A DNA stretch of 53,991 bases from a virus. Lineage: Duplodnaviria; Caudoviricetes. How positions within the stretch are numbered: position 1 is the first letter of the stretch; each line of letters opens with the position of its first letter. The notes under the pieces were generated by a model. The model worked only from the letters and a program-made list of their open reading frames with translations, did not search any database and had not been told where the DNA came from. The position numbers were made by a program, and so were the translations under genes. The stretch spans positions 1 to 53,991 of the IMG/VR virus record IMGVR_UViG_3300047157_000023. One strand, given 5' to 3'. Shown piece after piece: positions 1 to 53,991 of this stretch.

Positions 1-478
1 GCTCTCTACCCCAACGCCATGTCAAGGTAATGTTAGTTTCTTTCCAACGATCATTCATATATAGTCGATACGCTTCATGTGTATCTGCATGTTCTGAATA
101 ATCAACTCCACGTTCTAAGTTCCTAGCACAGTTGGCAAAAGGTGTCAAGCTCTTCACTAGGAAAATCTCCACTATCTGCATACTTTTGAAAGTCAGTAAG
201 CAGATTAGCAGACTTATGCAACCCATCTTTTTGTAAGAATAGGTGTGACATATGGGACTAAGCAACCACTTGAAGTTATCTCGTGATTGCCTAGCCCAGA
301 TTGTACAAGGGTGGTTCAAGTACGCCACCTTGTACACCGATAGGTCAGTATCTGGAGACAGTACACGCACTGCGGTAGACAACATCTGTGCAGACTCAAG
401 TATCATCTTGTTCTTGCGGATGTCATCTAACCACTGTGCGGACTGCATCGGACACCGATCCAGTGCGAATATATTCAT
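1..478 (-). CDS. Pyrimidine-dimer DNA glycosylase (T4 endonuclease V/DenV-like) family protein, 3' truncated by window edge
   Basis: Not in ORF track because it runs off the edge. Hand translation from ATG 478 (AGGAG upstream): MNIFALDRCPMQSAQWLDDIRKNKMILESAQMLST...YKVAYLNHPCTIWARQSRDNFKWLL...LTPFANC...EAYRLY, matching the MNIF/KMILESAQMLST/NHPCTxW pattern. Compensating indels likely at ~140-255. Confidence 0.7.
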   Translation of the reverse strand, partial: MNIFALDRCPMQSAQWLDDIRKNKMILESAQMLSTAVRVLSPDTDLSVYKVAYLNHPCTIWARQSRDNFKWLLSPICHTYSYKKMGCISLLICLLTFKSMQIVEIFLVKSLTPFANCARNLERGVDYSEHADTHEAYRLYMNDRWKETNITLTWRWGRE

Positions 479-1210
479 TTGTATTAATTACTCCTATTGA
501 TTATAGCTTGTGCAAAGTCATTGAGCTTACCACTAAGCCATGTATTATCAGCCTGTTGAGCTTGCTTTAGCTGCATCAACTCAGCCTTGACTCTTGTTAT
601 GCTCAGTCTTTAACACCTTGAAGTTCCTAGCAACTCCTAGCAGCTCTAGTAGGCATAGGCTAGACGCTCTGGCAACTTTTTAGAGAGAAGCCATGCTTTC
701 TAAGCCACTGATTAAGTGGTACGTCTAGCCATGCCATAGTGGTCAGCAAACCTCCTGTTGAGTTATATCATGGATTGCCCATGTACATCTGACACGCCTG
801 CGATTTGAACATCTACACTGAAACGAATACCTTCTTGAATTACCCATAATAAACCTCCTACAGTTTGGGTTTAAATTAAACTGCGTACTTGTGCAGTCAC
901 GTTATAGTCTGCGACAAACCATCCACCATTGAATGACATATCATACAGACCAAAGTTTGGATCAGACTGTTGTATTTTTGACACAATATCAGACAGACTT
1001 TCACCAGACATCTCTACAGTTTTGGTATCATCACCATCAAAGTACGTACCCTTCTAACACATACTCATTTACAGAACGAGCCGCCTCACGCACTGCGGCA
1101 TAAGCAAACTTCATGACGCATTTCTACGCCTCATCTTGCTCCATACTGGGCACGTTACCGTGCTTTCTGGACACGTTTACTTGACAGACAACTTTCCTGT
1201 CGCACGTAAT

Positions 1211-1327
1211 TCATCCATTAGCATTTTCCATTATCCTTTCACAAATTGATCGGATGCGTGTAATGACAATAACTTTACCATCATCACCATATAGCACCCA
1301 CTTTTTATTATTATAGATTAGTCTCAT
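1211..1327 (-). CDS. Small early hypothetical protein (MRLIYNNKKW...)
   Basis: Internal ATG of the track ORF overlaps the end of the upstream gene; same strand as the early arm. Confidence 0.45.
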   Translation of the reverse strand: MRLIYNNKKWVLYGDDGKVIVITRIRSICERIMENANG

Positions 1328-1565
1328 TGTACTCATCCACAAACTCCACATTATAATCCAATACCTCCACCCATTTAAGACCATACACGTGTGCATAGTA
1401 GCCGTTGACGTGCCCACTTGACGCACTATGTCTAGGACAAGTTGCATTTTTCAATACATCTGGCTCACCACGAAAGTTTTCTATCGGATCATTCAATGAT
1501 ACTGGTTGCATATCATTCTCGGTTACTAGGCGAAATGTTGCCCCATTAAAGTTTTCTTCAATCAT
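1311..1565 (-). CDS. Early hypothetical protein
   Basis: 84 aa ORF with AAGGAG SD upstream on the - strand. Confidence 0.65.
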   Translation of the reverse strand: MIEENFNGATFRLVTENDMQPVSLNDPIENFRGEPDVLKNATCPRHSASSGHVNGYYAHVYGLKWVEVLDYNVEFVDEYNETNL

Positions 1566-1597
1566 GTTATACTCCTTCTCTCTATATTAACATGAGA

Positions 1598-1627
1598 AAA
1601 CACCCGACAAAATATTATCGGGTGTTT
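1598..1627 (-). terminator. Stem-loop after first early gene (terminator or RNase III-type processing site)
   Basis: AAACACCCGA (1598-1607) / TCGGGTGTTT (1618-1627), a perfect 10-bp inverted repeat. Confidence 0.5.
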
Positions 1628-1660
1628 ATCCAATACCAATCATAGTGTTATGTTATAACA

Positions 1661-2167
1661 TTATGCTGCTACTTTTTCTAATACCTTTTTATTATCCAAT
1701 TCTTTTTGGACAACTTGCAATGCTGCAATCATAGCACCAATTCTTTCTGGATTTCTTTTGGCAATACCTTGTGCATATTTGATTGGGTCAAATTCTTTAA
1801 CCTCAGCATCAGTATTGAAAGCACTAGCCCATTTATTACCTCGCATTGATACATTATCTACCACTAATTGATTTAATACTTCAACCGCACTATTTGATAA
1901 TGTAGCATTTTTAGTTTTAACAATGGTGCGATTTGTCTTTTTATCAGTAGTAATGTTTGCACCGATATAAACAGCTCTTACAGTAGCAGTTAATCCAGAC
2001 AATGCGTTGCTATCTTTTTTGACATTAACCTTGTCAAATAGAACTGATATGATTGAAGTATCACCAGTCTTGATTGCGTGGTTGATAGCGTCAAGTAATG
2101 CCTCGCCCATTTTTTGACCATTACCTAAGTTACGTGAAAAATTGTTTACTATGTTTGAAATACTCAT
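1661..2167 (-). CDS. First early gene, hypothetical protein
   Basis: 168 aa ORF with GGAG SD; first long ORF downstream of the putative early promoter. Confidence 0.8.
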   Translation of the reverse strand: MSISNIVNNFSRNLGNGQKMGEALLDAINHAIKTGDTSIISVLFDKVNVKKDSNALSGLTATVRAVYIGANITTDKKTNRTIVKTKNATLSNSAVEVLNQLVVDNVSMRGNKWASAFNTDAEVKEFDPIKYAQGIAKRNPERIGAMIAALQVVQKELDNKKVLEKVAA

Positions 2168-2820
2168 TTTTTAATCTCCAATTTTATATGAGTTTACGTT
2201 GTCGATATAACTTAATGTTATACCGCTAATGCACACTGTAAAATGTGCATTAAAAGTATAACATAGGGCGCTAAGTGTAAAACCTAACGCCCTAAAACTT
2301 TTTAACTTTCTGGTGAATATCCGTACTGTTTAAACCTTAGTTAATGGCTCAAACAAAATAACCACTTGATATAGAAAGTTTGCCTATACCGCATTGTTAT
2401 TTGGGACTGTTACCCTTTTTCATTTCCCACTTTGGGGAGTGCCCTTTTCAACCTCTTGTCTATGCTCAAGCATTTCAAATACTTAGGGCTGTTTCTATAT
2501 GAAACCACGCTATTCATTTAAACATAATTTAAACTAGTTTGAACTATACTCTAAGACACTAGCCGCTATTCAACTTCGGATCAAATAACTAGCTAGAATT
2601 GTTTCAGCTTTAATCGGCCTATGTGACGTTGCCATAATCACATACCATTTTATTTAGATGGAAGTTTTGCCAATCATCTCCAATGGTTTAAGAGATAATA
2701 GCCTCCGATAATCTGGGGCAAAACTAAATGTCAAATAACGTGGGCTTGCAAGTCTAGGGCTGAAATCTCACTCCGATTTCTGCACCCTGAAAATTGAAAA
2801 ACGACAACTCTCAAAAACGC

Positions 2821-2885
2821 TATAGATCAGAGTATCAAAATAGCGTCAAGCGAAAAAGTGTAAAAAAGATAAAAATAATTTTTTC
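2821..2885 (-). promoter_or_regulatory. Putative early sigma70 promoter with A/T-tract UP element
   Basis: On - strand TTGACG (2849-2844)-N17-TCTATA, with A/T tracts upstream at 2852-2885; points toward the early arm. Confidence 0.5.
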
Positions 2886-2963
2886 AGTAGTAGAAGCAGC
2901 GTGTACTTTTTTGGATTGTAGTGAATAAAGTTTAACGACACAAGTATAGTCAAAATATGTCAT

Positions 2964-3469
2964 ATTCAAATAGTTGAATGTTGCATCAGATCAAACGTAG
3001 TGAGCCGTGTGGAGTTTCCTAGGAACTGCGGTATAGTTGATACAGGATTTTTTGCGTAACTGGTGAGCTAATACAGCAGCTCTGTATTCAAATTTGCTTT
3101 CGAATTTTAGCCGATATTTGGCGATGTTCACTCTCAGGAAACTTTACTGGTAGGCACATCTGTCCACCCAGAGGAAACATGATAGTATTCACGGTTTGTT
3201 CTCTTGTTCTGTTTCTGTTCTAATTGAGAATGGTTCGCAACTAGGATAATGACCGTGTGATATTCAAAAAGTTGAATACTAAAGTTGTACATAAATCTTT
3301 TGTTATTGAGAATCACTCGCAAATATAACGTTATGTTATACTATAACACCAGTGATGTAATAGTATATTGTATTACATACTCAATAAAAACAATATGTTA
3401 TACATATTCGAATATGTGAATGTGTTCTGATAGTATTCTGCGAGATAGATGTTACGTTATAACATAACG
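2964..3469. promoter_or_regulatory. Cluster of palindromic/direct-repeat operators resembling host repressor boxes (ATTC-N8-GAAT, LexA, Fur/Mur, Zur)
   Basis: ATTC-N8-GAAT at 2964, 3262, 3406; RTTC-N7-RTTC at 3187, 3206, 3424; TTGAGAAT-N-RYTCGCAA at 3224, 3306; TGTTATA-C-TATAACA at 3334 with variants at 3450-3469. Confidence 0.6.
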
Positions 3470-3641
3470 GGTGCATGGGTCACGGGGGGTATGCCCGTAC
3501 GTATATATACCCAATGACAGAGATGGGGTTTTTTAGTTTGGACAAATTGTCGCACCTTGTAGCTAAAACAGCCTGTTAACCTTTATTTTGTAATCACAGT
3601 GTATAAATTACAATGTTTTTTAAAATAAATAAAAATAGTAG

Positions 3642-3670
3642 TTGACTTCGGCTGCAATATACTGTATAAT
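3642..3670 (+). promoter_or_regulatory. Sigma70-type promoter of late arm (P1)
   Basis: TTGACT-N17-TATAAT with an AT-rich upstream element. Confidence 0.75.
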
Positions 3671-3779
3671 TACTTATAGTATTACATAAAGAATACTTAA
3701 AGTAACTTTAAGTTTTAATTATTACTAATATATTAATAGTTATTATATACTTAAGGTAACTTTAAGTATACTTTAAGAC
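3671..3779. repeat. Array of imperfect 11-bp palindromes WACTTWAAGTW
   Basis: Copies at 3671 (variant), 3694, 3704, 3748 (variant), 3758, 3769 (variant); same motif at 53409-53468. Confidence 0.75.
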
Positions 3780-3817
3780 AAAATCTAAACTTTTTTTGTC
3801 GTCCCACTTAAAAAGTG

Positions 3818-3846
3818 TTGACTTTACCCTAAAAATTAGGTATAAC
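3818..3846 (+). promoter_or_regulatory. Sigma70-type promoter of late arm (P2)
   Basis: TTGACT-N17-TATAAC, preceded by palindrome CACTT-AAA-AAGTG (3805-3817). Confidence 0.65.
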
Positions 3847-3849
3847 TAG

Positions 3850-4104
3850 ATGAAGAAACCAACAATGTACTCTTCTGACAATGTCGTAGAGGAATTTTAT
3901 AGGGCATTAGCTTCAGAAGACGAAGGTAAACTCCGTAGAGTGCACATTCCTAGATCCGATGTGTTCTACATTAGAGAAAAAATACGAAATGATACAGGTA
4001 TAAAGTACTCTCTGGACAGGGTAGAGAGAGCTATGTACCTTGAAGGTCATTTAAAGGCTAGGGATGTTCTAGATCCCAGAAGAAAACGAGAATGGGAAGA
4101 CTAA
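3850..4104 (+). CDS. Hypothetical phage protein, first late-arm gene
   Basis: 84 aa ORF abutting the next gene; the start could be the ATG at 3865. Confidence 0.75.
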   Translation: MKKPTMYSSDNVVEEFYRALASEDEGKLRRVHIPRSDVFYIREKIRNDTGIKYSLDRVERAMYLEGHLKARDVLDPRRKREWED

Positions 4105-4374
4105 ATGGATGGCTTAAAGATACCAGTAGCTCTAGTTTTTGCAATGGCTATCCAATTAGTAGCATTAGTTTGGTATATTAGTAATCTAGTCCACGATATA
4201 GAACATCTGCAGAACACAGTAGTAGAACAGCAGGAACAATTAGACGTATTAAACCTAGATGTAAACGATCTGTGGAACTTTTGCACCTTCACTGAAAACA
4301 AATGGGCTGAAGCCTACGTTGGAGACATGGTTTATGAACGTGTCTGTGGAAATAAAGAGGTTATAGAGAAATAA
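4105..4374 (+). CDS. Membrane-anchored coiled-coil protein in lysis cassette
   Basis: N-terminal TM (IPVALVFAMAIQLVALVWYI) followed by a heptad-like segment; coupled to the next gene. Confidence 0.7.
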   Translation: MDGLKIPVALVFAMAIQLVALVWYISNLVHDIEHLQNTVVEQQEQLDVLNLDVNDLWNFCTFTENKWAEAYVGDMVYERVCGNKEVIEK

Positions 4375-4703
4375 TGGTAATAGACTTTGACGTAGATGGT
4401 GATGGTAAGATCACAGAACAAGAAGTAGCTATGAAAGAACGTATGCTTGAAGTAGAGCTACGTGAAGAGAAGGCTGAGTCACAAAAGAAGATGGCTTGGA
4501 TAGCTATGGTGATGATGATCGGCTTTACAGTTGTTCTATTTACACCACTAATGTCAGATACACGAGTAGCAGCCCTTGCAGATTTGTTAGGGTTGTTTTA
4601 TATTGCACAAACTGGTATAGTAGCAGCATATATGGGAGCTACAGCTTACATGGCAGGAAAGCCAATGGGCAATAAGGTAGCAATGAAGAAGGATATGAGA
4701 TGA
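4374..4703 (+). CDS. Putative holin with N-terminal EF-hand loop
   Basis: Two TM segments, basic C-terminus, directly upstream of the endolysin; DVDGDGKITEQE loop. Confidence 0.55.
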   Translation: MVIDFDVDGDGKITEQEVAMKERMLEVELREEKAESQKKMAWIAMVMMIGFTVVLFTPLMSDTRVAALADLLGLFYIAQTGIVAAYMGATAYMAGKPMGNKVAMKKDMR

Positions 4704-5167
4704 GTTTTAGACTAAGTCAGAGATCAATGGACAGATTAGAGGGTGTACATCCTGCTATGACTGGAGTTGTAGAAAGAGCTATACAACTTACAGATATAGA
4801 CTTTGGAGTTACTCAGGGTATACGTACCCTAGATGAACAAAAAGCTAATGTAGCCGCAGGAAGATCTCAGACTATGCGTTCTAAGCACCTATTACAAGAT
4901 GATGGCTTTAGCCATGCAGTTGATGTAGTAGCTTACGTAGGCCCAGACGTATCCTGGGAGTTAAACCTGTATGATAACATCTGTGATGCTTTTAAACAAG
5001 CTGCAGAAGAGACTGGGGCATCCGTTAAGTGGGGAGCTGCCTGGTCTGAGGGAGATATTAGGTCGTATCCTGGCACAGCTGAGGATGCAATGATGGCATA
5101 CGTAGACTTACGTAGGTCTCAGGGTCGTAGGCCGTTTATTGATGCGCCTCATTTTGAGCTGATGTAA
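4700..5167 (+). CDS. Endolysin, peptidase M15 (L-Ala-D-Glu peptidase-like)
   Basis: LEGVHP, GIRTLDEQ, SKH...HAVD, WGAAW and DAPHFEL motifs of M15-family Zn endolysins. Confidence 0.9.
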   Translation: MSFRLSQRSMDRLEGVHPAMTGVVERAIQLTDIDFGVTQGIRTLDEQKANVAAGRSQTMRSKHLLQDDGFSHAVDVVAYVGPDVSWELNLYDNICDAFKQAAEETGASVKWGAAWSEGDIRSYPGTAEDAMMAYVDLRRSQGRRPFIDAPHFELM

Positions 5168-5550
5168 TGCGATGGGTAATTCTAACTCTATTCTTATCTG
5201 GTTGTGGTTTGAGTACTCTTCTGTCGCTAGGAGGATCAGGCGGTCCTACAGTAAATTCTAATGCACAGATAGGTGCAGAGAATAGACAGTCAGTAATGTC
5301 TGTAGAACAAACAGAAGAAGTTACTGCAGGTAGAGACGTTATACAAACTGAAGTTATAAAAGAAGTAGAAACAGGTAAAGTGGAAAATTTAGATATTATT
5401 AATACTAACATACCCCCTTGGGTAATGTTACTTCTAATACTTGGTTGGTTACTACCAACTCCAACAGAGATAGCTAGAGGCTTTATAAATTTTGTGTTAA
5501 GATTGTTTGGAAGAAAAGATAATCCAAAGTATGAAAGATATAAAACATGA
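5167..5550 (+). CDS. Putative unimolecular spanin
   Basis: Lipobox LFLSG-C at the N-terminus plus C-terminal TM (PWVMLLLILGWLL), directly after the endolysin; T1 gp11-type topology. Confidence 0.7.
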   Translation: MRWVILTLFLSGCGLSTLLSLGGSGGPTVNSNAQIGAENRQSVMSVEQTEEVTAGRDVIQTEVIKEVETGKVENLDIINTNIPPWVMLLLILGWLLPTPTEIARGFINFVLRLFGRKDNPKYERYKT

Positions 5551-5789
5551 GAAATTATAAGAACGAGTACAAAAAGTACCAAGGCACAGCTGCACAGAAA
5601 AAGAATAGAGCTTCACGTAATGCAGCTCGTAACACTTTAAAAAAAGCAGGGGTAGTTAAAAAAGGTGATGGTAAAGACGTAAACCATCGTAATGGTAATC
5701 CTAGGGATAATAGTGCAAAGAACCTGTCAGTAACAACTAAACGTGCTAACAGATCTTTTCCTAGAAATAGTAAAGCAGGAAAAAGATAA
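5547..5789 (+). CDS. Small basic HNH-like protein
   Basis: GKDVNHRNGNPRDNSAKNL...ANR resembles the HNH beta-beta-alpha motif. Confidence 0.6.
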   Translation: MRNYKNEYKKYQGTAAQKKNRASRNAARNTLKKAGVVKKGDGKDVNHRNGNPRDNSAKNLSVTTKRANRSFPRNSKAGKR

Positions 5790-6106
5790 TGGCAATACCT
5801 GAGCGAGTAAAAAACAAAATGAAAGAGGTTGGACTCAAGGGTGTCAACAAACCTCAACGTCTTAATGATAGCAGTGGTAAGTCCCATCATGTTATGGCCT
5901 CTGAAGGTGGTAAGTACAAGTACATCAAGTTTGGACAAAAAGGTGTAAAGACAAACCAGACTGCAGGGCAACGTGAAGCTTTTAAATCACGTCATGCAAA
6001 GAATATTAAAAAAGGTAAAATGTCTGCTGCATACTGGGCAGATAAGGTTAAGTGGAGTCCTTCAAAAACGAAGTCTCCCTCAAAGAAATGGAAAAAAGGA
6101 TCATAA
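5789..6106 (+). CDS. Lys-rich phage hypothetical protein
   Basis: 105 aa; IKFGQKG...AFKSRH...SAAYWA motifs; translationally coupled. Confidence 0.8.
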   Translation: MAIPERVKNKMKEVGLKGVNKPQRLNDSSGKSHHVMASEGGKYKYIKFGQKGVKTNQTAGQREAFKSRHAKNIKKGKMSAAYWADKVKWSPSKTKSPSKKWKKGS

Positions 6107-6107
6107 A

Positions 6108-6473
6108 ATGAAAACAACGGTAATCGCAACTGTAGTTGCACTAGCAGCTACATCAACATCAGCTATGGATTTTTCTGTCGCAGGACAGACATTATCTATC
6201 GGTGCAGACTCTGACATTAACTATACCACTGGTGTAGAGGACTGGGAGTGGGAACTAACACCATCAGCAGGATTAACTGCTATGGGTATTGGACTAAGTG
6301 TAGCTACTGACATTGATATGTTAGAGCTAGACGAAGGAGACATCTTTCAAGGACTAGACTTTACTGCAAAGTATGAGATACCTAGCACTTATATTAATTT
6401 ATATACTGAAGTATCTACAAACGCAGACTTAGAGTTTGGTGATGTAACAGTAGGGGCTATGGTTAGCTTCTAA
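6108..6473 (+). CDS. Putative small outer-membrane beta-barrel protein
   Basis: True start ATG 6108; signal peptide MKTTVIATVVALAATSTSA, alternating strands, terminal Phe (VTVGAMVSF). Confidence 0.65.
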   Translation: MKTTVIATVVALAATSTSAMDFSVAGQTLSIGADSDINYTTGVEDWEWELTPSAGLTAMGIGLSVATDIDMLELDEGDIFQGLDFTAKYEIPSTYINLYTEVSTNADLEFGDVTVGAMVSF

Positions 6474-6667
6474 TGTGGATAGCCTTTATGCTTCTCTGCA
6501 CTGGACCTTCTGCATTAACTTGCGAAGTTATGGCTAAAACAGAATCAACGTTTGTTACAGAGGAAGCATGTGTTCAAGAAGCATTAATAGTAGCTAGGTA
6601 CTTTCAAGAACAAGGGTATCTAGCAATACCAGAGTGTAAAAAAATAAATATGGGAGTTTCATTATGA
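6473..6667 (+). CDS. Small Cys-containing membrane/secreted protein
   Basis: 64 aa, hydrophobic N-terminus, 4 Cys; coupled to neighbours. Confidence 0.7.
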   Translation: MWIAFMLLCTGPSALTCEVMAKTESTFVTEEACVQEALIVARYFQEQGYLAIPECKKINMGVSL

Positions 6668-6759
6668 GAGTAATTAAATGGTTTGGAAGATATTTAAAAA
6701 GAATTGCATGTGCACTATTAAACATTAAATGCGGTGCAGATTGTAACTGTAAGGCTTAA
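6664..6759 (+). CDS. 31-aa Cys-rich peptide MRVIKWFGRYLKRIACALLNIKCGADCNCKA
   Basis: ATGA overlap with the upstream stop, GGGAG SD, fills the gap exactly. Confidence 0.5.
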   Translation: MRVIKWFGRYLKRIACALLNIKCGADCNCKA

Positions 6760-6763
6760 TAAC

Positions 6764-6943
6764 ATGAAGAAGAAATCCACTGTAAATGCTGCTGGTAACT
6801 ACACAAAACCGACTATGCGTAAGAATCTTGTCTCAAGAGTTAAAGCAGGTTCCAAAGGTGGCAAACCTGGGCAATGGTCGGCAAGAAAAGCGCAGATGGT
6901 TGCAAAACAATACAAAGCAAAAGGTGGGGGGTACAAGACGTGA
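6764..6943 (+). CDS. Basic protein, N-terminal half of DUF5872-like family
   Basis: YTKPTMRK...GSKGGKPGQWSARKAQMVAKQYKAKGGGY. Confidence 0.7.
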   Translation: MKKKSTVNAAGNYTKPTMRKNLVSRVKAGSKGGKPGQWSARKAQMVAKQYKAKGGGYKT

Positions 6944-7110
6944 AAGTAAACGCACCAAAAGGATACCACTGGATGAAACAGCCTGATGGTGGTTATAAGC
7001 TAATGAAACATACAGGTAAGTTTGTTCCTCACAAAGGAGCAAGCTTGTCTGCTAACTTTGCAATACAGAAGGTTCACAATGAGTCTAAAAAACCCACAAA
7101 AAAGTCTTAA
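6940..7110 (+). CDS. Small basic hypothetical protein
   Basis: GTG overlaps the upstream TGA; VNAPKGYHWMK...HKGASL. Confidence 0.6.
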   Translation: MKVNAPKGYHWMKQPDGGYKLMKHTGKFVPHKGASLSANFAIQKVHNESKKPTKKS

Positions 7111-7528
7111 GTCTTGGACTAAACAAAAGTGGAGAACTAAAAGTGGTAAGCCTAGTGCTAAGACTGGTGAACGTTATCTCCCTGATAAGGCTATTAAGTC
7201 TCTTAGCAGCAGTGAGTATGCCGCTACAACCAGAGTTAAACGAAAAGGCACGAAGGCAGGTAAACAGTTTGTAAAACAACCTAAAAAGATTGCCGACAAG
7301 GTTAAATCATATAGAGCAGTAGCAGAAGGAGGCGTTATGAAAAAACCAATGAATGAAGGAATGAAAGCACTTAAGAAAGAAGCACCAGATGTAGCCAAGA
7401 AGATGGGCTACAACTACGGTGGTATGACTAAGAAAAAGTCAGGCTACATGGGTGGTGGAATGGGTAAAATGAATGACATGCGTAAAACAGGAATGTTTTA
7501 TGGTGGCATGACTAAAAAGAAGGGTTAA
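7079..7528 (+). CDS. Basic protein, C-terminal half of DUF5872-like family, fused to a GG-motif Lys/Met-rich tail
   Basis: QKSLKSWTKQKWRTKSG...GERYLP...GKQFVKQP; possible internal start at ATG 7337 (GAAGGAGG SD). Confidence 0.7.
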   Translation: MSLKNPQKSLKSWTKQKWRTKSGKPSAKTGERYLPDKAIKSLSSSEYAATTRVKRKGTKAGKQFVKQPKKIADKVKSYRAVAEGGVMKKPMNEGMKALKKEAPDVAKKMGYNYGGMTKKKSGYMGGGMGKMNDMRKTGMFYGGMTKKKG

Positions 7529-7533
7529 GTACT

Positions 7534-8175
7534 ATGGCTTCATATAAAAATTATAAAAGTATATCCGCTGCTAAAAAAGCAGGGTCAATGTACTACACGA
7601 ACAAGCAAGGCAAGAAGATGCTTGCTGTTACTAAAGAGCAGCTAGATGCTTGGAAAGAGAAGAACAAAGGTAAGTACAAAGGTTCTGCTCTTTCAGCTTG
7701 GGCAAATAGCAAAGGTAAGAATATATCTGAAAAGTCAGGTGCTGCTAAAAAGACTGTAAGGCCTAAAAAACGTCCAGGTTCAGGTGAACCTCCTGTAGCT
7801 AAACCAGGCTCTTTAGCTATAGAAAAAGTTACAACAACACTTATTAATAATCGTAGACCGCCAAAAATACCTGTTGCTGTAAAAAATAAAGTAAAAAAGA
7901 TTGACTCCGATATAAAGAAGATAAGTATTGGTGAACGTGAAGCTGCAAGTAAAAGATTAGAAAAAACAAAGAAAAAATTAGAGAAATTAAGAAGTCAAAA
8001 AGTAGATAAAAACCCAGGTTCTTTAATGGATGAACTTCTAGCTGAATTAACTAAAGTAGGTCTTTACGTTAAAGATCTTAAAAAAGTGGGTCTTGGTGCA
8101 AAAGGCGGAGTTGCTGGAGTTAAAAAATTAAGAAACAAAAAACCAACGGTTAAATTTGGAAGTGGTGGCAGATAA
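7534..8175 (+). CDS. Highly Lys-rich hypothetical protein
   Basis: 213 aa ORF coupled to the next gene. Confidence 0.8.
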   Translation: MASYKNYKSISAAKKAGSMYYTNKQGKKMLAVTKEQLDAWKEKNKGKYKGSALSAWANSKGKNISEKSGAAKKTVRPKKRPGSGEPPVAKPGSLAIEKVTTTLINNRRPPKIPVAVKNKVKKIDSDIKKISIGEREAASKRLEKTKKKLEKLRSQKVDKNPGSLMDELLAELTKVGLYVKDLKKVGLGAKGGVAGVKKLRNKKPTVKFGSGGR

Positions 8176-8411
8176 TGAAACTAGATGGTGATAAAGTTGT
8201 AGACCAATATGGTGCTGTTCTTGCAGAGTATATCCGTGGAGAATGGCACACTAAAGATCCTGCTGTATTGGATTTTGTAAAAGATACAGAAGAGGTAAAA
8301 GTACGTGCTCGTAATGACAAGGGTCAACTTCTTGGAGACGATCCTTCTACTCCTGATGTAAATGAAGCTTGGACTACTAAGGTAGTTAAAAAGGCTACAG
8401 GAAAGTCATAA
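8175..8411 (+). CDS. Hypothetical phage protein
   Basis: 78 aa; RARNDKGQLLGDDPSTPDVNEAW motif familiar from marine phage small proteins. Confidence 0.75.
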   Translation: MKLDGDKVVDQYGAVLAEYIRGEWHTKDPAVLDFVKDTEEVKVRARNDKGQLLGDDPSTPDVNEAWTTKVVKKATGKS

Positions 8412-8459
8412 CGGGTTTGCATTTTTGTCTGTAGTAAGTTACTGTAAAATATAGTATAA

Positions 8460-8494
8460 CTACTCCTGTCCAGATAGGGCTAACATAGGAGTAG
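8460..8494 (+). promoter_or_regulatory. SD-sequestering hairpin upstream of DUF1127 gene
   Basis: CTACTCCT (8460-8467) pairs perfectly with AGGAGTAG (8487-8494), which contains the SD. Confidence 0.6.
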
Positions 8495-8497
8495 AAA

Positions 8498-8662
8498 ATG
8501 TTTAGAAAATTATTTAATAGAATAGTAGAAGCAAGAACAGAATCAGCTAGACGTAAGATTGCACGTTTGCAACTTTACAGAATGACTGACAGAGAACTAC
8601 GAGACTTAGGAATAGGTAGATGTGATATAGAAAGGGTTTTACTAACAGGTAAAGCTCTTTGA
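8498..8662 (+). CDS. DUF1127 (YjiS/CcaF1-like) small protein
   Basis: Below the track cut-off; MFRKLFNRIVEARTESARRKIARLQLYRMTDRELRDLGIGRCDIERVLLTGKAL has the LxxMxDRELxDLGIxRxDI signature; AGGAG SD. Confidence 0.85.
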   Translation: MFRKLFNRIVEARTESARRKIARLQLYRMTDRELRDLGIGRCDIERVLLTGKAL

Positions 8663-8713
8663 AAAGCACAATAACTTCTTTAATGATACTAGGAGTACTT
8701 TGGGAGGAGGCTC

Positions 8714-9169
8714 GTGGACCCAGTTACAATAATCGGTGGAGCTACCGTAGCGTTCAATGCGTTGAAGAAAGGTTTCCAATTCGGAAAAGATCTTCAAGAA
8801 ATGGGTGGTCAACTAAATCAGTGGGCTAGCAGCATGAGCGACCTATCCTACTTAGAGCAGAAAAACAAGAACCCCCCTTGGTGGAAATCATTAGGGGGTT
8901 CTGTTGAAGCAGAAGCTTTAGAAATATTTACTGCTAAAAAGAAAGCTCAAGCTATGAGGCAAGAACTAAAAGACTGGATCAGTTTTACGTATGGACCATC
9001 TGTTTGGGATGAGCTTGTAGCAACTGAGGGTAGAATACGTAAACAAAAGAAAGAACAAGAGTATCGTAAAGCAGAGATACAAGAAGCAATAATTACTTGG
9101 GGTATATCAGGTGTTATTCTTTTAGTAGGTGCAGGTACACTAGGTTTTATAATTTATATGGTGGCATAA
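8714..9169 (+). CDS. Phage hypothetical membrane protein
   Basis: 151 aa, MDPVT start, C-terminal TM, GGGAGGAGG SD. Confidence 0.8.
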   Translation: MDPVTIIGGATVAFNALKKGFQFGKDLQEMGGQLNQWASSMSDLSYLEQKNKNPPWWKSLGGSVEAEALEIFTAKKKAQAMRQELKDWISFTYGPSVWDELVATEGRIRKQKKEQEYRKAEIQEAIITWGISGVILLVGAGTLGFIIYMVA

Positions 9170-9538
9170 TGGCAAGAAACTTAACAGAAAAACAACAGAA
9201 TTTCTTAGACGTATTGTTTGAAGAAGCTGGAGGTAATCTAGTTAAAGCTAGAAAACTTGCAGGTTATGCAGATGGAGTAGCTACAAAAGCTATTGCAGAG
9301 TCACTTAGCAGAAGAAATTGCAGACCTTACAAAGAAGTTTATTTCTTCGTCAGCAGTAAAAGCTGCATACTCAATGTTTGAGGTTATGAACAATCCTACA
9401 GACTTAGGTAATAAAGAAAAGATGGCAGCTGCTAAAGATGTTTTAGACCGTAGTGGTTTTATTAAAACAGAAAAAGTAGAAGTATCTGCAGCTAATCCAC
9501 TATTTATATTACCACAGAAAGCTAATGAAGACGAATAG
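9169..9538 (+). CDS. Putative terminase small subunit (one apparent frameshift at ~9305)
   Basis: MARNLTEKQQNFLD...ARKLAGY joins EEIADL...AAKDVLDRSG..KTEKVEV in a second frame; upstream of TerL. Confidence 0.6.
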
Positions 9539-9939
9539 AACTTGGAAGTTACCCAAACCTGTATCGGTAGATGGTGAATATGAGTGGCAACCTGTTGTAA
9601 GAGTTGGTAGACATGTACCATTTGGGTATAGACAAGACCCTGATGATTGTGATATACTACTACCAATTCCAGAAGAGTTAGAGTTGTTTGAAAAAGCTAA
9701 GAAGTTTATAAAGCAATACAGTTACAGAGAAGTAGCAGCTTGGCTCAGTACTCAATCTGGAAAGATACATTTCACATGTAGGATTATACAAGAGGGTAAA
9801 AATTGAGCAACAACGTAAGAACGAAGCTTCAACTCAACGTTACCTCGCCCAAAGGTACAAAGAAGCGTTACAAAAAGCGGAAAAGCTTGAAACCCAAAGA
9901 CTCGGTTACAGAGAAAGAGTTAGTTCCAGCCCAACCTAA
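9525..9939 (+). CDS. Putative DNA-binding protein (VPFGY + HTH-like), apparent frameshift at ~9762
   Basis: VPFGY...SYREVAAWL continues in another frame as YISHVGLYKRVKIEQQRK...SSPT, stop at 9937-9939. Confidence 0.55.
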
Positions 9940-11365
9940 GCCTGAAGAAATAGACTTTGAAAAAGCTAGAGAAGTTATCTTTGAGCCTAACCCTGGACCT
10001 CAAACTAGTTTTTTAGCGGCAACAGAACAAGAAGTTCTTTATGGAGGAGCAGCAGGTGGTGGTAAGTCTTATGCGATGGTTGCAGACCCAGTGCGGTACT
10101 TGGGGAATCCAAATGCACGAATGCTACTTGTTCGTAGGAGCACAGAAGAGCTTAGAGAACTTATATCAGTAAGTAAACAACTTTATCCCAAAGCTATACC
10201 TGGAATAAAGTTTATGGAAAGAGATAAGACTTGGGTAGCTCCATCAGGTGCTACATTGTGGATGTCCTACCTCGACAGAGAGGATGACGTTATGAGATAC
10301 CAAGGTCAAGCCTTTAACTGGATTGGCTTTGATGAACTTACACAATGGCCTTCACCTTACGCATGGAATTATATGAGATCACGTCTCCGTACAACAAGGG
10401 CTTCAGGTTTGCCACTGTATATGAGAGCGACTAGCAACCCTGGAGGTCCTGGCCATCAGTGGGTAAAAAGAACGTTTATTGATCCTCAAGTGCCTAATAA
10501 CTCGTTCCATGCTACTGATGAAAACGGAGAAGTGATACAGTGGCCTAAAGGTCACAGTCGAGAGGGTGAGCCTCTGTTCAAACGTAAGTTTATTCCTGCC
10601 ACCCTTTTCGACAACCCTTATCTATCTGACGATGGTTTATACGAAGCCAATCTTCTGTCGTTACCTGAACATCAACGTAGACAACTACTCGAAGGTGATT
10701 GGGATATAAACGAAGGTGCAGCTTTTCCTGAGTTTAATAGGAACATACACGTAGTAGAGCCTTATGAGATACCTTCTAACTGGGTTCACTTTAGAGCTTG
10801 TGATTATGGTTATGGTTCATACACTGGCATTCTTTGGTTTACTATGGTTCCAGGATCTGAACAGCTAGTAGTATACAGAGAACTGTACGTATCAAAGGTC
10901 ACAGCTACTGACCTAGCTGACATGGTACTAGAGATAGAAAATGAATCAGGAGAGAATATACGTTATGGAGTTCTTGACTCATCTCTTTGGCATAAACGTG
11001 GAGATACTGGCCCAAGCCTAGCAGAACAAATGATTTTAAAAGGTTGTCGTTGGAGACCTTCAGATAGATCAAGAGGCTCTCGTATAGCAGGTAAAAACGA
11101 ACTGCATAGACGATTGCAGGTAGATGAATTTACGGAAGAACCTAAACTTGTGTTTTTTTCTAATTGCACTAATCTTATATCTCAGCTACCCTCTATTCCT
11201 TTAGATAAAAAGAATCCAGAAGATGTAGACACAAACGCAGAAGACCACTTGTATGATGCCTTAAGGTATGGTATAATGACTAGACCACGTAGTAACATAT
11301 TTGATTTTGATCCTGCATCACAACGTACAGGTTTTCAAGCATCAGATCCCACATTTGGATACTAA
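9803..11365 (+). CDS. terL: Terminase large subunit
   Basis: Walker A YGGAAGGGKS, Walker B WIGFDE, ATSNPGG, nuclease DYGY...EDHLYDALRY; start possibly TTG 9887. Confidence 0.95.
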   Translation: MSNNVRTKLQLNVTSPKGTKKRYKKRKSLKPKDSVTEKELVPAQPKPEEIDFEKAREVIFEPNPGPQTSFLAATEQEVLYGGAAGGGKSYAMVADPVRYLGNPNARMLLVRRSTEELRELISVSKQLYPKAIPGIKFMERDKTWVAPSGATLWMSYLDREDDVMRYQGQAFNWIGFDELTQWPSPYAWNYMRSRLRTTRASGLPLYMRATSNPGGPGHQWVKRTFIDPQVPNNSFHATDENGEVIQWPKGHSREGEPLFKRKFIPATLFDNPYLSDDGLYEANLLSLPEHQRRQLLEGDWDINEGAAFPEFNRNIHVVEPYEIPSNWVHFRACDYGYGSYTGILWFTMVPGSEQLVVYRELYVSKVTATDLADMVLEIENESGENIRYGVLDSSLWHKRGDTGPSLAEQMILKGCRWRPSDRSRGSRIAGKNELHRRLQVDEFTEEPKLVFFSNCTNLISQLPSIPLDKKNPEDVDTNAEDHLYDALRYGIMTRPRSNIFDFDPASQRTGFQASDPTFGY

Positions 11366-11374
11366 GGAAATAAA

Positions 11375-13497
11375 ATGGCAGAAGAAGATTTTGAAGAAAT
11401 GATTATGGACATGGAAGAGACATCAGCAATAGAAGATGTTTCTGAAGAAGACTATAGAGATCCACTTACAGGTCACATTGTTCAGTTTGTCAAAGATAAA
11501 TACAGTAAAGCTGATACAGCTAGACAACTAGATGAAGAACGTTGGATTCAAGCTTACAGAAACTATCGTGGTTTATATGGACCTGATGTACAGTTTACTT
11601 CTACAGAAAAATCTAGGGTATTTGTTAAAGTAACTAAAACAAAAGTTCTTGCAGCTTATGGTCAAATAGCAGAAGTATTATTTGGTGGTAATAAGATTTC
11701 CTATTAGTATTGACCCTACAACTTTACCAGATGGTGTACAAGATACAGTAAACTTTGAAACTAATCCTGAAGTACGTAAAAGCAATTACAAGCCTGAAGA
11801 TATGGCAAACTTACTTCCAGGAGAAACTTACCAGAGTTTAAAGAAAGACTTGGTGCTTTAAAGAATGAATGTTAGAACCTGTAGAAGATGTAAAACCTAG
11901 AAGAAGGTCCAGGTCAAGTCCAAGTGCTATTACAATTTCATCCTGCTGAAGTTGCAGCTAAAAAGATGGAAAAGAAAATACATGACCAACTAGAAGAATC
12001 TCATGCAAAGAAACATCTACGTGCTGCTGCTTTTGAAACAGCACTTGTTTGGTACAGGGGTTATGAAAGGTCCATTTGCTATAGATAAAGAATATCCAAA
12101 CTGGGATGAAGAGGGTAATTACTCTCCTATGTTTAAAACAAGTTCCACAAACTACATCTGTATCTATCTGGAACTTCTATCCAGATCCAGATGCAGCTAC
12201 AATGGAAGAAGCAGAGTACGTTGTAGAACGTCACAAGATGTCACGTTCTCAAGTACGTGGCTTAAAGAATCGTCCTTATCTTCCGTGAAATGCTATTGAT
12301 AATGCTCTACGACTTGGTGAAAGTCCTATCACTAAAGAGTGGTGGGAACACATCATGGAAGATAACTCAGAAGAAGATAAAGCTGAACGTTTTGAAGTTC
12401 TTAGAGTTCTGGGGTTTTGTAGATAAAGAAGTAATAGAAGATCAAGGGGTAGACATCCCTAAAGATTAGAAGATGCAGATCAGCTAAGTGTAAATATCTG
12501 GATTTGTAATGGGCAAGTGTTACGTCTTGTAATGAACCCATTTACTCCAGCTTATATTCCTTACTTTGCAGCTCCTTATGAGATGAATCCATACAGTATT
12601 TTTGGTGTAGGTATTGCTGAGAATATGGATGATACTCAAACACTAATGAATGGCTTTATGCGAATGGCAGTAGATAATGCAGCTTTGTCTGGTAATCTAC
12701 TGATTGAGGTAGACGAGACTAATCTCGTCCCAGGGCAAGACCTCTCCGTGTATCCAGGAAAAGTGTTTAGGAGACAGGGAGGGGCGCCTGGTCAAGCTAT
12801 CTTTGGAACTAAGTTTCCTAACGTAAGTAATGAGAACATGCAGATGTTCGATAAGGCAAGGGTATTAGCAGATGAATCAACTGGCTTTCCATCTTTCGCA
12901 CATGGTCAAACAGGCGTACAAGGTGTGGGTCGTACTGCTTCTGGTATTTCCATGCTTATGTCTGCTGCCAACGGCAGCTATACGGAATGTAGTTAAGAAC
13001 ATAGATGACTATTTACTAGCTCCTTTAGGTAAAGCTTTCTTTAATTTTAATATGCAGTTTGACTTTGATACAGATATTAAAGGTGATCTTGGAGTAAAAG
13101 CTCGTGGTACAGAAAGTCTTATGGCTAATGAAGTACGTAGCCAACGCCTTATGCAATTTATGCAAGTTGTATCAAATCCTGCGCTTGCTCCATTTGCACG
13201 TATGGATTATATTGTACGTGAGATTGCTAAGTCTATGGATCTTGATCCAGATAAAGTTGGCAACAATATGGCACAAGCTGCGGTACAAGCTGAATATTAA
13301 AAAATTCCAAGCTGAGCTAATCCACCACCACCTCCACCACCAGGTGTCCACCACCAGGAGGCCCACAGGGAGCTCCTGCAGGGGCACAGGTACAGGATAC
13401 CCAAGGTAGTGGGGGTGGCACTATAGGAACTGGAACAGCCCCTCAGCCAGGAGAACAGGGCTTCTCAGGTAATACTGGTCAACAACAGGTACAATGA
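11375..13497 (+). CDS. Portal protein (several apparent sequencing frameshifts)
   Basis: Fragments 11375-11707, 12003-12299, 12106-12288, 12517-12996 and 12872-13300 form one portal-like protein after TerL (GTGVMKGP, SIWNFYPDP, GRTASGISML); Pro/Gln-rich tail ends at TGA 13497. Confidence 0.85.
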
Positions 13498-13700
13498 AAC
13501 TAATCGTGAACAATACTTTAAAACCTTTCGTAAACAATCCAGAGTTGTACAATCCATTTCTGGAAGAGATACAAAGTAGAATAGATAAGGTTCATAGACG
13601 ACTTGAGCAACTTAACGATATAGAAGAAGTTTATCGTGCTCAAGGTGAAATACGTATGCTTAGATCAATGCTAAGACTTAGGGATGATATTAATGGCTAA
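13494..13700 (+). CDS. Small head-associated hypothetical protein
   Basis: 68 aa directly after the portal; YRAQGEI motif. Confidence 0.75.
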   Translation: MKLIVNNTLKPFVNNPELYNPFLEEIQSRIDKVHRRLEQLNDIEEVYRAQGEIRMLRSMLRLRDDING

Positions 13701-13731
13701 TACAGTAAAATAATTTGCCGAAGGAGGCGTA

Positions 13732-15504
13732 ATGATAAGACCAGAACCAAGACCAGATATTGTTGACGTATCTCCTAGAGCAGAAGCAGGGGATCAGTTT
13801 TTTGTTGAAGAAGCTGAAAGAAATAAACCATTCCCTAATATTAAACCAAAACCAAGACCTAATTTAGATAAAGATAAAGGTCGTACTTATGACATTTATT
13901 CTGTAGAAATTGATGGAAGAGAGACAAATGTCATTGAGTTTAAAGATGGTTCAAGATTATCTATACCTCAAATAGAACAAATGTTTGAAGGATCTAAAAG
14001 TGCTACAGAATCAATCCCAGGAAAACAAACTACAAAAGAAATAATAAACTTTCTTGAAAGTAATAATCCTACAAGAGAAGAGTTTGTTAAACATTTTACT
14101 GCAAAAAGATTAAACAAAGGTGGAGCCATGATGGAAGAACAAATGCAGATGGCCTTTATGGATGAAGGTGGATTAAAAGATGATGGTATGGAAAAAGATC
14201 CAGTATCAGGTAATGAAGTTCCGTCAGGTTCTATGGCTAAAGAAGTGCGAGATGATATACCTGCACAGTTATCAGAAGGTGAATACGTAGTTCCTGCTGA
14301 TGTTGTTCGTTACTATGGTGTAAAGTTTTTTGAAGATTTGCGAGAAAGAGCAAAAATAGGCTTGCAAGATATGGAAATGAATGGTAGAATAGGTGGTGAG
14401 CCAGTACCTGCAGGTGGTCCAGTAAATAACGAAGAGCTATCTCCAGAAGAAATGCAAGCTATACAAGAGATGATGGGTATGGCTGAAGGTGGTGCTGTAA
14501 ACATGTACAAACAACAGCAAGAACTTTACACAGCTCCAAACCCTGCGATAGGTAATCCTATGCAAATGAACCAAGGTGGTCAAGTTAGTGGGTATGATCA
14601 AGCAGGAGCTGTAACTGCTAATCAACCTGCACCTGTTCCTGCACCTCCTGTTACTTCTGCTTCTGTTGAGCAAGATATGCTTCAAGCAGGTGCAGCAGCG
14701 CAATCAAGCAATTTTGGTGGGTTTCCTCTTGGAGCTACAATATTTCCTTCAGAAAAAACTGGTAAAACAATTTTAGAAACAATGGCAGAGCCAACACCTC
14801 AGACTGTAACTCTTTATAGTCCTAATTATCTTACCGACAATCAAACCATTACTTTGACTCTTCCAGCACAAGATGCTTTATACCAAGAGAAAATTGCAGA
14901 GGGTTATACTACACAACCACCTGTAGCTCCAGCTCCTTCATCAGGAGGAGGTGTTGATATACGACCACCTGCACCACCACCACCTGAAAAAATAGATTAT
15001 ACTACATACAAACCAGACGAATTACTAGAGGCTTTTGATAAAAATAGAAAAACACGTATGGCCTTGTTAGCTTTAGGTGCTGTTAATCCTGTTATTGCTT
15101 TGTTTGGCCAAGGTGCAACAAGAATGCAAGAAAAAGAAATAATAGCTGCAATGAAGGGTAGAGGTATGAAAATTCCAGAGGATGAGGGTGGTATTTTAAG
15201 TAATATTACAGACTTTGTCTCTGGTTTATTTGGTAAAGATAAAGAAGAAATAAAGAACACTGTAATAGACCAGTCTAGTGTAGTACCCACTAAGTCACCT
15301 AGACCAGGAGCTAAACCTAAACGAGCGTTAGATAATTTTAGAAAGTCTGAACAAAAAGAAGTAGATAAAGTAAGGGCTGCAAGAGAAAGAAGAAAGAAAA
15401 GAGGAACAACTGCTAAAGAAAAAGCAGCAGCTATGAAAGATGCAAGTTCTGGCGCAGGTGCATTTGCAGATAGAAGTGGAACATCTGCAGCAGATAGGGT
15501 TTAA
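13732..15504 (+). CDS. Virion-associated protein with repeated xxGG motifs and DDIPAQLSEGEYVVPADVV domain
   Basis: 590 aa between portal and scaffold; may extend to 13693-15537 through in-frame TAA codons at each end. Confidence 0.8.
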   Translation: MIRPEPRPDIVDVSPRAEAGDQFFVEEAERNKPFPNIKPKPRPNLDKDKGRTYDIYSVEIDGRETNVIEFKDGSRLSIPQIEQMFEGSKSATESIPGKQTTKEIINFLESNNPTREEFVKHFTAKRLNKGGAMMEEQMQMAFMDEGGLKDDGMEKDPVSGNEVPSGSMAKEVRDDIPAQLSEGEYVVPADVVRYYGVKFFEDLRERAKIGLQDMEMNGRIGGEPVPAGGPVNNEELSPEEMQAIQEMMGMAEGGAVNMYKQQQELYTAPNPAIGNPMQMNQGGQVSGYDQAGAVTANQPAPVPAPPVTSASVEQDMLQAGAAAQSSNFGGFPLGATIFPSEKTGKTILETMAEPTPQTVTLYSPNYLTDNQTITLTLPAQDALYQEKIAEGYTTQPPVAPAPSSGGGVDIRPPAPPPPEKIDYTTYKPDELLEAFDKNRKTRMALLALGAVNPVIALFGQGATRMQEKEIIAAMKGRGMKIPEDEGGILSNITDFVSGLFGKDKEEIKNTVIDQSSVVPTKSPRPGAKPKRALDNFRKSEQKEVDKVRAARERRKKRGTTAKEKAAAMKDASSGAGAFADRSGTSAADRV

Positions 15505-15540
15505 GGTGGACTAATGACCAAAGGCAAAAAGAAATAATAA

Positions 15541-15564
15541 GGCTACTCAGCTTCGGCTGACCCC
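15541..15564 (+). promoter_or_regulatory. cUUCGg hairpin with CUAC/CC internal loop in scaffold leader
   Basis: GG-CTAC-TCAGC-TTCG-GCTGA-CC-CC. Confidence 0.65.
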
Positions 15565-15582
15565 AACAGAAAAGGAAAAAAT

Positions 15583-16490
15583 ATGCCTGAATTAGCAGAA
15601 GTAGAAACACAAAAAACAGCAGGATTTGTTGACAGAGGTTACAATCACGAAAACGTAAACGTAGCCGAATGGAAGCTGAAGAAGAGGAGATCCGTAAACT
15701 TGAAGCTGAACAACGTGGAGAAGAAGACGAAGAACAGCAACCAGAAGAAGAAGCTTCCGAAAGAAAAAGAGGCCGATACAGAAGCTAAAGAAGAAACGTT
15801 ATCTGCTGAAGAAAAATCTTTTAAAAAGCGATATGGTGATCTAAGACGGCATATGCAAGATAAAGAAAAGGAATGGGACGAAAAGTTTAAAGCCTTTGAA
15901 GAAACGATTAAAAAAGAATCTATTATACCACCTAAGTCTGATGAAGATATAGAACAGTGGGCAAAAGAATACCCAGATGTAGCAGGTATTGTAGAAACTA
16001 TTGCTGCTAAAAAAGCTCAAGGAGATGTTTAGTAAAGCAGATGCTCGTACTAAAAGAGTTAGATGAAAGATTCAAACAGAGGCTGAAAGAACTAAAGCTG
16101 AAAATGTTATTCGTAAATCTCATGAAGACTTTGATGAGCTACGTGCATCAGATGAATTTCATAATTGGGTTGATGAGCAACCTAAGTGGGTACAAGATGC
16201 ACTATATGAAAACTGCAGATGACCCTGCTTCTGTAGTACGTGTTATAGATCTTTATAAAGTAGATAAAGGTCTTACTAAAAGATGCAAAAAAGCAAAAGC
16301 TAAAGATGCAGCTTCTACTGTAACTAAACGTAGTAAAACACAAGTAGATGTAGAAGATGCAAATGACGCAATTCGTGAGTCAGAAGTTGCAAAAATGTCC
16401 GATAAAGAATTTGAAGAACGATCTGACGAAATTAACAAAGCTATCCGTTCGGGTAAATTTGTTTACGATGTATCTGGCAATGCTAGATAA
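15583..16490 (+). CDS. Putative capsid scaffolding protein (apparent frameshifts)
   Basis: Charged helical protein (FKKRYGDLRRH...WAKEYPDV...AIRSGKFVYDVSG) directly upstream of the capsid gene. Confidence 0.7.
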
Positions 16491-16494
16491 GCTG

Positions 16495-16522
16495 TTGACA
16501 AATCAATTTTCAGCAGTATAAC
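16495..16522 (+). promoter_or_regulatory. Promoter for capsid operon
   Basis: TTGACA-N16-TATAAC. Confidence 0.65.
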
Positions 16523-16525
16523 TAT

Positions 16526-16699
16526 GGGTATATTGACAAAAGCCTCTTTTGACTACCTTTTGTCATACTCAAATTCATAAAAAGTCTAAACTAAGAAGAA
16601 CTACCTGGACAAGTATAGGCCCAGTGGTATTCGGTAGGCCAACTCAATACTTACTGCACCCTAGAAAACGTAACAGCCTCTTTTAGATGTTTAGCTTTT
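16526..16699 (+). ncRNA. Structured 5' leader (candidate cis-regulatory RNA) of major capsid gene
   Basis: TGACAAAAG/CTTTTGTCA hairpin, then a multistem closed by AAAAG/CTTTT and CTAAAC/GTTTAG with inner CAGTGGTATT/AATACTTACTG; two CUAC/CC loops. Confidence 0.6.
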
Positions 16700-16730
16700 A
16701 ATTCAAGCCAAATATCAGGAGGATTTTATC

Positions 16731-17806
16731 ATGGCTTTTACAACAGCAGGAGGATACGGTAACTTACCTAACGGTAACTTTTTCCAGTAATCTACTCCAA
16801 AAAAGTACAACTTGCATTCCGCAAGAGTACAGTATGTGGTGACATCACCAACTCAGATTATTTTGGGGAGATTAGCTGCCCAAGGTGATACGGTGAAAAT
16901 CATCAAAGAACCTGAAATTTCAGTGAGCTCATATGCTCGTGGAACACAGGTCAATGCACAAGATCTTGACGATGAAGACTTTCTCTCTAGTCGTTGATAA
17001 AGCTAACTACTATGCTTTTAAAATTGACGATATTGAGGAAGCTCATTCACATGTCAATTTTATGGATCTTGCAACCAACCGTGCAGCATATCGTTTAGCT
17101 GATCAGCATGACCAAGAAGTTCTTGGCTATCTGTCAGGTTACAAACAGTCTGCTTTACACACCGATGCTGACACAGTTAATGACCAAGTAAATGGTTCAA
17201 AAGCTGTATCAACTGCAGGTTCAGACGAGTTGTTATCTTCAATGAAACTTATCAAAAGTCTTCATTTGGTAACATCACAACGTCTTCTGCAGGAGATCAC
17301 TCAATTCCTGTAGCAGCACGTTTACCAGGTGCAACTGCACTACCAACAGCAACTGTTTCACCTGCGATGGTTGTATCTCGTATGAAACGTTTGTTAGATC
17401 AACAACAAGTTGATTCACAAGGTAGGTGGCTCGTAGTTGACCCAGTATTCATGGAAATCTTAGCCGATGAAGATTCACGTCTTCTTAAATGCTGATTACG
17501 GTGAATCAGGTGCTCTACGTAATGGTCTAGTACTGAACAACCTGCATGGCTTCCGTCTATACTTCCTCAAACCTTCCTCACGTAGGTACAGGTTCAGGAA
17601 CTACAGGTTCTGCAAACCAAAACACTAACTATGGTGTTATCGTTGCTGGTCATGACTCAGCAGTAGCAACTGCCGAGCAGATCAGTAAGACTGAAACATA
17701 TCGTGATCCTGACAGCTTTGCTGACATTGTTCGTGGTATGCATCTATACGGCAGAAAGATTCTTCGTCCAGAAGCAATCGTAACTGCTAAATATAACGCA
17801 GCGTAA
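16731..17806 (+). CDS. Major capsid protein (apparent frameshifts)
   Basis: AGGAGG SD; MAFTTAGGYGNLPNGNF...GDTVKIIKEPEI...AFKIDDIE...ETYRDPDSFADIVRGMHLYGRKILRPEA recovered across frames. Confidence 0.9.
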
Positions 17807-17820
17807 GGGGAGATTGAATT

Positions 17821-18312
17821 ATGGCTTTAGGTGATAATACACTTCAGTCTGCTCGGGGAGCCAATGCTAACCCAGGTAGAAAACCCTACATGGTTCAAAC
17901 TGTTTTGAATCTAGCAACTGCTTTGTCTGACAAAGGTTCTGCTCTTGCAGCATCTGATGTCGTTCCAGTAATTGCTGTCAAAAAAGGAACTATGATTCTT
18001 AATGCAGGTATGGAAGTTGATACAGCTTCTGACGGTTCTACATTAACTCTAGATCTAGGAACAGGGGCTGATGCCGATTGTTTTGTAGATGGATTTGATG
18101 GAACATCTGCAGCAGGAGTTGTTACTCAAAACCCTGCGGCATTCCAACCATTAATGGCTGTAGCTGATGATAACATCGACATGACAATTGCAACATTGTC
18201 TGGTGGTGCTGTTACTACAGGCAAGATCCGAATTTGGGCATGGATGATGGATTGCACAGATATAGGTAATGACGGTACTGCTAATGAAGTAGATCGTGAT
18301 GCACTTGCATAA
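17821..18312 (+). CDS. Putative capsid decoration/minor head protein
   Basis: 163 aa beta-rich protein between the capsid gene and a terminator. Confidence 0.65.
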   Translation: MALGDNTLQSARGANANPGRKPYMVQTVLNLATALSDKGSALAASDVVPVIAVKKGTMILNAGMEVDTASDGSTLTLDLGTGADADCFVDGFDGTSAAGVVTQNPAAFQPLMAVADDNIDMTIATLSGGAVTTGKIRIWAWMMDCTDIGNDGTANEVDRDALA

Positions 18313-18319
18313 CTAACTT

Positions 18320-18344
18320 AAGGGGCAGGGCAACTTGCCCCTTT
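18320..18344 (+). terminator. Intrinsic terminator after capsid operon
   Basis: AAGGGGCAGG-GCAA-CTTGCCCCTT hairpin with a short T tail. Confidence 0.65.
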
Positions 18345-18367
18345 AAGCTTATCTAAGGGATTTTTTC

Positions 18368-19099
18368 ATGGCAACTTATGTAACACTAGTTAATCAGCTT
18401 CTTGTTCGTCTAAACGAAGTAACGTTAGACACTGCAGGAGATGGCTTTGGTTCAGTACGTAATGTTCAAGCACTTGCTAAAGATGCTATTAATAACTCCA
18501 TTAGAAATATAGTCCAAACAGGACAAGAGTTTCCTTTCCTAAAAACAACAAATACACAGACACTAACAGCAGGTACTAGGCAGTATGCCTTTCCTGCTAA
18601 TTTTGCTTCTGTAGATTGGGATACTTTTTATATAAAGAAATTAGGATCTGTAGGTAATACACCTAGTTTTCTTCCTACTATATCATTTGAGGAATATACT
18701 CAAAGATTTCGTGGATTAGACGATGAGGGAGATGCAGGTTCTGGAATTTCAGCACCGCAACGTGTATATCAAACACTAGAAGCAAAGTTTGGTGTAACAC
18801 CTGTTCCAGATAACAGTTATGAAGTAGAGTATGTATACTTTTCATTTCCTGACGATTTAACAGCTTTTAATGATGTTTCTGTAATACCTGATAGATTTAA
18901 CCATGTACTTATTGATGGTGCTATGATGTACCTGATGAGATTTAGGTCTAATGATCAGAGTGCTGCTATGCATCAACAAAACTTTGAAAATGGTATAAGA
19001 TCTATGAGACGAATACTTATGGATGATCCACTAGATGTTAGATCAACAGTAATACAGAGAAACAAATCATTTAGTAACACTATTAGCAGTATTGTATAA
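18368..19099 (+). CDS. Head-tail adaptor / tail tubular protein A-like
   Basis: MATYVTLVNQLLVRLNE N-terminus, size and position. Confidence 0.7.
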   Translation: MATYVTLVNQLLVRLNEVTLDTAGDGFGSVRNVQALAKDAINNSIRNIVQTGQEFPFLKTTNTQTLTAGTRQYAFPANFASVDWDTFYIKKLGSVGNTPSFLPTISFEEYTQRFRGLDDEGDAGSGISAPQRVYQTLEAKFGVTPVPDNSYEVEYVYFSFPDDLTAFNDVSVIPDRFNHVLIDGAMMYLMRFRSNDQSAAMHQQNFENGIRSMRRILMDDPLDVRSTVIQRNKSFSNTISSIV

Positions 19100-20643
19100 T
19101 GCCAGATAATTTAGCTTCTTTTAAAGTCTACTGCGAAGGTGGACTAAATACGAATAGGGATGTGCTGTCTCAAGGTGAGAGACAACCTGGCTCTGCCACA
19201 CTTCTTGTAAACTATGAACCTGCTGTTACTGGTGGTTACAGACGTATAAGCGGTTTTACTAATTCTTTTGGTACAGTGACAGGTACAGGAAATGTTTTAG
19301 GTGTTTGTGTAGCAGATGGTATTAATGACGGTATACTAGCTTGCAGAAAACCATCGTCAGGTAATAACTATCTACACAAATGGAATAACTCTAGCTCTTC
19401 TTGGACTGCAATAACTACTTCAGGTTCACCTACAATGGTAGGGGTAACAAAAGTTAGATTTACACGATATAATTTTAGTGGTTCAAAAGTAGTATTAACA
19501 GATGGTATAAATCCTGCAGCTACGTATGATGGAACTACATACACACAGATTACACATAATGATGCTCCTACTGACCCTAAGTTTTCTGCAATATTTCAAA
19601 ATCATTTATTCTTAGCAGGTGATCCTGCACACCCAACTAAGCTCTTTTTTAGTGCTCCATTAGCAGAAACAAATTTTGCTGCTAATGATGGTGCAGGGGT
19701 TATAAATGTAGGTTTTCCAATAGTTGCTATTAAATCGTTTAGAAATGAATTATTTATATTTGGAACAACTCACATTAAAAAACTAGCAGGTACTGCACTA
19801 GCTAACTTTGTATTACAAACTGTTACAGATGATCTTGGTTGTTTAGCTTCAGATAGTGTAGTAGAAATAGCAGGTGATTTACTCTTTTTGTCTCAAGATG
19901 GCTTAAGGCCAATCTCAGGTACAGCTAAAATTGGTGACGTTAATCTTGAATCAATGTCAAAAAATATTCAGTCTATCTTTACAGACATTGTTTTTGATAT
20001 TGACCTTGAAGGATTATCAAGTGTTATTATTCACCAAAAATCACAGGTAAGATTCTTTTTTGCAGCTACAGATTCTCAAGGTATTATTGCAGGGTTTAGG
20101 CAAAACAGTCAGTCTGGTCAATTAGGGTTTGAGTTTGGTCAGTTATTAGGGTTAGAGGCTACCTGTGCAGATAGTGGTTACATAGGTCAAAACGAATTTG
20201 TAATACATGGAGACAGTACAGGTAAAGTTCATAGGCAAGAGCAAGGTACTAGTTTTAATGGAACTGATATATTTAGTATCTTTCAAACTCCTTTTTATTA
20301 TATGCAAGACCCAGAACAACGTAAAATATTTTACAATGTAGCTACATATTTACGTTCTGAGGGTGACAACGAACTAACAATGTCCGTGTTGTATGACTAT
20401 GAAGACTTTAATACTTTAGGTCCAACTAACTTTATTTTAACAACACAGAATGCTGCAGCTTACTATAACGAAGCTTTATATAATAGCACAGCGGTATTTG
20501 ACGGAAACCCTGCTCCTGTAAAACGTACAAATGTTTCAGGTTCAGGTAAGTCAGTAGCTTTTAAATATGTAACAAACGATACGAATGCATCACACAGTAT
20601 CCAAGGTTTAGTGGTAACATTTGGGGTAGGAGACAGGTTATAA
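19099..20643 (+). CDS. Tail nozzle/stabilisation protein (tubular B / P22 gp10-like)
   Basis: 514 aa beta-propeller-like (GGLNT..., LGCLASDSV...LLFLSQDGLR), after the adaptor. Confidence 0.7.
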   Translation: MPDNLASFKVYCEGGLNTNRDVLSQGERQPGSATLLVNYEPAVTGGYRRISGFTNSFGTVTGTGNVLGVCVADGINDGILACRKPSSGNNYLHKWNNSSSSWTAITTSGSPTMVGVTKVRFTRYNFSGSKVVLTDGINPAATYDGTTYTQITHNDAPTDPKFSAIFQNHLFLAGDPAHPTKLFFSAPLAETNFAANDGAGVINVGFPIVAIKSFRNELFIFGTTHIKKLAGTALANFVLQTVTDDLGCLASDSVVEIAGDLLFLSQDGLRPISGTAKIGDVNLESMSKNIQSIFTDIVFDIDLEGLSSVIIHQKSQVRFFFAATDSQGIIAGFRQNSQSGQLGFEFGQLLGLEATCADSGYIGQNEFVIHGDSTGKVHRQEQGTSFNGTDIFSIFQTPFYYMQDPEQRKIFYNVATYLRSEGDNELTMSVLYDYEDFNTLGPTNFILTTQNAAAYYNEALYNSTAVFDGNPAPVKRTNVSGSGKSVAFKYVTNDTNASHSIQGLVVTFGVGDRL

Positions 20644-20644
20644 C

Positions 20645-23600
20645 ATGGCAGGTTATTCAAGACAATCAGCAGCAGATATTATCGCTAATGCGGTTATTAA
20701 AGCTGCACCAGTAAACGCAGAGTACAATGCTCTACGAGATGCGTTTCTTTTATCAGGTGGACACAAACATGATGGTAGTTCTACCGAAGGTGGTTACGTA
20801 CCTCTGATAGCTGACAGTGATGCACTAAACAAAGTTGTTATAGATACTAGTAACAACCGTATAGGCTTCTTTAGTGAAGTGGGTGGAGCAGCAGTAGAGC
20901 AAGTACGTATCCAAGATGGTGCTATTGTTCCTGTAACTGATAATGATGTAGACCTTGGTTCATCAACACTCCAATTTAAAGATTTGTACATTGATGGTGT
21001 AGGCTATTTAGACTCCGTAGATATAGATGGCGGTTCAATAGATGGAGTAACAATAGGTGGATCATCTGCAGGTGCAGGAACATTTTCATCTTTAGTTGCT
21101 ACTACAGCAGATATAAATGCAGGTACAATTGATAACGCAGTCATAGGTGGTAGTACAGCATCATCAGGTAGTTTTACTACAATAGCAGCATCAAGTAATG
21201 CTACTGTAGGTGGTACTCTTGGTGTTACAGGTAATGTTACAATGGGTGGTACATTAGCAGTAACTGGTACAACTGCTCTTACAGGTACAGCTACTATTAC
21301 ATCTGCTGACATTAACTCTGGCGCAATGGATAATACTACCATTGGTAACACAACGGCTGCTGCAGGTACATTTACTGATCTTACTTCTACAGGTACATCT
21401 ACTCACGCTACTGTTGACATTAACGGTGGTGCAATTGATGGTGTCACTATAGGTGCAGCATCTGCAGGTGCAGGTACATTTACAGACTTAACAGCCTCTG
21501 GCACAACAACTGTAACTACTGCAGATATAAATGGCGGTAATATAGATGGTACAATTATTGGTGCTTCTAGTGCTGCAGCAGGTAGCTTTACAACTATATC
21601 GACAACTGGGCAAGCTACATTAGCAACTGCTGATATTAATGGTGGTAGCATTGACGGTGCTGTTATCGGTTCATCTAGCGCAGCAGCTATAACAGGTACA
21701 ACTATTACAGGAACAAGTCTTGTAGGTACAGTTACAGGTAACGTCACAGGAGATCTAACAGGTGATGTCACTGGTGATGTAACAGGTGATCTTACAGGAA
21801 ACGTAACTGCAGGTTCTGGTTCGTCTACGTTTAACAACGTAACTGTCAACGGAACACTGGACGTAACAGGTACAACAATTGCTAACGTTACTGATCCTAG
21901 TTCTGCACAAGATGCTGCTACTAAAAATTATGTTGACACAGAAGTAGCTGCACTTGTTGACTCTGCTCCAGGTACACTAGACACATTAAACGAACTAGCT
22001 GCAGCCCTAAATGATGATCCAAACTTCTCTACAACTATTACAAATAGTATAGCTACCAAGCTACCGCTTGCAGGTGGTACAATGAGTGGTGCTATAGCTA
22101 TGGGTACATCTAAAATTACAGGCTTGGGTGATCCAACAGCAGATCAAGATGCGGCAACTAAAAAGTATACAACGGATACATTTTTACCGTTAGCAGGTGG
22201 TACTGTTACAGGTGCTATAGACATGGGCAGTAACAAAATCACTGCCAGTTATACTCCAAGTGCGAACACTGACCTCGCAACAAAAATATATGTCGATAAT
22301 ATTGCAGGGTCTGGAACTGCAGCCGCTGCTTCCGCAACTGCAGCCGCTTCAAGTGCAACAGCCGCTGCCTCCAGTGCTACTGCTGCAGCTTCATCTGCAA
22401 CAGGAGCAGCTTCAAGTGCAACCTCTGCAGCAGCTAGCTTTGATTCTTTTGATGACAGATACCTTGGCGCAAAGTCATCAGCACCCTCTACGGACAACGA
22501 TGGAGATGCTCTTCAGGTAGGAACTCTCTATTTTAATACTACTACAAACTCTATGCAGGTTTATGGTGGTTCTGGTTTTACTGCAGCAGGTTCATCTGTA
22601 AACGGAACTTCAAGTCGTAACACTTATACAGCTACTGCAGGTCAAACTTCTTTTGCAGCTACATACGATTCTGGTTTTGTAGATGTTTATCTTAATGGTG
22701 TAAAACTACTAGCAGGTACAGACTTTACTGCTACAAACGGTACTTCAGTTGTGTTAGCTTCTGGTGCTGCAGTAAATGATATAGTAGACATTGTAGCATA
22801 CGGTACATTTACGCTATCTACTCATTATACTAAAACAGAAGCTGATGCTCTTTTAGCTACTAAACAACCTTATGCAACAATTGCAGTTACTGTTGTAAAC
22901 TCTGGCGGTAACAAGTATGCTCTTGATGGAACAGTGCAGCAACTAGCTCAACTTAGACCCTCAATAACATATAGGTTTGATCAGTCAGATAGCAGCAACT
23001 CAGGACATCCACTGCGACTAAGTACAACTTCTAATGGTACACATGGTGGTGGTAGTGCATTCACTACAGGTGTAACAGCAGTAGGTACTCCAGGTTCTGC
23101 AGGAGCTTACACAGAAGTTAAACTAGAGCAAGATGCTCCAAATACTTTATATTACTATTGTACAAACCATAGTGGTATGGGTGGAGAGGTTGACGTAAAT
23201 GCTAAACTACCTCTATCAGGTGGTACACTTACAGGTGGGCTAACTGGTACAACTGCTACGTTTACTGGTGATCTAACTGTAGATACAAGCACACTAAAGG
23301 TTGATAGCACCAACAATCGGGTGGGAATTGGCACGAGTTCTCCTAGCCGTCAATTAACTCTTTCACATACTAGTCAGGCTGAGATAGGTTTATTTAGTGG
23401 CTCAGACACTAGCGGTGGACTTATTTATCAAAACGCTAGTGAACAAAAAGTTCTTTTGGCAAACAGAGAAAGCGATGGTCATATTGCTTTTCAAACAGGT
23501 GGCACAACAGAACGTATGCGCATAGATAGCAGTGGTAATGTTGGGATTGGAGACTCAGCTCCAGTAAGTACGCTTGAAATATCTAAATCAGATCAAACCA

Positions 23601-24769
23601 ACGGAACTACATTAACAATTACTAATGCGTTTTCTGGTGGTTCTTGGGCAGTAGATGACGTTATTGGATCTATAGACTTTAGGTCTGATGATGCTTCTTC
23701 TTCAGAGTTAACAAGAGGCCGAATACAAAGTGTTACTGATAATGTAACAGGGACTAATTGGTCTTATGGTACAGCGTTAACGTTTTCTACAGCATTTAAT
23801 AATACGTTGTCGGAGAGGCTCAGGATAGACAGCAGCGGTAATGTTCTTTTAAAAACACTTGGTGCAGCCTTGCAGTGGAACAACGGTTATCAAACAATCA
23901 CAGGCCAATCCACAGCAAACGATTTAACCTACCGCACCTACCAAAGCCACATCTTTAAAAATACTACTTCTGCAAGTTCTACAACCGATGGAACTGAGGT
24001 TATGCGCATAGATAGCAGCGGTAAAGTTGGGATTGGCACGAGTTCGCCTTCACGGAAACTATCCGTATATGACTCAAGCGCTCCATACCTTGCGTTGCAA
24101 AACTCTACCTCTGGAAGCACAAGCGGAGATGGTTTGCAGTTTCAGCTTGCTTCAGCCAACTCTTATTTGTGGAACTACGAAAACGGTTTTATGGCTTTTG
24201 CTACAAACAATGCAGAACGACTCCGCATCGACAGCAGCGGAAATTTTTTCCTAGGCAAGACAAGTGCTGCTCTTGGAACCGCAGGTCTTCAAGCGACATC
24301 TGGTGGGGCGGTAGTTGGAATAACCAGAGATGGGGGAGCTTCTTTCAACTTAAATCGTCTTACATCTGATGGCGAAATTATGGGATTTTTTAAAGATACC
24401 ACACAAGTAGGTGGTATTGCATCTGTTAATGGTAACATTAAAGTGTCAGCCTACGGTGAAGAGTATGCTTCTTTATCAGGAACGTCTGTAACTATAGATT
24501 GTAGAGCAGGTAATAACTTTGCTTTAACTACATCAGGTAACACTACCTTCACATTTAGTAATGTGCCTACATCTGGTACAGCTTTTGGCTTTACACTTAA
24601 ACTTACATCAGGTGGATCGCATACTATAGCGTACCCAAACACTGTAGACTTTGCAGGTGGTACAGCACCAGATGCTCCTGCTTCAGGTGAGACTGACGTG
24701 CTTGTATTTTATACAGTAGACGGTGGCACTAATTGGTACGGTGCTCTAGCAATTGACGCAGCAGGATAA
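20645..24769 (+). CDS. Long tail fiber protein 1
   Basis: 1374 aa Gly/Thr/Ala-rich; DINGGxIDG, VTGD, DAATKNYVD, APGTLDTLNELAAAL and RIDSSG repeats. Confidence 0.9.
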   Translation: MAGYSRQSAADIIANAVIKAAPVNAEYNALRDAFLLSGGHKHDGSSTEGGYVPLIADSDALNKVVIDTSNNRIGFFSEVGGAAVEQVRIQDGAIVPVTDNDVDLGSSTLQFKDLYIDGVGYLDSVDIDGGSIDGVTIGGSSAGAGTFSSLVATTADINAGTIDNAVIGGSTASSGSFTTIAASSNATVGGTLGVTGNVTMGGTLAVTGTTALTGTATITSADINSGAMDNTTIGNTTAAAGTFTDLTSTGTSTHATVDINGGAIDGVTIGAASAGAGTFTDLTASGTTTVTTADINGGNIDGTIIGASSAAAGSFTTISTTGQATLATADINGGSIDGAVIGSSSAAAITGTTITGTSLVGTVTGNVTGDLTGDVTGDVTGDLTGNVTAGSGSSTFNNVTVNGTLDVTGTTIANVTDPSSAQDAATKNYVDTEVAALVDSAPGTLDTLNELAAALNDDPNFSTTITNSIATKLPLAGGTMSGAIAMGTSKITGLGDPTADQDAATKKYTTDTFLPLAGGTVTGAIDMGSNKITASYTPSANTDLATKIYVDNIAGSGTAAAASATAAASSATAAASSATAAASSATGAASSATSAAASFDSFDDRYLGAKSSAPSTDNDGDALQVGTLYFNTTTNSMQVYGGSGFTAAGSSVNGTSSRNTYTATAGQTSFAATYDSGFVDVYLNGVKLLAGTDFTATNGTSVVLASGAAVNDIVDIVAYGTFTLSTHYTKTEADALLATKQPYATIAVTVVNSGGNKYALDGTVQQLAQLRPSITYRFDQSDSSNSGHPLRLSTTSNGTHGGGSAFTTGVTAVGTPGSAGAYTEVKLEQDAPNTLYYYCTNHSGMGGEVDVNAKLPLSGGTLTGGLTGTTATFTGDLTVDTSTLKVDSTNNRVGIGTSSPSRQLTLSHTSQAEIGLFSGSDTSGGLIYQNASEQKVLLANRESDGHIAFQTGGTTERMRIDSSGNVGIGDSAPVSTLEISKSDQTNGTTLTITNAFSGGSWAVDDVIGSIDFRSDDASSSELTRGRIQSVTDNVTGTNWSYGTALTFSTAFNNTLSERLRIDSSGNVLLKTLGAALQWNNGYQTITGQSTANDLTYRTYQSHIFKNTTSASSTTDGTEVMRIDSSGKVGIGTSSPSRKLSVYDSSAPYLALQNSTSGSTSGDGLQFQLASANSYLWNYENGFMAFATNNAERLRIDSSGNFFLGKTSAALGTAGLQATSGGAVVGITRDGGASFNLNRLTSDGEIMGFFKDTTQVGGIASVNGNIKVSAYGEEYASLSGTSVTIDCRAGNNFALTTSGNTTFTFSNVPTSGTAFGFTLKLTSGGSHTIAYPNTVDFAGGTAPDAPASGETDVLVFYTVDGGTNWYGALAIDAAG

Positions 24770-24775
24770 TAACGA

Positions 24776-26729
24776 ATGAGTAACATTGCAAGAATGATGC
24801 AAAGGGCTACTGCAGGTGCAGGAGGTGCAGGGCTTGATGTAGATGAAGTTTTTAGCACGCATTTGTATAAAGGAACCTCAACATCAACAAATATTGTAAA
24901 CGGCATTGACCTTACTGAAGGTGGTTTGGTTTGGACTAAGCCAAGAAACGCTTCTTCTAGACATGTTTGGATTGATACAGCAAGAGGAGTAGAAAAGTAT
25001 ATTGCAAGTAGTGATAACACTGCGGAAGCTACGCAAAGTGGCAATTCCTTAACTGCCTTTAATAATAATGGTTATACCATAGGTAATTGGGGCAGTATGA
25101 ATAGCAGTTCTTACAACTACGTTAGTTGGACATTTCGGAAAGCTCCTAAGTTTTTTGATGTTGTAACATATACTGGGGATGGGACTACTGGAAGACAAAT
25201 TTCTCATAGTTTAGATGCTACAGTAGGCATGATGATTTTGAAAAGAACAGATAGTTCTGGTTATTGGGGTGTTTACCACAGGTCTGGACACTTTTCTGCA
25301 CCAGAAGATTATGTTCTTATTTTAGGCTCAACTTCTGCTCGTATTGATGAGCAAATGTTTATAAATGATACCGCCCCAACTACTACACATTTTACCGTAG
25401 GTGCTGCTGCTGCAAGTGGTGGTGATTTTAATTCAAATGGTGCAACTTTTGTAGCGTACTTATTCGCACACAACAATAATGACGGTGAGTTCGGCCCAGA
25501 CAGTGACCAAGATATTATTAAATGTGGGAAATTTGAAGGGCTAGCTTCTACTCAAAATATTAACATAGGTTTTGAGCCTCAATGGGTTTTATTGAAGCAA
25601 AGTTCGGCAGGGACTAGCAGTAATTGGATAATTATAGATGCTATGCGTGGAATAGTATCAGGTGAAAATGATACTGAGCTAAGAGCCAACACATCTGATG
25701 CAGAGGCCACAAGTAGTAACTATTTAGAATTAACAGCCACAGGATTTACTATACCTTCTAATTCTCCATTTAATACATATGGCCCAGAGTGTATTTACAT
25801 GGCAATACGCAGAGGCAGTCTAAATACACCAGAGGATGCGACTAAGGTTTTTGCTATGGACACTGGGGCTAATTCAACGCCCTCATTTAATGCAGGATTT
25901 ACAATAGATTCAGCATTGGTTGGTAGAGTGGATAGTACAGACAAATGGTTTTTTACCCCAAGACTAACAGGTTCAAATTATTTAGACACGGCTACTAACT
26001 GCTGCTCAAGCCAGTAGTCCTGCTTTTGGTGGGTTTGATTATCAGACCAAGTATTATGGAGGTAACTTACCTAGTTCATATCAGGCATGGATGTGGAAAA
26101 GAGCACCAGGCTATTTCGATGTTTGTTGCTACAGCGGCACAACTACTGCACCAAGTTATCCACCTCAAACCTTAAATCATAATCTTGGTGCAGTAGTTGA
26201 AATGATGTGGATAAAATCTAGAAGCACAGGTGGAAACACTAATTATCCTTGGACAGTTTACCACAAGGATGTAGGGAATACTAAAGCATTATTTTTAAAC
26301 ACAACTGACGCTGCTTCAAGTGCTAGTATTTACTACTGGAATAATACTACTCCAACAAGCACACAGTTTACCGTTGGTGGTACTTTTGGCGTAAACGAAT
26401 CTGGCGTAACCTACATAGCCTACCTTTTCGCTACCGTCCCAAATGTCAGTTGCGTTGGTTCAGTAACACACTCAGGAAGCTCTACAGACGTAGATTGTGG
26501 GTTCAGTTCAGGAGCTAGATTTGTTTTGCTGAAGCGAACTGACGCAACTGGAGATTGGTATATTTTGGATAGTGTGCGAGGCATAGTTTCTGGCAATGAT
26601 CCTTACTTATTGCTAAACACAACAGCTGCCCAAGTTACTAACACTGATTACATTGATCCATTATCATCAGGTTTTCAAATCACAGGTGATTTCAATGACG
26701 GTGACTATATTTTCTACGCAATCGCATAA
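24776..26729 (+). CDS. Tail-tip/receptor-binding partner protein 1 (apparent frameshift at ~26000)
   Basis: ORFs 24776-26017 and 26091-26729 share internal repeats (RKAPKFFDVVTYTG / KRAPGYFDVCCYSG; DAMRGIVSG / DSVRGIVSG) and read as one gene. Confidence 0.7.
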
Positions 26730-26759
26730 CAATCAACTGACAAAAAGGAGTATCAACTA

Positions 26760-27260
26760 ATGTCAGAATATCGTGAAAGAAAAACAGGCGAAGTTAAAAG
26801 CCAAGGTGAGTGGAGAGCAGCCTTTAAGAATATGTCTCTTCCAAAAGTGTGGAACAGTAACGTCTGTGACGCAATGAATATTGATCCAGTGCTAGCATCT
26901 CCTGCTGCTACAACAACAGCATATCAAACAAGTGTGCGTGATGGTGTAGAGCAAGACAGTAAAGGCAACTGGGTTGAGAAGTACGTAGCTAAAGATATGT
27001 TTGCTGATACCACAGATGATGATGGTAAGAAGACTACTAAAGCAGAGCACGAGAAAGCTTATCAGGATGCAATAGATGCTAACATTGCTGAACAGTATCG
27101 TGGTATGCGTAATATTAAACTGGTTGAAACAGACTGGACTGCTATGTCAGATGTCACTATGGCAGACAACATGAAAACCTACAGACAGGCTTTACGTGAT
27201 CTACCAACTCATAAAAACTGGCCTAACCTAGAAGATTCTGACTGGCCTACAAAACCATAA
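26760..27260 (+). CDS. Tail fiber assembly chaperone-like protein 1
   Basis: C-terminal RNxxLxETDW...YRQALRDLP...WPTKP signature. Confidence 0.8.
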   Translation: MSEYRERKTGEVKSQGEWRAAFKNMSLPKVWNSNVCDAMNIDPVLASPAATTTAYQTSVRDGVEQDSKGNWVEKYVAKDMFADTTDDDGKKTTKAEHEKAYQDAIDANIAEQYRGMRNIKLVETDWTAMSDVTMADNMKTYRQALRDLPTHKNWPNLEDSDWPTKP

Positions 27261-27281
27261 CACAAAAAAGGACTTTAACTT

Positions 27282-29021
27282 ATGACTAGAGCAAGAGATT
27301 TAGCTGACTATATTTCAACAGGTGTTTCAGACACTGAGCTTGATGTATTGGACGGTGTTACAGCAGGTACTGTTACAGCATCTAAGGCTCTAGTCGTAGA
27401 TGCAAACAAAGATGTAGCAAGTCTTAGAAATATTACAGCAACAGGAACTGTTACAGGTAATGTAACTGGAAATGTAACAGGTAACGTTACTGGTAACGTG
27501 TCAGGATCATCTGGTTCTACAACAGGTAACGCAGCTACTGCAACAACAGCAGGTACAGTTACAACGGCTGCACAAACTAACATCACATCACTAGGTACAC
27601 TAACGACTCTTACTGTAGATGACATCACAATCAATGGGTCAACCATATCTGATGCAGGTGATCTAGATTTTGATATAGGGGGTGATTTAAATATAGACGT
27701 TGATGGTGGTGATGTACGATTAAAAGATGGTGGTACTCAGTTTGCCAGTTTGTACAAGAGTGGTAATAATTTTGGTATATATAACCCCATTTCAGATGGA
27801 GACTTATTGTTTCAAGGAAAAGATGGTAGTTCATTTTTTACTGCCCTCACCGTTGATATGTCAGCAGCAGGAGCAGCTACGTTTAATGCAGGAGCTACAT
27901 TTGGTGGCACTGTTACTGTATCTGAAGATACAGATGCTTCTGCTATAATAGGTCGTGCACATGTTGGTTATGTGGGTCATAGTGATTGGGCAGGTTTTAG
28001 TCATGTAGATACTGATAGTCAAACTAGCTATGCTTTACTTCAAAACCCATCAGGTTCAACGAGAGTAAACTCTGCTTCTGGACAAAGCACACTTCTTACA
28101 ATTGGTAATAGTACTGTTGCTACAGTAAGCTCTTCAGCAGCTACGTTTAATTCATCAGTGCTGCTTTCTGGAACAGGTGGTCTTACGACAACAGGTGGAA
28201 ATAACCTGACTGTATCTGGCTCTGTGGCAGACCATGCAGGATTAATTTTTGCAACCCATGCTATTTTACCTGCCGAAGCAGGAGCAGAAGCCTCAGCTAA
28301 TGTCATTGATCTTGGTGCTAATGGTAATGAATTTAAGAGTTTATATTTAAACACAAGCATTGTTACTGATTCGGATCTTACTGTAGATGTTGGTGGAAAC
28401 ATCGTTTTAGATGCAGATGGTGGGGGAATTTATTTTAAAGATGCAGGAACAACTGTAGGTTTCTTTCAGAATGACGGTGGGGATTTCAGGATGCTATCCT
28501 CTGCGTCTGATAAAGATATTAAATTTTTAGGAAACGATGGTGGATCAACTATAACTGCTCTTACCCTTGATATGTCAGAAGCAGGTAAGGCTACATTCAA
28601 CAGTGATATAGTTGCTCCACGTTTTGTTGACTCAGATAACTCAGGCTATTATGTTGATCCTTATTCTACATCTGTTTTAGCTTATGCCTACCTACAACAA
28701 TCTTACGGTTTTAATACTGCTTTATCTGGTACAACACCAACAATAAACGCAGGGCAGTTTAATAGTTTTAGTTTAACTACTTCAGGTAACACTACATTTA
28801 CTTTTAGTGTAAATGGTGTAAGCACTGGCTATCTAATAGGTTTTACTCTACAACTTACAGCAGGCGGAACTCACACGATAACATATCCAAACTCTGTAGA
28901 TTTTGCAGGGGGTTCAGCCCCAGATGCCCCCGCATCAGGTGAGACTGACATACTTGTTTTTATTACAAGAGACGGTGGAACAACTTGGTATGGCGCATTA
29001 GCTATTGACGCAGCAGCATAA
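27282..29021 (+). CDS. Tail fiber protein 2
   Basis: MTRARDLAD start, VTGN repeats, DxDGG repeats; C-terminal domain paralogous to fiber 1. Confidence 0.85.
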   Translation: MTRARDLADYISTGVSDTELDVLDGVTAGTVTASKALVVDANKDVASLRNITATGTVTGNVTGNVTGNVTGNVSGSSGSTTGNAATATTAGTVTTAAQTNITSLGTLTTLTVDDITINGSTISDAGDLDFDIGGDLNIDVDGGDVRLKDGGTQFASLYKSGNNFGIYNPISDGDLLFQGKDGSSFFTALTVDMSAAGAATFNAGATFGGTVTVSEDTDASAIIGRAHVGYVGHSDWAGFSHVDTDSQTSYALLQNPSGSTRVNSASGQSTLLTIGNSTVATVSSSAATFNSSVLLSGTGGLTTTGGNNLTVSGSVADHAGLIFATHAILPAEAGAEASANVIDLGANGNEFKSLYLNTSIVTDSDLTVDVGGNIVLDADGGGIYFKDAGTTVGFFQNDGGDFRMLSSASDKDIKFLGNDGGSTITALTLDMSEAGKATFNSDIVAPRFVDSDNSGYYVDPYSTSVLAYAYLQQSYGFNTALSGTTPTINAGQFNSFSLTTSGNTTFTFSVNGVSTGYLIGFTLQLTAGGTHTITYPNSVDFAGGSAPDAPASGETDILVFITRDGGTTWYGALAIDAAA

Positions 29022-29044
29022 GTATGCTAACATAGGAGAAAATT

Positions 29045-29086
29045 ATGGTAACACCAACAACAGCCAAAGGATAACCTTGGGCATAA
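29045..29086 (+). pseudogene. Vestigial gene remnant MVTPTTAKG*PWA*
   Basis: Good SD (AGGAG) and ATG followed directly by a PTTAxGxPW-like C-terminal motif with an internal stop. Confidence 0.35.
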
Positions 29087-29109
29087 TATCTTAACAAAGG
29101 AGAAATCAA

Positions 29110-29331
29110 ATGGTAGAGAAACAAACAAAAACCATTACAATCAATGATAAAGAGTATACTGAAGATCAACTAACAGATCAACAAAAAATAATCATCAATC
29201 ACCTTACTGATTTAGACAGAAAGATAGGATCAACACAGTTTAACCTTGATCAACTTAATGTAGGTAAAAATGCATTTATGAGTATGTTAAATGAGTCACT
29301 TGAAGAAGAGTCAGATTCTACTGAAGAGTAG
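29110..29331 (+). CDS. Small tail-associated coiled-coil protein
   Basis: ITINDKEY..DQLTDQQK...DLDRK...LDQL; AAGGAG SD. Confidence 0.75.
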   Translation: MVEKQTKTITINDKEYTEDQLTDQQKIIINHLTDLDRKIGSTQFNLDQLNVGKNAFMSMLNESLEEESDSTEE

Positions 29332-29368
29332 TTAATAATAATTTTTAAAGTAAACTGAAAGTTGTATA

Positions 29369-31024
29369 ATGATAAGTAATAAACTTATGATGTTAGCTGC
29401 GGCAGGGGCAGGGGGTAGTGATAGTTATTGGTATGTTAAAACATCTGCTAACAATACTGGAAATGGTAATATAATTCCTGGTGGATTAGATGTTGACAGT
29501 AGTGGTAATATATACTCTGTTGCGACTGTTATTAATGACAGTCGTGATGTGATGATCTTAAAAAAAGTTCAAGACGGTGCTACACCTACTATTACTGATC
29601 GAGTAACATGTCATAATCATATACCTTATTCCAACAGTTATGCAGATTGCCAGTACGGCTATAAAAACTGTCAATTATTTGATAATGAAACTAAATTACA
29701 TATTGACGGTTTTGGCCCAGGTCCGTATGGCTATACTGAATATAAATTATATAGATATAACACAAATTTAACACAAAATAATTTATTTTTTGATTCTAAT
29801 TATAATTACTATGCTTGTGGACATTCTGCGTTTTCTAACGGTCAGTCTAGTTCTAGTTACAGTAACAGACTTTATCCTGTAGGAGCTGGTAGTGCTCCAT
29901 ATTATTGTAATACAACTAGTTCTGTTAGGGAAAATGGCGATGTTTGGTTACAAGGCTATGATCAGTACTATTCATATATAGGTGCTTTAATTAAAGGAAG
30001 TACTAGATTAACTAATATTTACAACAACCATCAAGCAGGATGTCATCAAGTAGGTAGCAGCAGCTTTCGTCACGATTCAGCAGGACATTGTATAGTTGTA
30101 GATAATGATGATGATCATGTATATTGGGCAGGTGCTGTTGCTAATTCAGGCCCACCTAATTATTATAGTGCTTTCCCTTTTGTGTGTTCTGCTAGATGGG
30201 ATTCTACTAATGGAATAATGACTTATAACTCAAACATGCAATATCCAGTAACTCCAGGGGGAACTGGTTTGTCTGGTGGTAATAGGTACAGTGGAAATAC
30301 GATAACTATTAGTCCTGTTGCAGACGCTAATGGAGATAAATGGGTATTTGCAGCATGGCTTGTAAATTATAGTTATTATAGGGGAATTTACTATTTAAGG
30401 TTAAAAATTACTAGTTCAGGAAAAACAGTGCAGTCTGCGTTTAATGAAATAACTGGTATAAGTACAAGTGATGATAAAAGAGTGTGGGATTCTGTTATTG
30501 ACTCTCAAGAAAATTATTATATAATTTTTAATGTTAATGACGGTCAATTAGTTTTATGGAAGTATAATTCTTCTGGCACTTATGAATGGAGCCGTACATT
30601 TAGTTATAGTGGAGCTAGTGGTTCTAATGCCTATGATTTTTGTGATCATTGTTCAGGCGGTGCAGATACAGGTTATTTTTCTACATCATTACAAGTAGAT
30701 AGCAATGATAATATTTATATACATACTGGTACAATGACACCCTCTTCAGGCACTCAACCTTTTTTAATAAAGTATCCAAGTGACGGTTCTTTAACAGGTA
30801 ATTTTGGTGATCTATCAATTACTTCAAATGGACCTTACCCTAGTAGTAATCTTTCTTGGTCAACTGTTAGTGGAGCTAGTTTATATACACCTAATTTTGG
30901 TACTTCTGCGTATAAAAATAATACAGCAGCAAGTAATTTTATAGGTAGTAGTTGGGGCATAAGATCAGGTGTTTATAACACTAATAGTAGAGCTAGTTCA
31001 AATAGTTCTCAAATTATATCGTAG
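29369..31024 (+). CDS. Tail-tip/receptor-binding partner protein 2, beta-propeller-like
   Basis: Repeated VDSSGNIY/IDSQENYY/VDSNDNIY blades; Tyr/Asn/Ser-rich. Confidence 0.7.
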   Translation: MISNKLMMLAAAGAGGSDSYWYVKTSANNTGNGNIIPGGLDVDSSGNIYSVATVINDSRDVMILKKVQDGATPTITDRVTCHNHIPYSNSYADCQYGYKNCQLFDNETKLHIDGFGPGPYGYTEYKLYRYNTNLTQNNLFFDSNYNYYACGHSAFSNGQSSSSYSNRLYPVGAGSAPYYCNTTSSVRENGDVWLQGYDQYYSYIGALIKGSTRLTNIYNNHQAGCHQVGSSSFRHDSAGHCIVVDNDDDHVYWAGAVANSGPPNYYSAFPFVCSARWDSTNGIMTYNSNMQYPVTPGGTGLSGGNRYSGNTITISPVADANGDKWVFAAWLVNYSYYRGIYYLRLKITSSGKTVQSAFNEITGISTSDDKRVWDSVIDSQENYYIIFNVNDGQLVLWKYNSSGTYEWSRTFSYSGASGSNAYDFCDHCSGGADTGYFSTSLQVDSNDNIYIHTGTMTPSSGTQPFLIKYPSDGSLTGNFGDLSITSNGPYPSSNLSWSTVSGASLYTPNFGTSAYKNNTAASNFIGSSWGIRSGVYNTNSRASSNSSQIIS

Positions 31025-31051
31025 AATAAACTTTTTTAAAGGATTAAACTA

Positions 31052-31579
31052 ATGAGCGATTATCGTGAAAGAAAAACTGGTGAGATTAAATCTCAAGGAG
31101 AGTGGCGTAGACACTTTTCAAATATGTCACTACCTAATGCTTGGAATAGTGATATAGAAAATACATTAAATCTAGACCCTGTACATTATGAATTTGCCCC
31201 AAAAACAGATAAGTATAAAGTGGCTGTAATTGACGGTGCTGAAAAAAATTCAGACGGTCAATGGGTCACTAAATGGACCATTGTAGATATGTTTAAAGAA
31301 TATACGGATGAGGATGGTAATACTGTAACTGTAGAACAACAAATAAAAAATGAAGAAGCTAGAGAGCTTGAAATTATTACAGAGGCAGCAAGGGAAAGAC
31401 GAAATCATTTTTTAGAGTTAACAGATTGGTGGTCTGTAAGTGATCTTACTATGACTGCTGAACAAAAAACTTATCGTCAGACACTAAGAGATTTACCAAC
31501 ACATTCTAACTGGCCTCATCTAAAAGAAGATGACTGGCCTTCGAAGGAGCAAATAAAATTGCTGTCTAAGAAAACATAA
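31052..31579 (+). CDS. Tail fiber assembly chaperone-like protein 2
   Basis: Paralog of 26760-27260 (MSDYRERKTGEIKSQGEWR...YRQTLRDLP..WP). Confidence 0.8.
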   Translation: MSDYRERKTGEIKSQGEWRRHFSNMSLPNAWNSDIENTLNLDPVHYEFAPKTDKYKVAVIDGAEKNSDGQWVTKWTIVDMFKEYTDEDGNTVTVEQQIKNEEARELEIITEAARERRNHFLELTDWWSVSDLTMTAEQKTYRQTLRDLPTHSNWPHLKEDDWPSKEQIKLLSKKT

Positions 31580-31596
31580 GCCATAGATAATTTAAT

Positions 31597-31851
31597 ATGG
31601 CTGACATCAAACTGACTCCAGAAGAAATAGAATCAATGCTAGACAACGCAGCTAGGCGTGGTGCTAAAGAGGCACTACGTTCTATTGGGTTACTTGATGA
31701 TGATGCTGCTAGAGATATTATAGAAATGAGAAGTTTACTGGAGGCATGGAGAGACACACGTAAGTCTGTCTGGTCAACTGTAGTTAAATTAACCACTGTC
31801 GCACTGCTGACATTTATTGCAGGTGCAGTGTGGATGACAATGGGTAAATAA
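31597..31851 (+). CDS. DUF6127-like small membrane protein
   Basis: AARRGAKEALRSIGL...DIIEMRSLLEAWR...W plus C-terminal TM. Confidence 0.7.
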   Translation: MADIKLTPEEIESMLDNAARRGAKEALRSIGLLDDDAARDIIEMRSLLEAWRDTRKSVWSTVVKLTTVALLTFIAGAVWMTMGK

Positions 31852-31861
31852 GGGATAAGAC

Positions 31862-34800
31862 ATGGCAGAACTAAGTCAAACAGAAAAAGTACTTATGGAT
31901 AAATTTGGTTGGGAAGACCGAGGTGATGGAACTCTTCTTGCACCTACAGGTAAAGTCTATGACCATGAGGCAGGTAGTACATTTGAAGAACGTCATGGAC
32001 TAGGTGCAGACTACACTCCTGTATCTCCAGAACCTACACCAGAACCACAACCTGCTCCTGCAGACAGTGTCACAGAGACTACACCATCTAGTGTAGATGT
32101 TACACCTGATTCACCATCAACTTCTCCTCAAAATGAGGCAGTTATTACTTCAGGTACTATTGACGTTCCTACAATGCACGTAGAGTTTGAACGTGACGCA
32201 GATGGTAATATTGTTCAAGATGCAGATGGTAAAAACGTTGTAACTTCTTTTGGTGTTAAATATGCAGATGGTACTATTAGTTATACAGGTGCAGGTTCAG
32301 AAGGTGTGTTTGAAGCTTCTAGACAACGTTCTCAGGCACTAGAGTATAATAAGTATATAAATGATAATCGTACCCGTGATGATTTTGAAACAGATTCAGA
32401 CTATAACCATTTTATAACTACTAAAAACGTAAGATTAGGTCAAGGTTCTTACAGAATGATAGGTGGTCTAGATGGGCAATCAACTTTACTAGGTCCAGGT
32501 GGTATTGAAATTGCATCGGGAGATGCTGCCTCTATTAAACAAAGTTACAGAGACGAAAGTAATAAACTTAATCTAGCATTAGCAGCTTCTCAACGTACTA
32601 CTCGTGTTACTGAATACGGATTACGTTACATGGTTGAAAACAATCCAAACATTAATACGACAGAGGAAGCTTATCAAAAAATATACGCTAGCTACGTAAG
32701 TAATCGTAAGCAACTATCTAACATAGTAAATGGATGGACTCAAAAAGCCAAAGATCAAAATTTAATGGTAGACGGAAATGTACCTTGGTCTTTACCTTTT
32801 ATACCTAGTGATGCTACAGCTGAACCTATGGATTTTAATGCGTTTAAAACTAATTTTACTTTTCCAGATGACGCTAAGTTTGCTACATATGAAGATTTTG
32901 TAGATGAAGTAACTCGTCAAACAGGGGGAACTATAGCTGAACCTAAGCCATCTACACCTGAAGATGCTTCAACTGCACCTCCACCACCTCAAGCTTCAAC
33001 ACCTCCACCAATTGCTCAACCCCCTGTAGCTACAGGTGGAGGGCAACCTATTGGAGATAGCACTACTACTAAAACAGGTGGTTTTGCTCAACCATTTGTA
33101 CAAACCCCTAAAGCTGTTACAACGGAAACTACACCTTTTCAAACAGTGGCAGGTGTTTATCCTACAACAGGATCTGCAACTGCAGGAACTATAAGTACCC
33201 CCTTAACAGGGACTTCAACACTTTCTGCAATACCAGCAACTACTACTGTTTATGATAACTATACTGGAACTACTATGCCTAATCTTATAAGTCAATCACA
33301 AGGGGGTTATGGTGGACAAGTGCAATATAAAAATTTACAAACAGGTCAAACTATGATGATTAGTGTAGATGCAAATGGTACTCCTTTACAGTATGTACCG
33401 CCTGGATATACAAAAGTTGTTACAACAATGTCAGAAGGTGGAGATGTACAACTAGCTAGAAAATTCTTAGGGTTTGATGGACCGTCTTCTCAACTAGAAA
33501 ACTTTTTAAACTCTAGTCCTGCATTAGCTGCTCGTATGGGTAAATATAGACAGGCTATGGCATCTATGTCGCCAATGCGAATGGGTGCAGACGATGGTAC
33601 TGATGTTAGCGGTGCTAACTTACCTTCCGTTAATGCTGCATCCAACGTTAATCCTGCTGTTGGTTCTACTCTTTACAAAGAAACTCCTGTAGATGGAACA
33701 TCTCTTGAACAATTTCAAAAGATGCAGCAAAATTTGATTACTCAAACTATGCAACCAATGCAAGCAAATATAGCTCAAATTCAACCTGAAACAGCTGACT
33801 TTATAGGCAGTACTGCAGGTAAAACTATAGACTTAGCTCCTGTAAAAGAAGCTGCTAAAGTAACTAATGTTACTCAAGCAGGTCTACCCAAAGTGTCTCC
33901 TGTTACAACAATGACTCCTGCAACAGTAACACCAGGAATACAAACTTTAACTGGTGCTGTAACTCCTGTTACAGGAACTTTAGGTACACAGGCACAAGTA
34001 GATGCTGCACAGCAGGTAGGAACTTCTGTATCAGGTGTTGAGGTAGCTCAAGGTACAGCAATTAAAGTAGACGGACCAGAAGCTAGAAAACTACAGACTG
34101 ATCCTGTTACAGGTGAAAGTGAAATAATATCTGGTGTTGCTAACGCACAGACTGCTGCTGCATTTACTGAAGCAAAACAACATGCTGAAGCTACACCAAG
34201 TAAAAAGGCTACGGTTGCAGGTCAGTTAGAAGGACTTATGGCTCAGTTTGAGGGTGGTAATACACCTTCTTGGGCTGCAGGAGCTATGAGATTAGCTACA
34301 GCACAGATGGCTGCTCGTGGTTTAGGTGCATCTTCAATGGCAGGTCAGGCTATTATACAAGCTGCAATGGAGGCTGCACTACCTATAGCTCAAATAGATG
34401 CACAAACTCAAGCACAGTTTGAAGGTCAGAACTTGTCAAATAGACAACAACGTGCTATGCTTTCTGCACAACAAAGAGCACAGTTTATGGGAATGGAGTT
34501 TGATCAAGCATTTCAATCTCGTGTTCAAAATGCATCTAAACTAGCAGATATTGCTAATATGAATTTTACTGCTGAACAACAGATAGCCTTAGAAAATTCT
34601 CGTGCAGCAAACACTATGGAATTGACTAACGTTTCTAATAAACAAGCTAAAGTTTTAGCTGAGGCTGCTGCACTAGCTAATCTAGATATGGCTAATCTGA
34701 GCAACCGTCAACAAGCTGCTGTACAAAATGCACAGAGTTTTTTACAGATGGATATGACTAATTTATCTAATGAACAGCAAACTGAATTATTTAAAGCACA

Positions 34801-35377
34801 ACAAAATATTCAAGCATTATTTACAGACCAAGCTGTAGAAAATGCAGCTACACAGTTTAATGCTACAAGTGAAAATCAGACAAATCAATTTTTTGCTAGT
34901 TTATCTACGCAAGTAGGTCAATTTAATTCGGCGCAAGAAAATGCTATGAACCAATTTAATGTAAATGCTGTAAATGCATTACGTCAATTTAATGGTGAAG
35001 TACAGCAACAGAGAGATTTGTTTAATGCGCAAAACGGTCTTGTCGTAGCTCAAGCTAATGCCCAGTGGAGACAGAATTTAGCTACAGTTAATACTGCTGC
35101 ACAGAATGAAAGCAATATGAATATGGCTAAAACTTTAAATGCGCTAAGTGCTAAAAATTTAGATGAAATTTGGCAACGTGAACGTGATATTATGAACTTT
35201 GCGTTTGCTTCTGACGAAGCTGCTATGGACAGATCATTAAGAATTATTCTTGGTGATAAAGAGTTATCGGCTGCAAGAATGCAACTTAAAGAAGCTAAAG
35301 ATGCTTCTAATACAAAATTAGCTGCAAGATTTTTATTTGGTACAAGTCCAGATGGTATACTAAGTTTTCTAGGTTAG
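31862..35377 (+). CDS. Internal virion (ejection) protein
   Basis: 1171 aa with an Ala/Gln/Asn-rich helical C-half (NLSNRQQ repeats), after the tail genes. Confidence 0.75.
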   Translation: MAELSQTEKVLMDKFGWEDRGDGTLLAPTGKVYDHEAGSTFEERHGLGADYTPVSPEPTPEPQPAPADSVTETTPSSVDVTPDSPSTSPQNEAVITSGTIDVPTMHVEFERDADGNIVQDADGKNVVTSFGVKYADGTISYTGAGSEGVFEASRQRSQALEYNKYINDNRTRDDFETDSDYNHFITTKNVRLGQGSYRMIGGLDGQSTLLGPGGIEIASGDAASIKQSYRDESNKLNLALAASQRTTRVTEYGLRYMVENNPNINTTEEAYQKIYASYVSNRKQLSNIVNGWTQKAKDQNLMVDGNVPWSLPFIPSDATAEPMDFNAFKTNFTFPDDAKFATYEDFVDEVTRQTGGTIAEPKPSTPEDASTAPPPPQASTPPPIAQPPVATGGGQPIGDSTTTKTGGFAQPFVQTPKAVTTETTPFQTVAGVYPTTGSATAGTISTPLTGTSTLSAIPATTTVYDNYTGTTMPNLISQSQGGYGGQVQYKNLQTGQTMMISVDANGTPLQYVPPGYTKVVTTMSEGGDVQLARKFLGFDGPSSQLENFLNSSPALAARMGKYRQAMASMSPMRMGADDGTDVSGANLPSVNAASNVNPAVGSTLYKETPVDGTSLEQFQKMQQNLITQTMQPMQANIAQIQPETADFIGSTAGKTIDLAPVKEAAKVTNVTQAGLPKVSPVTTMTPATVTPGIQTLTGAVTPVTGTLGTQAQVDAAQQVGTSVSGVEVAQGTAIKVDGPEARKLQTDPVTGESEIISGVANAQTAAAFTEAKQHAEATPSKKATVAGQLEGLMAQFEGGNTPSWAAGAMRLATAQMAARGLGASSMAGQAIIQAAMEAALPIAQIDAQTQAQFEGQNLSNRQQRAMLSAQQRAQFMGMEFDQAFQSRVQNASKLADIANMNFTAEQQIALENSRAANTMELTNVSNKQAKVLAEAAALANLDMANLSNRQQAAVQNAQSFLQMDMTNLSNEQQTELFKAQQNIQALFTDQAVENAATQFNATSENQTNQFFASLSTQVGQFNSAQENAMNQFNVNAVNALRQFNGEVQQQRDLFNAQNGLVVAQANAQWRQNLATVNTAAQNESNMNMAKTLNALSAKNLDEIWQRERDIMNFAFASDEAAMDRSLRIILGDKELSAARMQLKEAKDASNTKLAARFLFGTSPDGILSFLG

Positions 35378-35386
35378 AGGTAAAAA

Positions 35387-35644
35387 ATGTACTATAAACA
35401 AAACTATAAAAATATTATAAAAGCTGTTGAAATGGGTTTAACTCCCAAGCAAGCTTTAGTAGACCCTAAAAAAATGCAGGGTCTTGCAAGGCCGTCTACT
35501 GTTGAACAAGTTGGATCAAATACCAATAAAAAATCTACAAGTCAAAGATTGTTAGATAGAATGAAAGAAGTTAGAGAAAATAATAAAAGTATGCTAGAAC
35601 GAGCACAAAGCGTGAAGGCTAATAAAGATGGAGGTCTTACGTAA
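35387..35644 (+). CDS. Hypothetical protein (ejection module)
   Basis: 85 aa, coupled to the next gene. Confidence 0.7.
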   Translation: MYYKQNYKNIIKAVEMGLTPKQALVDPKKMQGLARPSTVEQVGSNTNKKSTSQRLLDRMKEVRENNKSMLERAQSVKANKDGGLT

Positions 35645-36150
35645 TGTTAACATTTGAAAGAGCTATACCAGGACAGTCTTTAACTGCAGAGCCTAAAGGT
35701 CAAGCTTATGAAAGACCTCCAGAAATAGTTGATCCTATAGAAGCTCTTGATGCACATATAGATAATCTTTCTGCTGATGGTGCTATGGAAGATGCATTAT
35801 ATTTTTTAGAGTTTGGGGTAGACTTGGTAACACTTGTAGAAGGAATGCTTCGTGGTGCTGTTATGGAAGGTATACACAGTGTTGATGTAAGTCTTGTTAT
35901 TGCACCTGTGCTTCACGAGTATATAAAAGGTTTTGCTGAAGTAGCTAAGATAGACTATGAAGAAGGTTTTGAAAACAAAGAGGTTGATAAAAACTTATCT
36001 TATGGACGTGATGTAGCTCGTGCTAATAAGATGTTAAAAGAGTTAGAAAAAGAACAAGGTGAAATTCCTGCTCCAGAACCTATAGAAGAAACAAAACCAG
36101 AGATTGAAGAAAAAGAACCAGTTAAAACTGGTCTAATGGCGAGGGCATAA
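35644..36150 (+). CDS. Hypothetical virion protein
   Basis: IPGQSLT...ERPPE motif; ends GLMARA. Confidence 0.75.
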   Translation: MLTFERAIPGQSLTAEPKGQAYERPPEIVDPIEALDAHIDNLSADGAMEDALYFLEFGVDLVTLVEGMLRGAVMEGIHSVDVSLVIAPVLHEYIKGFAEVAKIDYEEGFENKEVDKNLSYGRDVARANKMLKELEKEQGEIPAPEPIEETKPEIEEKEPVKTGLMARA

Positions 36151-36152
36151 CA

Positions 36153-37028
36153 ATGGGATTTAGTTCTATAGGATTTAATGATTACATTGACGAGATGTTA
36201 GAAAAGAAAGAAAAAGAAGATGATCAGGCTTTAGAAAGACAGGATAAATTGTTTGCATTAAGCTTGCAGTATGAAGGAAATAAAGCTAAGTCTAGAACAA
36301 GTGATAAATACCTTAAAGCTGTAAACTCAAGTATGAACTTACGTAAAAATCTTTTAAATTCTGAATTAACTACAGAAGATTTAGAGTTTTTTAAACCTAT
36401 ACTAGAAGATCCTTTTGCTGCTTCTTTTGTAGAAGATTTTATAGCAGAACGAGCAAAGCAAGGTTTAACTATAACATATTCTATGATACCTAACATGATG
36501 AATATTATAACATCTAATGCACCTCAACAAGAAAAAATAGATTTTATGGAGAGAATTACAGGGACAGATTTTTCTGGAAAAGAAGGTAGAAATAACTACG
36601 AAAAAATTGCTAGGGAAATAGTTTCTGCTCCAACTGAAATTCAACAGACACTGTTTGTTAATCCAAAACCAGGTATGAATATAAACATTAAAAATAGAGA
36701 TGCTTACAATAAAGAGATGGTTAAAAAAGTTGAAACTCAAGTAATGCCTTTAGCAACATTAATGAGAGATAATTTACTCAGTAAAAAAACAGCGGGAACA
36801 TTAACTGAACAAGAAAATAGAGATTTAATAAACTTACAATCAAATGTATTAAAAGTTAGAGATGGTGGGATTGGTTCCGATGTTGCCTTACAAAGATTAA
36901 TACAAACAGTTGGGTATACTAAAGAGTCTTTTGACCAACTTACAGAACGTTATCCAATGGATTTTGTCGGGTGGGAAGGTAATCCATTTTTATCAAGTTT
37001 GCCTAACCTATTTCCTGATTTAGATTAA
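36153..37028 (+). CDS. Putative internal virion protein
   Basis: 291 aa ORF in the ejection module. Confidence 0.7.
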   Translation: MGFSSIGFNDYIDEMLEKKEKEDDQALERQDKLFALSLQYEGNKAKSRTSDKYLKAVNSSMNLRKNLLNSELTTEDLEFFKPILEDPFAASFVEDFIAERAKQGLTITYSMIPNMMNIITSNAPQQEKIDFMERITGTDFSGKEGRNNYEKIAREIVSAPTEIQQTLFVNPKPGMNINIKNRDAYNKEMVKKVETQVMPLATLMRDNLLSKKTAGTLTEQENRDLINLQSNVLKVRDGGIGSDVALQRLIQTVGYTKESFDQLTERYPMDFVGWEGNPFLSSLPNLFPDLD

Positions 37029-37040
37029 GGTTATTAGATA

Positions 37041-40000
37041 ATGCAAGTTACTATACAAGATCTAAGGGATAATTACCCTCAATATGTAGATCTAACAGAT
37101 GAAGAGTTAGCTGAAAAGTATTCTGCAAAGACTGGTATGCAGGTTATGTTTCCTAATTCTGAGCCGACAACAGTGGAAGGTTTACTACCTGAAGCTGGAA
37201 CATATTCTCAAGACGATATGGTAGATGACTCTATATACCCCTTTGTTGAAGAGTTTATGTTAGATAGGTATGGAACTCAGTCTGTAAAAGATAGATCAAG
37301 AGAAGATGTTGTAGATATGTATCTCAACAATCGTAGAGGTGTGTCTGTAGGAAATACTGTACGTGGTCTGTCAGAGATGGACTACATAAATAATATACAG
37401 GATAATCCTGATAAAACTGCAAGGGCAGCGGCTGCTTACAAGCTTTATGAAAATATGGCACCTTTATATAGTAAAGAAACTGACTTTGGTGAAAAAGTAG
37501 AAGGTACTGTAGATTTTATAAGAAGTGCTATACTTGACCCATCAAATCTATTAGCTGGATTTTTAGGTAGAGCTGCAGCAGGTGGCTCTATTCGTGTTGG
37601 TACAGAAGTAGCTAAACGAGCTGCACTAGATGGAATGAAGAAGCAGCCTACTAAACAACTAGAGAAAACAGTTAGTAGAAAAATATTTGCTGATGGTTTA
37701 GAAACTGCACGTAAAGTAAGTAAACAAAAAATAAACGACTATGCACAACAAACTTTAGGTAAAACTGCTAAACAACGCTTACTAACTAAGTCAGCAATTG
37801 CTGAGGTAGTTACTGTTGCATCTGTAGATGCTGCAATAGGCACTGGTATGGAGTATCTATATCAGGATGGTCTTGTTGATGTTGATGCACAAGAAGATAT
37901 AAACTATTGGTCAGTTGGTATAGCTGCACTTGGTGGTATAGTTCTTGGTGGATTACAGGTAGGCTTTATTGCAAGGCGTGGTAAATCAGACACTGCAGTA
38001 CAAACTGTAGAGTTACCTGAACCAGAGTCTGAAGGTTTTCTTTCTGAAGCATCTAAAGCAATAGGAAAATATCTAGAGCAAGATATTGTACCTATAGGAC
38101 CAGAGTGGAAATCTAAAGTAGAAGGTGGGTATACACTTGCAAAAAATATGAATTTACAAAAAGGGGATACACCTTTTTCAGCAGATTTTGCAAAAACATT
38201 ATTGCTAGGTCATACTAAAGACGACAAAGTTGTTTTTAAAGGTATGACACAAATAGCATATGAAAAAGGTTTCGTTTGGGCAAAACGTTTTGAGGGTGAT
38301 CGTTTTACTAACTGGATGGCTGATATAATCGCAGATGTAGGTGATAAAGAAGCTAGAACCTATTTAAAATCTATAGAAAAAGCCATAGGTAATAAAATTA
38401 CTATAAGAGGTGATGATGGTAAAATAATACCTCGTAATAAAGTTACTGGTAAAGATATTGGAGATATACTTGCATTTAAATTATCTGAAGCAGGTGCAAC
38501 CCTTGGGGCAGCAGGTCAGTCAGCAAAACAACTAGGTTTATCAATAAGTGATCTAGAGTTAAAAGATCTATATGAGTCTGCCATAGATGCAGGTTTTGTA
38601 AAAACTAAAAAGAAGTCTAAAGAACCAAGTATAGTATCTGAGTCGTTTACAAAAAATCAAAACAGATTAATTAGACTTTTAGTTTCTCATCCATCTACAA
38701 GTGCTCTTAATGTTATTGGTTGGGGCGCTAATACAGCATTACAAAGTGTATCTGACATAACTCTATCTTTGTTACTAGCAGGAAGGGGTACTATACAAAA
38801 ACTTTTAGGTAATGTAGAAAAAGGTGCTAAAACACAGCAGTTAGCTACAAACTTAATAAAAGCAAATGCACAAAGAGTTTCTTTTTTATTCGATCCTGAT
38901 ATGACTTATACAGCTTTTGAATCTGCTTTACAAAGAAACTCAAATGCCCTAGAAAAATTAAATAGTATTCTTCCTGGAGGTGTAGAAGGAACTAATAGGT
39001 TATTGACAGATGGTAAGTTTAGTGCTGATCAAAAACTTTTAGGTATGAAGACTGATGCAAAGATTGATTTTATACAAAAGTTAACTCTCGTACAAGCTCA
39101 AGATCTTTACACAAAGTCTCAAGAATTTTTATTTCAAATGGATAAAAAACTTAGGATGGCTACAGGTAAAGGTTGGAATGAATTTTATAGATCACCCGAT
39201 GCTGCCAAGTATATGGCTACTAAAGAGTATCGTAATATTGAAGCCAGTGCAGTTGACGATACTTTAGAAGCTATCTTTTCTAAGTCTTATAAAGGAAGAG
39301 GTACAATAGGTACACTAGCAGGTTATTTAGAAGACGCTAGAAACTTTCCTATTTTAGGTATGGCTATACCTTTTGGTAGATTTTTTAATAACACTATAGC
39401 TTTTATGGGAAAGAATACTCCTGGTCTAAACATGGTGTTAAGAGGAGCTGGATACTATGATAGTATGGCAAAAGGTGAAGCATTTTCTAGGAGTTTAGTC
39501 AATGCAGGTATTCTTTATACACTTTCTAATCAAGAAATAGAAAACGTTAAAGAAGGACTTCCTGTGTATACTGCAATAGATCCAATGTCAGGACAGCTGT
39601 TAGATCAAAAATACGACTTTCCAGTATCAGCCTATAGAATGGGTGCTAGAATACTTGCATTAAGTCGTATGGGTGAGAGTCAACAGGCAATGACCATGTT
39701 TGGTCAGTTTTCTGAAGATTTTGGTGCCTCTGGTTTATTAAGAAACTTAGATACAGCTCAGAGAGATACACTAGAAGCTATAAAATTTATGATTGATCCT
39801 GAAAGACGTGACATGATTAAAGGTGCAGAAATTGCTGGAACAACTCTTGCAAGTCAATTTGTAAATCCAATACTTAGACCTATTGAGCCTTTAAATATTA
39901 TAGTTGGAATTGCTGCAGGACCAGACGCAGCTCCTATAGATAGAAAACAAAACAATAAACTTGTTAATAATGCATTTAGATACATAGATAATATTATACC

Positions 40001-40568
40001 TTTATTTACAGGAGAACGTTTAGCAGAACCTAAACAAACTGCTGCAGGTGGTAAAGCTGATATACAGACTACAAAAATGTTAGGTGCAAGAACTATTAAT
40101 CTGACTGATACTAAAAGAGTTATGGCTAGAATGGGTTTAAGAGACTTTACACTAGACTTAGACAAAAAAGTAAAAGACCTAGCTCCAGCTGCAGCTAATA
40201 CTTATCACGGTATCTTTCACGATATAATTGAAGCTGAGTCTAGTTTACTGTTAGAGTCTACTTGGTTTGAAAGTTTACCTCAAGAAGAAAAACTTGGGCA
40301 TTGGCGTAGAGAAGTTTTACCTAGAACAAAAGAATTATCTAAATCTTTTTTAAGACTTCAATCTTCTGGACCTGATGATGTTACAAACCAACAGTTTGAA
40401 ATAGCTGATAAATATGATAAAAAAGATATTTCAAAAGGTCTAAAAGAATTAAATTTAGATGACTTTGATGAGTTAGAGTACGAAGAATTATTTATATTAG
40501 AGAGGTTTTTAGAGACGCAGGAAGATTTACAAGATCTTTCAACACAGATGCAAAGATTTGGGGGTTAA
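37041..40568 (+). CDS. Large internal virion protein
   Basis: 1175 aa helical protein, last gene of the late arm. Confidence 0.75.
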   Translation: MQVTIQDLRDNYPQYVDLTDEELAEKYSAKTGMQVMFPNSEPTTVEGLLPEAGTYSQDDMVDDSIYPFVEEFMLDRYGTQSVKDRSREDVVDMYLNNRRGVSVGNTVRGLSEMDYINNIQDNPDKTARAAAAYKLYENMAPLYSKETDFGEKVEGTVDFIRSAILDPSNLLAGFLGRAAAGGSIRVGTEVAKRAALDGMKKQPTKQLEKTVSRKIFADGLETARKVSKQKINDYAQQTLGKTAKQRLLTKSAIAEVVTVASVDAAIGTGMEYLYQDGLVDVDAQEDINYWSVGIAALGGIVLGGLQVGFIARRGKSDTAVQTVELPEPESEGFLSEASKAIGKYLEQDIVPIGPEWKSKVEGGYTLAKNMNLQKGDTPFSADFAKTLLLGHTKDDKVVFKGMTQIAYEKGFVWAKRFEGDRFTNWMADIIADVGDKEARTYLKSIEKAIGNKITIRGDDGKIIPRNKVTGKDIGDILAFKLSEAGATLGAAGQSAKQLGLSISDLELKDLYESAIDAGFVKTKKKSKEPSIVSESFTKNQNRLIRLLVSHPSTSALNVIGWGANTALQSVSDITLSLLLAGRGTIQKLLGNVEKGAKTQQLATNLIKANAQRVSFLFDPDMTYTAFESALQRNSNALEKLNSILPGGVEGTNRLLTDGKFSADQKLLGMKTDAKIDFIQKLTLVQAQDLYTKSQEFLFQMDKKLRMATGKGWNEFYRSPDAAKYMATKEYRNIEASAVDDTLEAIFSKSYKGRGTIGTLAGYLEDARNFPILGMAIPFGRFFNNTIAFMGKNTPGLNMVLRGAGYYDSMAKGEAFSRSLVNAGILYTLSNQEIENVKEGLPVYTAIDPMSGQLLDQKYDFPVSAYRMGARILALSRMGESQQAMTMFGQFSEDFGASGLLRNLDTAQRDTLEAIKFMIDPERRDMIKGAEIAGTTLASQFVNPILRPIEPLNIIVGIAAGPDAAPIDRKQNNKLVNNAFRYIDNIIPLFTGERLAEPKQTAAGGKADIQTTKMLGARTINLTDTKRVMARMGLRDFTLDLDKKVKDLAPAAANTYHGIFHDIIEAESSLLLESTWFESLPQEEKLGHWRREVLPRTKELSKSFLRLQSSGPDDVTNQQFEIADKYDKKDISKGLKELNLDDFDELEYEELFILERFLETQEDLQDLSTQMQRFGG

Positions 40569-40570
40569 AC

Positions 40571-40601
40571 AAAAGGGGGCTAAACGCCCCCTCTTTTTTT
40601 T
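40571..40601. terminator. Bidirectional intrinsic terminator between the two arms
   Basis: A-run, AGGGGGC-TAAAC-GCCCCCT, T-run, between convergent stops at 40568 and 40600. Confidence 0.9.
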
Positions 40602-40884
40602 ATATATCATCATCTAACATATAGTCTGCCCAATCAAACGATGCCTTTTTAATCTCTTCCATTCGCCAAGTCTGTCTACCTGCTGCAATAAAACCACCCA
40701 TAGCTTGACCTGCTAAATATAATCTAGGTGATAACTCCTTGACAGTCGAAGGTTTACGTTTTTGTTTAGCAAACTTTTTAGCTTCTTCTTCGAGACTCTT
40801 TGTCAAGTACTTGCTCCTTGTTTTTGAAGTAGGCTTTGTTAAAGCCAAACTCCCAGTCCCTATGATCCTTACTGTTTTGAACAT
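40600..40884 (-). CDS. Hypothetical protein (true start probably ~40806, TKSLEEEAK...)
   Basis: RLYLAGQAMGG...ADYML motif; last gene of the - arm. Confidence 0.65.
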   Translation of the reverse strand: MFKTVRIIGTGSLALTKPTSKTRSKYLTKSLEEEAKKFAKQKRKPSTVKELSPRLYLAGQAMGGFIAAGRQTWRMEEIKKASFDWADYMLDDDI

Positions 40885-40984
40885 AGGGGTTAACTAAGTT
40901 TCCTACTAGGAAACCTCTATAGCCTTGATTGAAAGGTTTAGCTACTTTCGCTTTTGTAGTTGGACCAGTGCGCTTAAATACCAT
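40778..40984 (-). CDS. Small protein with RMF/CrpP-like pattern
   Basis: FNQGYRGFLVG...NPY...DWEFGFNKAY. Confidence 0.5.
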   Translation of the reverse strand: MVFKRTGPTTKAKVAKPFNQGYRGFLVGNLVNPYVQNSKDHRDWEFGFNKAYFKNKEQVLDKESRRRS

Positions 40985-41235
40985 TGTGCTTTCTCCAAAT
41001 CTTGAACGCCATTTTTATATCGCCATCTGTGAAGGTACTTTGCAATATTACCTCTATAGTAACCTATTAACTCCTCATCTGTCAAGAAGTCTTCTATATA
41101 CTTTATGCATTCTATCGTACCTTGACCATAGTGTTGAGGCTTACTCACTGGATCATAGTCATTACCCATAGTTAAAGTAGTAGGACTGTCTGAGTCTACA
41201 GTTATTGTAGATAAAGCATCATCAAGATTTATCAT
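40942..41235 (-). CDS. DUF3310 / T7 gp1.7-like nucleotide kinase
   Basis: DPVSKPQHY..G.IECI...GNIAKYLHRWRYKNGVQDLEKAQWYL. Confidence 0.85.
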   Translation of the reverse strand: MINLDDALSTITVDSDSPTTLTMGNDYDPVSKPQHYGQGTIECIKYIEDFLTDEELIGYYRGNIAKYLHRWRYKNGVQDLEKAQWYLSALVQLQKRK

Positions 41236-41678
41236 AATATTATTAACTCCGCATCTGTAAATGGAATGTGAAAGAACAGTTCACCTTTTCTAATATATCT
41301 GCCTTTAGCTTCTGCTAGACTTTCTTTAGTTAGTAGGTAGTCTCGAATACGCCAAGCTTCTTTTAAGTCTTTACGAAAGACATAGAAGTTTAGTACACCG
41401 TTCTCACCTTGGTACTTATCAAGTAGTCTTTGTTTACGTTCTGGTATTCTAATCTCCTTCCAATGCTCAGGCCAATCACCCTCCCAAGCTACCTTAACTT
41501 CAGCTTCATTAAAGTAAGTAAACCCATGCTTCTGAGAAATAACATCTACATGGTAATTTTCTTCCGTGTTGACTAGCACATGACCCTTCTTCAAAAGGTA
41601 TGCTATAAGAGCATCCTTTGCTTTAGTGTCATAGGCTTCGTATAAGGCACGATTAAATTGTTTTCTAACTGGTGGCAT
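41232..41678 (-). CDS. PD-(D/E)xK-like nuclease-fold protein
   Basis: VDVI...EAEVK motif. Confidence 0.5.
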   Translation of the reverse strand: MPPVRKQFNRALYEAYDTKAKDALIAYLLKKGHVLVNTEENYHVDVISQKHGFTYFNEAEVKVAWEGDWPEHWKEIRIPERKQRLLDKYQGENGVLNFYVFRKDLKEAWRIRDYLLTKESLAEAKGRYIRKGELFFHIPFTDAELIIL

Positions 41679-41681
41679 ATA

Positions 41682-43583
41682 TTATGCTCCTATATCTACG
41701 ATTTCACAAACATCACCAGTACAAGCAAAAGTCTGACTGCTTGCAGTAGTGTCTTCTTTTTCATACTCTGAAAGCTTTGCCCAGTCAATACTTTTCGGCA
41801 TTACTTTAGATAATTTTTTATAATCGTCTTTTGTGCACCACTGGTACGGAGCTTGTTGATAAGTATGCTCGTTGTAAGGCAAGAAGCTTACCCCAGACAT
41901 CTCATCAAAGTGCTCGTAAACAAATGCACCTACTTCAAACCATTCATCCTTTCTTACATTAATTGTTACGCTAGGTTTATGCTCACACCAATGTCTTTGA
42001 TACATCAACCATGTATTTAGTTGCTCAATAGCTGAGACATTGTCAGTGACTATTGCTCCTTGTGGAGCTTTAATTGGAAATGAAAACACAGTTGTTTGAT
42101 CTGGCTTCATAAAGTCAGCTTCACTTGGAATACCCTGATCTTTCATAAACTGTGTTAGTGGATCTTTGTTATCACCTCTTACAGTCCTTATGTAATGTGG
42201 TGAATGCCTTGGGTGTATACCTGATGCAGAGTCAACAAGTTGTGAAACTGTACCGCTAGGTTTTACACAGGTAATTGCTGCGCTTGCTGCAATGCCAAGG
42301 CGGTCAGCCCAATCAGAATTAGTACGAACAGCAACTTCTCGTAAATGTTCAAGAGTCTTCTCCAATCCTTTGTTCTTAATTGTTAATAGTTGATTGTCCA
42401 TTATCCCTGTGAGAGACACACCGAGCAATCGTTCTTCTTCTGTATTTCGGTTCCACACCTTTCGCAGATATGGGAACTTGGTGTACGTGCTTTGGATCGT
42501 CCCAAGTATTGTGGCACATCTGACCTTTCGTTCCAAGTCTTCAATCGTGTCAGTGGCTCGTACCACAACTTCCGTAAGATTGCAGAACTGATATGGACGT
42601 AAGATAATCTCACTACAAGGGTTAGTTCCGAACTCAAAGTCAGGATCACGTCTACCATTCTTTGCAGCTTGTTTCTTAGATGCTTCCCTGTTAAATACAC
42701 CACGTTCTCCACTTCCTGATTCTACCAGTGCCATCCATTCTCTCATGAATGATACACTGTCTGGTTTCTCTGTATAAGATACAGAGTTATTTGCTAAAGC
42801 TCTTTGTGGGTTGTTGTCCCACCAGTTACCTGATTTAGCATGACGCATTCTGTCATCTGACAAGTTAGATAAACTTATCATTGCAGATCTACGAACACCA
42901 CCTACTACTACAACCTCACCAATCTTACACATCAGATCGTGACACTCAATTGATGATAGCCTACGTCCTTGTGCCTCCTTAAATATGCTCACTGTAAAGT
43001 TGAATAAGTCAACCAGTGGTGCAGGGCCAGATGCTCTACCGCCAAAGGTTTTAAGTCTTGCACCTGCAGGACGAACTTTAGAGACATCCCACTTAGGAAT
43101 CTCACCTGCCCATAAGAGAGCTAGCACTTGTCTGAACGCCTTAGCCCACCCCTCCTTGCTGTCCTTTACCACAATGGTAGTCTCACTCTCGAACAATTCA
43201 GGTACTTCGGGAAGCTTGCTAATGAACTGCCTCTCGACACTGAAGCCGACACCAGTACCACAGAGAAGGATGAACATAGCCTCATCGAAGGACTTAGGGT
43301 CGTCTACGGGTAAGTAACTGCAGTTATACCCTGCTGTATTATCTCTTTCTAAAGCTGGACCTGCAGTCATCATGGCTCGCATAGAAGGCATGACCTCTAG
43401 TCCCAGAATAGATTCCCTTATCTCATTGTAAGTATCGTGATCTATGTCGTAGCCTACAACGTTGCCCATGTAGCGGTCAACTGTCTCTGACCAAGACTCT
43501 CGTCTTCCTTCGTCTTCAAGCCAACGAGCATACCGTGAGGTATGTATAAAGGCTTGGTAATCAGTTGGTAAATAGTTATTCAT
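41682..43583 (-). CDS. nrdJ: Class II adenosylcobalamin-dependent ribonucleotide reductase
   Basis: PSMR, YNCSY, GGVRRSA, TNPCSEI, CNLTEV, TCVKPSGT and C-terminal CxxxxC; no small-subunit gene in the window. Confidence 0.92.
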   Translation of the reverse strand: MNNYLPTDYQAFIHTSRYARWLEDEGRRESWSETVDRYMGNVVGYDIDHDTYNEIRESILGLEVMPSMRAMMTAGPALERDNTAGYNCSYLPVDDPKSFDEAMFILLCGTGVGFSVERQFISKLPEVPELFESETTIVVKDSKEGWAKAFRQVLALLWAGEIPKWDVSKVRPAGARLKTFGGRASGPAPLVDLFNFTVSIFKEAQGRRLSSIECHDLMCKIGEVVVVGGVRRSAMISLSNLSDDRMRHAKSGNWWDNNPQRALANNSVSYTEKPDSVSFMREWMALVESGSGERGVFNREASKKQAAKNGRRDPDFEFGTNPCSEIILRPYQFCNLTEVVVRATDTIEDLERKVRCATILGTIQSTYTKFPYLRKVWNRNTEEERLLGVSLTGIMDNQLLTIKNKGLEKTLEHLREVAVRTNSDWADRLGIAASAAITCVKPSGTVSQLVDSASGIHPRHSPHYIRTVRGDNKDPLTQFMKDQGIPSEADFMKPDQTTVFSFPIKAPQGAIVTDNVSAIEQLNTWLMYQRHWCEHKPSVTINVRKDEWFEVGAFVYEHFDEMSGVSFLPYNEHTYQQAPYQWCTKDDYKKLSKVMPKSIDWAKLSEYEKEDTTASSQTFACTGDVCEIVDIGA

Positions 43584-43936
43584 CTGTTGTCTCCTGATCC
43601 AGATAGCACACCACGTTTCTTTCTGTCTTCTAGCTTACTAAGATTAGCACGAGCTACGTCATTCATATTCACATTTAAGTCTCTGCACAATGCGGCAATG
43701 TACCACAAGCAATCACCAATCTCATCAGCTATAGCCTTACGGTCAAAGTCACCATCACGTAAGATCTTTTTTACTTTGTTTGCAACTTCACCTGCTTCTG
43801 CAGCTAGGCCAAGTGCAGGATATATAACAGCATGTTTACTGCTGTAGATAGCAGTATCAGCTGCAATTTTTTGATACTCTTCCATATCTAAAGAGTTGTA
43901 ATACTTAAAGGCTTCTATATCTGTTTCATTTATCAC
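43580..43936 (-). CDS. mazG: MazG-like nucleotide pyrophosphohydrolase
   Basis: LGLAAEAGEVANKVKK...EIGDCLWY...N..KL..R...GSGDNR. Confidence 0.9.
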   Translation of the reverse strand: MINETDIEAFKYYNSLDMEEYQKIAADTAIYSSKHAVIYPALGLAAEAGEVANKVKKILRDGDFDRKAIADEIGDCLWYIAALCRDLNVNMNDVARANLSKLEDRKKRGVLSGSGDNR

Positions 43937-44087
43937 GTCTTACCTCACATTCTTCTATTACAATATCATCTATGTCATACAAGCTAGCCTGTACTAATTC
44001 CATAATTACATCCGAATTGTTGCCAAATGTTTCTAAAAAGTTTGCATCTGGATCAACTATTATCTTCAAAGTTATTTCAAACTCCAT
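43926..44087 (-). CDS. Small acidic hypothetical protein (53 aa, MEFEITLKIIVDPDANFL...)
   Basis: Hand-translated; fills the gap and overlaps the mazG start. Confidence 0.6.
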   Translation of the reverse strand: MEFEITLKIIVDPDANFLETFGNNSDVIMELVQASLYDIDDIVIEECEVRRDK

Positions 44088-44098
44088 TGGAAAGACCC

Positions 44099-44338
44099 CT
44101 AGTTATACCCAGAATCATCTGGCATGTCAACAACTAATGGCTCAATACTTTTCATAAAATGCTTTTTCCATTCGTAAGCAGAATCAAAGTCTTCAAACCA
44201 AAAATTATCTTCACCCATGACACCATCTATCTCTGATTTACAAACTAAAAAGTAGTTAGAATCTAATGGTATATCATCACCTTCAATTTCTTCTACTGCT
44301 ATTGGACCTTCCATAACACCCCACACTTTCACCTTCAT
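44099..44338 (-). CDS. Hypothetical protein
   Basis: 79 aa acidic ORF in operon. Confidence 0.7.
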   Translation of the reverse strand: MKVKVWGVMEGPIAVEEIEGDDIPLDSNYFLVCKSEIDGVMGEDNFWFEDFDSAYEWKKHFMKSIEPLVVDMPDDSGYN

Positions 44339-44339
44339 A

Positions 44340-44681
44340 TTATTTCCAATTTTTTAATAAGTCCATGTAGTGCTCAAGACTTATCATTGTTATCCAGGAC
44401 TTTCTATCGGCTCGAAAGAACACTACTGGTTCACCTTTACCATGTTTACTGGCTTGTTCCATATAGTCATAGGCAGTTTTCATACCAGACTTTCTACGTT
44501 TGACTTCGATAGTTATTGGTAGTTTTTTTCTAGCTGCAGGAGATAGTTGAATATCCTCACCTGTGTCTCCCATAGTTGTGGACTTGATGTCATCTTCTTC
44601 AAACTCTGGAAATACTTCCAACAGTTTATCTCTGATTTCATTCTGACCAGTCCTACCTTTTGCTTTAGCTGCTCTTGACAT
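44340..44681 (-). CDS. Holliday junction resolvase-like PD-(D/E)xK endonuclease
   Basis: KAKGR...GEDI...IEVKRR...PVVFFRADR. Confidence 0.75.
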   Translation of the reverse strand: MSRAAKAKGRTGQNEIRDKLLEVFPEFEEDDIKSTTMGDTGEDIQLSPAARKKLPITIEVKRRKSGMKTAYDYMEQASKHGKGEPVVFFRADRKSWITMISLEHYMDLLKNWK

Positions 44682-44687
44682 GATTGA

Positions 44688-45465
44688 TTATAACCAAGGA
44701 GGTTTTTCCATAACGGTATAGTCACCCCAATCTGTACCATAGTCAGAGTCCTTCTCTGCCTTTGCAATAGTAGCTAGAGTTTTATGCAAATGTTTCATAC
44801 CCCAATGCATAATTTCATTACCCATAACATGTAGGTGAGAAACATATGGTGCAGTTTTTTCACAGGCTATAAAAGAAAATTTCTTTACGTCATACCCTGC
44901 TAACTTACAAGTGTAAACATAGTGAGCACCTTGTAGGAAATACCCATACTTTATACACTCTTTTAAAAAACCTTTAGGACTAGCATCTTGTGTTGTCTTA
45001 ACATCAAAAACTGTTTGCTCTGACTCAATCATTAGATCAGGTCTTGTCTTAAGCATGAGACCTGAGATAGGATCTTGTACAAAGATACTTACCTCGTTTA
45101 ATCTATCTGGGTGATTAAGATAAGATGCACAGACTTTATTTTCTAACGCACCTCTAGTTATACAGTTAGCTACGTTGTACTCTACCTCTGTTAGAAGTAT
45201 TTGATCTTCAGTAAGCTTCTCTTTCAGAGATTTAAAAGCAACACTAGATTTAGTCTTTGGACCTTTTACGACTAGGTTACGTTCTTTCTCTAAGCAGATT
45301 GGCGTGTACTGCACTTCCCATTGCAAAAGCAGGGTTGTTTGCATTACGCTTTTCACCCTTCCAATGAGCAAGTGATTTCTTATACACAGCTTTAACTGCA
45401 CTGGAAGATATACCATCTCTCATATGGTATTCTTGATTAGACATATTTTCTATTACATTTTTCAT
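44688..45465 (-). CDS. RecE/exonuclease VIII-like PD-(D/E)xK exonuclease (apparent frameshift at ~45293)
   Basis: MSNQEYH...ISSS...GSAVH (45277-45465) joins KTRPDL...DVKTT...YFLQGAHY (44688-45416). Confidence 0.8.
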
Positions 45466-45476
45466 TCTGTATCCTT

Positions 45477-45504
45477 AAAAGGTAGCCCCCCGAAGAGGGC
45501 TACT
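45477..45504 (-). terminator. Intrinsic terminator downstream of SSB gene
   Basis: - strand AGTAGCCCTC-TTCG-GGGGGCTACC-TTTT. Confidence 0.75.
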
Positions 45505-45522
45505 AGTTGTTTTTGGAGGAGG

Positions 45523-46029
45523 TTAAAACAACACTTCGCTTTGTTTTTCTTCTTGAGCCGCAGGTGGTGGCGAAGCATCATCCCCTGCAGTATCTGCTAC
45601 GTAGGCAACATGGTCAACAACCTTGACCTTGTCTAGCCTAGTACCGACAATATTAGGTCGGCTCGTGTCGTAAACGGACAGCTCTACTTCTACAGTAGAC
45701 CCATTACCAATGGTGCCGTCAGAACTGATATCCCAAGTAGAACCATCAGACTTTTGAACAATAGGTGCGCCACTATCCCAATCCTTTCCTGTGTTAAACT
45801 TACGTATAAATTTTACTTTAGTACCACGTCCCTCTCCGTCTGGTGTACCCTTTTTCATTGAACGTGATTGTTTTAAAATGGATAAGTTATCATCATCCAT
45901 GATGAGATCAATAGTACAAGCACCATCGTGATCTCTGTAGACTCCATCAAAGCCTTCCATGTCACGGTTAGTTTCGAATACTTTTGCCCACTCTGCAATA
46001 CCAGTTAATTTAACTTTACGTGTAGCCAT
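45523..46029 (-). CDS. Single-stranded DNA-binding protein (T7 gp2.5-like)
   Basis: WAKV, IGNGS.V.V, acidic tail ending in Phe; next to the polymerase. Confidence 0.7.
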   Translation of the reverse strand: MATRKVKLTGIAEWAKVFETNRDMEGFDGVYRDHDGACTIDLIMDDDNLSILKQSRSMKKGTPDGEGRGTKVKFIRKFNTGKDWDSGAPIVQKSDGSTWDISSDGTIGNGSTVEVELSVYDTSRPNIVGTRLDKVKVVDHVAYVADTAGDDASPPPAAQEEKQSEVLF

Positions 46030-46044
46030 CTTTGGCCTCCTTTA

Positions 46045-47892
46045 TTAATGTACATCACTGTAACGCTGACCATACTGTATATCTATTCCTAAGTCAACAT
46101 TTAATTTAAGTTCTTGGTTAAGTTTTTCAATAGCCCAGTTTAAAATGTCACTGTGTGCATTTTGCTCTCCTTCTTTTACTAGGTTAATAGACTCGTCATG
46201 AAACTGACCAATGATATTTGGTCTACGTGTTCGATAGTATGCAACCCACTTGTCAAAACAATATGCACCAGTAGATTGATTTAGAGTAGAGAACACATCT
46301 TTCTCATAACGAAGTGAATGCCAGAAACCACTTACAGGATTTTGTACCCACATCTCTCCGTTGATCTGCCTTATAGTTTGATCTTCGGAAAACTTCTTCA
46401 CTGACCAGTTTCGATTCCAATACGCATCAAGCAGTGTTTGTGCTTGCGGTATATTCATCCCAGTGGTGCGAGATAACTTAGCTGCACCTACCCCATAAGT
46501 AGCTGAGTAGTTTACAACCTTGTAGTTTTTACGCATTGCTTTCAAGTCGTCTCGTTCATTTCTGTTATAGGCATCAATGTCAGACTGCTTGATTGCTCCT
46601 GCATGTTTAGCTAAGTCAAGGTGTGGGTCAAAACCTGATTGAGACATTTCATGCACGTAGTCTGGATCGTAAGGCTGCATGTAGTGTCTCTTAGTCGTAT
46701 CCTCAAGAGAAGTCATATCCGCACCGCAAAGAATATAACCAGTTGGTGCTGTTAAGCAACCACGTATTTCCTTGCCCCACGGTCTGTCAACTCCTGGAAG
46801 ATTGACTAAAGGTTTCTTATGCTTAAATCGTAAGGTGTTAGTAAGACCGTCAATCTCAGCCATAACGTAACCATTCTTTTCACAATCAAGAAAGCCTTGA
46901 AAGATTCCAAGTCGATGTTGCATCACAGTCAAACCCTCAAGCACTTCTACCTTTGGATTAGTTTCTGCAATTAGTTTAACTGAGTCTGTAAGTTCACCTT
47001 CCTTACGGACTTGTGGTATTTTTCTTTCTTCTCCTGTCTCCTTATTTTTATCATACTTAAACGTACAAGGTTGCCACCCCAAAGAGTATAGCCAATCTTT
47101 TACTTGGTCTGTAGAGTTAGGGTTTGGATCTTCCCACTTCTTAATGACTTCAACTTCATCATCAAAGTGTAAAGGTAAACCATTCTCTTGTAGGAGATCA
47201 AACCAACGTTGTCCATGAGCAGATGCTGTACCATCTTTCTTAAAACAATTCTTTGGCCTAGTCTTTTTGGTAGTCACCTTTCGTTTAGGCATTACGTTAA
47301 TGAGTTCAGCTTCTTTGTCAGATTTCTGCTTTGTAAGATCAGCAACACATTTCTCTGCTAAATCTCTATCTAGCTTCCAACCAGACTTTTCAGCTGATAC
47401 TGCACAGTCCATTTTAAATTCTAGGTATCGGAAAAACTTGTCTAGTTTTAATTTGCTTTTGTATAGAAACATAAACCTTTTTAGAAGATCTTGCCACAAG
47501 AGCCAATTTATCTTTACATCCTCTGTACATCGGTGAGCATACTCCTCATTAGTTAAGTTGTGCCAATCATTGATCTGTGGCTTAGGAACACCGAAGTCTT
47601 CACCAAATGATTCCAGACCATGCTTGGAACGGTTGTAGTTAAGTACCCAAGACATTGGTAACGTATCAAACAAACGAGCTTCAAGCTTGATACCCAAGAT
47701 CTTTTCTATAAGCGGTACATCGTATCTAACAATATTGTGACCAACCAACCCATGCTGAGACAGTAACAGATCACGCATGTCAGAATAATCATAGATAGTT
47801 TTATAATCTTTGCCATCACTGGTATAAGACAGGCAGTGTATCTTTGTTGCTTGATCCAACAATCCGTCAGCTTCTACATCAAATACGATCAT
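46045..47892 (-). CDS. polA: DNA polymerase family A with 3'-5' exonuclease
   Basis: FDVEADG, GHNIVRYD, motif A GADMTSLE, motif B KVVNYSATYG, motif C QFHDE. Confidence 0.95.
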   Translation of the reverse strand: MIVFDVEADGLLDQATKIHCLSYTSDGKDYKTIYDYSDMRDLLLSQHGLVGHNIVRYDVPLIEKILGIKLEARLFDTLPMSWVLNYNRSKHGLESFGEDFGVPKPQINDWHNLTNEEYAHRCTEDVKINWLLWQDLLKRFMFLYKSKLKLDKFFRYLEFKMDCAVSAEKSGWKLDRDLAEKCVADLTKQKSDKEAELINVMPKRKVTTKKTRPKNCFKKDGTASAHGQRWFDLLQENGLPLHFDDEVEVIKKWEDPNPNSTDQVKDWLYSLGWQPCTFKYDKNKETGEERKIPQVRKEGELTDSVKLIAETNPKVEVLEGLTVMQHRLGIFQGFLDCEKNGYVMAEIDGLTNTLRFKHKKPLVNLPGVDRPWGKEIRGCLTAPTGYILCGADMTSLEDTTKRHYMQPYDPDYVHEMSQSGFDPHLDLAKHAGAIKQSDIDAYNRNERDDLKAMRKNYKVVNYSATYGVGAAKLSRTTGMNIPQAQTLLDAYWNRNWSVKKFSEDQTIRQINGEMWVQNPVSGFWHSLRYEKDVFSTLNQSTGAYCFDKWVAYYRTRRPNIIGQFHDESINLVKEGEQNAHSDILNWAIEKLNQELKLNVDLGIDIQYGQRYSDVH

Positions 47893-49502
47893 GCTGCCAT
47901 ATCACTCCTTTCATATGGGACTTCTTCAGATAAGATGGTAGTCTCTGGATCGTAGTAGACTGAACCTGCTTTACCTAATTTAGCAAAGGGTCTGTTCTTA
48001 TCCACTATAAACTCAGTTGTATTCTGTAGTATCTCATCTTCTGATTCAACGTCTCTTTCTATCTTTATACATATTATTGCTTCTTCTTCAAGAGAGGCTG
48101 CATACTTTGTCCTACCATCGTCATTAACCTGTGATATAAATATCACACCTATGTTTAGCTCCTTGGCAAGTTGAGCCATTCGTGAGCCAAGTGTAGTTAA
48201 TGTACTGGTAGCACCATCAACACCACTGTTAGATAAATAGGCTAGGCGTTGGACGTGATCAACAAACACGTAGTCTGCACCGAAAGAAGTTACAGCCATT
48301 CGGGTATAGTCTAGCAAGCTCAGAGGATCATCATGAGATTGCATCTCAAAGATAATCGTTCTGTTGTTCTCTGAGTCAGCAATCTTGTTTGCTGCTTCTT
48401 CTACTTGATCAAGAGTATAACCATTACGTCCTGCATCCTCATGAGTACGGACATTACATCCAAGGTGGTAGGTAGCCATAGCTCGAAGAGTTGTAGACTT
48501 CATCTCCTCCATATGCAGCAAGGCTATCTTAACACCATCGTTAGACAATAGACCAGTCTCAAAGTATCTGATCACCTCAGTCTTACCAGTACCACGAGGG
48601 GCTTTGATAAACGTCAAGCCACCCTTAACCATACCACGTATCTTCTCATCAAGTCCTGCATGACCAGTTGATACATACTCGTATGGATTCTCATTACGCA
48701 GCGCAAGAGAAAAGTCATCACGAGAACAGAAGAAATTCTCAGGGCTATACCTCTGAGGCTTCTTAGCTGCCCACATCAGATCTTTACCATCACCTGCTTG
48801 TAAGAAGTCATTGGCATCTTTATGCTTAGACATCGGTACATACCAGAACTTATCTGGAAAGGCTTGGTACAACTTATCTGCTGCCCTACGTCCTGCAGGA
48901 TCTAGTTCACCTGCATAGATAATCTCTTTGAAGGACGACAGATAAAGGTAGTTGTGTTTAATAAACTTCTCACCAATACTAGCAGATGGTAGAGACTTCA
49001 CCGGAAATGTCTTACCAAGTATCTGATATAGTGATGCAGCATCGAACTCACCTTCAGTAAGATAGATGCGTTGGCTTGTCCCTGCATTGAACTCAGGACC
49101 AAACAGATGGTTCATACCCATGCCACGATCTTTTGTCCAAGACTTGGACTTGTCATCTACCAATCGGTACTTGACTGTGTGTGGGTATTTATAAGCATAC
49201 CTGACTGGTCTACCATCATCACCGTTCTGTATCGCAATACCATACAGTTCAGCAACGTCAGCTTCTAGTCCACGTATGCCCTCATACGTCTGAGACGTAA
49301 TTGGTATATCCATAGGGTTTCTCCTCTCCTTTAATGGATACTCACTACTTACCCAATCGAATACCTGCGGCATATCTTTCGATGGGTATGCTCTCGAACA
49401 GGAGTGACAGTGACCGAAGCCATCGTCATTCCAATTAAAAGCATCACTTGATCCACAGTCTACATACGGACATGCCAGATGTGGATTGTCATTACTCGCC
49501 AT
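47889..49502 (-). CDS. T7 gp4-like primase-helicase
   Basis: Zn finger CPYVDC...CHSC, TOPRIM EGEFDA, KDAND, Walker A APRGTGKT, FVDH; start likely ATG 49502 (GGAGG SD). Confidence 0.93.
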   Translation of the reverse strand: MASNDNPHLACPYVDCGSSDAFNWNDDGFGHCHSCSRAYPSKDMPQVFDWVSSEYPLKERRNPMDIPITSQTYEGIRGLEADVAELYGIAIQNGDDGRPVRYAYKYPHTVKYRLVDDKSKSWTKDRGMGMNHLFGPEFNAGTSQRIYLTEGEFDAASLYQILGKTFPVKSLPSASIGEKFIKHNYLYLSSFKEIIYAGELDPAGRRAADKLYQAFPDKFWYVPMSKHKDANDFLQAGDGKDLMWAAKKPQRYSPENFFCSRDDFSLALRNENPYEYVSTGHAGLDEKIRGMVKGGLTFIKAPRGTGKTEVIRYFETGLLSNDGVKIALLHMEEMKSTTLRAMATYHLGCNVRTHEDAGRNGYTLDQVEEAANKIADSENNRTIIFEMQSHDDPLSLLDYTRMAVTSFGADYVFVDHVQRLAYLSNSGVDGATSTLTTLGSRMAQLAKELNIGVIFISQVNDDGRTKYAASLEEEAIICIKIERDVESEDEILQNTTEFIVDKNRPFAKLGKAGSVYYDPETTILSEEVPYERSDMAA

Positions 49503-49665
49503 TATTAGCCTCCTCTCGTTCCTTGGCTCTTTCACGTTCTTCTTTAGTCATAGGGCGTATCTCTTTTGATATTCCCTTTCTACGATCTATGTACCATTCC
49601 TGTGGCATTGGGAGATACTCTTCGCAGCATCTACTCCAAGAGTCTCTTACCCATACATCACTCAT
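49492..49665 (-). CDS. Small hypothetical protein (57 aa, MSDVWVRDSW...)
   Basis: Hand-translated; AAGGAG SD; overlaps the primase start. Confidence 0.55.
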   Translation of the reverse strand: MSDVWVRDSWSRCCEEYLPMPQEWYIDRRKGISKEIRPMTKEERERAKEREEANNGE

Positions 49666-49675
49666 ATCAATCTCC

Positions 49676-49825
49676 TTACCATAGTGGATTCATCATGTCA
49701 AATGTTTCGTACCAAGATGTGCCTTCTAATGCTAGCCACATCAGCACTGGTACACCAATTAAAAAGAAGATGCAAGTTAAAAATGCCCAACCGAGACCTT
49801 TTGTCGTACAGTATTGTTCACCCAT
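49676..49825 (-). CDS. Small membrane protein (49 aa, MGEQYCTTKGLGWAF...)
   Basis: Hand-translated; single TM; coupled to the upstream gene. Confidence 0.55.
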   Translation of the reverse strand: MGEQYCTTKGLGWAFLTCIFFLIGVPVLMWLALEGTSWYETFDMMNPLW

Positions 49826-50042
49826 CTTTTCTCTCCATAATAAAATTAATAAGTTTAGCTACATCAACTTCTGTACCACTTGGATATATAAGTTTAAATT
49901 CCATATCGGTATGTCCAAAGTCTTCATCTAAATCTACTAGCCTATCTACTATTTCTTCAAGGTGATCCCCAGTCTCGTAAACTGGTAGTAATCCTTCTTC
50001 TGTTTCGTACCATCCATCAAGAATAACTTCAGCTGTCATCAT
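49818..50042 (-). CDS. Hypothetical protein
   Basis: 74 aa acidic ORF in operon. Confidence 0.65.
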   Translation of the reverse strand: MMTAEVILDGWYETEEGLLPVYETGDHLEEIVDRLVDLDEDFGHTDMEFKLIYPSGTEVDVAKLINFIMERKDG

Positions 50043-50721
50043 ATGCCCTCAACGCTGTCCATGACTCAGGAAATAACTCCGTCATCTTATCTTCTATTTG
50101 TTCTGCTACAAGCCTAGTCTCATATTGAGTATCAGGCTTAAGCCTTAAACTACACATCTTTGCAAAGGCATGTAGTGATCCTGACCAATACCACTCAGTC
50201 ATCATAGACTGTGGCAGTACCATACGTGCTTGCTCAGGTGCTACACCTGCATCAATAAGATTGCGGTATGCTTCTAAAGTTTTACCATCTGACAAAGTTT
50301 GAACTGTTCTGGGTGATAGAGGAAATCTACCGCTTACGTCTACCATAGTAACTTCACCCTCACTACCTTGTTTCTTATCTTTGGCACGTCCACGCCAAAC
50401 ATCTGGTTGGTAAAACTCAGGCTCACTGTCAACGTAACGCCTACTGATTTCATTCCAAGGCATATACTCATGCTTCTGTAGCTGACGTGCTACAAAGATA
50501 GGAGCTTTGATATGAAACGTAGCAAACGCATGGTTGAACGGTGACTTGTGTTGATGTTTAGCTAAGTAAGATATTAGCTTGGCATCCTTGGGTGTCAACA
50601 CTAACTGCTCACCATTGTGAACTCGTGGCAACCAATCAGACTTCTTACCAAAGCTAACCCTAGCTGCATTGACTACAGATAGATCACTACCCATATGGTC
50701 AACGTATGTTACTTCAATCAT
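50029..50721 (-). CDS. thyX: Flavin-dependent thymidylate synthase
   Basis: GSDLSVVNAARVSF, HKSPF, PIFVARQ, NEISRRY, EQARMVLP. Confidence 0.95.
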   Translation of the reverse strand: MIEVTYVDHMGSDLSVVNAARVSFGKKSDWLPRVHNGEQLVLTPKDAKLISYLAKHQHKSPFNHAFATFHIKAPIFVARQLQKHEYMPWNEISRRYVDSEPEFYQPDVWRGRAKDKKQGSEGEVTMVDVSGRFPLSPRTVQTLSDGKTLEAYRNLIDAGVAPEQARMVLPQSMMTEWYWSGSLHAFAKMCSLRLKPDTQYETRLVAEQIEDKMTELFPESWTALRAYDDS

Positions 50722-51065
50722 CCTGTTTCCTTTTCTTTTATGGAATCCCAGTATTTCTTTTCTTCTTCTGCTGTTTGGTAATACTTGGATAAAAAGTGTT
50801 CTATACCATCACAGTGATAATGTTTTCTACGTTTATCATTTCCCCATCTACCTGTTGTGTAGTAGTAAGAATACCGACTACTGTATCTACTCTCTGGTTC
50901 TTTTTCTTTATATATAAAAATTAAGTTTTGTGCTTCATGTACAAAATAAGCAATACCTTTTGAGTCTAAGCAATCTTTTACAAACTCTAATGTTTCTTCA
51001 GTATATCTTTTAAACTTAGCCTCTCCTTTAGAATTTGTACCAATGTAGTTCCATTTATTACCCAT
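50718..51065 (-). CDS. Hypothetical protein
   Basis: 115 aa ORF coupled to thyX. Confidence 0.7.
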   Translation of the reverse strand: MGNKWNYIGTNSKGEAKFKRYTEETLEFVKDCLDSKGIAYFVHEAQNLIFIYKEKEPESRYSSRYSYYYTTGRWGNDKRRKHYHCDGIEHFLSKYYQTAEEEKKYWDSIKEKETG

Positions 51066-51068
51066 TGA

Positions 51069-51467
51069 TCAATCTCCTTTATAAAATATGTGTGATCCTA
51101 AAGTCACAGTATGTTTATAATGTTTACTCCAAAAAGGTTTAACGTAGTTTGCATGGTAATAGACAGATCCATCGGTATTGTCCTTGACATACCCATGTAC
51201 AACTTTGTGTGCTACAAGCTGAGAGTCTAACCATGCTCGTCTTTCTTTAGGTGTATCTGATTTACCATCACAGTACCAACTGAACTGACATCTACCTATA
51301 CCTTTTTCTAACCCTTGCTTAACTACTTTACATGCATTGTCAGGAAACTTATCATCAGCTACACGATTAAGCACAACGTGAGCTACTGCATACTGTCCTT
51401 CTAATGGCTCACTACGTGCCTCGTAGTACACGTTAAGTGCAATGCATGTAAGCATCTCAGCTATCAT
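51069..51467 (-). CDS. SleB/CwlJ-like cell wall hydrolase (Hydrolase_2)
   Basis: CIALNVYYEARSE...VAHVVLNRV...CQFSWYCDG...YYHA..V.P.W...HIFY. Confidence 0.9.
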   Translation of the reverse strand: MIAEMLTCIALNVYYEARSEPLEGQYAVAHVVLNRVADDKFPDNACKVVKQGLEKGIGRCQFSWYCDGKSDTPKERRAWLDSQLVAHKVVHGYVKDNTDGSVYYHANYVKPFWSKHYKHTVTLGSHIFYKGD

Positions 51468-51661
51468 TTGTTTACTCCTATATTAGTTGGTGCATAGACT
51501 TCACCATTGTATTGGCTACCAGTCTCAGTATCTGCACCAAAGTTACACCATGCTAAGATCAATAGGATTGCCATGATCCAGTAGAATGAAACCTTTACCC
51601 ACTTGATAAAGCCCTCGAATGTTTTCTTAGCTTCTATCTCTGCTGCTTCACTTGGTGTCAT
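51464..51661 (-). CDS. Small membrane protein resembling aa3 cytochrome c oxidase subunit IV
   Basis: KTFEGFIKW followed by a single TM. Confidence 0.45.
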   Translation of the reverse strand: MTPSEAAEIEAKKTFEGFIKWVKVSFYWIMAILLILAWCNFGADTETGSQYNGEVYAPTNIGVNK

Positions 51662-51819
51662 TGTAGTTTTTCCTTTCTGACTTCTTCTACACCTACTGCA
51701 TAATACTGACCTGTTTCAAACATATCTAAAATGATCCGTTTGTCTTTTGCCCTCATGTAAAAACTTATATGACTATTATCATCTCTGTTCTTTTTTATTT
51801 TAACTAAGTACTGCTTCAT
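51658..51819 (-). CDS. Hypothetical protein
   Basis: Start ATG 51819 overlaps the upstream stop. Confidence 0.55.
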   Translation of the reverse strand: MKQYLVKIKKNRDDNSHISFYMRAKDKRIILDMFETGQYYAVGVEEVRKEKLQ

Positions 51820-51989
51820 TGCTGTACCTCTACTTCTAGACAAGCCACTGTCTCTGACTTGTGCGTTACCATCTTAGCTGCTTTACTCAATTCAATCTGG
51901 CACTCTTCTATCGTGGCATAGTTGCCCAATTGATAATGCTCCACTGTCTGCGTACTAAACAGCTGCATCCATACTAATACATACATCAT
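51816..51989 (-). CDS. Small hypothetical protein (57 aa, MMYVLVW...EEC...VAC)
   Basis: Hand-translated; AAGGAG SD. Confidence 0.55.
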   Translation of the reverse strand: MMYVLVWMQLFSTQTVEHYQLGNYATIEECQIELSKAAKMVTHKSETVACLEVEVQQ

Positions 51990-51990
51990 G

Positions 51991-52140
51991 TCATTCTCCT
52001 TTCATGGCTTCCTCAAGATCTCCTGCATAGTCCTGCTCGTCTACTTTAAATGTTACAGTGACATAACCAAACTCATCTATAGCTTCATACTTGTGAGTTG
52101 GACAAGTGGCAAGCCACTCCCAAAATTCTTCTCTATCCAT
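51991..52140 (-). CDS. Small hypothetical protein (49 aa, MDREEFWEWLATCP...)
   Basis: Hand-translated; fills the gap between neighbours. Confidence 0.55.
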   Translation of the reverse strand: MDREEFWEWLATCPTHKYEAIDEFGYVTVTFKVDEQDYAGDLEEAMKGE

Positions 52141-52273
52141 CTGCTACTTCCTTTCCTTTATGCTTCTTCTTTCTAGGTACTACACCTTTCTTTCGATCAG
52201 GTATAGCTCGTTGTTTATACTTTGGTTGCCGAAGGTCTTTTGCCATCGGATTTTTAATGTATCGGTCCTTCAT
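52133..52273 (-). CDS. Small basic protein, ArfA-like pattern (46 aa)
   Basis: MKDRYIKNPMAKDLRQPKYKQRAIPDRKKGVVPRKKKHKGKEVADG. Confidence 0.5.
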   Translation of the reverse strand: MKDRYIKNPMAKDLRQPKYKQRAIPDRKKGVVPRKKKHKGKEVADG

Positions 52274-52445
52274 ACCAGTCATCCCAATCTACTTCAAGTT
52301 CTTTGTGAAACCTAATATCAGCTGCCATTAAAAAGAATAGAGCTGCAAGCTCCATTGCGTACTCATCTTCAATCTTACCCTCTGCAAATAGCTTGCCATA
52401 CTTCTCAAAAGTTTCTATAGGTATTTGTTTATCTTTTTTCTTCAT
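52254..52445 (-). CDS. Hypothetical protein
   Basis: 63 aa; ATGA overlap with the recombinase stop. Confidence 0.65.
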   Translation of the reverse strand: MKKKDKQIPIETFEKYGKLFAEGKIEDEYAMELAALFFLMAADIRFHKELEVDWDDWYEGPIH

Positions 52446-53326
52446 TGCCTTTGTCTCCTCTCCAATGCAGACTTTGCGGTTTTTAAACTAAATTTATTGT
52501 ACGGATTTAAACTACTAACATGTTTATGACCAGTCACAGATTGAATAGCCAAGTGATCTACCTCACCCTCAATCATCTGAACAATGGCGGTCTTACGTAG
52601 ATCACCCACTCTCAGATCATCAGGAAGCCCTGCAAGAGCTTTAACCTCTGCCAGTAGTGCAGACATCTGGTGAACTGTTAGCGGTCTGTACGCACCATCT
52701 GAGGCTCTGTGGTGAGGTACTACATATTCTTGGAAGTCCCAGTCACCTTTCTGTTCAGTGAGCATACCAACTAAGTTGGGTGGTATTGGTAATTCTACCT
52801 CAGCTCCACGTTTAGTCTGTTTAATTTCTACAACTTCCTTATCAAGGTCAACATCATGCCAAGTTAGATTACGAATATCTATTGGGCGTTGACCCCACTC
52901 ATAGCACATCAGGACAATCAGTCCTATGTTACGCCACTCAAACTTTGTGAATGCTGTATCTAGAAATGATAGTACTTGGTCATGTGTCCAGACGACAGAA
53001 CGAGGATCACTGTGGCGTTTCTTAACTCTAGCCATTGGATTGAGCATCATTATCTCCATTGCGATAAGATAATTAATGAGAACTGAAAACACCCTAGCGT
53101 TATGGTTTGCATTAGAGGTGGATGTTTCCAGCTCCCACGTATCGTACATCTCAGAGCACATGGCTATGCTTAACTTATCTAAGTTTACATTACCAAGTTT
53201 TCTTCCCATAACAGACATACGACAGAAAGCTAACAGACAACACTCGTAGTTCTTTTGCGAGGAACTAGAGAGAGAGTTGAACTGACGAGTGTGGAGATAT
53301 TTGTCTACAGCTTTATTAAATTTCAT
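52442..53326 (-). CDS. Tyrosine recombinase / integrase
   Basis: GQRPIDI (R), QTKRG (K), GDLRKT (R), TGHK (H), NPY (Y); start ATG 53326. Confidence 0.88.
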   Translation of the reverse strand: MKFNKAVDKYLHTRQFNSLSSSSQKNYECCLLAFCRMSVMGRKLGNVNLDKLSIAMCSEMYDTWELETSTSNANHNARVFSVLINYLIAMEIMMLNPMARVKKRHSDPRSVVWTHDQVLSFLDTAFTKFEWRNIGLIVLMCYEWGQRPIDIRNLTWHDVDLDKEVVEIKQTKRGAEVELPIPPNLVGMLTEQKGDWDFQEYVVPHHRASDGAYRPLTVHQMSALLAEVKALAGLPDDLRVGDLRKTAIVQMIEGEVDHLAIQSVTGHKHVSSLNPYNKFSLKTAKSALERRQRQ

Positions 53327-53376
53327 ATCTTTCCTATCCAATGTGAGCAGTCATCATGTGGGTCATCTATTTTCAT
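53323..53376 (-). CDS. 17-aa leader ORF MKIDDPHDDCSHWIGKI
   Basis: AGGAGGT SD; its TGA overlaps the recombinase ATG (translational coupling). Confidence 0.5.
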   Translation of the reverse strand: MKIDDPHDDCSHWIGKI

Positions 53377-53408
53377 AGGCACCTCCTACATTAAGGAACC
53401 TATAGTTA

Positions 53409-53468
53409 TACTTAAAGTATTTAATATTACTACTATAAATATTAAAAAACTTTAAGTTACTTAAAGTA
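53409..53468. repeat. WACTTWAAGTW array upstream of recombinase
   Basis: Copies at 53409, 53448 and 53458. Confidence 0.75.
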
Positions 53469-53514
53469 TATATAAAATACACTATTTTGATAAAACATCA
53501 AGTGTGGCACGTTG

Positions 53515-53991
53515 TCACATACGTTTACGTTTGACATAATTGTCACTATAATTATAGTACATGGACATATCATCTATCTGACACTCCTCCATGAGAGTGT
53601 GTGGGTTGAATCCATAGGAGTCAAGTAGTTCTGCAACTCTTGTCGGATAATCTATAATTATCTGCTCAAGGTCAAAGGCATTGTCATCATCATAGTTGTA
53701 CTTATACCCATACTTATCACCACCTGATACGTTACGCCATAGGTCTTCTACCTCTGATACATCACGTTCAAACACTAGACCAGACCAGTCAGCTTGACAC
53801 TAGTGCAAGCAGTAAATCATCAGCATAATCAAGGTCTTGTACCTCATTCTTAGTGTGCTGATTGAAGTAGCCAACACTGATATTTGTACACTCAGATACT
53901 ATTGGTGCATACTCATTGCTGTCAGTATAAGAGCCAGTGCTGTCAGGTTCTAACTGTGACATATTTACAACATCTATAAAAGATTTTGCAA
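53515..53991 (-). CDS. C-terminal part of putative Zn-peptidase (M20/M28-like) phage protein, 5' truncated, frameshift at ~53795
   Basis: Hand translation ...DSTGSYTDSNEY..IVSECTNISVGYFNQHTKNEVQD... leads into ORF 53515-53775. Confidence 0.5.

Follow-up and report, generated by a model that had tools for sequence, protein, structure and literature searches.

Several temperate phages, e.g., CTXphi, 186 and GIL01, have switches controlled by LexA, and CtrA sites occur in alphaproteobacterial phages. The immunity regions of lambdoid phages contain the OL/OR operator sets of CI and Cro, which take up ~80 bp and belong to a single motif class. Iteron-type origins are known from lambda ori and plasmid oriV, and the terminal repeats of T7 have short repeat arrays next to them. 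In the control region of a marine podovirus described here, short sites of several unrelated classes are enriched, keep their motifs while the spacers vary freely, move between lineages as cassettes and are found almost nowhere else in related genomes.

The window, i.e., the whole stretch of 53,991 bp that was analysed, is one IMG/VR record of the linear class with a CheckV completeness of 96% and a G+C content of ~38%. The phage is an HMO-2011-type marine podovirus, and the available text of PMC9038755 counts such phages among the most abundant marine groups. The minus-strand genes fill 40.6-53.9 kb and continue through 1-2167; this arm encodes ribonucleotide reductase, exonuclease, PolA, a T7-type primase-helicase, ThyX, a tyrosine integrase and phrog_624 'DNA binding protein', which is the window's only protein with a 'DNA binding' PHROG label. 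The plus-strand genes span 3850-40,568, with small genes and an endolysin-like gene ahead of those for the large terminase and tail fibres. Identity of the large terminase to its counterpart in Roseobacter phage CRP-9 is 87.5%, the closest PolA is that of CRP-6 (54%), and homologues of the 84-aa protein, the product of the first plus-strand gene, are confined to RCA roseophages and the SAR116 phage HMO-2011. The late module is CRP-9-like, the replication module is CRP-6-like and an integrase is present. Exactly such a mosaic of an HMO-2011-type morphogenesis module, CRP-6-like replication genes and an integrase is reported in the available text of PMC8528129, thus the Rhodobacterales-type host assumed in the original prediction is reasonable. 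The nearest cultured phages have Rhodobacteraceae hosts, therefore alphaproteobacterial motifs are the right comparison. A single prophage and host scan of genome contigs returned four MAG contigs of inconsistent taxonomy (Blastopirellula, Patescibacteria, Flavobacteriales) and thus provided neither host nor attachment-site information.

Nucleotide searches of 2200-3900 against the phage collection in near and distant modes gave no match. The relatives used here were selected from 460 viral contigs encoding the 84-aa protein, of which the best 80 were analysed, and nine further relatives came from a pattern scan of metagenome contigs. Over 2964-3469 only the close clade is alignable, and far relatives have only two non-coding parts in common, the 75-bp core at 3469-3545 and the promoter/leader region from 3640.

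The stretch 2964-3469 (506 bp) lies inside a 1.7-kb ORF-poor divergent intergenic region (2168-3849), between the minus-strand genes, which stop at 2167, and the plus-strand genes, which start at 3850. It is the variable half of this early/late region and has the 75-bp core at its end. The ORFs in it are only 44-62 aa long, and one of these (3134-3322) holds a 73-bp insertion/deletion seen among relatives. The features of the region are listed below, with the strand where one is assigned.

2168-2880, minus strand: leader-like non-coding stretch with conserved hairpins, upstream of the 168-aa gene
2964-2979: ATTC-N8-GAAT copy a (ATTCAA-N4-TTGAAT), kept in 9/9 relatives with the homologous segment, three spacer variants
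2981-2994: FNR-like TTGCA-N4-ATCAA, taken as a chance match, pattern found in 1/13 aligned relatives
3125-3178, plus strand: two 18-nt direct repeats ending in GGAAAC (3125-3142 and 3161-3178), 36 bp apart, family D12
3187-3220, plus strand: ATTC-N7-GTTC (3187-3201) and GTTC-N7-GTTC (3206-3220), LexA-box pattern amid TGTTCT repeats
3222-3294: 73-bp insertion/deletion cassette with a TTGAGAAT palindrome (3224-3240) and ATTC-N8-GAAT copy b (3262-3277)
3306-3322: TTGMGAA-N3-YTCGCAA palindrome copy b, kept in 13/17 aligned relatives
3334-3348: TGTTATA-C-TATAACA palindrome with the spacing of a gamma-type Zur box (consensus in the available text of PMC2706843), kept in 12/17
3406-3421: ATTC-N8-GAAT copy c, kept in 11/17
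3424-3438, plus strand: third RTTC-N7-RTTC, taken as a chance match, pattern found in 1/14, inner GATAGT conserved
3451-3468: GTTATAAC palindrome adjoining the conserved core, 15/18 to the Rhodobacter-group Zur box
3469-3545: 75-bp GC-rich core (GCATGGGCCA .. GGGGGG .. GTATATA .. AATGACAGAG), BLAST hits in many loci
3642-3670, plus strand: promoter-like P1 (TTGACT-17-TATAAT), 11/12 matches, invariant in close relatives
3696-3766: two CTTAAAG-N3-CTTTAAG palindromes (3696-3712 and 3750-3766), which also fit TTAA-N7-TTAA
3818-3846, plus strand: promoter-like P2 (TTGACT-17-TATAAC) just before the 84-aa gene, found by eye, invariant in 9/9 sequences

The stretch had been taken for terminal DNA, and this view did not survive the comparison with relatives. 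The start of the window cuts ORF 2-478, which runs off it, and in relatives the region is internal or in circular assemblies. The window's two ends lie 2138 bp apart in relative L002, in unchanged order; an M28-peptidase-like gene (L002:9993-10553) is located within the ~2.1 kb missing from the window. The ends of three relatives of the direct-terminal-repeat class overlap by 127, 123 and 77 bp, each at a different, unrelated genome position, which is the pattern that circular assemblies give, and the HMO-2011 record is flagged circular. Judged on contigs only, the stretch is not at a physical genome end, and as it is not terminal it cannot be called, in any demonstrable sense, the DNA that enters first.

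Every motif of the original prediction is present at its position. ATTC-N8-GAAT occurs at 2964, 3262 and 3406 and RTTC-N7-RTTC at 3187, 3206 and 3424, in both cases three of the four copies in the window, while both window copies of TTGAGAAT-N2-YTCGCAA are found here (3224 and 3306). TGTTATA-C-TATAACA at 3334 is accompanied by GTTATAAC at 3456, and TTGCA-N4-ATCAA is found at 2981. The ATGTTATAC half-site also builds the arms of a leader hairpin at 2215-2264. An inverted GTTTCC counterpart of the GGAAAC repeats is present at 3013-3018, and the AGGAAACTTT columns of these 18-nt repeats are invariant in 8/8 sequences.

The density of the multi-copy motifs is almost never reached by matched shuffles, in agreement with the original expectation. 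In 1000 dinucleotide shuffles of the 506 bp, the observed three copies of ATTC-N8-GAAT (shuffle mean 0.02), three copies of RTTC-N7-RTTC (0.09) and two copies of the TTGMGAA palindrome (0.00) were not reached once. Single sites are weaker, with GTTC-N7-GTTC reached in 16/1000 shuffles and the FNR-like site in 10/1000. A motif-free test gave 22 inverted 14-mer pairs with up to two mismatches, compared with 2.9 +/- 2.7 in shuffles (0/300 reached 22), and seven direct 14-mer pairs compared with 1.1 (9/300 reached seven). The motifs were defined after looking at the DNA, therefore the shuffle counts overstate their significance, and an independent check was sought in the relatives. Consensus patterns of 4+4 nt have little information content.

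The family-wide count was restricted to related loci with 600 bp or more of upstream sequence, which left 63 of the 80 and excluded 17 shorter ones. Across these related loci, which were not de-duplicated, 55 copies of ATTC-N8-GAAT were found in 73,997 bp upstream and one in 307,374 bp of downstream coding DNA, and GTTC-N7-GTTC was found 28 times upstream and four times downstream. The spacer sequences of the counted sites differ widely among the 63 loci. Each of the two motifs is present in 19 loci and missing from 44, and a single locus has up to eight copies of ATTC-N8-GAAT.

Within the close clade, most sites keep their half-sites while the spacers vary, according to the comparison of motif and spacer conservation that had been proposed earlier. 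Half-site identity is 0.80 and spacer identity 0.53 in the TTGMGAA palindrome, and the respective values are 0.76 and 0.51 in the first LexA-like box. Both LexA-like boxes are kept in nine relatives each, and the second one preserves GTTC..GTTC with five further spacers in these nine, or six spacers including the window's own. The two GTTATAAC-type sites are kept in 12/17 and 11/16 relatives. In L011 and L006, copy b of the TTGMGAA palindrome is a perfect 7-N3-7 palindrome. Conservation thus extends to ATTC-N8-GAAT, TTGMGAA-N3-YTCGCAA, GTTC-N7-GTTC and GTTATAAC but not to the FNR-like site or the third RTTC pair, and the latter two were dropped as real sites. The FNR-like site also has one half-site off the consensus (TTGAT-N4-ATCAA).

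The motifs were also found in cultured phages. In the homologous non-coding region, CRP-9 has 3/3 ATTC-N8-GAAT sites and 2/2 GTTC-N7-GTTC boxes, the two exact boxes of this control region being the sole ones in the CRP-9 genome, and the ATTC-N8-GAAT sites number 2/2 in CRP-2 and 2/3 in CRP-603. ATTC-N8-GAAT was not found in the control regions of CRP-207, CRP-13, CRP-1, CRP-345, CRP-3, CRP-6 and HMO-2011, thus three of the ten cultured relatives have it there and one (CRP-9) has GTTC-N7-GTTC boxes. Host strain FZCC0023 is infected by CRP-2 and CRP-9, which have ATTC-N8-GAAT sites, and by CRP-1 and CRP-13, which do not, so the presence of the sites does not follow the host strain.

The sites are exchanged in blocks. 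The 73-bp cassette carries one site of each of two motif classes; it is present in the window, L007 and L096, has a variant form in L018 and L097, and is absent from L008, L011, L006 and L095, while a contig of DNA run X3 has 11 letters in place of 3222-3294. When the early-region ORFs of 15 loci were clustered, no gene set cassette-bearing apart from cassette-lacking relatives. The close relatives L005, L009 and L010 are without 2930-3285 and have other repeats instead, therefore the particular sites are dispensable. The adjoining 75-bp core is the family's most conserved non-coding element. It is found in about 60 distinct relatives, CRP-9 being another carrier, and no consensus RNA structure was found for it on either strand in these relatives. 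Directly upstream of the core, 61 distinct sequences have the GTTATAAC box (14 sequences), TTGAAT/ATTC-N8-GAAT (9), a GTTC box (2) or another perfect palindrome (8), and in 28 no site was found within the short available stretch. CRP-9 has a different palindrome of the TTTAACGTTAAA type at the position of the Zur-like box. One conserved element thus stands beside a swappable recognition site.

The proposal that the sites resemble host operators stands, by published consensus in the available texts, for the LexA, SqrR and Zur classes, and is not supported for the Fur/Mur and FNR labels; no matching motif was found for the TTGAGAAT palindrome that had been labelled Fur/Mur. GTTCN7GTTC is the Caulobacter SOS box in the available text of PMC9578287, ATTC-N8-GAAT is the deduced Rhodobacter capsulatus SqrR site in that of PMC9774250, and that of PMC2706843 gives GATATGTTATAACATATC as the Zur box computed for the Rhodobacter group. 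All matches are to these bacteria: to Caulobacter for the LexA-like boxes (3206-3220 exact, 3187-3201 as ATTC-N7-GTTC), to Rhodobacter for the three inverted repeats of the SqrR/BigR type, and to the Rhodobacter group for the Zur-like sites (15/18 at 3451-3468 and 14/18 at 1647-1664). The Zur match is the strongest of the three, and its 12-nt core ATGTTATAACAT is exact in eight relatives. The Zur-like box is not a constant feature of phages with Rhodobacteraceae hosts, as CRP-9 differs and GTTATAAC occurs in 14/61 sequences, nor does the presence of SqrR/BigR-type sites follow regulator-bearing hosts, given the differences between the FZCC0023 phages. The integrase is present in 19/20 relatives regardless of the LexA-like boxes, therefore comparing the two has no discriminating power.

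No predicted promoter overlaps the sites, as had been noted before. In particular, no promoter-like site is predicted at 3187-3220 by a scan that covers alphaproteobacterial promoters poorly, and the promoter-like sites in 1500-4200 (10) are not above the number in shuffles (11.9 +/- 3.3). Of the two strong promoter-like sites at 3642 and 3818, P2 was missed by the scan because its rule demands T at position 6 of the second hexamer, and G013 has TTGACA-17-TATAAT at the place of P1. A third copy of the CTTAAAG-N3-CTTTAAG palindrome is located at 53450-53466 upstream of the integrase gene; being common to the late leader and this upstream region, the palindrome indicates that the phage does use dispersed operator sets. 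An attachment site in the stretch was considered and is not supported, as the integrase gene lies ~4.6 kb off and has its own 173-bp upstream gap; the attachment site of CRP-3 is given in Fig. S2 of PMC6918029, according to its available text.

On the other side of the stretch, 45 pairs are predicted for the leader at 2168-2430. Seven of them show compensatory changes, and several G-U pairs are compatible with the minus strand alone. RNA runs X15 and X17 have contigs at 2133-2283, 2368-2518, 2567-2747 and 2726-2880. None of the contigs of RNA runs X15, X17 and X18 (contigs only, depth 2-6) lies on 2914-3357; this gap in cover was not used as evidence. Searches for tRNA and Rfam families produced no match that reached the gathering score, and the rows obtained at E up to 10 were miRNA and snoRNA matches at chance level. 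In the plus-strand consensus fold of the stretch itself, 9/87 pairs are compensatory and the covariation term is -1.06. The palindrome arms in this alignment are invariant or broken and never compensated, therefore they look like protein-binding DNA and not like RNA stems.

Our preferred reading, to which we give a little better than an even chance, is that the sites are cis-acting operator or iteron cassettes in the control region of a temperate-type marine podovirus. The stretch would then be a mosaic of short cassettes with sites for sequence-specific, mostly dimeric DNA-binding proteins, and the bound proteins would determine how active the adjoining core and the rightward promoters for lysis and structural genes are; they would do likewise for the leftward early operon and possibly for replication start. 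That proteins bind the sites and that the sites act in cis is inferred; control in cis fits their fixed place beside the core between divergent operons, the few sites per class and the presence of a further operator set. Speaking against this reading are the absence of predicted promoters over the sites, of a recognised repressor gene and of phrog_624 in site-bearing cultured phages, the lack of the particular sites in L005, L009 and L010, the many loci and cultured relatives without either motif, the low information content of the 4+4-nt patterns and the leader hairpin with ATGTTATAC arms.

Which proteins would bind is a separate question. No cognate repressor gene of the CI/Cro type was recognised beside the operators. 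Among 48 small ORFs no repressor-type or HTH family was found, the 14 Pfam families obtained at E up to 0.01 include no DNA-binding one, and PHROGs showed no repressor or HTH protein among the matches listed (the first 25 of 54 families). The 168-aa protein of the adjacent gene has a confident fold model (pLDDT 86.4) that resembles no PDB fold at E up to 0.001, the 84-aa protein has a poor model (pLDDT 59.4), and the Protein Atlas gave no functional lead for either. The phrog_624 protein is encoded in 11/11 ATTC-N8-GAAT loci with at least 3.5 kb upstream and in 3/25 loci without sites. It was rejected as the binder, as searches at E up to 0.001 did not detect it in the site-bearing CRP-9, CRP-2 and CRP-603; weak matches are present in CRP-1 and CRP-345. 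The ATTC-N8-GAAT sites accompany three different early-module types, which argues against their binder being the product of a single early module. Moreover, three classes equal the alphaproteobacterial consensus of LexA, SqrR/BigR and Zur, therefore host stress regulators are credible binders. The consensus matches, the lack of a recognised repressor family, the spread over early modules and the failure of phrog_624 lean towards host factors, whereas the differences between phages of the same strain and the other palindrome of CRP-9 are the pattern of heteroimmune phages with their own regulators. We consider host proteins and unrecognised phage proteins about equally probable.

The main rival, possible though rather doubtful, is a lytic replication origin, in which the GGAAAC 18-mers and the TGTTCT run would be iterons for an unrecognised initiator, the A+T-rich 3340-3420 the unwinding element, and the flanking promoters would activate it. 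The 36-bp distance and invariant cores of the direct repeats are consistent with this, as are the position between divergent operons and a T7-like replisome (primase-helicase, PolA) with no recognised initiator, although no initiator gene was found either. Cumulative GC skew is lowest at 2500-3000, but this turn coincides with the coding-strand switch, therefore replication is not separable from transcription by skew. The GGAAAC/TGTTCT repeats are missing from L005, L009 and L010, and palindromes, which are the majority of the sites, are not typical iterons.

The conservation of the core together with the late module (terminase, structural genes) across different replication modules could also be expected of a packaging or genome-end element, with the core as the recognition or cleavage site of the terminase and the adjoining repeats T7-like. 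This is improbable: in 44/81 related loci the contig ends no more than ~2 kb upstream of the 84-aa gene, but these ends are scattered with no single position, and the overlaps of the three 'terminal repeat' relatives lie at different genome places. Variant contigs are numerous here in virome run X3 (109 on 3 kb), so strain diversity can explain the contig breaks.

The decoy in trans, which was the original prediction, supposes that the sites bind host repressors of the Zur, LexA and SqrR types and that multiplying phage DNA drains these from host promoters, thereby derepressing zinc uptake, SOS and sulfide-response genes. It would agree with the equality of three motif classes with published host consensus sequences, the lack of a predicted promoter overlapped by the sites or of a recognised phage repressor, the eight copies per genome reached by one class, and the association of ATTC-N8-GAAT with three early-module types in phages whose cultured carriers all infect Rhodobacteraceae. 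However, the stretch is not terminal and hence not demonstrably first to enter, most relatives are without the sites, including CRP-1 and CRP-13 on the strain of CRP-2 and CRP-9, one to three sites per class per genome make a small sink, and the fixed place beside the conserved core fits cis control better. With nothing specific in its favour, we regard the decoy as unlikely. Just as unlikely is a multi-regulator sink and sensor, in which lineages would plug different Zur-, SqrR- or LexA-type sites beside the same core and amplified DNA would titrate the repressors; if true, the host zinc, sulfide and SOS regulons would be reprogrammed without any phage protein. Least probable of all is a non-coding RNA with the palindromes as hairpins, as the structured neighbour at 2168-2880 with its RNA-run contigs is outweighed by the few compensatory pairs and invariant or broken palindrome pairs of the plus-strand alignment and by the lack of an Rfam match.

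On the preferred reading of cis-acting cassettes, what is new is a map of a family-wide control region that combines a conserved 75-bp core with swappable operator cassettes, some of which equal the consensus sequences of host LexA, Zur and SqrR. For identifying the regulators it supplies DNA probes as well as cultured proxies (CRP-9, CRP-2, CRP-603), and it allows asking whether the host stress state gates infection by HMO-2011-type phages. The available texts of PMC9038755 and PMC8528129 contain neither 'LexA' nor an intergenic or non-coding term, and that of PMC6918029 does not contain 'LexA', therefore the choice between lysis and lysogeny is undescribed in these parts of the HMO-2011-group papers.

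Compared with iteron origins, the locus also has direct repeats by an A+T-rich intergenic stretch at the GC-skew turn, but no initiator gene was found, palindromes prevail and the repeats are missing in close relatives. The likeness to lambdoid immunity regions lies in repeated palindromes of ~16-17 bp between divergent operons and in an operator sequence that differs among relatives in a heteroimmune-like manner; unlike OL/OR with ~80 bp and one class, the sites here extend over 500 bp and belong to at least five motif classes, and no CI- or Cro-like gene was recognised. The consensus patterns match those of the Zur, SqrR/BigR and LexA operators of Rhodobacterales and Caulobacter, but the sites are on a phage and not before genes for zinc uptake, sulfide oxidation or DNA repair. 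Unlike in LexA-controlled switches, several unrelated operator classes are packed together, cassette-swapped and not placed over recognisable promoters, and binding is putative; like in those switches, GTTC-N7-GTTC is the alphaproteobacterial LexA pattern. As in temperate phages that use host regulators, host-type operators occupy the principal intergenic control region of a phage that has an integrase.

The most conserved non-coding element in the phage family is a GC-rich core lying between the leftward and rightward genes, and the features around it are as follows.

1661-2167, minus strand: 168-aa gene, the first leftward gene
2168-2880, minus strand: extended, structured stretch resembling a leader, upstream of the 168-aa gene, from pair prediction and contigs of RNA runs
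3469-3545: 75-bp GC-rich core
3696-3712 and 3750-3766: CTTAAAG-N3-CTTTAAG palindromes in the late leader
Within 3850-5167, rightward: 84-aa protein, from the first rightward gene, conserved across the family
Within 3850-5167, rightward: 89-aa protein
Within 3850-5167, rightward: 109-aa protein, weak holin match
Within 3850-5167, rightward: 155-aa protein, weak Peptidase_M15_4 match
53450-53466: further copy of the palindrome, upstream of the integrase gene

The core is present in about 60 distinct relatives and in the cultured Roseobacter phage CRP-9, and it moves together with the late/terminase module. No consensus RNA structure of the core was found across the distinct relatives. In the leader-like stretch, 45 pairs were predicted within 2168-2430, seven of them with compensatory changes, and several G-U pairs there are compatible with the minus strand only. 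A hairpin at about 2620-2650, read by eye in the alignment of the relatives, keeps a constant loop while its stem is altered on both sides in four ways, and contigs from two RNA runs map within 2133-2880.

The model predicted for the 168-aa protein is confident (pLDDT 86.4), and a PDB fold search with it gave no match at E values up to 0.001. Sites of the GTTATAAC type lie on both flanks of the gene, one of them at 1647-1664, and two related loci (L098 and L100) carry other DNA in place of its cassette.

Either strain variation or assembly breaks are concentrated in the region preceding the 84-aa gene: in 44 of the 81 related loci the contig ends within about 2 kb upstream of this gene, and the contigs of a virome DNA run (X3) include 109 pieces over 3 kb of this region. 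At the window ends, a gene of phrog_624, a family labelled 'DNA binding protein', is interrupted by position 1. The related contig L002 holds, between the positions matching 1 and 53991, about 2.1 kb (8345-10482) that the window is missing, including an M28-peptidase-like gene.

At 3850-5167, the genes that open the rightward arm resemble a lysis cassette. In the CRP-9 record, gp71, three genes downstream of the homologue of the 84-aa gene, is annotated as 'putative endolysin'. The palindromes at 3696, 3750 and 53450 also match TTAA-N7-TTAA, which is the CtrA-box pattern.

Follow-up and report, generated by a model that had tools for sequence, protein, structure and literature searches.

Does an asymmetric internal loop that recurs in the leaders of two head genes represent a single RNA module, and what might such a module do for the synthesis of scaffold and coat? 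The DNA analysed here, referred to as the window (53,991 nt, IMG/VR record IMGVR_UViG_3300047157_000023), is that of an HMO-2011-type podophage, and phages of this type are among the commonest of the surface ocean. The genes follow each other in the order large upstream (portal-region) gene, scaffold-like gene and coat; no tRNAs were found in the window. The CRP-9 coat has a Pfam match to PF11651 (29.8 bits, with 24 as the cut-off) and also matches phrog_267, major head protein (E 1.4e-62). The scaffold-like protein (about 296 aa, charged composition) belongs to phrog_13678, annotated as 'unknown function'. It has at least 8000 homologues in a large protein database, every one unnamed, and neither a Pfam family nor a relative among solved structures (PDB sequences) was found for it. 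The label 'scaffold' is thus putative and is based on position, size and composition.

The preliminary description of this DNA had listed three copies of a CUAC/CC loop, and all three were present when the sequence was read directly: site a (GGCTACTCAGCTTCGGCTGACCCC, 15541-15564), site b (TGACAAAAGCCTCTTTTGACTACCTTTTGTCA, 16534-16565) and site c (GAACTACCTG at 16598-16607 with CAGCCTC at 16674-16680). A fourth copy (d), missed in that description and with CC facing CAC, is found in the capsid leader. The module can be described as an asymmetric internal loop with two unpaired C against (N)NAC; its neighbouring helices may have any sequence, and it occurs in either strand order. Taken by itself, the window is weak evidence for such a module, whereas its relatives support it strongly. 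A loosely defined descriptor, which asked for an NNAC loop, a CC loop, an inner stem of 4 or more and an outer stem of 2 or more, gave 27 matches on the + strand of the 54-kb window, four of them with CUAC, and 40 on the - strand. No extra copies of good quality emerged from this descriptor search, and models R2 and R3 (below) had no further matches in the window.

Three models were compared across relatives, R3 for site a, R2 for site b (hairpin P1) and R1 for a rod that includes site c; each gave a single match per locus, on the gene strand every time. R3 had matches in 64 of 85 sources, one each (50 distinct rows), with 99.1% of cells paired (91.4% when shuffled) and four of five stem pairs varying on both sides. 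Its covariation score of 0.287 compares with 0.139 for shuffled alignments, was reached by none of 500 shuffles, and fell to 0.056 or less with partners slid. The corresponding figures are 89.4% vs 64.8% of cells, 11 of 11 pairs and 0.611 vs 0.182 for R2 (74 matches, 55 distinct rows), and 91.4% vs 75.2%, 27 of 34 pairs and 0.377 vs 0.119 for R1 (80 matches, 72 distinct rows), all of these leader counts coming from related sequences and so not representing independent events. G-U pairs are consistent with the + strand only; one pair, for example, is G-U in 32 rows. Every loop-flanking helix is backed by covariation. The earlier statement that the flanking pairs covary was based on three copies in the same genome, which is not covariation in the usual sense; in the leaders of related phages it holds, above shuffles for a, b and c. 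The structures that covary lie in the RNA leaders of both genes, scaffold-like and capsid, as had been proposed, and the view of the three copies as one RNA module with the strand order swapped is likewise supported.

The loop bases had been called constant as well, and this is true of CC and the final AC but not of the first two to three bases of the long strand. CC is kept in 50/50 rows at site a (one row misaligned), 55/55 at site b and 72/72 at site c. The long strand, with its invariant terminal AC, is C[U44 C3 G2 A1]AC at site a (50 distinct rows). At site b it is CUAC in 47, AUAC in 4, CCAC in 2, UUAC in 1 and AUUAC in 1 of 55 rows, and at site c ACUAC in 29, ACCAC in 12, CUUAC in 10 and others in the rest of 72 rows, or NNNAC overall. 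The core that stays constant is (N)NAC with CC facing it, and not CUAC. The same loop is seen in both orientations and in four settings whose helices are unrelated, and is repeated four to five times per genome, at two genes.

Site a is contained in the following element:

15533-15579, + strand: scaffold-gene leader element with module a (R3 match of 62.3 bits, the sole one in the window).

The element reads AAUAA; GG-CUAC-UCAGC[UUCG]GCUGA-CC-CC (15541-15564); A-ACAG-AAAAGGA. Hairpin a, of 5+2 pairs, is intergenic, placed between the stop codon of the upstream gene and the ribosome-binding site of the scaffold-like gene, which begins only a few bases further on (Shine-Dalgarno near 15572-15576, AUG at 15583). 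No promoter was found ahead of site a. An intrinsic terminator was considered and rejected because the hairpin is followed by CCCCAACAG and lacks a U run; no + strand terminator is listed there. In many relatives, a dyad-symmetric double copy of the form GGCUAC-N5-CCCC ... GGCUAC-N5'-CCCC adjoins the ribosome-binding site. The corresponding search pattern, in which complementarity was not imposed, had at least 120 matches in IMG/VR. Among the matches listed, 88 of 98 distinct viral ones are complementary at 5/5 positions, with at least eight helix types, and a Shine-Dalgarno and an AUG follow within about 0-20 nt. Bacterial genomes served as a negative control, and here only 3 of 141 pattern matches were complementary, nearly all being chance occurrences in GC-rich genomes. 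The loop is also found in the rhizobial phage phiM6, the host of which is Sinorhizobium meliloti 1021, and in its clade, as two nested copies with different helices. An A-orientation copy is present in 17 of 23 leaders of this clade (83 of 920 shuffles) and nested copies in 7 of 23 (0 of 920 shuffles).

The capsid leader, of about 200 nt, is located 3' of a consensus promoter and carries copies b, c and d. Its features are:

16495-16522, + strand: predicted sigma-70-type promoter of the capsid leader (TTGACA 16495-16500, 16-nt spacer, TATAAC 16517-16522).
16533-16566, + strand: hairpin P1 with module b (R2 match of 44.1 bits, the sole one in the window).
16581-16591, + strand: 5' strand of the long-range helix PL, AAAG-U-CUAAAC, pairing with 16689-16698.
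16596-16607, + strand: 5' strand of P2a, AAGA (16596-16599), module c ACUAC (16600-16604) and 5' strand of P2b, CUG (16605-16607), supported by covariation.
16611-16625, + strand: AAGUA (16611-16615), 5' strand of P3, UAGG (16616-16619), module d CC (16620-16621) and 5' strand of P4, CAGU (16622-16625).
16626-16652, + strand: variable hairpin P4b with apical loop AGGCCA (16636-16641); 9/9 pairs vary on both sides.
16653-16668, + strand: 3' strand of P4, ACUG (16653-16656), module d CAC (16657-16659), 3' strand of P3, CCUA (16660-16663), and GAAAA (16664-16668).
16674-16682, + strand: 3' strand of P2b, CAG, module c CC (16677-16678; CC in 72/72 rows) and 3' strand of P2a, UCUU.
16689-16698, + strand: 3' strand of PL, GUUUAGCUUU, with 16705-16713 as alternative partner (P5).
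16705-16734, + strand: conserved AAGCCAAAU (16705-16713), Shine-Dalgarno GGAGGA (16718-16723) and capsid AUG (16732-16734), from alignment A5.

The pattern TTGAC[AT]-N15-19-TA[TA]AA[CT] is found 225-330 nt 5' of the coat start in the window, as it is at 81 of 84 loci, and both hexamers are invariant in alignment A1. The core pattern had at least 120 matches in IMG/VR; among the further matches listed, it is 5' of a coat start in 116 of 118 and accompanied by the promoter in 112 of 118. P1, UGACAAAAG-CC-UC[UUUU]GA-CUAC-CUUUUGUCA, is part of the predicted minimum-energy fold and is placed about 10 nt from the predicted 5' end; module b is absent from HMO-2011 itself, CRP-2 and the L024 group. 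In the RNA libraries of three studies, contigs run through the leader into the capsid gene, but they bridge the promoter too, so that they show no start site and may reflect DNA carry-over. These runs were available as assembled contigs only, which are uninformative on starts, ends and expression levels, and a rise in depth along the leader was set aside as evidence. The finding of 17-28% of sampled words in an RNA run means that relatives occur in marine RNA libraries, nothing more.

Site c closes a rod of approximately 110 nt. In this rod, 10/10 PL pairs vary on both sides (91.3% of cells paired), P2b changes from G-C to A-U in five rows and 4/4 pairs of P4 covary, whereas P3 is uninformative because it is mostly invariant. 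Module d is kept as CC vs CAC in 72/72 rows, and the long strand of the CRP-2 copy is ACUAC, facing CC. The apex of P4b is GGCC, GCGC or GAUC in 60 of 72 distinct rows; the change from GGCC to GCGC (16638 G>C with 16639 C>G) is found in contigs of 4/4 RNA runs, and self-complementarity of the apical loop is kept through such double substitutions. AAGUA immediately 5' of P3 and GAAAA immediately 3' of it are conserved, each base in 60-71 of 72 rows. In the sarcin-ricin (bulged-G) consensus, a helix is flanked by AGUA and GAA in opposite strands, and AAGUA/GAAAA around P3 is a candidate for a further 3D module.

The strand that carries the CC of module c continues as UCUU, and CCUCUU (16677-16682) is an anti-Shine-Dalgarno stretch, so two mutually exclusive folds are possible. 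In the fold that covariation supports, AAGA serves as a decoy partner of UCUU, the CC is looped out and the ribosome-binding site is free. In the predicted minimum-energy fold of the window, CCUCUU pairs with AGGAGG and the ribosome-binding site is masked. Folds of minimum energy are predicted to pair the Shine-Dalgarno in 52 of 55 leaders, in 38 of them with the CCUCUU stretch, and the covariation-supported fold is on average 8.0 kcal/mol above the predicted minimum in the same 55 leaders. The predicted probability of an unpaired Shine-Dalgarno is 0.071, compared to 0.241 with shuffled upstream sequence, and the phiM6 clade follows the same trend (0.166 vs 0.313, predicted). The folding energy of the window leader is unremarkable (z-score -1.1). 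Since the Shine-Dalgarno and the anti-Shine-Dalgarno are invariant, they are unable to covary, and it is the energy predictions and the complementarity of these sequences that point to a possible masked fold. The alternative helix P5 (GUUUAGCUU with AAGCCAAAY) was rejected as a conserved helix on account of its weak covariation (71.8% of cells paired vs 69.2% shuffled, both-sides changes in 17 cells vs 8.6 expected), and is retained as a possible second state only. According to these predictions, the anti-Shine-Dalgarno of the capsid leader would be able to pair with either the ribosome-binding site or the upstream decoy.

A protein-binding module is the most economical reading of the repeated loop, and the dyad-symmetric double copy that adjoins the ribosome-binding site of relatives agrees with it. 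Our belief is evenly divided on whether the loop is an operator through which a probably dimeric RNA-binding protein co-ordinates the translation of scaffold and capsid, as the sequence comparisons suggest. The loop would be the recognition site for one trans-acting protein, and many relatives have a two-fold symmetric double site, which is why the binder would probably be a dimer. In most relatives the two loops are separated by a 5-bp helix; that of CRP-3, 7 bp with a bulge, fits poorly with a rigid dimer. When bound to the scaffold site, the protein would lie over the ribosome-binding site, and less scaffold would be made. At loop c, pairing of CC-UCUU with the decoy AAGA would leave the ribosome-binding site free and pairing with GGAGG would mask it, such that a factor holding loop c would keep capsid translation on. 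A single factor could in this way bring down the output of scaffold and increase that of capsid. As to the binder, the scaffold-like protein is the candidate that suggests itself, but this is a guess. One intriguing, though on balance unlikely, extension is a new form of assembly-coupled riboregulation in which free scaffold-like dimers set the ratio of head proteins via one RNA module. The dimers would read the two-fold symmetric CC/(N)NAC operator and stop their own translation, and would lock the decoy helix of the capsid leader and so free its ribosome-binding site. Capsid leaders may, moreover, pair mutually through the self-complementary apical loop (GGCC, GCGC, GAUC), in which case the switch would depend on mRNA concentration.

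Alternatively, the RNA may be self-contained and have no dedicated binder. The CC/(N)NAC loop would then be a structural block with a C-loop-like twist or bend, the leader would serve mRNA stability (a 5' hairpin against RNase) and efficient ribosome loading for the most abundant phage protein, and co-transcriptional folding or temperature would decide between the folds. The position of P1 near the predicted 5' end and the second candidate 3D module in the rod agree with this, and PL and P2 are transcribed ahead of the Shine-Dalgarno, so that the open state could form first. The C-loop is described as an asymmetric 3D motif with key cytosines and an exposed adenine in the long strand that serves as an RNA-protein binding site (PMC2952876). 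By sequence, the long strand of our module is C-N-A-C with the first C in 50/50 rows of copy a and 49/55 of copy b, whereas copy c is NNNAC, and the two invariant cytosines sit on the short strand, outside the C-loop definition given there (PMC2952876). A self-contained RNA leaves unexplained why the same loop occurs in a minimal 7-bp hairpin adjoining the scaffold ribosome-binding site, why there is a two-fold symmetric double copy, and why the unpaired bases are invariant while all helices change, and we find it rather unlikely. Processing by RNase III or RNase E of the host, similar to that between phage T7 genes, could cut the polycistronic head-gene transcript and thereby set the relative stability of scaffold and capsid messages. 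T7 RNase III sites contain internal loops, site a is intergenic, and the PL-P2-P3-P4 rod is a long irregular duplex of sufficient length for a site of the T7 type. However, RNase III requires roughly two helical turns, and the 5+2 pairs of hairpin a are far below this need; moreover, the RNA contigs have no shared start or end point, although contigs are unable to show ends. Altogether, this makes processing signals quite improbable.

The shared switching strands of two mutually exclusive folds, and the high conservation of unpaired bases around the internal loops, would suit a riboswitch in which the junctions AAGUAUAGGCC ... GCACCCUAGAAAA of the capsid leader bind a small molecule that chooses between the open and the masked fold. 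No Rfam riboswitch class was matched at E up to 10, a loop present four times and again in the minimal hairpin of a second gene is unlike a ligand pocket, and the regulated genes encode head proteins without a metabolic link; we regard a riboswitch as very improbable. Less credible still is a put-like RNA acting in cis on the host RNA polymerase to allow terminator read-through along the ~24-kb structural operon. The structured RNA with its conserved internal loops does follow directly 3' of a strong promoter, and the + strand operon continues downstream to about 40.5 kb, but site a has no promoter in front, the + strand from 11 to 21 kb gave no terminator-like sites except one at 12.1 kb, and the anti-Shine-Dalgarno logic indicates translation. 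Finally, short motifs are common, as the 27 and 40 loose descriptor matches testify, and the copies might, without any RNA structure, resemble each other by chance or be a motif at the DNA level, namely a repeat bound by a protein. This is refuted by the covariation counts and has virtually no probability left, given compensatory changes in nearly all helices, G-U pairs that suit one strand only, the single match per locus on the gene strand, and a bacterial control that shows the pattern alone without complementarity.

In line with the proposal of a possibly undescribed RNA family, Rfam 15 gave no matches at gathering scores in the whole window and, for 15400-16800 at E up to 10, three chance matches (snoRNA, miRNA; E 1.8-6.3) far under gathering scores. 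In the literature, we found no paper joining HMO-2011 with RNA structure and nothing relevant on an HMO-2011 promoter and coat protein. The leaders match no described family in Rfam and probably represent a candidate cis-regulatory RNA. A structured RNA absent from Rfam is placed ahead of the most expressed gene of these phages and offers a concrete way into the question of how tailed phages keep scaffold and coat synthesis in balance, with phiM6 on Sinorhizobium meliloti 1021 as a tractable host for the module. The compact, orientation-independent loop (putatively protein-binding) and the anti-Shine-Dalgarno/decoy switch could be of use as parts in synthetic biology.

Among known systems, the anonymous DNAVirus_X set comprises candidate structured RNAs from IMG/VR intergenic regions, some of them 5' of capsid or other head genes; the available portion of the source names none 5' of P22-type coat genes of HMO-2011-type phages, a comparison of text only that leaves room for overlap (PMC10690425). 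The coat here is P22-like and the gene order is the one found in P22, the scaffold of which had been invoked as a precedent. Casjens and Adams, and Wyckoff and Casjens, reportedly described post-transcriptional autoregulation of the P22 scaffolding protein gene in 1985; to our knowledge, the RNA target is still not known and the question has been open since then. The proposed logic, in which free scaffold would lower its own synthesis post-transcriptionally, is shared, but here the identity of the scaffold is putative. In P22, the portal gene ends at 3879, scaffold occupies 3893-4804 and coat starts at 4804. Portal and scaffold are thus 13 nt apart, and the scaffold and coat genes overlap, which leaves no space between genes for a comparable leader or hairpin; P22 therefore stands as an analogy and was dismissed as a homologous case.

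The gene 10 unit of phage T7 consists of a phage-polymerase promoter, a short structured leader and a strong ribosome-binding site, and likewise provides a major capsid gene with a strong promoter of its own and with structure in the 5' leader. The T7 leader, however, is short and has neither a repeated loop module nor an anti-Shine-Dalgarno switch. RAT hairpins have two quasi-symmetric asymmetric internal loops read by LicT/SacY/BglG antiterminator dimers, and the double site GGCUAC-N5-CCCC / GGCUAC-N5'-CCCC has a similar two-fold symmetry. RAT overlaps a terminator and controls transcription, whereas the present site adjoins a ribosome-binding site and has no sequence likeness to RAT and no Rfam match. 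Translational operators such as the T4 gp32 pseudoknot, the T4 gp43 hairpin, the MS2 coat-protein hairpin and the leaders of ribosomal-protein genes are small structured RNAs at or near a ribosome-binding site. By analogy, they resemble the present module in having invariant unpaired bases and freely varying helices, and putatively in their recognition by a protein that responds to an excess of itself. In contrast to these, the present element is an internal loop that occurs with its strands in either order, in four to five copies per genome and at two genes, and one of its copies belongs to an anti-Shine-Dalgarno/decoy switch and would act positively.

The leaders of the scaffold-like and coat genes in this group of phages form a structured family that shares a reusable internal-loop module. 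The window is a 54-kb HMO-2011-type marine podophage, and its positions 15300–17900 match the Roseobacter phages CRP-9 (74%), CRP-13 and CRP-1 and Puniceispirillum phage HMO-2011. The gene downstream of site a belongs to a phrog with unknown function and is termed scaffold-like from its position; the gene that follows encodes a P22-type coat. Many frameshifts interrupt three genes within 12000–17800, namely the capsid gene, the scaffold-like gene and a large one upstream of them, while long genes elsewhere are intact. The nearest relative, locus L061, has 91.8% identity and 27 gap openings over 4 kb, and contigs of four RNA libraries carry single-base indels relative to the window. The frameshifts are probably assembly or homopolymer indel errors clustered in this region, and leader homopolymer lengths specific to the window are not trustworthy. 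Elsewhere, at 45477–45513 on the minus strand, minus-strand genes flank a GC-rich hairpin with a U run behind it (AGCCC..GGGGGGCUA-CCUUUU), probably an intrinsic terminator of the early region.

The preliminary description reported three copies of a constant CUAC/CC loop with compensatory changes between them. All three are present in the sequence where it placed them. Within the window they are little proof, a loose descriptor finding such loops 27 times on the plus strand and 40 times on the minus strand. Since loops within one genome prove little, relatives were gathered: four cultured phages, and 80 IMG/VR loci with the CRP-9 coat as query. Across these, the helices at a, b and c do covary; CUAC is merely the commonest form of the loop, and its constant core is CC facing (N)NAC. 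The elements are as follows.

15533–15579 (hairpin 15541–15564), gene strand: site a, AAUAA-GG-CUAC-[5-bp stem, any loop size]-CC-CC-A-ACAUAAGGAG
16534–16565: site b in hairpin P1; outer stem, CC, mini-hairpin, (C)NAC, outer stem
16581–16591 with 16689–16698: PL, long-range helix; 10/10 pairs covary
P2a: AAGA with UCUU
16598–16607/16674–16680: site c with loop c, NNNAC facing CC
P2b: CUG with CAG; CUA with UAG in 5 rows
Next after P2b: large internal loop with conserved AAGUA and GAAAA
P3: UAGG with CCUA
Loop d: CC facing CAC, invariant in 72/72 rows
Rod end: P4 and the variable hairpin P4b; all pairs of both covary

The covariance model of site a (R3) matched 64 of 85 sources, with a single gene-strand match per source, and its sole match within the window is 15533–15579. 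Pairing is kept in 99.1% of cells versus 91.4% after shuffling (50 distinct rows), 4 of the 5 stem pairs show two-sided changes, and the covariation score is 0.287 (shuffles 0.139; slid partners at most 0.056). The outer two G-C pairs are the same in every row and hence uninformative, and the internal loop is C[U/C/G/A]AC facing CC.

A long gap separates the scaffold-like and coat genes in all collected relatives (226–328 nt in the cultured phages), and a predicted promoter, TTGAC[AT]-N15-19-TA[TA]AA[CT], stands at its start in 81 of 84 loci and in the window. RNA-library contigs from three studies cover 16216–16770, 16352–16757 and 16375–16768, each running over the scaffold-like gene's end, the promoter and the leader and on into the capsid gene. 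This shows that relatives of the capsid leader occur in RNA libraries, in contigs that reveal no start site and for which DNA carry-over is possible.

Within this gap, the form of site b was recovered by a purely mechanical descriptor in 61 of 75 distinct leaders versus 26 of 1500 shuffles. The corresponding model (R2) gave 74 matches, one per locus, with 55 distinct rows; pairing holds in 89.4% of cells versus 64.8% when shuffled, changes are two-sided at 11/11 pairs, and the covariation score is 0.611 versus 0.182. HMO-2011, CRP-2 and the L024 group are without copy b. The remainder of the capsid leader is a rod, modelled (R1) over 160 positions and 34 pairs, with 80 matches, one per locus. 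Its 72 distinct rows keep pairing in 91.4% of cells versus 75.2% when shuffled, with two-sided changes at 27/34 pairs and a covariation score of 0.377 (shuffles 0.119; slid at most 0.045). Loop d is assigned to the same module because its long strand in CRP-2 reads ACUAC.

Several other features of the rod were observed. Conserved AAGUA (16611–16615) and GAAAA (16664–16668) lie directly 5´ and 3´ of P3, an arrangement that we take to resemble the sarcin-ricin (bulged-G) consensus AGUA/GAA. In 60 of the 72 distinct leaders, the P4b apical loop (16636–16641) contains a self-complementary tetranucleotide (GGCC 31, GCGC 19, GAUC 10); the variants differ by double substitutions, with GGCC changed to GCGC in contigs from all four RNA runs, a pattern suggestive of two leader molecules pairing loop to loop. 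In a podovirus from Manatee Spring (L325:1842–2411), the capsid leader contains, between its promoter-proximal and CAGCCUC-bearing parts, a gene whose annotation is HNH-type restriction endonuclease and which looks like a homing-endonuclease insertion. One IMG/VR contig (L166) passes from the leader core into coat coding sequence without Shine-Dalgarno or AUG, which is a deletion or misassembly.

The module recurs in other phages. Upstream of the scaffold-like gene, two nested copies are present in the CRP-1/HMO-2011 subgroup, and a pattern for this double site that did not require complementarity (GGCTAC-N5-CCCC-N6-30-GGCTAC-N5-CCCC) gave at least 120 matches in IMG/VR. Among the matches listed, 98 were distinct: 88 are complementary at all five positions and 5 at four, the remaining 5 being unrelated direct repeats. 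The helices are of at least eight types (e.g. UUAUC/GAUAA, UCAUC/GGUGG, CUAUG/CAUAG), and a Shine-Dalgarno and AUG follow about 0–20 nt downstream of each match listed. In bacterial and archaeal genomes, used as control, 3 of 141 matches were complementary, one of them the real element on a marine contig. As both strands read GGCUAC-N5-CCCC, the duplex is two-fold symmetric; the distance between the loops can differ, the helix in CRP-3 being a bulged one of 7 bp. Site a is also present in Sinorhizobium phage phiM6, whose capsid leader bears two nested modules with unrelated helices. Its clade supplied 23 distinct leaders, of which 17 contain the outer-orientation module (83/920 shuffles) and 7 contain nested pairs (0/920). 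A core pattern, GCACCCTAGAAA-N2-9-AGCCTCTT, had at least 120 matches in IMG/VR, and 116 of 118 new ones among the matches listed precede a coat start.

The capsid leader may also adopt a second state. In the window, its minimum-energy structure retains P1, P3 and P4 and replaces PL and P2: CCUCUU (CC of loop c plus the 3´ strand of P2a) pairs with the Shine-Dalgarno AGGAGG, and GUUUAGCUU with the conserved AAGCCAAAU. Averaged over 55 full-length leaders, the covariation-supported fold lies 8.0 kcal/mol above the minimum; the Shine-Dalgarno is predicted to be paired in 52 of these leaders, and in 38 of the 55 with the CCUCUU stretch. Its probability of being unpaired is 0.071 versus 0.241 with upstream sequence shuffled (lower in 52/55), and 0.166 versus 0.313 in the phiM6 clade (lower in 20/22). 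The alternative helix P5 covaries weakly and Shine-Dalgarno/anti-Shine-Dalgarno pairing is incapable of covarying, so the second state is a prediction; it would account for conservation of AAGA, CCUCUU and AAGCCAAAY beyond pairing. Insertions of 60–80 nt, some with their own hairpins, separate AAGCCAAAY from the PL 3´ strand, in the loop of P5, in L002 (CRP-13), L008, L009, L062, L064 and others.

As to function, a self-contained structural RNA, RNase sites, a riboswitch and a put-like element were considered as alternatives to a protein operator. We infer an operator because the unpaired bases are invariant while all helices vary freely, because the module works in either orientation, and because a minimal copy and a dyad-symmetric double copy sit right at the ribosome-binding site. 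A factor bound to the copy at the ribosome-binding site would repress, and one bound to loop c would hold P2 closed, such that the capsid ribosome-binding site stays open. The natural candidate for this factor is the scaffold-like protein, which is called a scaffold by position only. This protein (L014:881–1771 and relatives) is highly charged and fast-evolving, yet has an invariant basic patch, FKKRYGDLRRH, which could be an RNA- or coat-binding site.

The leaders had no match in Rfam 15, and no description of leader or module was found in the literature searched. A 2023 catalogue (PMC10690425), in the part consulted here, presents 8495 anonymous candidate structured RNAs from IMG/VR intergenic regions, which may include pieces of the capsid leader. 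Phage P22, the precedent, is without such an RNA, unlike the phage group of the window.
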